A stretch of 34,281 nucleotides of DNA, from NCBI GenBank assembly GCA_051047955.1, contig JBPGPT010000036.1:124001-158281 (forward strand). Direction: 5' to 3'. The notes beneath the pieces are model-generated. The model saw only the letters and a list, made by a program, of their open reading frames with translations. It did not search any database and was not told where the DNA came from. The position numbers and the translations under genes are program-made. Of the stretch, positions 1 through 34,281 are shown piece by piece. Source of the stretch: Cystobasidiomycetes sp. EMM_F5. Lineage: Eukaryota. Numbering within the stretch: position 1 is the stretch's first letter; every line of letters starts with the position of its first letter.

Positions 1-85
1 ATAATCGGAACATTAGAAAATGGATTCGTGAGCAAGTCTCGAGTCTAGGCGCCGGCCGCAGAGTCGCGGAGAGACTGGTGATGCA

Positions 86-3000
86 ATGACATCCAAAGCA
101 GACACTGGCACATATGGCGGTGTCGATGATGCTGCGAGGAATGCCATACAGCAATTAACGCCCAGTGACAGTCCAGCGCCAAACCCGTTACTCACAGACT
201 ATGCATCGCCTGGTTGTTGCACGTCAAACACACCAAGTGTCACGCACGATGTCGCATGCCGGGAAGCCTTCTCACAGCCCACCGACCGTCTTGGAGGCGA
301 TATTGTTCGAGACACAGCTCTTCTGCCGGCAAAGATGGCGCGACGGATCTCCACATCCCGTCAAATGACCCAAGACTTTGATCCTAGCGCGCACGACAAG
401 CTGTACAACAACATTCCACCGTCAGTCAAAAACGGAACATTTATGCAAAAAGTATCGGCCAAGAAAGCACAGCGCCGTCTGGTCAAGCTCAAACCAGAGG
501 CAGGCCAACTCTGGTGGGAAAGCAAGCATACTGGGATGCGTAAGTGCCCGCGCAGCAGAACATGCAAATGAGAGAACAATCTTTGAATATGATCTTCATC
601 CCTGTCGCCAGTCAACATCGAATCTATTCGGGAAATGCGCTTTGATGAAGCAGCCTCAGGATTCATCTCGTCGCTGCGTTGCGATATACCCGATGCTCAG
701 TCAAAATGGATTACCATCATCTACACCTTCGCAGGCAAATACAAGATTCTACACCTCATTGCACCAACACAAGCCGCACACGCGGAATGGAAACAAACCT
801 TACAATCCTTGTATGATCAGCGGAAGGAACTCATGGGCGGCCTCGATCAGATGAGGAAGCGCAATTCTATCTGGCTGAAACAGCATTGGTCGACTGCCGA
901 TGCCAATGGCGATCAGAAATTAGATCTGGCCGATGTTTCTGCTCTATGTCGCAATCTGAACATTACGGCCAGCGAAAAGGAGATCAAGGTCAAGTTCCGG
1001 GTACGTATCAGTCCATAACTCGTGTCAATCTGTAACAATGAATCGAGTCACCCTCACAGGCTGCTGATGTGAATCAGCGTGGACACCTGGACTTTCATGA
1101 CTTCCAGGTTTTTGTGAAGCAGCTGCGGCGTAGGCCGGAGATAGAGGCAATTTTACGGTCTTTGAGCACTACGAATGACGAATCGATCTCTTTGGAAGCC
1201 TTCACATATTTCATCCGTAACGTTCAGGGTGTTCCAGCGCAAAGTATAGACGACAATGCTGTCGCAAAGATGTACATCAAATTCTGCGACGCTCTCGGTC
1301 AGACAGCAGCTACGCCCACAACTTCTTCGTCCGCTCGTCAATCTGCGATGACTCTGGAAGGGTTCACCTCTTTCTTATTGAGTTCTGACAATATGGCAAT
1401 AAACGAGCGGGAACTCCGAGTGTGCGACGACATGAGCAAGCCGATATGCGCGTATTATATATCGTCTAGCCATAATGTATGAGTAGAGAACCCATGTTTT
1501 CGAGTACTACTGACGGCGTTGTTTCTCGGGCAGACCTATCTAGTGGGAGGCCAGCTCAAGGGGGAATCCACATCGGAGGGCTATATTCGCGCTCTGCAGC
1601 AAGGGTGTCGCAGCGTTGAATGTATGTGTCGTTCAGCACAGGGGACAGTCCCGTATACTAAAGATCATACATAATGAACACAGTGGACGTGTGGGATGGG
1701 CCAATTGAACCCCTCGTGTTTCACGGAAGAACCCTGACATCAAAACTGCCTGCAAGAGAGGCTCTAGCTGCTATTGCAAAGTATGCATTCGTAGCCTCGC
1801 CATATCCCGTCATCTTGTCCATGGAGGTACATTGTGACCACGCACAGCAGGATAAGTTGGCGGAGATCCTGCGCGAGACCTTGGGATCTGCGTTGGTCGA
1901 TGAGCCCTTATTTGGCGAAGAGCGACGGACAGACCACGCCAATTGCCCGCAGGTGGATAGATTGCCCAGCCCGGAAGATCTGAAATATCGTATACTTGTC
2001 AAAGCCAAGAATCTATACGTGGTCGCAGCTGCACCAGGAGCCAAAGGCAGTAAGGACGACCTCACAATGGTAGACCCATCATCGGAAAGCTCCAGTGCAA
2101 GCTCAGATTCAGATCTGAAAAAGGGCAAGGCTTTGGTATATATTCCAACGTGGTAATGCTGACACTCAAGCTCTGTAGTGTTCACATCGGCAATGCGGAT
2201 CATCCGACCTCGGTCAAACAAGCCGACTTCGCCGGACATTACACCCGCAACCTCTCCTGCTTTCCCAGATCATGAGCGGTCAGGGTTCTTTGCTGTGCCG
2301 GACACGCCTCTCCTTGCATCGTCGGTAGGATCGCCACGAGGCAGCTCTTTTGGATCGCCTCCGACGTCTTTGCCAAGCGGGCCAATCGAACGTCAGGGTC
2401 CCATTGCAATACAGGCACCGAAACTAGACCAATCCATTGCCGAATCGACGTCAGGCCAGACTACAATTCCCAGACGCATGTCGCTATCACGCATGCTGTC
2501 CCGCTCGTTGTCTTCGTCGTCGTCCGCTAAGGGTGCCCGAGCCATCGACAAAGCCGCTGCGGCGGAGAACGCCAAAATGCGTGCGAAAGAGAAGCCGCTC
2601 ATGTCGTTTGCTTTGGCATCGCTTATTGTATACACTGTCGGTGTAAAGTGGCGAGGTTTCAACAAGAAGGAAGTATATTCTCCTTCCCACGTCATTTCAC
2701 TCGGTGAACGTCGCGCTGCCAAAGTCATCAAGGATGCACGACAGGATCTAGTCGCACATGACCGTACGCATCTTCTTCGCATATACCCTGCTGGCATGCG
2801 CTTCACCAGTAGCAATTATTCTCCATTGCCATTCTGGGCCGCTGGAGCGCAGCTCGTTGCTCTGAATTGGCAGACTTACGATCTAGGCCTCGAGCTCAAC
2901 AGCGCGCTCTTCCAGAGGAATGGCCGTTGTGGTTACGTCTTGAAGCCGGATGTATTACGAGAAAAGAGAGCAGATGCAAAGGACAAGGAGATACTGGCAC

Positions 3001-3598
3001 AAACCGAAAAGTACGTCCTGATTTGTGAAGTGCTTTCTGCCCAGCAATTGCCACGTCCTCGCGAAGCGATGCCGGACGATAGCCCGAGCATCTTCGAGGA
3101 AGCACAATCCTTCTTAGCGGCGAAGGAGAAGCCTGCCATTGCTCTGAACCCCTTCGTCGAAGTTTGCGTTCATGCGCCATTGACCGGTACTTCAGGCGCC
3201 CAGCAAGGCATTGATGGACCTTTTAAATACCGAACACCAACAGTCTTTGGCAATGGATTCAACCCTGTTTTTGAGTCGAGTCGCTTCAGGGTTCCGCTTG
3301 TCGTTCCAGCCAACATGCTCGATTTAGCATTTCTACGACTGGAGTGCATGGTCCGCATTGGCAACGACGAAGTGTCCTTAGGCAAATACACAATCAGCCT
3401 TCCAGTCTTACAGCCTGGTGCGTGCAGAGACCATTCTGCGTTGTCTGCGGAAAACTCCGGTGACTTGAGCTGAATGAATGAATATACCCTCTGATATCAG
3501 GCTATCGGCATGTGCCGCTGTACGACCACTCAGGACAGCAGTTTCTTTTTTCATCGCTTTTCATATTTACGCAGCTACAGAAGATATCGGGTGCGTAG
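86..3598 (+). CDS. PLC1: Phosphoinositide-specific phospholipase C (PH-EF-hand-X-Y-C2), 7 exons
   Basis: Manual splicing gives exons 86-539, 612-1000, 1060-1476, 1534-1621, 1684-2124, 2179-3417, 3501-3598. X-box motifs [26 protein letters not shown] and [14 protein letters not shown]-box [23 protein letters not shown], and C2 terminus [11 protein letters not shown]. The start codon is the first ATG of the ORF and could be wrong. Confidence 0.95.
2125..2178 (+). other. Probable non-canonical GC-AG intron in PLC
   Basis: The only frame-compatible join between the X-box exon and the 2178-3473 ORF that I found is AAG G|gcaagg...tgctgac...ctctgtag|TG TTC (54 nt). The nearby GT at TTG|GTATAT gives the wrong phase. 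Confidence 0.65.
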
Positions 3599-4008
3599 GA
3601 GTCGGCAGGGTGACAGTCTGGCAGAAGTTTACGGTTTGAAAGGGTCAGTGTTGAAGTAGAGACCACGAGGACGGCAGTAGGCGTGGACGCAGTCTCAGTT
3701 GCGCTCCAAAGGCGCGTTGTTAGTCACAGCGAGGAAGTCGGACACGAAACAGCAGTCGCACCAGTTCCTGTTGTTGTCACATATGTATACATTTCGGCTG
3801 GTCGGAAACGGCGGCTCCGTATCCGAACTGAGGATCCGGGACATCCGAAGACGTAAAAACATTCTTGACAGCGGTGCCCCGGCTGCGGTCGTTTACAAGT
3901 CAGTCTGCAGTGTTTTGTTAGCAGTGAGGCAGGCTTCATTACATTCGAGTCGGCGTCAGTCAAGTATCCGTCAGAACGAGCAGAGACCGCCAATATCCAG
4001 TCGCAAGA

Positions 4009-5642
<1,634 letters not shown>

Positions 5643-5723
5643 GCTTCGTTGTATGCCAGTTTATGGCACGAGCCCAGTGCAGTACGCGTAGTGCAGTTGC
5701 AGAATCAAGCCAATTTCACTTTG

Positions 5724-7266
5724 TCAAGACGAATTATCCGGATATAGAGACCAGAGGCTGATGCGCTGGTCTGATCCCGCGAAAGCACACCAGGCATGTG
5801 CATCTGGCAACAATCCAGGCGACCTGGTGTTTACACTTATTTCACTAGGCGTATTGGCGGTCGTCGCGAATGCAGCGGTAAAAACGCTATCTCGATGATA
5901 TTCTAGGACGGCCAGAGGCTTGAAGGTCTTTGCCGAGTGTATACGTATTCTGTAATGCGATAAGGCTGTATAAGTGCACTGACACGACACAACGGTGGGC
6001 CATCTACATACTTTCCATCCCATCCGGTAATGGCTAGAATGCGGCTATCGTCGCGGATTGCAACGCACGCCCGTCCGGGATACGCTGTTTGGTAGGCTCG
6101 AGATGTATCATTGGACTGTCAAGGCGTGCAAATCAGTCAACAACCAGCAATTTGCTTGTCGGAACCTTACCAAATCGTAGCGGCCCACCATATTATCTGC
6201 ACTGACCGACCAGGCAAATTTGAGATCCATTTGGATGGAAAGACTCATTACTGCAAGCGACAGTATCAACATCAACATAGACATATTACGTGTAGCGCAT
6301 ATCAAGAGCAGGCATACCTGGCTCCTTGTGTAATTTGTGTTCGCAGATCTTGACCCAGCCTTCCCCGTCTTGTACGTGGTCGTGTGCGGCATCAGTGCCT
6401 GCTTGACGTGCAGCATTCCGCTCGAACATAGCTACTCTTCCATCCTCGTAGCCAGCTAGTAGGCGGAGGGTGTGCTCTTGTCCTTTCAGGCAATGCAAGC
6501 GGAGCGACATGACCGTGCCTGCCATACAAATGAGTGTTGTAGACAGAAAGTCAATGCAAGCGGCATGAAAGGCCCACCCGTCTTTGTCTCGAATGCATTA
6601 GCTCCTATACTCTTGTATCGTCTGCTCCGAGAGGGTATGTGAAACACGTCCGCCTGTGATATATCGCAAGTCTAGGGTTCACTGGTCATCCATGATGGAC
6701 CAAGTCTCTCACATGTTGGTCGTTGAGCACGCTGGGAACCGCTACGAGGGCTTCCTGGTGCGACAACGGTACCAGTGAGCACTGGCAATATCCGAGCGCG
6801 TTGACCTCGACAGTCAATGTGGGGCTCAGGATGTCTGGCCTGTCCGGGGATGGGGCAGGACTGGTGTCTTCGTTCAAGCGACTGGACGATGGGAATCGAA
6901 AGACGTGAATCTTGTTATCGCGGCCATGCGTTACGACGTTATCATGCCAGGGAATGACTGTCAGAACGCTCGCGGCGTGAACTCGCGCAAACAGTATCGG
7001 ACGAAACGTCTCTAGGGACCAGCAGGCAAGGAAACCGTCAGAATCGCTGGGTTATGGGAGAAACCCAATGAGCGTATGCCCTTGATGGATTGCAATAGAC
7101 TGCCAACACACCCAGACAAGATGTACGGCCCAGTCTGGCTGAACGCGAGCGTATTGATTTGGCTGGAATGGCCTCGCAACACATATGCTGGAGCGGGACT
7201 TGGATCCGGACGAGTTACAGTCAGAGCACGGCCAGCTGCATCGTATGGTGGTGCGCGCAAAGTCAT
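5724..7266 (-). CDS. ASA1: WD40 repeat protein, ASTRA-associated protein 1 (Asa1/GNB1L family), multi-exon
   Basis: VLRGHSSQINTLAFS, SGDSDGFLACWSL, THGRDNKIHVF, EVNALGYCQCS, LLAGYEDGRV, LAVLEYHRDSV and the C-terminal DQRISLWSLYP match Asa1-family signatures as I recall them. GT-AG introns join the ORF pieces. Confidence 0.85.
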
Positions 7267-7364
7267 AGTATCGGGCTGGCATCGAGAAGCGCACAACAGG
7301 CTACTGCCAACTTGGCAAACACGACAACTATCCCCACAATCCTGCTTGTGGGCATTACAAACCC

Positions 7365-8317
7365 CTACGCATCCACCAGCAGCTGGTTGAGCATCTCCAT
7401 GACTTTGCGCTGCCGCTCTTGCGCAACCGCGTCGGGCGTCTTGAGAACGTAAAAGCAGGGTACTCCGAGCTGTAGTGCGTGCAGCGCATCAACGCTCATT
7501 AGCACGCTATATCCATGATACATGGCGCGCTGTCGCTGACACACCTGCTCCAGACGAGCTTGCTGCTCTCTGGCCGTGTTGTCCCATCGCTCAAGGGCAG
7601 CCTTGTCAAACTTTGTTAGAGTAGACGACAACAGCTTGCTCAGCCGCTGAAGACGTCAAGGTGAGCAAGATCAGCTTGTTGTACAGCCATAGACGATAGC
7701 ATTTGGCCGACTTGCATCAACATCGTAGTTGTAACTGTCGCCAGTCTTTGCAGCCGCATCCGTCGCGCGCTTCAATTGCTTCTCCAAGTCCGCCTTTGCA
7801 CGGTTCCGTTCGTCGACAATGTTGAGCTCTACGAGTTCCTGCTGGGACTTGAGCTGGTAGGGGGTTTAGGTCGTCAGCTTGAATGCGGGGATCCTGCACT
7901 CTATTGCCAATGTAAGCCTACTTGCTGCAGCGATTCAAGAAAGGCTGGATCAGAGGCCAGCTTTGTAATGTACGGCAGTGCTTGCGCAAAGGTCAGCTTG
8001 CGCAGGTCGACGTGTTGTTGCGGTTTTTCGGGCTGCCTGGCTGCGACTAGGTCTGCCGACGCGCTCGTCAGGATATCGAGGTATGCGGCACCGTACGGCA
8101 GCTCCGGGGGGTCATCAGATTGGAAAGAGTCTTGCGTTACAGGCCGCAGACTTGTCAAGAGCCGTTCCAGCTCAGAGTTGCCTTGGATCTCGCTGGTCAC
8201 CGCAGCGGTGTCGTCTGAAACGCCCGCATTCACGACGTCAAAGCTGACCTCGCCGTCTTCTGGCTGATCCTGCTGCTTGAGCTGACACAGGAGCGCCTGC
8301 AGTGCCGTCTGGTCCAT
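7365..8317 (-). CDS. Conserved fungal hypothetical protein, DUF2458-like, multi-exon
   Basis: Spliced ORF MDQTALQ...DLRKLTFAQALPYITKL...LKSQQELVE...KFDKAALERWD...QQARLEQ|LGVPCFY...RQRKVMEMLNQLL. The family assignment rests on recalled motif resemblance only. Confidence 0.65.
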
Positions 8318-8900
8318 TCTGACATGTTCTTATCGCTGACGGCAGCCGTTTGTCCGCTGAGCTCGGGCAGCCGTCTGGCGATAATTACACGATGGTAAAG
8401 TCGGAAGAAAGTCCAATATCTCTGCGCGAGTAGTGCTCACCAAGTCTGAGGAGCGGGGCTAACCTCGTGAATCGCTCCTCACGCCCCGGAATCCAGCGAC
8501 CAAGTTGTCGTTGACTGGATACAGTCCGTCTCCGCTTTGCAGCAGATCTAGAACACGGACGCGCAATGCACAACACGGTGCAGTGCAGTGCACATCGCCG
8601 TGATTGTCTCCTGAAGAGCCCTCCAGGGCAATGCCCCCCTGATACATCCCTCGCCCGTTCTCGAAATTCCGCTGCGGCCGAAATCGCTGTCCGATGTGCG
8701 AGCAGCTCTCGCCGACTCTGCTTGTTTCCCGTCTCGAGATGTACTCAAAGTCCACACGGACGGCGCCCCTCCTCCCTGTCGCTTTGCATCACGCAAACTA
8801 GCTGCGGTAGCTGAGCGAGCATCGCAGGGGCGTCACTGCCTGTCCACGCAGCGAGTGCAAACATTGCTGTCGAGCGCCGTTCAATCATTCAAAGCACAGT

Positions 8901-11563
8901 ATGGCGTCTGAACTACTCAGATCATCACATCGCCGGCACCGTAGCGAATCATTCCCGGCTACCGTGTCGGTACACTCGTCGTCTCCGTCGCTGCGGGAGA
9001 GCAACACCTTTAGCCCGTCAAGGATACATGGGCTGTCCCTGGTCGCAGAGGAGGAAGACGATGGTAGCCTAAGTCTGAATCAGCTCCATTCGCAATCTGG
9101 CTTGGTTCAAGTCCAGCCCCACACCTCCCTATCTCCATTGCTGCAACACTCAACTAAACATCACCACTCCCAGCTGTCAAAAGACATAGAGCAAGGCCAG
9201 ATTCCGATTCGCATTACGTATGGGACGCTCGCAGCAAGCGATTTAGACATCATCGCCGCCCTGTCGCCGCCAGCATCCGTCGACACTTTAGCGAATAGGC
9301 CTAACTTATCCTTGTTGGTCGCTCCCCGTAAATCTAAATCCAGTCTGAGGCCTTCTACTGCGCCATCGCATCTTTCGCCTCCTCTTGGTTACAAGTCTGA
9401 TGCATTCGGTCGCGCACAACCTAATCAGTCTTCTCCATACTATCTTGACACCACTACAACGGAGTACCGAAGTACTTCAAATGTGCCTGCCGGTCGACCG
9501 CGAACTGCACCTCATTCTGGTTCACGACACGCCGTACCCAATTTGAATATGCCAGCTCAAACGCCAGTCAAAATACATTCGCCTTCCTACCGCGTTGTTG
9601 GAGGCCACGACCGTGAAGTATTTGCCGAGCGGGCTGCCTTCTTTCGTCACGTAGAAGCCATGGCGTACAAAGAGCACCCTCACAAAACATCCTCTTCCGC
9701 CACGCCCTCGTCAACATCGGACACTGGCATCGCAAGATCGCCGCAGTATCATGGTCTGGGGCTTGGACTACCGATCTCACCATCGACGCAGCCGCCCCAA
9801 AGCGACATGAGCCTCGGTCGAGAAGCTTTTGTTAGGTGTGCAGAACGCCTTGGAACGCTGTCTGCATACGAAAAGGAGGCAGCTTTGCAGCGCGAGCTTC
9901 GTACAGCTAGTGAGCCAGCCCTATCATCCCTAGATCGTTACAGGCAGCCCTCGGCCCAGAGTGCGAAAAAGGCACGGAAGGCTGCCTTTGAGCAACGTGT
10001 GTTAGACCTTATTTCCACTCGCACCTGAGTAAAGCTGACCGCAACTTTGTAGGTAAAAACGCACTGCCTTCCATTGTTGAGCTGCATATGGCATCGAATC
10101 ACAGCATCTTCAGCGAAGATGGCCGGGCAATAGATTTCGCAGATATTATCCGTGCCAATTATGGAGGTATCACCATAGTGACTTTTGTCCGGCACATGTA
10201 TTGCGGCTTGTGCCAAGAATACCTCGCGCTGCTGAACCGGCTAGAGGAGCACACTTATGACAAGCATGGTGTTGATGTCATCGTCATTGGGTGCGGAGAT
10301 TGGCAACTGATCAGGGCCTACAAAGGTGAATACACCACACTTCGACCCTTCCAACCTCAGCTGACAGTCTCATGCAGCGCAGACCAAGTGGAGTGGCCGA
10401 ATGTATACAGATCCGCAGGGCGTTTTGCAAGACTACCTTGGAATGACGTGGAAGACACTAAGTGCAGGACCGGGATCAGCCAAGGGGTGAATCCAGGGAT
10501 GATCTCTGTTTGTACGAGATGAGATGACTGACATCAGATTGTAGAGACTATCAGCAGCGCAACATGCTGTGGAATGGTCTAGTCTCTGCAATGGTAAGCC
10601 TGCATAATGCACCCTACGTCGTAAGATCTAATATTCGACACCTAGAATGGCGTGAAGATGTTGTCAAAGCACCCCCGAAGTTCGCCTGGCAAATTTGACC
10701 GTTTGGGCGGTGAAATGGTGTTCAAGCATGACCCTGGTGAGTATACAGATTCTATCGGGCTTCCTCCTCGTCTTTGACCACAATGTACAGCCAATGATTT
10801 GGTAACATGCATTTACGCACATCGTATGACTACCACGCGGTCGCATGGACCCCTTCTTGCTGTTTTCCAAGCCGCCGGAGTTGATGTCAGCACTCAGCTC
10901 ACAGCCATTCAGAAAAAGCGCGACTCCAGACGACGATCGGCGCATAAACAGAGACAGCAGAGCAGTGATGACGGGAAGGAGATGAAGGAAGGATATGGAC
11001 CAAGCATGACTCCCTCTACGCCCGGTTTTTCGTCTGACGCTGCTTCGTCGCCCTCATCCATCGGCACACCTTATCTCGGCAACTGTAACAGCAACGACAG
11101 TTGCAAACGTGTACAGGCACCAGCAACGAACAAGCTCTCTACGGACGCGAATCCACTGATCCTAGGGTCTCCGCTAAAGATTGATCCAGAAGGTGCCGCT
11201 GGCATGTACAAGCGTATCTTGGCATCATACCGGTTTCCGCCTCACTGCGACAGACCGGTACCAGTTGGACCGGCATCCCCCAGCATAGTTTCCTTGCCAA
11301 CGACACCTTCTTCCTGCAAAGATAGGGGCACTTGGAGGTCTCCGAACTATACGGCTGAGTCCCTGAACAGCGACTTCAGCGACTTGAGCATACCCGAACT
11401 TGTCAGAGCCTCGGGCCTTACGCGTGCTGGTCGCGCGAACGAGAGAGAAGCAATCCGCGCTGGCCAAGAAGCGTATCAAGAAGCATTGGAGCGTCTAACT
11501 GATGCAGAGGCAACTGCGGCTGGGAATGTAGACAGTAGAGCGACAGATTATGGTTGGATCTGA
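8901..11563 (+). CDS. Thioredoxin-fold AhpC/TSA-like (PRXL2/AhpC-TSA_2 type) protein with long low-complexity Ser/Pro-rich N- and C-terminal extensions
   Basis: Intron 9998-10052 joins the 375-aa ORF in frame to IVTFVRHMYCGLCQEY (CxxC) and VIVIGCGDWQLI. Later exons give GGEMVF and YAHRMTTTRSH. Stop TGA at 11561-11563. Confidence 0.8.
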
Positions 11564-11803
11564 ATGCAGTCCCGCTATGGCCGAAAGAAATCGTCTTCAA
11601 AGCTGGATGCTTGTAAACGGGGCACCGTAGTTCACAGATTGACTTGCGGAAAAGCCAAGGGCTAGCGCAAAGTCTTTAGCCGCTGCGTTCCTGCTTCAGT
11701 GCAAGACTACGAGTCGCGGGGTCGGGAACCCTTAGTTGTTGTCATATTGCCGTGCTAGTCTATACTCGAGCCCGCTCCAATACTTCGCTGATTTGATGAC
11801 TGT

Positions 11804-13030
11804 TCAAGACTCTGCCAGCTGTGAGACAATGTTCAGGACAAGGGCTGGCTCGGTGATCTGACCGCTGCTGTTGCGGATGACGGCCATGATCCTTTTACGG
11901 AGCATGTTGTCGAGGCTTTGTCCGGTTATATCGGTGCGAAGGTGTGCTCCGGCGACAGTCGGCGCCAGTCTGCTGAATGTAGGGTTGTCTTCATGAGATG
12001 AAGCTGATAGATTTTGCGGAGGCTCGCTAAGAAGATCGAGTTGGGTCAATATGATCTGAAAGGACAGCCAGCATTGGCGAATCAAGGAGGACAAGTGGTA
12101 GACGGGTACAGGGTGTATCCACGGGAAGTACGAGCCAGGTAATAGGTATGCAAGCGGGCTGAGGAATGCTGGTAGTGTAAAGAGTGTCCGAGGCGTCGAT
12201 GCTAAGCACAAGTCGAGAGACAGGGTCAGAAACAGCGAGATGATGCGCCACTTGTATCAGCAAGGCAGGCGTCAGCACAAGACGACATTCGTGTAGAACG
12301 TGAAGACACTCACAAAGGTCTTGTTGTTTCGAGTCTGGGACATCACGGCTGGCGCGAGGACGAAAAGGACGAATGATACGATGTACCATCCGACAGCTCC
12401 CAACACTCCTCTGATGAGTATCTCACGTTGTGTTAGATGAAGAGACTGAACTGCTGACGCCAAGAACGGCCCAAATCTGGGATGCGCTGCCTCAGCAGGT
12501 GCAGGCGTAGTGCTCGACTACTCGTATCCTCACCTCTCATACGTTCTCGCCGCATCCGACCTGAGTGTATCGTAGGCAAGTTGGAGTTGTCGGAAATAAG
12601 CGACCGCGGCATCGTGCGCGTCAGAATTACTGCTAGCCACTTTATCGGGATGGTAACGGCGGACGAGGTACAGCCATCTCTGTCGGAGCACAGAGTCCTT
12701 CCAGCTGACGGAAAGAGCGGATTTGTGGTAGTCGGAAGAATAGTTGTCGGATAGACCAGGATGATAGCTCGTTTCAGCTTCGTGCACACCGAGTACAGCG
12801 TAGTAGTTCTCCTGCTGGAGGTCGTGCCAATGGCTTGCCAGGGTCCAGGCTACGTAGAGTAGCACAACCAGAGTATGTATGCGCTTCAGATCTTTCGCAT
12901 CGTCGCTTGGTTTGTCGCGAGCAGGTGGAGACAGCTTCCGATATGCAGACAAGGCCAGCCGCGACAGGACGGCGGGGAGGAGATGCGAGGCTGCGGAAAC
13001 GAGGACGAGGGAGATCAACGGGGACGACAT
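11804..13030 (-). CDS. J-domain (DnaJ-like) multi-pass membrane protein, 3 exons
   Basis: ENYYAVLGV...RRYHPDK...FRQLQLAYDTLRS..YER|FG has an intact HPD motif. Hydrophobic segments flank the J-domain, and GT-AG introns lie near 12475-12533 and 12254-12313. Confidence 0.8.
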
Positions 13031-13522
13031 GGATTGAGTCTAATGGAAGATAGTAAGCGCTGGCGTTAGTTTTGCTCTGAAATGTCAAGTTAGCAGTCAG
13101 TTGTCAGACGGTCAACATGTTGCTTTTCGACCAAGTCGGCGACGATTCTGAGACTGCCAATAACCTGAGCTCTGCCAAATCAACACATCAGCTATATTTC
13201 AGCTGAACTCAACCAAAGCCGGCTGCCCGTCCGAGCTCGCCGTCGCAGCATCCCGCAGCAAGCATCCCGGAAAGAAACGCAGGAAATCAGTTAAAACCTC
13301 ACAGTTCTCGCTTTGCGGCTGCTCAGCATGCTGACGACGTAGCCAAAGATCCTAGCTGGGCTGATCTTTCAAGTGTACGGCTGCTCGGCTGCGAAGCTTC
13401 CACGTCGAAAGGCTGGACGTCAAAGCTGGCTGTTTCAGGAAGGCAGCGACGGAAGCTCACAGCTATTCACGTATTGATACTGAAGAGTAGACCGCACTGC
13501 TGTCACATCCTGCTGCGCAAAG

Positions 13523-15369
13523 ATGGGAGACTATCGAAGCTACCCGAAGAGTTCAGCGTCCCCCGCTTCTTCCGACGAACTGCGCTATACTGCGTCCGAC
13601 AAAGATGCTTTGCTTCCCGTAGCGAATACGCAATCTCTAGGGATTCAATCGTCTAGCTATCTGAGCCAGCTTACTGCTCATTTGCCCGCCCACTGGCATC
13701 ACGTCAAGAGGAGAAGCGGACGATGGATCCCCCTGACAATCTTGATGGGCCTCTTGTTGACTGCAGTCGTGCGGAGTGGACGACTGTACGAAAGCGTGTA
13801 CAACGTGCGAGCGAGCAACTCCTACGGTCAAGGTGTCCAGAACGCTCGCGACGGGCTGGCAGGAGATCAAGATGGAAATGAGCGGGTAGCTGCCATTCCC
13901 GGCGGAGGCGCTGCACGTTGGCGCTATTCGCATCAAGACGTAAAGAAACCCGAAGAATCGGAAACATCAGCACTGCACCCACCTTTGACTTCGCTGGGCC
14001 CTGAAGCCGATCTCGTGTATGAGAATGTGGGAAGTACAGACCCTGTTGATTATCGAAACGATCTGGAGCAGTTTCTACTTTCCGCTTTCCCTAGCTTGGA
14101 TTCCAACGCTTCGGATCCCGACTCTTTGGTCAGTATACTGCACGACTATTTTCCTCCACCGCGGCCGCTGCCGCATGGCGACAATCCCCAGCAAGCTTTT
14201 CAACGGATGGCCCTACTTCCCTTAAAGTCCTTTGTGCAAGGCATACAGTCTTTACGGTTGGGCGCGCTTGGAGGCGCATCTAAAGCTAGCCTTGCCATCA
14301 CAGAATCTCGCAAGCCCCATCGGCACCACACTATCCAGAAAAGTATCTTCCAGACATCTTGGCAGGCTGGCGACGATGCGCCCAGCGACTCCTTATCGGC
14401 GAGTAGCTGGAAGGATCTCAACAGGAATGACGGCTACGTCTACAACTACTTTGACGATCGTCGCGCTGGACTGTGGATGGCACAGCGTTTTGGCACGAAT
14501 GCCTCTGAACTGGCTACATCCACTGTTCATGCCATTAATGGTGGCAGCATTGCAGACACTTACGTCAGCATGGCGGGTATACCAGTGATGCAAAGTGATT
14601 TCTGGCGGTATGCTGTTTTAGCAAGCGAAGGGGGAATTTACTGTGCGTACAGACAAATTCAGGACCGATCCCGTCAGCTAAATATGCGGTTCCATGCATA
14701 GCCGACTTAGACACTACGTGCCTCCGACCTATAATGACATGGCATCGTGATCCTTGGGCGCGCTGGACGCCCAAACAAGCGGACGTAGAGACGCAAGACT
14801 CTTTGTCTGCCTCATCGCGTGGAGTTCCTGCAGAGATAGCCGTTGAACCTACCCCTGCCGTCATCATTGGCGTTGAACAAGATGTTGGTGACCGCTCCGA
14901 CTGGCATCAGTGGTGGCCAAGGCCGTTAGGCATCGTCCAGTGGACGATAGCTTCCACCAGAGGTCACCCAATCATGCTGGATGTACTGCGCCGAGTGTCG
15001 CACTCAGTCAATCCAGTATACGCGAAGAAGGGCGTTGCAGGTTCAAGAGACCAGGGATTGAAGCCTCTGAATATTGCCGATGCTGCCACGAGTGTCAGGA
15101 ATCTGGAAGCCGTCGTCGAACAGACAGGCCCCGGCCCATTCACTGACTCGGTCTTACGGTATCTTGGAGCCAAGTACAATGTCTCCTGGCCTGATCTCCG
15201 TGACATGCCACCACAAGGTCGAATGTATGGCGATAACGATGTTCTCGTGCTATCGGTCACGGCCTTCTCGCCTGGGGTGGGTAATTTCGGCGCGGGCGAC
15301 ACGACCCATGATGCGGCTCTCGTGCTGCACGGATTCAGTGGTAGTTGGAAATCTGCTCACGGGCGTTGA
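13523..15369 (+). CDS. Glycosyltransferase family 32 alpha-1,6-mannosyltransferase (Och1/Hoc1-like), type II membrane protein, 2 exons
   Basis: N-terminal TM segment WIPLTILMGLLLTAVV. QSDFWRYAVLASEGGIY|SDLDT carries the DxD motif across intron 14643-14701. Also IIGVEQD, QWTIAS..GHP, TGPGPFTD and HGFSGSWK. Confidence 0.9.
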
Positions 15370-15679
15370 CTCTCAACCAGAGGACAGTGTAACAATATAC
15401 ATTACATCAACACTAGATCTGTAGCCGTAGCCGTAATCCAATGCGGAAAGCGCATGTTTCGGTGTATACTAGTCTAGATATCTGCATCACACGGGGAACA
15501 TTGTCATGATTTGAAGCAGCAGAGAAATAAACCCTTGATTGACTTGGATTTCTGCATTTGCTCGTAGACGGATTCTCCGCCCACGTCACTGACGCCAACT
15601 GACCCCCATACTTACGAAAGGCGACTAACCTACTAACGCTTCTATTTGCATCCTTCCCTCAATCTCTCAAATACACACG

Positions 15680-16735
15680 ATGGTCTTTGAGCCGCGCTGT
15701 GTGCTCGTCACCGGGGCAACGTCTGAAGGAATCGGGAGATCTCTGGCTTTTGCGCTGGCGGACCTCAGTTCAGTTTCCCAGGTCATCATTACTGGAAGGC
15801 GTCAAAATAAGCTGGACGAGGTGTCGTCTATGCCGCAAGCGCGCGGTAAACTAGTTGGCAGACGGCTCGACCAGTTTGAAAGCCCCGAGAAATTGTCTGT
15901 CTGGGCAAGCGACCTGGCTTCAGAATATTCTCTCGACTTGGTCATCCTCAATGCCGGTATGCAGCTGACGACCGCTTGGAATCAAGTCGACAGGCTAGAC
16001 TTTGAAAAGGTAGCTTCGTATGCCCGTCTGAGGTACAATTACCCGCATTCTGCTAATTGATACCCGTGTCGACAGATCCAACAAGAAGTTTATCTAAACT
16101 ACACCTCCCAGGTTGCGCTGTGTGCGGGCTTCGTCCCACACCTTACGGAAATTGCCAAGCAAGGTGGGACACCCAGGCTGGTGACAGTCACATCTGGACT
16201 GGCATGCGTACCCAACTTTAACACATCCAAGTGAGTACCACGCATAGACAGCCTCGCTGCGCCAGCAAACCTAGCAGAGGCTGAGCATACGTCACTTCAT
16301 CTGCGCGCACGAACTTTAACGCCCTGTCGTAGCTATGGAGCTACAAAGGCAGCTCTGCACTCAGCTACCCTGACGATGCGAGCCGGACTGGCAGCAGCGG
16401 GCATTAAGGTCATCGAATTGGCACCGCCCTTGGTCGAATCTCAGTTGCACGATGAGCAAGGCACGACGAGTACTCTCAGCAAGTTCTGGATGCCTCTGGA
16501 TGAATTTACAAGAGCAGTGATGGACGGCTTCCAGTGAGTCTCCGAAGCTGATGGCTATTAGAGATGTGGTTGCAAATGAGGAAAGGCTGACTGTTGACAT
16601 CGCGGTGTGCCCCCAAGATCCGAGCTGGACGAGATTACCGTTGGCACGAGCAAGGACCTTTACGCGACTCACGAGCACGGCAAGCAGGATAAAGTCAACC
16701 AGATAATGGCTAGGATGACGGGCAGCAAGCCGTAG
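15680..16735 (+). CDS. Classical short-chain dehydrogenase/reductase (SDR), 4 exons
   Basis: TGATSEGIG Rossmann motif, ILNAGMQ, VTVTSGLA, catalytic N|YGATK across intron 16231-16332, and KVIELAPPLV. Stop TAG at 16733-16735. Confidence 0.9.
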
Positions 16736-17000
16736 GGTGGATGTAGCTATTGATGCCGCATTTTCTGGGCAAATTGTGCTGGTAAGGCGGTCATTCTTCT
16801 CGAGCGGGAATACGGAAAGGATACGCAATCCCCGTCGCATAGGTAAAATCGTCGTTGATGTCCAGTTGTTTTAGAGGAAGGATCATTTTGAGATTCTTTC
16901 TATCTTTGCCGTTTTGACGATTGCCATCTGGCTTTGACGGACTCCAGCCAGCGATATCGCAACTTGACGCCCCGACTGCCGCACACTGAACTCTGCAGCC

Positions 17001-17854
17001 ATGTCCGGGAGAGAAAAGAAGACGCTCGTACCGCCAATCAAGTGCGTCGATGTCGTCCAGAAGTGCCGCCAGCTGCTGAATGGCTGTTATTCTTTTCCAT
17101 CGACCAGCGTTATCTTCAATTACCTCCAGTCTGGCCAGCGAGTAACAGTCTGGCTGTACGATGTGCGTTATCGCGGCCTCGTTGCAAGAATGGCCCGCGT
17201 TGTTGGACGGCCATGCCATTTTTTGGGCAAAGCTGACAGCCAAACGCTTCCACAGGTCTTGGATTTCAAGCTCGAGGGAAAGATTATCGTGGGTCCACGC
17301 TGCGAAGGGTGCGGCTTCTGTCTGACAAGGCGCTAACTGTCTGAATCCTCGCCGTTGCCATTCTTCACTCGGTATATCCTGAAAACGGCTATCTCAACGC
17401 TGCAATACATTACGTGACAGGGCTTTGACGAGTTCATGAACGTCGTCATGGACGACGCCGAAGAAATCTGGGTAAAGCAGAGCAAAGGCGGGAAAGCGAG
17501 CGATGCAACATCGGAGTCGACAAAGCGAAAGCGGGAGTACGGTGACAGGACCACTCTAGGTGAGTATAGATGGAGGTCGTCATCCGGTTGTGATGATCTG
17601 GAGTGTTATTCTGCCAGCTCACCTGGCGGCTCATCATGCTAACACGTTTGCTTTGTTCTACTTTCTGTCGCAGGTCGGTTACTGCTCAAAGGCGAGGTAA
17701 ATGAGTCATGCAGCTACATTTGAGAGACAGCAGAGAGAACACCGTACTAATATTACAATCTCGCATCACTCAGAATATCACCCTCATACAGCCAGCCCAA
17801 AAGATTGCACAACGAGCGAGCGGTGCGGCCTTCTCGACGCAAATGGAGGATTAA
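17001..17854 (+). CDS. SME1: Spliceosomal Sm core protein E, 6 exons
   Basis: Spliced protein MSGREKKTLVPPI|NVIFNYLQ...VTVWLYD|VLDFKLEGKII|GFDEFMNVVMDDAEE...LG|RLLLKGE|NITLIQP contains the Sm1 and Sm2 motifs typical of SmE. Confidence 0.93.
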
Positions 17855-18050
17855 TCGGAGAGCAAAACTCTCGGGTGACCTTGGCAGTCTTGTTGTATAC
17901 TCCTGTAGCTCTCAATACCCCTTGCTGCGCCTGCAACAGCAAAAGCAGCTTCGATTTTAAAAAGCGTTTGTTGCCTAGTGACGCTAGTTTGACCGAATCA
18001 CAGGTTCTTTGATGTAGTCTGTCGCCGATCTATGGCGTAGGCGCGATGTG

Positions 18051-19075
18051 TCATGTACGACCAGCATCCGCTAGGCAGCGCTGAATATCACGCCAGTTCT
18101 GTGCTAGATCTTGCGTCTGTGACTGTGGTTCATACTGATCCTGGTGACCGACCGCAGAAGATGTACGTTTTGTCAATTCGAACTTGTCCATCTGCAGATA
18201 ATTCCAAAGACTTAGCATTGTGTGCGGCTGGCTAGCCAGAACGGCCATCGCATGCTCACAGCGTTGTTTAGGGACGACAGCCGGGGTATCCCCCTTGATG
18301 GCGCGCTCTTCTTGAGCAGAACCTGAGAGAGTTGCTCGCCCACTTCCTCGCTGTCCGTATCGCTGGCTGGACTGGAGTCTCTGGGATGGCGAGATGCAAA
18401 GGAGGCACGGCGAGTGTCGGTCTTAGTAATAGCATCAAAGGCTCGACTAGACTGACAGATTGGGATTGGATATTGATCAGAACGAGCACCATACCATCAT
18501 AGAAGCCACCTTACCTCGCTTGAAGCTGTTAGAGGGATAGGCGACATGGGCGGCGTCGGCGGGGTCGCTACGGGCACAGTCGTCTGCACTTGGGACCGTT
18601 TCCGCTTTCTGTTGGCTACGAGTGCGCGGTAGCTGGCGAGGTGGTGCTGCTGTTGCTCGAGTAGCGTCTCTACGTTGTTTCTGAAATGCTCGTCCTGCTC
18701 GCTCGTTGCTGCGGCAAACCTGCACGACGGCGAGCGGCACTTTGACGACTTCCACGTCGTGGAGCCTCTCCGACTTGCTCTCCAGCCGCTGAGCGTTTCG
18801 AGCATTCTGTAGCCTGGTTCTGAGGATCTTGCCCCAGCGAGGTTGTTTGATACAAAGTCTGCAAAGACGGAGCGGGCTACGGCCTCGCACTGAATGATGG
18901 CCGCAACGCTGTCTGGCTCGTCGTCGTAGTCCGCCTGGCACTCGCAGGGCTGCTCGTCGTTTTCGTCGTCAAAGACGGGCTCAAAAGAGGCTGGATCCAG
19001 CGGTGCGAGCCTGGCGCGACGACGAGGAGTGCTGGGTGCAGCAGCCATCCCGCTGACAGTGTTCATGATTCCCAT
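18051..19075 (-). CDS. Hypothetical protein, 3 exons
   Basis: The 192-aa ORF splices (GAG|gtaagg ... cag) into an open middle exon and then (GCT|gtgagc ... ctgcag) into MDKFELTK...DAGRT*. No recognisable domain. Confidence 0.6.
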
Positions 19076-19279
19076 GGTTGTGGTTGGATCATCAGCTCAT
19101 GGTCTGGGTTGGTCGGAGCAAAGCAGAGACGGTCTCCAAGAACGCCAAAGAGATTCCCCGCAATACGCATCGACTTTACCAATTCATTGCCAGACGACGT
19201 ACTCCCTAAAGCTACACTGAACTGCACTGCCGAGGCCAACGTGGCTTGCCTGCCCGATAGTCTGCTTGGCGGGCTAAAG

Positions 19280-19930
19280 CTACTCTCCGGTGAGCTTCTT
19301 GACTCGCCGCAACACGCTGTCCTTGGACGGGTCCTACGGGCAGACAGACGTCAGATGTGCACGTTTCATCATCCGAAACAGTCTTCAGACACCGACGCAC
19401 ATACGGATGGTCCTTTGAGGGAATCTCGAGAACGGCGGGGAACGCCTGCGTGTATTGCTCCATCAGCGGGCGTATCCGCTCGGCAATGTGCTGGTTTATG
19501 AGGAGAATGGCAATGTCTGGCCGTTCAGTAAAATCGTTGAAGGCAGCCTCGAGGGTGGATGTGGATGTTTCTGGTTTGGAGTTTGGACAGCAATCAGATT
19601 GAGCGGCATGCTCTCGACCAAGCTGACCAGACTGACTCGAATCGACAACGAGAAAGTTCTTCTTTCCCTTTTCTGATACGTGACCCGTCCCAGCGAGGAG
19701 CAGCCCGGTGATGGTGTCCTGAACGTCCATAAAAACCACGCAACGAAAGCGGGAAAGCGGGAAAGCGAGTCAGTAGAGCTATCCGGATCCAGCAGAAGGA
19801 GCGTCTAGACTGTGTTTGGAGGTTCCCAGCGCTTTTCCAGCCAAACTAGGCCTACCTCGTCGCCAATGCTCGCAATCAGATGACGGTCAGCTCCAGCGGA
19901 CAAGCCAGCTGCGGCTGCCGACGCTGCCAT
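19280..19930 (-). CDS. VMA7: V-type ATPase subunit F
   Basis: Spliced protein [22 protein letters not shown]...NFLVVDS...[21 protein letters not shown]...[32 protein letters not shown]. Confidence 0.96.
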
Positions 19931-20392
19931 GGTTTATGTTGGCTTCAGCGTAGACGGCGAGTCCAATGAGCCGGTCAGCAAAGTGTTGGTGCAGTCTCAA
20001 GCTGCGTCGACGGCAAGGAAATGGCTTGACTTCCGACCAAACGGATGGAAACCTGGCAAAGACTGGATTCTGGGCTCTGAATGGCTCCTATCCTTTCCGG
20101 AATCAACCGCTGACCCCGCTAACCCTAGCTCGAAGCTCCGCTCTCTCTCGTCTTAAGCTTCCGCAATTCCAAAATCCCATATTCGTGTCGTTTCATTGTT
20201 TAATCGCTGGGTCACATACTCGTACTCTCACTCTCACGAATACCGAGAATCTCTCACTTTACGGCGCCAGGCTGTCTCGGCCCTCTGTTCGCAGTCGCGC
20301 ACAATCTCGAGACAAGCTGTGCATGATACATACTTGGTAGCGGGGATATCGAAGGCTGCACGCTCAAGAGTCGCTTTGTAGCGTACGTCATC

Positions 20393-22385
20393 ATGTCACT
20401 CATGCTTCCCTTGACCGGGGAGTCCAAGAAGCGGGTCTGCTACTTCTTTGTCAGTTGATATTATGAGAAATGCTGTCTGGTGCTCCATCTAATCTGATGA
20501 GCTCGCCCGACCCAGGACTCCGACATTGGCAATTATCACTACGGGAACGGGCATCCCATGAAACCGCACCGGATAAAGATGACGCACTCGCTCGTCATGA
20601 AGTGGGCCTGTTCACTTAGAAGCAATTGTTCATTCTGAGACTTGTATTGCTGCAGTTATGGTCTCTACAAGCGAATGGAGATCTTTGTAAATCGACGCTG
20701 TTGGCCAGATTAAGCCACGAGGCTGATATATTTCTACTTAAGAGGGCCAAACCAGCAACCAGAAAAGAGATGGCACAATTTCATACCGATGAGTATGTCG
20801 ATTTCCTGGCTCGAATTACGCCAGACAATATGGACAACTTTGGACGCGAACAAGCAAAGTGTGAGGTATTAGACTTTAGCTGCAAGATCACTCGACTCAC
20901 ATAATGACCCGCTACAGTCAATGTTGGTGATGACTGTCCGGTCTTTGACGGCTTGATGGAATACTGTTCGATCTCAGCTGGAGGCTCTATGGGCGAGCAT
21001 TCTCTATCTGCCTTCGAAAGCACCTGCTTACGATCGTGATTGCGTTTTGCAGAGGGCGCTGCTCGATTGTCCAGAGACAAATGCGACATCGCGATCAATT
21101 GGGCAGGAGGCTTACACCATGCCAAAAAGAGTGAGGCTTCTGGCTTCTGTTTTGTGAACGACATCGTGCTTGGCATATTGGAGCTACTTCGCTACCACCC
21201 TCGAGTCCTGTACATTGATATTGACGTTCATCACGGTGACGGCGTCGAGGAGGCATTCTACACCACGGACCGCGTCATGACTGTAAGCTTCCACAAGTAT
21301 GGCGAGTTCTTCCCCGGTACGGGCGAATTGCGGGTTCGTACTTCCTTTCTGACGGGTTGCCGCATATCGTTCTGACCTGCGTTTGCAAAAGGACATTGGG
21401 GTCGGCAAGGGCAAGTACTACGCTTGTAATGTTCCTCTTCGTGATGGAATTACAGACGAAGCCTACAAGAATGTGTTCGAGCCAGTCATCAGCAAAGTCA
21501 TGGAGTGGTATCGACCAACAGCAATCGTACTACAATGCGGCTCCGATTCCTTATCGGGCGATCGCTTAGGATGCTTTAATCTTACCATGCGGGGTCACGC
21601 AAATTGTGTGCAATTCATTAAGAGCTTCAATCTTCCGACCCTGCTCCTTGGAGGCGGAGGCTATACGATTCGGAACGTCAGCCGCGCATGGGCTTATGAA
21701 ACTGGACTGGCGGCTGGCGTCGAACTTGGCGGGCGTAAGTAGAATATTGGGTGTCGCTAAGCTGGGTCAGACCACTGATCATCCTCGACTTTGCAGAAAT
21801 ACCGCTAAACGAATATTACGATTATTTCGGGCCAACATACCAGCTTGACGTACTGCCCACTAACATGGAGGATCTGAACACGCCAGAATACCTCGACAAA
21901 GTCAAAGCCCAAGCATTTGAGAATTTGCGTCATACTGGCTTTGCTCCTTCAGTCCAGATGCAGCCAATACCAAAGTTAGATCACGATGAGATGGAAGTGG
22001 ACGAAGACCTGGACGATCCGGAGGTTCGCAAGCCACGTGAGTAGATTGAGTCCTTTCTTGTGACATGAATTTGAATTGACGTCTACGTGCATCAGAACGC
22101 CTCCTGGATTCTCTACGCGTCAACGATGCAGAGTTCGAGGAATCCGATGACGAAGAAGATGTCAATCGTTTGCGAGCGGGTGGCAAGCGACCCCGTCTGG
22201 GAGACTCGGACGGCGTGGTACTTGCCGCCGCAATCCCTCCGCCTCTACCGATCGATAAGACTGCCCCTCCATCACCGACAATACCCCATGCGGATATTTC
22301 GTCAAATCAAGATATGGATGCTGCCGCTAATCCTCAAGCAACATCTGACATTGTGCCACCTGTACCACCAATAGCAAACTCGTAG
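20393..22385 (+). CDS. RPD3: Class I histone deacetylase (Rpd3/Clr6 type), 9 exons
   Basis: [84 protein letters not shown] and GGGGYT. Confidence 0.96.
20993..21052 (+). other. Non-canonical GC-AG intron in RPD3
   Basis: The join ATG G|gcgagc...ttttgcag|AG GGC restores the conserved SAGGSMEGAARL. No usable GT donor is present. Confidence 0.85.
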
Positions 22386-22509
22386 TGATATGAAGAGCCT
22401 TCGCACGTTGTGAGGACAAAGCATGCGTGGGTATACAATCACTCTGTTGTGTTTTACAAGTGGATTGCAGCGGTGGTACTAGCATGCAGCGCCGAGTCAC
22501 TCCTGTCAT

Positions 22510-25500
22510 CTACAACGTCTTCTTATCAGCTTGGGCAACTGCAAGCTCCTTACTTTCCAGCAGGCGGCGCCTTTCTCTTCGCTCCACGCCCCTCGTGATG
22601 ACTGCGATCCGAGCAGTATAACAGTCAGTATAGCAGAGTCACGAAAAAAGACGCAGACTTGGCGCACTTGGTTTCGGCGCCGCGTTGGCTAAAAAGCGTT
22701 TGAGCGAAACGTCTATAGCCCAGGCGCTTCCATAGTCTATGACCATACATGCCGTCAACTTCACGCGAAACTGAAGCGAGACCTAAAGAGTCAGCGTTTG
22801 CGGTCTCCATGGCACTTTTGACGTACGCTAAACGTCATCTCCACAAGTTGCAGCCATCTGTTCAGTTCTGGGATGAAGTCGGTCGCCCCGCAGACGGCCA
22901 CACCTGCCACAGACCTGTCCAAGTGACGTCAGCAATTGTTCAATCTATGTTCAAGTAGGTGCGACCCACAAGAGTCCGTAGTAGAGTGTTGGATTCTCAG
23001 ATATCCCTTCTCTGAACGGACGACCTTGAAAGTTGACGGCAAACGTAGAGACTTGCTGTGAAAGAGAGATGAGGTAGATGGCAGTGTTGAGCAGATTAGG
23101 CTTGAAATCAGCCTCCAGATCTACAATATCAGTTCGGCTGAGCAATGCGGCAGGTCAGCTTGCTGTACTCCCACGCGATGTTTGTGCATTAGACCAAAAC
23201 GCAGACTCACGGCTCGACAGCATTGCACAGCCACGTCATGTAGAGCAAAGCGACTATATGTATCGAAAATTGCAGGAGTACCGAAAGAACGATATAGGGG
23301 TTGAAGATGTTGCTCAGTGGCCTCTCTTTCGACAATTTGTCTATCGGCTACGTTCGCAAGCAAAGGTGTCAGCGCCCCCGGTGATGGAACGATATGTAAT
23401 TCACGTACCCGGGCCCGGGAAATGCAGAGAAAGCACTATATAAACAGCAACCGTCAGTCAAGAGCTCTCAGAGAGATAATGGTCTCCGAAACGGCGGTAC
23501 ACGTACAACTGACATCAACATGCTGTTGATAGAAGATATGCGCACATCAGCTGGAGAGTATTCGTTTATTGCAATGACGCCTTCTGACCCTGTTATTGTG
23601 ACTTGGTAATCGCCGAATTTAATGCCGTCTAAGTACTGAACGCTGAGACTGTACGCGGAAATCAGACAGTTGAGAGCCAGGATTTTGTACATTTGCGTGG
23701 TCGCGACGAGCGTGCAACGCCCTTGTCGGATAATATGCGTTACTGAAAGCAATGCAATGGTCAGCGACGGTCACCAGGATTTTGGATGCGCCACTGACTG
23801 GCTGCGACGTTGGCCAACTTCGATGTGAAAGGCGCGGCAACCGATGCATCGCCGAGTTTGATGGTTGGAAGTTCAGTCTCGTCGTCCATTTCGGACAGCT
23901 TGGCTGTCAGGCCAGTGATATCGAACTACGAACAGTCAGCGAATTGCGGACTCTCCAGAACTTTCTCAACAGACACACTTTACTGTAGGGATCTGCCTGT
24001 CTTGCGGAGCTTCCGTTCTCCTTCGCCTTCTTTTGAGCCTCCACGATTTCCGGGTATTGAGCAGCTAGAACTGCAGGTACTGGCGGAGGGGGGCCATTGA
24101 AGCGCTGAGACAAGCGGAGCTGACTTTCATAGACCTTCTTGAATCGTTCTATTTTTTGATGTTCGGCAATAGCCTTCAAATCTTCTTCGGATCCATTCAA
24201 AAGAGCAACGCCGATGTGGGCCTGTTTTAAGGCTCCAACATCGTTGGTTCCGTCACCTGCCATCAAAGTCGTATATCCACATTGCCGCAGAGTAGTGAGG
24301 ATGTACTCTTTCTGCGCAGGGGAAACCCTGGCGTAAACCCAGGTGTGTTGCACTAGTTGCTGCCAAGAGGGAAGGGCGGCGTACTGCTTCAACGCAGCCC
24401 CAGTCATGCATATATCGTAGTCGTCAAGTATCCGCTGATCCAAGGGCTCTTCCGGACGGACAGGGATGACCTTTGAATCATCAACGGTCCGCCATGCCAG
24501 ATCTACAAGCAGATTGTCAGTTGCGTTGTTTGGGTACAGCCTTTGTTTGGCTATTGATGACCAACCCGCTGTATCGGGAGAACCCTCTCTCGAATCGAGT
24601 ATCATCACTTCGCGATCTACGATCTCCACCTCTCGCGCAACGTGAGACGCTGTCAAAGGATTATCCCCAGTAATCATTATGCATCGATGCGAAGACTCGT
24701 TGAGCATTCGCAAAGTCGATACCGCATCAGGCTTTAGTGGACAATGAAAGACGAGGAATCCTGCAAATTGGAGGTGGCTTTCGACATCGTCTCGAGATAG
24801 CTTTGAAATCTGGAAGGCGGACGCTTCAGTCTTATGTCGGAGATAGCCATCGCCACTTCGCAACATTCAAACTCACCTTCTCGGCAGTCACGCTGTCCAT
24901 CCATTTGAAACCCAGTGCCAAAACTCTGCTGCCCCGCTGCGCAAAGTGTTTGTATGCCAGCTCGTAGCCGTCCGGGCACCGATCAAACATTGTTTGAAGA
25001 GTCTCTGGAGCACCTTTGATGGCGACAAAGGTTCTCCGCTTCGCAGTTGGTGCTGTAACCACAGAAGAAACGGTCGACATGCGCTTGAGGGCCGACGAGA
25101 ACTGGAACCGACGTTTGATGTGCACTTGAGGGCTTGAGGATGATGGAACGTGCCCGTTTGTCTGCGCAAGTCCAGGCCTGGTTTTGGTATCGCCTGTCTT
25201 GTCCACTTCCTTTGCGTCTGTGGGTCCGCTTGGATGCACAATGTCGCCTTTACTAAGAGACCACCCCAAGCTGCCCAATGTCGTCTTTTCCATAGGGTCA
25301 CCCACGAGACCGTCCTCTAAGAGAACAAGCGCGTGAGCAGCAGCCAACGTCAGGATAGTATCGATGGCCGTGCTTTCTACTGGCACAAGCTCTGTCATGG
25401 CGTCCGGCCTTAGATTACACGAATGCGGCGTCAGCATGCAAATTTATCTACGCGTAGCGAAAGTCGCGAGCTTACTTCACTCCCGCAACGCCTTCCACGA

Positions 25501-27228
25501 CTAGGTTTTCTCCAGTAATGGTGCCAGTCTTATCAAAGCAGCATATGTCGACTCGACCGGCGAAAGGTATTCGAAATGGCTCCGTGCAAAATATTGCCAA
25601 TTTACTCAAAGCCACCAAAGACCCATTGACCGCAAGAGACAGCTCCATTGGCAGTTCCGGCGGTACTACCGAGGTGATGATAATAACGCAGTCGAGCAGC
25701 AATTTTGTACGTTTCCGATCATTCTCCACTCCCTTGATCCACACATACGCTGATGCGGCGATGGCAAAGACGAGTAAGAAAGCGATAAACAAGAAGCTTT
25801 CGAGGTTATTGGCCGATACGCGTTCCGTACTGAAAATCATGGTGCGTATGAGCTGGCCTTGTGACGTCCCAAAGCCGGTCTTGAGGACTAGCGCAATACA
25901 GCCGTCGTCGGGCGGCAATGGCAGGTGTATGCCGGATTCTGCTGACTTCGTCGACTGAAGGACCTTTGTTCCGCCAAAAAGAATACTGTTCCTGTCTGCG
26001 CCGGCACTGTCAAGCTTCTCTTCGCCAGGTCGCAGCTCAATTGATTCTTTCAGCAGCGGTGTGGATTCACCCGATAACATCGCTTCATTGACGATACAGG
26101 CGCCGCGCAAAAGCACCAAATCACAAGGAAGACCAGATTCGTCCTTGGACCGAACTGCGCTCAATCATAATTCTCAGTGTAGCTCGTCACTACAATACGT
26201 CGTTGTATACTTACCAACAGAGACTAAATCGCCAGGAAGGAGATCATCGGTTTGTATCTCAATCCACTGTCCAACACGGTATGCACGGATTGCGTACGGC
26301 TTGATTGACATTGTGCGGAACTCGTTCAGTGTTCGTTGGCGCTGGAATACTACAGTACACTCGAACATGACAAGCATGAAAAGCGTAAAGATTGAATAGT
26401 ACCAGTACTCGTCGAGGCACCAAAGGCCCACGCAAAATATCTGAAAGACGAAGAATGGAGCTTGCGCATGCTCAGAGAAAAGTTCACGAAAAGTCGGAAT
26501 CGGAATGTCGAAGTGATTTTTGCCGTAATCTAGCTTGCGCCGCTGCACGAGCTCGTCCGATGACAAGCCGACATTCGACTGGTAGTCGGCAATAGTGAGA
26601 TGGTTCTCATCGCACGGATAGGACAAGCGAGTGAAGGCGTTGTCCTTGGCATTGTAAAGGAATTTGTCGCGCTGATAAGAAAACCACACGAGATCTTGCC
26701 TGCCGTCCGACAGCGCTGTTTGGATTAGCGGAGTGATCTCCGCCTGACCGCGATGAGCAGCGGGTACTACTTTGACGAGGCGTGCTTGATCAACGGAAGC
26801 CGCCTGCAAATGACACGTCAGCCTGCGTTGCATTCCAAATTCAGTCTGCATGGTTGCCTCACTCGACGCGCGGTTACTAACGCGCGGAAATTTATCGACC
26901 AGCGAGTCGATAGCCATGAAAGCGCATGCGAACCAAAGAGCAGTACGCATCCGATGAAGGTGTTTGCTTGATCGCCAATGTATTCATCGTATCGCAAAAA
27001 GTACACGTAGGCTGCAGCTGGGTAGAGAATAAGGAACGGGAGAACGTAGATGTGTAGCCAGGTCGGCAGAGGAATGTGCAGCGATATCTCGGATATCTCC
27101 TTCGAGTCCACTATTGGCTGCGACGACCTATTGAGCAATGTTTCGAAACCGAACTCGTCAGCCAAAGGCCGGCATGGCGCAGGCGAGCTATCGACTGACT
27201 TGCGCCGCTCCTGCGTGGTCGAAGACAT
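22510..27228 (-). CDS. SPF1: P5A-type ATPase (ER transmembrane-helix dislocase), multi-exon
   Basis: [16 protein letters not shown], the phosphorylation motif [24 protein letters not shown] and [15 protein letters not shown]. The C-terminal exons splice cleanly to TAG at 22510-22512. Confidence 0.96.
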
Positions 27229-27372
27229 GATCCAGATTCTTTGCAGATTTGGCTGGTCAAAGTCGGCTCAAGGACAACTCGCGAGAATCATTCCGTCCAA
27301 ATTGAAATTCTTGTGGGTTTGCTTTGCAACGATTGACGGCGTCGCTGCTGTCGAAGCGTGGGATACTGCACA
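27229..27372. promoter_or_regulatory. Very short divergent (bidirectional) promoter region between SPF1 and the downstream hypothetical gene
   Basis: Only 144 nt separate the two predicted head-to-head start codons (27228 and 27373). Confidence 0.55.
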
Positions 27373-28426
27373 ATGACCACGAAGCACAAGAGGTTCAATG
27401 CAGGCAACACTCCCGACGGGGTAGTTGCAGAATATGCCAGAGAAGAGGCAGACAGTTCGGCAACAGGCAGTAGAAGAACCATGCAAATGTCTGAGCCGGA
27501 CAGCAATGACGATGAGAGCGATGCTCCGCAATCAATTAGCAAGAGTACTGCTCGGAAGACATTGAAAAGGCGAGATCAAGATGTGCAAGAGTAAGTAAGC
27601 AAGCTGCGCCGACTGGTAAAAAGACAAAGGCAAGCCTGAGCGAATGGCACTGAACTGACCTTGTATCACACATAGGGCTAGAGCTGCAAAGAAGCATAAG
27701 AGCAGGCCATCAATCGCTGCCGGCGACCTATCCTCGTCGTCGTCGACTACTGCAAGCAATAAACTCGATCCGCGGCTGTTCGCCCAAGCGAGCACTGCTG
27801 TTGCAGACATGCAGAAAAGTGTGAAGAAGCGGGAAGCTGTCGCCAGCATGCGCAAAGGTGTAGCACCCAAACATCAATTCACACGCCAGGAGGATGTAAT
27901 CATAAATGAACGTCGGGTGTTTAGGTATGTTACATGCCAACAAGCCGCCGGCGGTACGCTGACTATGCAAACACTCAACGTCTCATCAGCTCAACCGGCA
28001 GTACAACATTGGAGCAACTGTATGACCCTCCCAGTAAAGGCGCCGGCACGATTGTCAATAAAGTCACTGCCATGCCGTCGATTTCTTCGCAGAAGTTTCT
28101 AAACACTCGGCTCTATAAACCGAGAAGGAGCCCTAAGAGCGCTCAACCTTCGACAAAAAGCAAGCAACCACCCTCTCTACCGGCAACGTTGTTTGATCCG
28201 CTTTTAGACGGAAAAAAACGAGATTACAAACTACGCACAAACCGCAGAATAGCTGAAGTCGAGCGCAGGAACCGAGGAAGGCAGCAAGGTGAGTCCCGAA
28301 CGTCGATAGACCTGCCCACATTCACCTAATTAACACACATTTTCACATGTTCTAGCTACGACCGCGTACACGAAAGCACAGATTAATTCGATAACACCAG
28401 GCTGCATTCTTGGCTTCACTTCTTAG
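27373..28426 (+). CDS. Hypothetical Lys/Arg-rich protein, possibly nucleolar (Bud21/Utp16-like); 3' end uncertain
   Basis: Four exons joined by GT-AG introns. The acidic DDESDAPQSISK motif is followed by basic helices and KLDPRLF. Family resemblance is weak, and the last exon could use a later acceptor (~28500). Confidence 0.55.
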
Positions 28427-29362
28427 TGCCTCCAGTCGTTTCTCCAATCCAATCAATGTATCGTTAGAGAGCTTGATTTCTTCTTGATGTTTGTTGACAG
28501 TACCGTTTCAAATCGCGCAGAAACCTCCTGTTTTATGGCAGGCAGATTTGCTTTGTGCGAAGCATCGTGTCAAGCAGCGCTCCAACGTGCGGCGTTTGCT
28601 GATTATTCCTAGTCCGGCGGTCAGCCGTTGGCATGGAGAACGAGGCTAGCTCGCCGTCGCGTTGGCTATGTAATCCGCCGGCACATCAAATCAACGCCCG
28701 AATACTGTATCCTATTCTGTAGCTAGCTCACCACCCGGCGAAATTTGAGCGGCTCATATTGACTAGAATATTGTTTGTATTTTTATGGTCACCATATCAT
28801 GTTTTTTCCTTGCACTAGCTGAGCCACCGCTACATCATGTCTATTTGCCGCAAACTGTCTGGCTCCATCCATGATGTTTTTGGAACACCGCTGTTACCAT
28901 CATGCGGCTGCGGCGCGACTGCGACTGTAAGCAGTTGAGACACACTGCAGTACAGAACCGCTACAGTGTTCATTAGTTTAGCAATAAGACCTCGTTCTCT
29001 CAAAATGCGCTTTGGCGTGACTCTCCGCAACGAGAGACAAAAAAACGAATGCTGACCGTAATAGCAACTCATCGAATCAGTGTAGACGAGAAGCAATGGA
29101 AAAAAAAAGATGTCTTGTTACTGATTGAATATGAGACGTTCTAAAAACCGATTTTTTTCAGCAAAACGTTATTGCCAATGTTGCTGTCACAGCTGTTGTA
29201 TTGTTCCCTCAACGGATTCGGTTGTCTGAGAAAACTGACTGACATATTGCGTGCGCTCGTATCCTGCTGTTCTCACCCGCTACAGACAAATGAAGGAAGA
29301 CGTTGTGAAAGAGCCAAGAGAGTTTGAATCAGGGTCAGAGCGTCATACATTGCGGCTCCTAT

Positions 29363-29406
29363 GCGACATTTGAGTTTTGACACGGCGACATTTGAGCTTT
29401 GAGACG
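29363..29406 (+). repeat. Two-unit 22-nt tandem repeat
   Basis: GCGACATTTGAGTTTTGACACG / GCGACATTTGAGCTTTGAGACG, 20/22 identical. Confidence 0.85.
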
Positions 29407-31330
29407 GTTTTACCATTTAACAGTACCCCATAGCAATGAGACGATATTTAATCTGTTGTCAGCTCAAACAGTAGCACGCATTCTCTCCCTTAATGGCACG
29501 GCACCTCATCAGATTTGTGTTTCCGGCGCCATCCTTCTACGCTTGTGTTCTAGTATGAATCATGCTCGAGTGCGATGCTAAACTTTGTACTGGAATTTAC
29601 GCCACTATCTCACTGTCGAAGGCCGATGCGTGTTGCTACAAAGTTTACGTGACGTTGCTTAAAGTCGCAGTGCGAGAGAATTATATTCACTCTTTTATAG
29701 AAGTGTTGGACAACGGAATTGAGACAATGCAAGTGTCCTATTAAGTCCAAATTCTGAGTTGCGGACTTGGGTGGTGGTTATTTAGCTTTGCCCAAAAACC
29801 TGCAGAACGTAGCTATATAGATTTACTAGTTTCGTTATTTTCTGACCAGACATCTATAAGAGTCTTTCGTTTTGGAAACCACCTGGATCAGGCCAGGGAT
29901 GTCTATGTAGTCCGCTCTATGCTGGGTGTTTTAAACGAATTGAAGTGGAGCGCGACAATATCAGGCTGAACCACATCAACGGACCGATGTAACCTGATAG
30001 ATCAGAGACAGAAAAACAAGAAAACAGAGAAAAGCTGCCGAACATCGCCGATGACTTGTAGTCTGGTCGACGAAAATAAAAGTGCCCACCCTATTTTGCA
30101 TTCGCGAACATAGGACCCGAACTGAATTCGGTACAGATTAACATAGTCTGCGGGAACGGAAGTAGGGTGTCGTCAGTGCGGGTAATACCGAAGAGACTTA
30201 ATGTGTGATAAGGCTTCGGACTACGGAGCGCCGTAATTTGGTCGATTTGACGCATGGAGTAAGACAAGGCAGGTTTGAGTATGCATTGAAACGGAAGCTT
30301 CATGCTGTCCCAGCTGACTGTAGTTCTGCACAGGCGTTTTTACGTGAAGGTACGTCGCACATGTTTGAGCGTAAAGAACAGCTCCGTCGAATCTGAAAGG
30401 GCAAAGGCAATAAAGACAAGACTACCGACCTCCAACCCCACAGAACCAGTGCCCTCCAAGGATCTGCTGAGTGTTCCTGTTCTCATTATCAATTTAACAT
30501 CGACCTGGAATCGCAGTTCATTTTTGTCCGCGATTTTTCAAAACTACGAATGTGCACGCTGCTGCTTTTCTGCCCAAACTTTTTATGTACTGCATGCGCG
30601 CTGTCATTTTGTGAGAGATGTCGTACAGTACTACGATAGAGAATAATAAAATGATTTCGATCCACCTGAACTCTTTGCAGTGACATCGTCGAGAATAAGT
30701 GCTTTCATTTCAGGCAGTCTCAATACGCTTCAATCTTGCTCTTCAAAAGGAACACTCGAACAAGGGTAGAAAAAAGACATCAAACTGCAGTACCTCGCGA
30801 CAGACCAGACATTGGTTTTGCAGTTAACAGATCGTCTTTATTCAAGAGTACCCGCAATTACGGAATCTGCGAATACATCTTACGACACCACGCCGATACT
30901 TCCTTCTCTCAAAAGCTGCGTCTTGCTGAGATTGAGGATACTCTTCATACAAACAAATGTTCAAATCTATCACAGAATGGTCTTGTCAAGTACCGTGGGA
31001 GCGTTATTGCCTAGTGCCGAAGCTGACTATATCGCTATGAACAATCTCGTTCGGAATATTCAGGAGAGCGAAGGTGTATTCCAACGTTCTCACACTCATT
31101 CGTGCGTACAACAAATCAGCTATAGCACTCACTCGCTGAGAATAATACCAGTCGAGATGCCACGAAGCATACTACGCTGAGTTATCATTGCAGTCAACTG
31201 CTCAATGACAACACAATGACTCTATCATGAATCGACACAACAGCCAACCCGGCTGATATCTAACATCTTACCTCAGCATGTCTTCGCAGTTGGCATAGAA
31301 TCGCGCGACACTTCTGTGGGAGCGGTGAAA

Positions 31331-31489
31331 GAACAGTTTGGCTGTCAAACAAGCGTTGTTAGACTGCAAACGAATGCAATATGCGTTTCTCAGCAATATG
31401 TCAGTAACTTGCTTGCTTGCACTAAAAAATGGTGTTAGATAGTGGTCAGCTTTTGTCTTCTCATCAGTTGATCACTCCGAGCCTTAAAG
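31331..31489 (+). repeat. Diverged LTR-like repeat copy A (probable solo LTR)
   Basis: 31331-31355 matches 32024-32048 at 23/25. 31417-31489 aligns by hand to 32116-32187 at 53/73 columns. Confidence 0.75.
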
Positions 31490-32187
31490 CTGCTATCATC
31501 GAGTCACTGCCGTTGCGTGGCCGTCTTGGGGCAAATCATGGCAGTGATATTGATAGACGCTCTTCCACAGATGAGTTTCACACCAGATCTTCTGTCGCAT
31601 CACGATCCTACTGCTCGCAATGCACAGCCTCTCATTGTTTCTCGTTTTGAATAGCTACCAAAAGTCTCGAGCACTTTCCTTGTCGGCGTACCGCCACAAG
31701 TGGCATAGCTAGTAAAAACGTCATATAAGACGGTTCTGGCTGGCGCACCAAGGAGACACCAGGCAGACATGCACGAAATGAGCTGTGAAACGTCCGTTGT
31801 CAACCTTTATGGTAGTCGTTGACGAATGCTCTCTCAACCAATCCACCACTTTTCGTGATATTGAAGGTTCGAAATATGATTCGATGCGATTGGGTTCCGT
31901 ACGATGCGGGGAAAACCCTGATGCCTACCCTCATCTCTGCTCATCATTTACGCAGTTGAGAGCACATCGGCAATGTTGTCCGATCTACTGATGAGTGAAG
32001 TATAGAGGTATGTACGTCGGAACGAACAGTTTGACCGTCAAACAAGCGGAGCAAGAAGACGTCAGGTGTCAGTCAAACGCGACATGCGTTTGTCAGTAGA
32101 ACGTGAGTCATTAGTTTGCATAAAAGTCGATGTAAGTTAGCGGTTAGCTGTTGTTCTCTCATCAATTCATCAATCCAAACTTTGAAA

Positions 32188-32199
32188 GGTTATGAGCCC
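32188..32199 (+). promoter_or_regulatory. Primer binding site complementary to the anticodon arm of initiator tRNA-Met (Ty5/copia half-tRNA type)
   Basis: GGTTATGAGCCC is the reverse complement of GGGCTCATAACC in the fungal tRNAiMet anticodon stem-loop. It sits exactly between the repeat and the gag-like ORF. Confidence 0.85.
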
Positions 32200-32878
32200 C
32201 GACCTTCAAAGTAAAGATCCAATCAATATGTCCTCAAAAATTAAGATCTCCAATCTCCTTATTCCTGAACAATTCCACTTTAATGAAAGTAATCTATCAG
32301 TTTTCAGTGGAGCTTTCACCCTGCTGCTCCATACGCAAGGTTTACAATACCTCGTGGACAGTGCAGTGACTAAACCCCAAGGTGCCGACGAAAAGAATGA
32401 CAAACTCGTTCTATCAAGTCCTTGTGACGAATATCTCTGACACCGCAAAGAATATGTCGCAAAACATGACCCTGACAAAAAGCAGGCATGGTTAGCAATC
32501 AACACATTTTACAAAGACACCAACACAGCCGTTGTCATGAATTTGGCTGTTGAACACAGCATGATGCGATGGGCGGGTGGAGATAAAGATAGCTTTGATG
32601 ACTGATTATCAAGATTCCAAGGCGTAGCCAACAAACTCCTGCAAGCTGGCCTCAAATACGAGGATTGGCAATTAGCAATCATAGTACTCTCCAAGATCCC
32701 TCGCGAATATTTAAACTACAATGTCGCTGTGGACTCTCTCAAGCCATCCGAGCGGTTTTGCTCGCTGACGATTAACATTGTGAACATCACGAATATGTTT
32801 GCTACTTCTGAATTATGGGTTTATCGGCAGTCCAGCAGCTCTTATTACAGTAGATACCAACACGCTCTGTTACATTAA
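32192..32878 (+). pseudogene. Copia-type gag (Retrotran_gag_2/UBN2-like) pseudogene
   Basis: One frame read through TGA at 32438-32440 and 32603-32605 gives ...KKQAWLAINTFYKD...MRWAGGDKDSFDD*LSRFQGVANKLLQAGLKYEDWQLAIIVLSKIPREY..., the helical pattern typical of copia gag. Confidence 0.75.
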
Positions 32879-34215
32879 TTAGCTAGAGCGCGTGTTCGGA
32901 TGTGTTATTGACGATGGTCATTCAGCCTGCGTAAGTTGGATGAGATGTGACACTTCTTATGCTGATTATGTTGGTGTCATGCGATCAGGTGAAGAACCGG
33001 AGTGCGCTAACAGGACTTACAAAACGACAGACGCAGTATACTAAAGCCGGCAGACCAGATCTTTTGAACTTTGTATTGAGCTAACAGCTAAGACCAAGAT
33101 ATGACAGAAAAGGCCGTAAAAAACAGGGTGCTCTTCTTGTTCTATTCATACTCATCACACACGCTCTGAGCGCTGATAGAGAATAAATGGCACCACCAGG
33201 GTAGTAATGCAATGCGAACTAATCGATTGTGATACGTCATCCATCTCTCGGTTCATCGACGACCTAGCGGCGGGTACCCCTAGATACACAACATTGTGAG
33301 GATGGACCCCGGCATCTGTAGTGTTCTGCATGTTCTCTCCCTGGCTCGCAGACAAGATGATTCTGCTGGTAGTTGTGGCTCATTATTTTAGATTGATTCA
33401 CGCTCTATTGGTATTCGATTCGAAGCATCAAGATTTCGCAACTCATGCGTCTCAAACCTGTTATGACATATGTCCTATTCTTTCGGTCAAAACAAGTGTT
33501 TCAAGTGCATAAGAAATATTCTTAGCAGATTCACGTTATTAGCCTGAATTTGTTAGACCAGACAAACTAAGCACTTCTGACAACATTGTTTAGACTTTAT
33601 CGGATCACTTTTTATGGGATGCTTGACCATCGGACTAGTGAAATAATATCCTTGTCCGCAACTATGGCAAACTGAACACATGAGGTTGACTAAATTTTCT
33701 GGCAGAATTTCCAAATTAGGATCCTGAAACAAATGCTCCGAGTGCGGAGCGAGTTTCTAAAGAATAGACCGCATATTTTCATCTGAAAGAAGGGGCTGGG
33801 TTCACTATACTGGTCTAGACAAGAGTCTCATTCTATCGAATAAAATGTGCCAAAAAGCGCTTGAATTGTAAAATACGGCCGACCGAAGCTGTATGTATTA
33901 TTTTGATTGAGACAGCATTTTTACATTTTCGTAAAAATGTCCGTAACCCGTGATATGCACAAACTGGGCGTGAAACCAGAGCCACAGCACTCGGTGCAGA
34001 AACAACTCCAAAAGCTACAGTCATTTTTGACGAGATTGGTAGAAACTGAGATCTTGCTGTGCCAGGCATTTAAGGTTTTTTTTCGGCTGTCTGCGGGGTA
34101 TCGTTTTAGTATGGGGTTTCTTCTCACATCACACAAGTTTATCCGTGCAGAAGACTAGTCACTTTGGAACAATTAGGAAGATGTCTTCCTGATTTATGCA
34201 CTGCAGTATATTGGT

Positions 34216-34281
34216 ATGCTAAGAACCTTCAAATTCTGAGCTGATGGATTGATGAGGAGACAACAGCTGACGACTGATTTA
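34216..34281 (-). repeat. Inverted LTR-like repeat copy C with degenerate PBS, truncated by the window end
   Basis: 34224-34281 aligns to the reverse complement of ~32133-32191 at 44/59 columns. On the minus strand the repeat is followed by GGTTCTTAGCAT (8/12 to the PBS). Confidence 0.75.

Follow-up and report, generated by a model that had tools for sequence, protein, structure and literature searches.

The window, the whole stretch of DNA analysed here (34,281 nt), belongs to contig C184 of assembly G000; all contig labels below refer to this assembly. Its first 28.4 kb (1-28426, the gene region) contain ~14 genes, an approximate number obtained from Pfam matches and counting by eye. The Pfam matches were to PLC, WD40, DnaJ, glycosyltransferase, short-chain dehydrogenase, V-ATPase F, histone deacetylase and P5A ATPase, with a weak match to amidohydrolase. 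The remaining 5.9 kb (28427-34281, the tail) have no recognisable gene, and their GC content is 0.444, vs. 0.524 in the gene region. The first-pass annotation had described a gene-packed 28.4 kb followed by gene-free DNA of lower GC, and this description holds. Only one of nine tail ORFs scanned had a Pfam match, a weak one to copia gag, and scans of the tail for tRNA genes and Rfam families gave no match. The longest stop-free frame in the tail is 136 aa (shuffled median 122); in the gene region, five slices gave values of 216-436 aa. Run X1 contigs cover the gene region in part and do not reach into the tail; they give no evidence on expression. The contig ends at 34281, within an LTR; the gene-free length of 5.9 kb is therefore a minimum.

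Table 1. Features of the tail and its edge (window coordinates).
Feature	Position	Strand	Remarks
Final host transcription unit before the island	27373..28426	+	approximate; GT..AG joints 27594-27676 and ~28288-28356 in run X1 contigs
Unique AT-richer non-coding DNA	28427..30780		GC 0.452; no tRNA/Rfam match
Decayed copia RNase H relic, 3' end of old element	30802..31260	+	tblastn
Polypurine tract GTGGGAG	31316..31322	+	immediately 5' of old 3' LTR
Old 3' LTR, CG start and AG end kept	31323..31489	+	alignment
5' LTR, subfamily A, 173 bp	32015..32187	+	last base A; G in young copies
Primer-binding site GGTTATGAGCCC	32188..32199	+	adjoins 5' LTR
Truncated gag with in-frame stops	32200..32752	+	identity to C82 gag
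Unique AT-richer non-coding DNA	32753..34226		GC 0.423
Last 55 bp of young B-type LTR, clipped by contig end	34227..34281	-	

The features of the tail are listed in Table 1. A three-exon reading of the final host unit retains 7 stops, indicating that the exon model is incomplete. As the first-pass annotation had noted, the tail carries three LTR copies of one family, here assigned to Ty1/copia, in both orientations (two forward, one reverse). The RNase H relic matched aa 886-1005 of the family pol (42%, E 5e-12) and also aa 1189-1372 of P0121, and the old LTR downstream of it has 68% local identity to the copy at 32015. The polypurine tract (PPT) sequence was also found immediately 5' of the C213 LTR and of the C75 LTR of a second copia family. 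The LTR at 32015 is 92% identical to the C82 LTR and 79% to the C213 LTR. Next to it lies the primer-binding site (PBS), which we take to match the tRNA-iMet anticodon stem; C82 and the second family have the identical site. The truncated gag has 83% amino-acid identity to aa 1-190 of C82 gag, and DNA identity to C82 in this part is 93% over 740 bp. The clipped LTR is 94.5% identical to the B 3' end and has the same terminal register as C202, C214 and C154; its flank pentamer GTTCT had no partner among the 5' ends found. A young element, probably with two LTRs, starts there and accounts for the assembly break. The contig may continue through two head-to-head elements into C213/C35, as the left flank is missing on both sides. 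The three copies had been called diverged; this is true of the old one, but the other two are close to young copies elsewhere. Likewise, the term "retroelement graveyard" fits the old relics but not the young copies with open gag-pol frames, and identifiable retroelement DNA makes up only ~1.5 of the 5.9 kb. Neither unique stretch had a match elsewhere in G000 (28427..30780, among 15 scored candidates; 32753..34226, among scored candidates).

The C82 and C12 frames contain gag, protease, integrase, RT (RVT_2) and RNase H in this order. The RVT_2 match was over the cut-off, and the domains rve, RVT_2 and copia gag are present in homologues. Young copies have stop-free gag and pol frames and identical LTR ends. 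The tree of the family had no named Ty5 among its sequences; none of 31 candidate stretches was confirmed in a metagenome scan with gag as query, and ESM Atlas gave no lineage information.

TG...CA termini are usual for Ty1/copia LTR retrotransposons, although not obligatory. The LTR of this family (173 bp, with PBS and PPT directly adjoining) has the ends CG...AG, which was an unexpected result. Young copies start with CGTCAG and end with TTTGAAG, and the old copy likewise has CG...AG. These boundaries are fixed by the PPT, the PBS and five matching 5-bp target duplications (5 exact pairs from 6 left x 8 right flanks; chance expectation 0.05). The possibility that a TG...CA boundary lies concealed within the LTR was rejected, because the 12 bases 3' of the last CA recur in every young copy of a subfamily and the target duplications begin after the terminal G. 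Thus, neither joined strand ends in CA. The integrase clade has ERRIG in place of ERxNR in the helix contacting DNA ends. On sequence grounds, the family is a Ty1/copia LTR retrotransposon with non-TG...CA termini. No report of CG...AG LTR ends was found in the literature searched. Plant non-TGCA copia elements (Tos17 TG..GA, AtRE1 TA..TA, TARE1 TA..CA, TGTT, AACA) resemble the family in their short LTRs, atypical ends and intact target duplications, and integrase divergence has been suggested for the TGTT elements; however, the plant motifs described there all retain the 5' T or the 3' CA, whereas CG...AG retains neither, and the plant elements favour genic DNA whereas this family favours gene-free islands (10.1101/137141, PMC5659011).

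The second copia family has 27-41% amino-acid identity to the first and occupies DNA of the same type, among other places in C28 and C202. Its LTR ends may be TA...AA or TA...TA. Its target duplications gave no pairing (2 left, 3 right flanks), and a direct C176-C28 join is therefore not claimed.

Copies of both families together were found in ~five interstitial AT-richer islands in 18.3 Mb. Ten of 11 insertions of the first family lie no more than 3.3 kb from another one in the same contig (three in C184, three in C10, two in C16 and two in C154), so the family is not scattered evenly; even scatter is what the first-pass annotation would have held against a centromere. This clustering was reached in 0 of 100,000 random placements, even with a 0.5-Mb target. 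Old and young copies occur in the same islands. The family is confined to ORF-free gaps in searches that score best candidates only, which old relics elsewhere may escape. All LTR terminus matches (10 per terminus) are no more than 2.3 kb away from the end of a contig; for young repeats this position is partly built in, since they break short-read assemblies. Target duplications link C221-C10-C179 and C208-C16-C202, giving two islands that are flanked by gene-rich arms to the left and right; for the first of these, C221-C10-C179, the estimated length is 11-15 kb. Both ends were checked in seven contigs, none of which has two islands; C198, C202 and C219 were read at one end. None of the gypsy-type proteins tested matches an island spacer. 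In a synteny scan of relatives, SPF1-RPD3 adjacency was kept in one of 80 loci, and that locus stops short of the island side.

Composition was scanned at 91 sampled ends of large contigs, contig interiors (>95% of the genome) being left out. Among these ends, that of the window's contig has the lowest GC (0.440) and the shortest longest-ORF (136 aa). The tail has five consecutive 1-kb bins at GC 0.44-0.46; in 81 copia-free ends, one of 413 bins was at or below 0.46. GC was 0.523 in short spacers within the window and 0.466 in hand-picked introns (637 bp), and the latter value places the tail only slightly under neutral DNA. A broad GC3 trough is seen at centromeres in some yeasts, and a 5mC/RIP footprint is a feature of RNAi-proficient Cryptococcus centromeres. 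No GC3 trough was found near the islands (0.540, n=24, vs. 0.537, n=123; p=0.77). CpG is not depleted in the tail (observed/expected 1.00 vs. 1.01). CpG-biased mutation was not significant (7/22, p=0.11), and there was no sequence sign of methylation or RIP. The genome gave no PF00145 candidate, which is not proof of absence, and has three Argonaute loci. Seven contigs of GC 0.33-0.37 were rejected as AT-rich centromere candidates and taken as mitochondrial; five have organellar-type tRNA/rRNA genes and two are without match.

These sequence data suggest that the tail is probably a centromere or pericentromere, which is its best single reading. The coincidence of two families and several ages, the clustering, the interstitial islands and the lowest GC count for it; the small number of islands (~five in 18.3 Mb), the missing GC3 trough and CpG loss, and short flanks count against it. 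The proposal of a centromere or heterochromatic edge in the first-pass annotation is thus supported in part: it agrees with the clustered islands and the low GC, but gains nothing from GC3, CpG or methylation/RIP signs. The tail would form the left-hand portion of a small regional centromere, or of the pericentromeric block belonging to it, in a basidiomycete yeast that is probably a member of the Cystobasidiomycetes. One Ty1/copia family hit this island three times, at different ages. Copia elements may favour centromeric or silent chromatin as integration sites or, alternatively, may be tolerated in the islands through low recombination; old copies would decay through truncation while new ones insert alongside. 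RNAi may silence the elements, and DNA methylation probably has no role. Such repeated landings mark centromeres in other fungi; by analogy they point the same way here, and are not proof.

Ty5-like elements cluster at centromeres in Scheffersomyces stipitis (Tps5), Debaryomyces hansenii (Tdh5), Cyberlindnera sargentensis and Wickerhamomyces anomalus; as these sources describe them, the clusters resemble the islands in having intact, truncated and LTR-only copia copies in large intergenic regions (PMC2997560, PMC12711049). W. anomalus has two copia families with 28% protein identity and a common tRNA-iMet PBS and regions (same sources); both families here likewise have one PBS and the same regions, the tRNA-iMet match being our assumption. 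In contrast to these clusters, the host here is a basidiomycete without a GC3 trough, and the LTRs have CG...AG termini. Regional centromeres of Cryptococcus and Ustilago are described as ORF-free gaps to which LTR retroelements are largely restricted; the islands are likewise ORF-free and LTR-retroelement-bearing, and the 11-15 kb of the joined island is close to the 12-14 kb averages of RNAi-deficient species (PMC5866544). However, the genome here combines short islands with apparently full-length elements and three Argonaute loci, no DNA methyltransferase was detected in it, and the larger part of the island DNA is unique rather than derived from elements. Ganoderma leucocontextum GlCEN427, by its description, is a copia LTR that occurs exclusively in predicted centromeres of low GC and few genes, again in a basidiomycete; the regions concerned, identified with Hi-C, cover 30-210 kb (PMC10817607). 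No centromere paper for Cystobasidiomycetes was found in the literature searched.

The islands could instead be non-centromeric insertion hotspots, i.e. rare large intergenic or silent blocks that are favoured by, or survivable for, copia and have no kinetochore. Their small number, the missing GC3 trough and a tail GC near that of introns would fit, as would spacer DNA mostly unrelated from island to island and flanks of only 1-2 kb in several cases (the C208 flank, GC 0.535, is common to the C199 end; the C213 element lies ~1 kb from GC-rich DNA). We consider this possible but unlikely, because clustering exceeds chance even in a 0.5-Mb target space and two unrelated families of several ages occupy the same places. 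Scans of the tail and of island loci gave no tRNA gene; Pol III targeting is thus not indicated.

A subtelomere, with the chromosome end shortly past 34281, is improbable. S. cerevisiae Ty5 is described as telomere-associated (PMC4139406), the contig does end in an LTR, and the partner flank of this LTR was not found. However, telomere arrays, which the first-pass annotation had named as a counter-sign, were found only at the C2 and C229 ends and not in the tail, up to the contig end. Those ends have GC ~0.49-0.50, unlike the tail, and show no similarity to it, and the C2 end bears a gypsy element. None of the island loci scanned adjoins telomere repeats, the target duplications show two sister islands to be interstitial, and the last genes before the tail are core housekeeping genes. 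Nothing relevant on the telomere motif was found in the literature. Low recombination also allows elements to accumulate, but another recombination-suppressed region (e.g. a block linked to mating type) or an artefact of the local assembly is highly improbable, given ~five separate islands with a common pattern, no mating-type gene among the Pfam matches of the window, and target duplications whose consistency speaks against misassembly.

With the centromere reading preferred, a fuller proposal is tentative and possible rather than probable: a CG...AG copia clade with an ERRIG end-recognition helix would home to centromeric chromatin, and the ~five islands would be the centromeres of a few-chromosome Pucciniomycotina yeast. 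If the islands are centromeres, they would provide testable centromere coordinates, at the C184 end, C10, C16, C28/C154, C129 and the C176 end, and a scaffolding guide for Cystobasidiomycetes, and would add a case of short islands with Argonautes and without a detected DNA methylase. Whatever the islands are, LTRs with CG...AG ends represent a naturally occurring exception to the CA rule of LTR integration, and elements of this kind escape TG..CA-based annotation. With the matched change in the integrase, the way in which integrases read DNA ends can be tested directly.

Assembly G000 comprises 253 contigs (18.3 Mb), and the window (C184:124001-158281) stops at a contig end. GC content fell from 0.524 to 0.444 at ~28.4 kb, the point to which the last spliced unit extends; the abrupt switch from gene-dense to gene-free, lower-GC DNA described in the first-pass annotation is confirmed. 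A compositional change was found for GC but not for CpG, whose observed/expected ratio was ~1.0 on both sides of the drop. Short spacers within the window are not AT-rich (GC 0.523), but hand-picked introns had GC 0.466, indicating that the drop is genuine but modest. Pfam matches in the gene-dense part were PLC, a WD40 protein, DnaJ, a glycosyltransferase, a short-chain dehydrogenase, and V-ATPase F; an Rpd3-type deacetylase and a P5A ATPase were also present. Main segments of the P5A ATPase showed 71-75% identity to a Cyphobasidiales protein vs. 54-60% to another full-length homologue; this single gene gives a weak indication that the host is probably a Cystobasidiomycete. SPF1-RPD3 adjacency is kept in a relative at locus L155 (SPF1 identity 88%).

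No tRNA genes or Rfam matches were found in the tail, and none of its reading frames exceeds chance length. The three LTR copies in both orientations noticed earlier correspond to three insertions of one Ty1/copia family. The remaining ~4.3 kb is unique DNA of GC 0.42-0.48. C184 breaks exactly 55 bp into an LTR, and three other contigs break in the same register. A second copy of this terminal LTR variant presumably exists in a short unassembled piece; in the simplest case the element would be complete, with this copy as its 5′ LTR.

Features of the gene-free tail (window positions)
Feature	Position	Strand	Remark
22-nt tandem duplication	29363-29406		91% identical; unique part of tail
Old 3′ end, first copia family: RNase H relic	30802-31260		followed by PPT
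Old 3′ end, first copia family: LTR	31323-31489		after PPT
5′ end, first copia family: LTR	32015-32187		followed by PBS
5′ end, first copia family: gag	broken off at 32752		after PBS; whole 5′ end (LTR to gag) 93% identical to C82
Young LTR, last 55 bp	contig end	reverse	

We read 91 large-contig ends (both ends of the 41 largest contigs and nine others; contigs >10 kb have roughly 150 ends, a total estimated from contig numbering), together with 55 of ~177 smaller contigs. Among the 91, 5-kb GC was lowest at the C184 end (0.440), where the longest frame was also shorter (136 aa) than at any other; the C176 end, which carries a second copia family, ranked second on both. In the 81 ends lacking copia, a GC of 0.46 or less was seen in only 1 of 413 1-kb bins, and the first unique kb adjoining copia ends was AT-richer than other ends (n=10 vs. 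81, p=0.0003). With the contigs presumed to be mitochondrial set aside, the small contigs of lowest GC (C154, C82, C16, C10, C28) were all copia-linked.

Genome-wide pattern searches for the first-family LTR revealed each terminus, 5′ and 3′, 10 times, always near a contig end. The family is clustered: 10 of 11 insertions had a same-contig neighbor within 3.3 kb, a result matched by 0 of 100,000 random placements. Five-base target duplications connect C221-C10-C179, C208-C16-C202, and C28-C154; C154-C214 agree in four bases only. The second family (27-41% protein identity to the first, same PBS) ends at C176, C28, C129, C219, and C198, with a gag relic at C202. Its LTR (~77-79 bp; L024 on C75, L097 at the C176 end, L013, L150-L152) begins TATTAG and apparently also lacks TG...CA; its target duplications are unpaired. 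Pairing of the ten copia-bearing large-contig ends gives about five islands, only two of them joined by evidence. Short non-coding segments, 70-77% identical, are shared by island flanks (C214 start, L016:456-929; C176 end; C179 end), and may represent an island motif or what is left of a further old element. The last 55 bases of C199 match C208 957-1011 (C208 start, L018:96-1011), which implies a duplicated segment of ~950 bp that lies next to a subfamily B insertion and contains a short coiled-coil-like frame; C199 may be the true neighbor of the C208 island.

A few interstitial blocks, gene-free and AT-richer, have repeatedly received insertions of several ages from two unrelated families. 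Copia elements may be targeted to centromeric chromatin, or may survive there. On sequence grounds the tail is, on balance, more likely than not centromeric or pericentromeric. The edge-of-centromere reading gained from the genome-wide clustering and lost from two observations: no GC3 trough was found near the islands, and several islands have short flanks only. Candidacy is reasonable but unproven. The same two observations leave some room for a non-centromeric insertion hotspot, which we consider rather unlikely. A subtelomere is improbable; telomere arrays (TTAGGG mixed with TTAGTAGGG-type units) were seen only at the C2 (L078) and C229 (L029) ends, plus three single motif matches, and one of fourteen RVT_1 matches elsewhere (mostly gypsy) adjoins the C2 array. 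Any other explanation is very improbable. At C2 a gypsy pol frame runs straight into the array, as if the element had been cut and then healed by telomere addition. A telomere-like motif at C231 (L111:5219-5231), where two long gypsy-like frames join, may be due to chance. C240 (L119) carries an rDNA unit with a 5S gene within the repeat.

The genome has three Argonaute loci; a search for C5 methylase candidates found none, and no CpG footprint was found. Any silencing is therefore more likely to involve RNAi and putative H3K9 methylation. In the portions of the literature consulted, copia clusters at fungal centromeres are already known (PMC2997560, PMC12711049, PMC10817607), and the C184 cluster, if centromeric, would be a further case; fungal regional centromeres (PMC5866544) and S. 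cerevisiae Ty5 at telomeres (PMC4139406) were also compared. Literature listings searched for centromere papers on Cystobasidiomycetes yielded none.

The view of the tail as a retroelement graveyard holds only in part, because C82 and C12 keep stop-free gag (297 aa) and pol (1007 aa) frames; the first family is not dead. A second subfamily of it occurs in C56, C114, C169, and C213. The LTR (173 bp) starts CGTCAG and finishes TTTGAAG. Its boundaries were set by three independent markers: target duplications (five exact pairs vs. 0.05 expected), the PPT directly 5′ of the first C, and the PBS directly 3′ of the last G. Subfamilies A and B (77% identity) share CG...AG ends, as does the old window copy; the copy at 32015 finishes AA and a truncated C10 copy begins AG. 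Because the two termini make up an imperfect inverted repeat, G would be the last base of each joined strand. In plants only the first T is invariable among the four LTR terminal bases, according to the LTR_retriever preprint (10.1101/137141), and AA..CA ends were added by PMC5659011. No CG..AG element was found in the literature searched.

ERRIG was present in 9 of 74 aligned integrase cores (2 of 76 sequences were dropped as unaligned), and ERxNR at the same place in 52. Eight of the nine formed one clade (SH-aLRT 96) in a quick tree whose alignment included the motif itself. In HIV-1 integrase, Asn155, Lys156, and Lys159 of the corresponding helix touch the LTR end (PMC2794180), and these positions presumably map onto the ERRIG/ERxNR site. 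We hypothesize that ERRIG is linked to CG...AG ends; the link stays at this level because thirteen further sequences likewise deviate from NR and, among the ERRIG sequences, LTR ends were read only for this family. The gene-free feature of the tail is real and was correctly seen; the firmest new point of our analysis is the CG...AG copia family.
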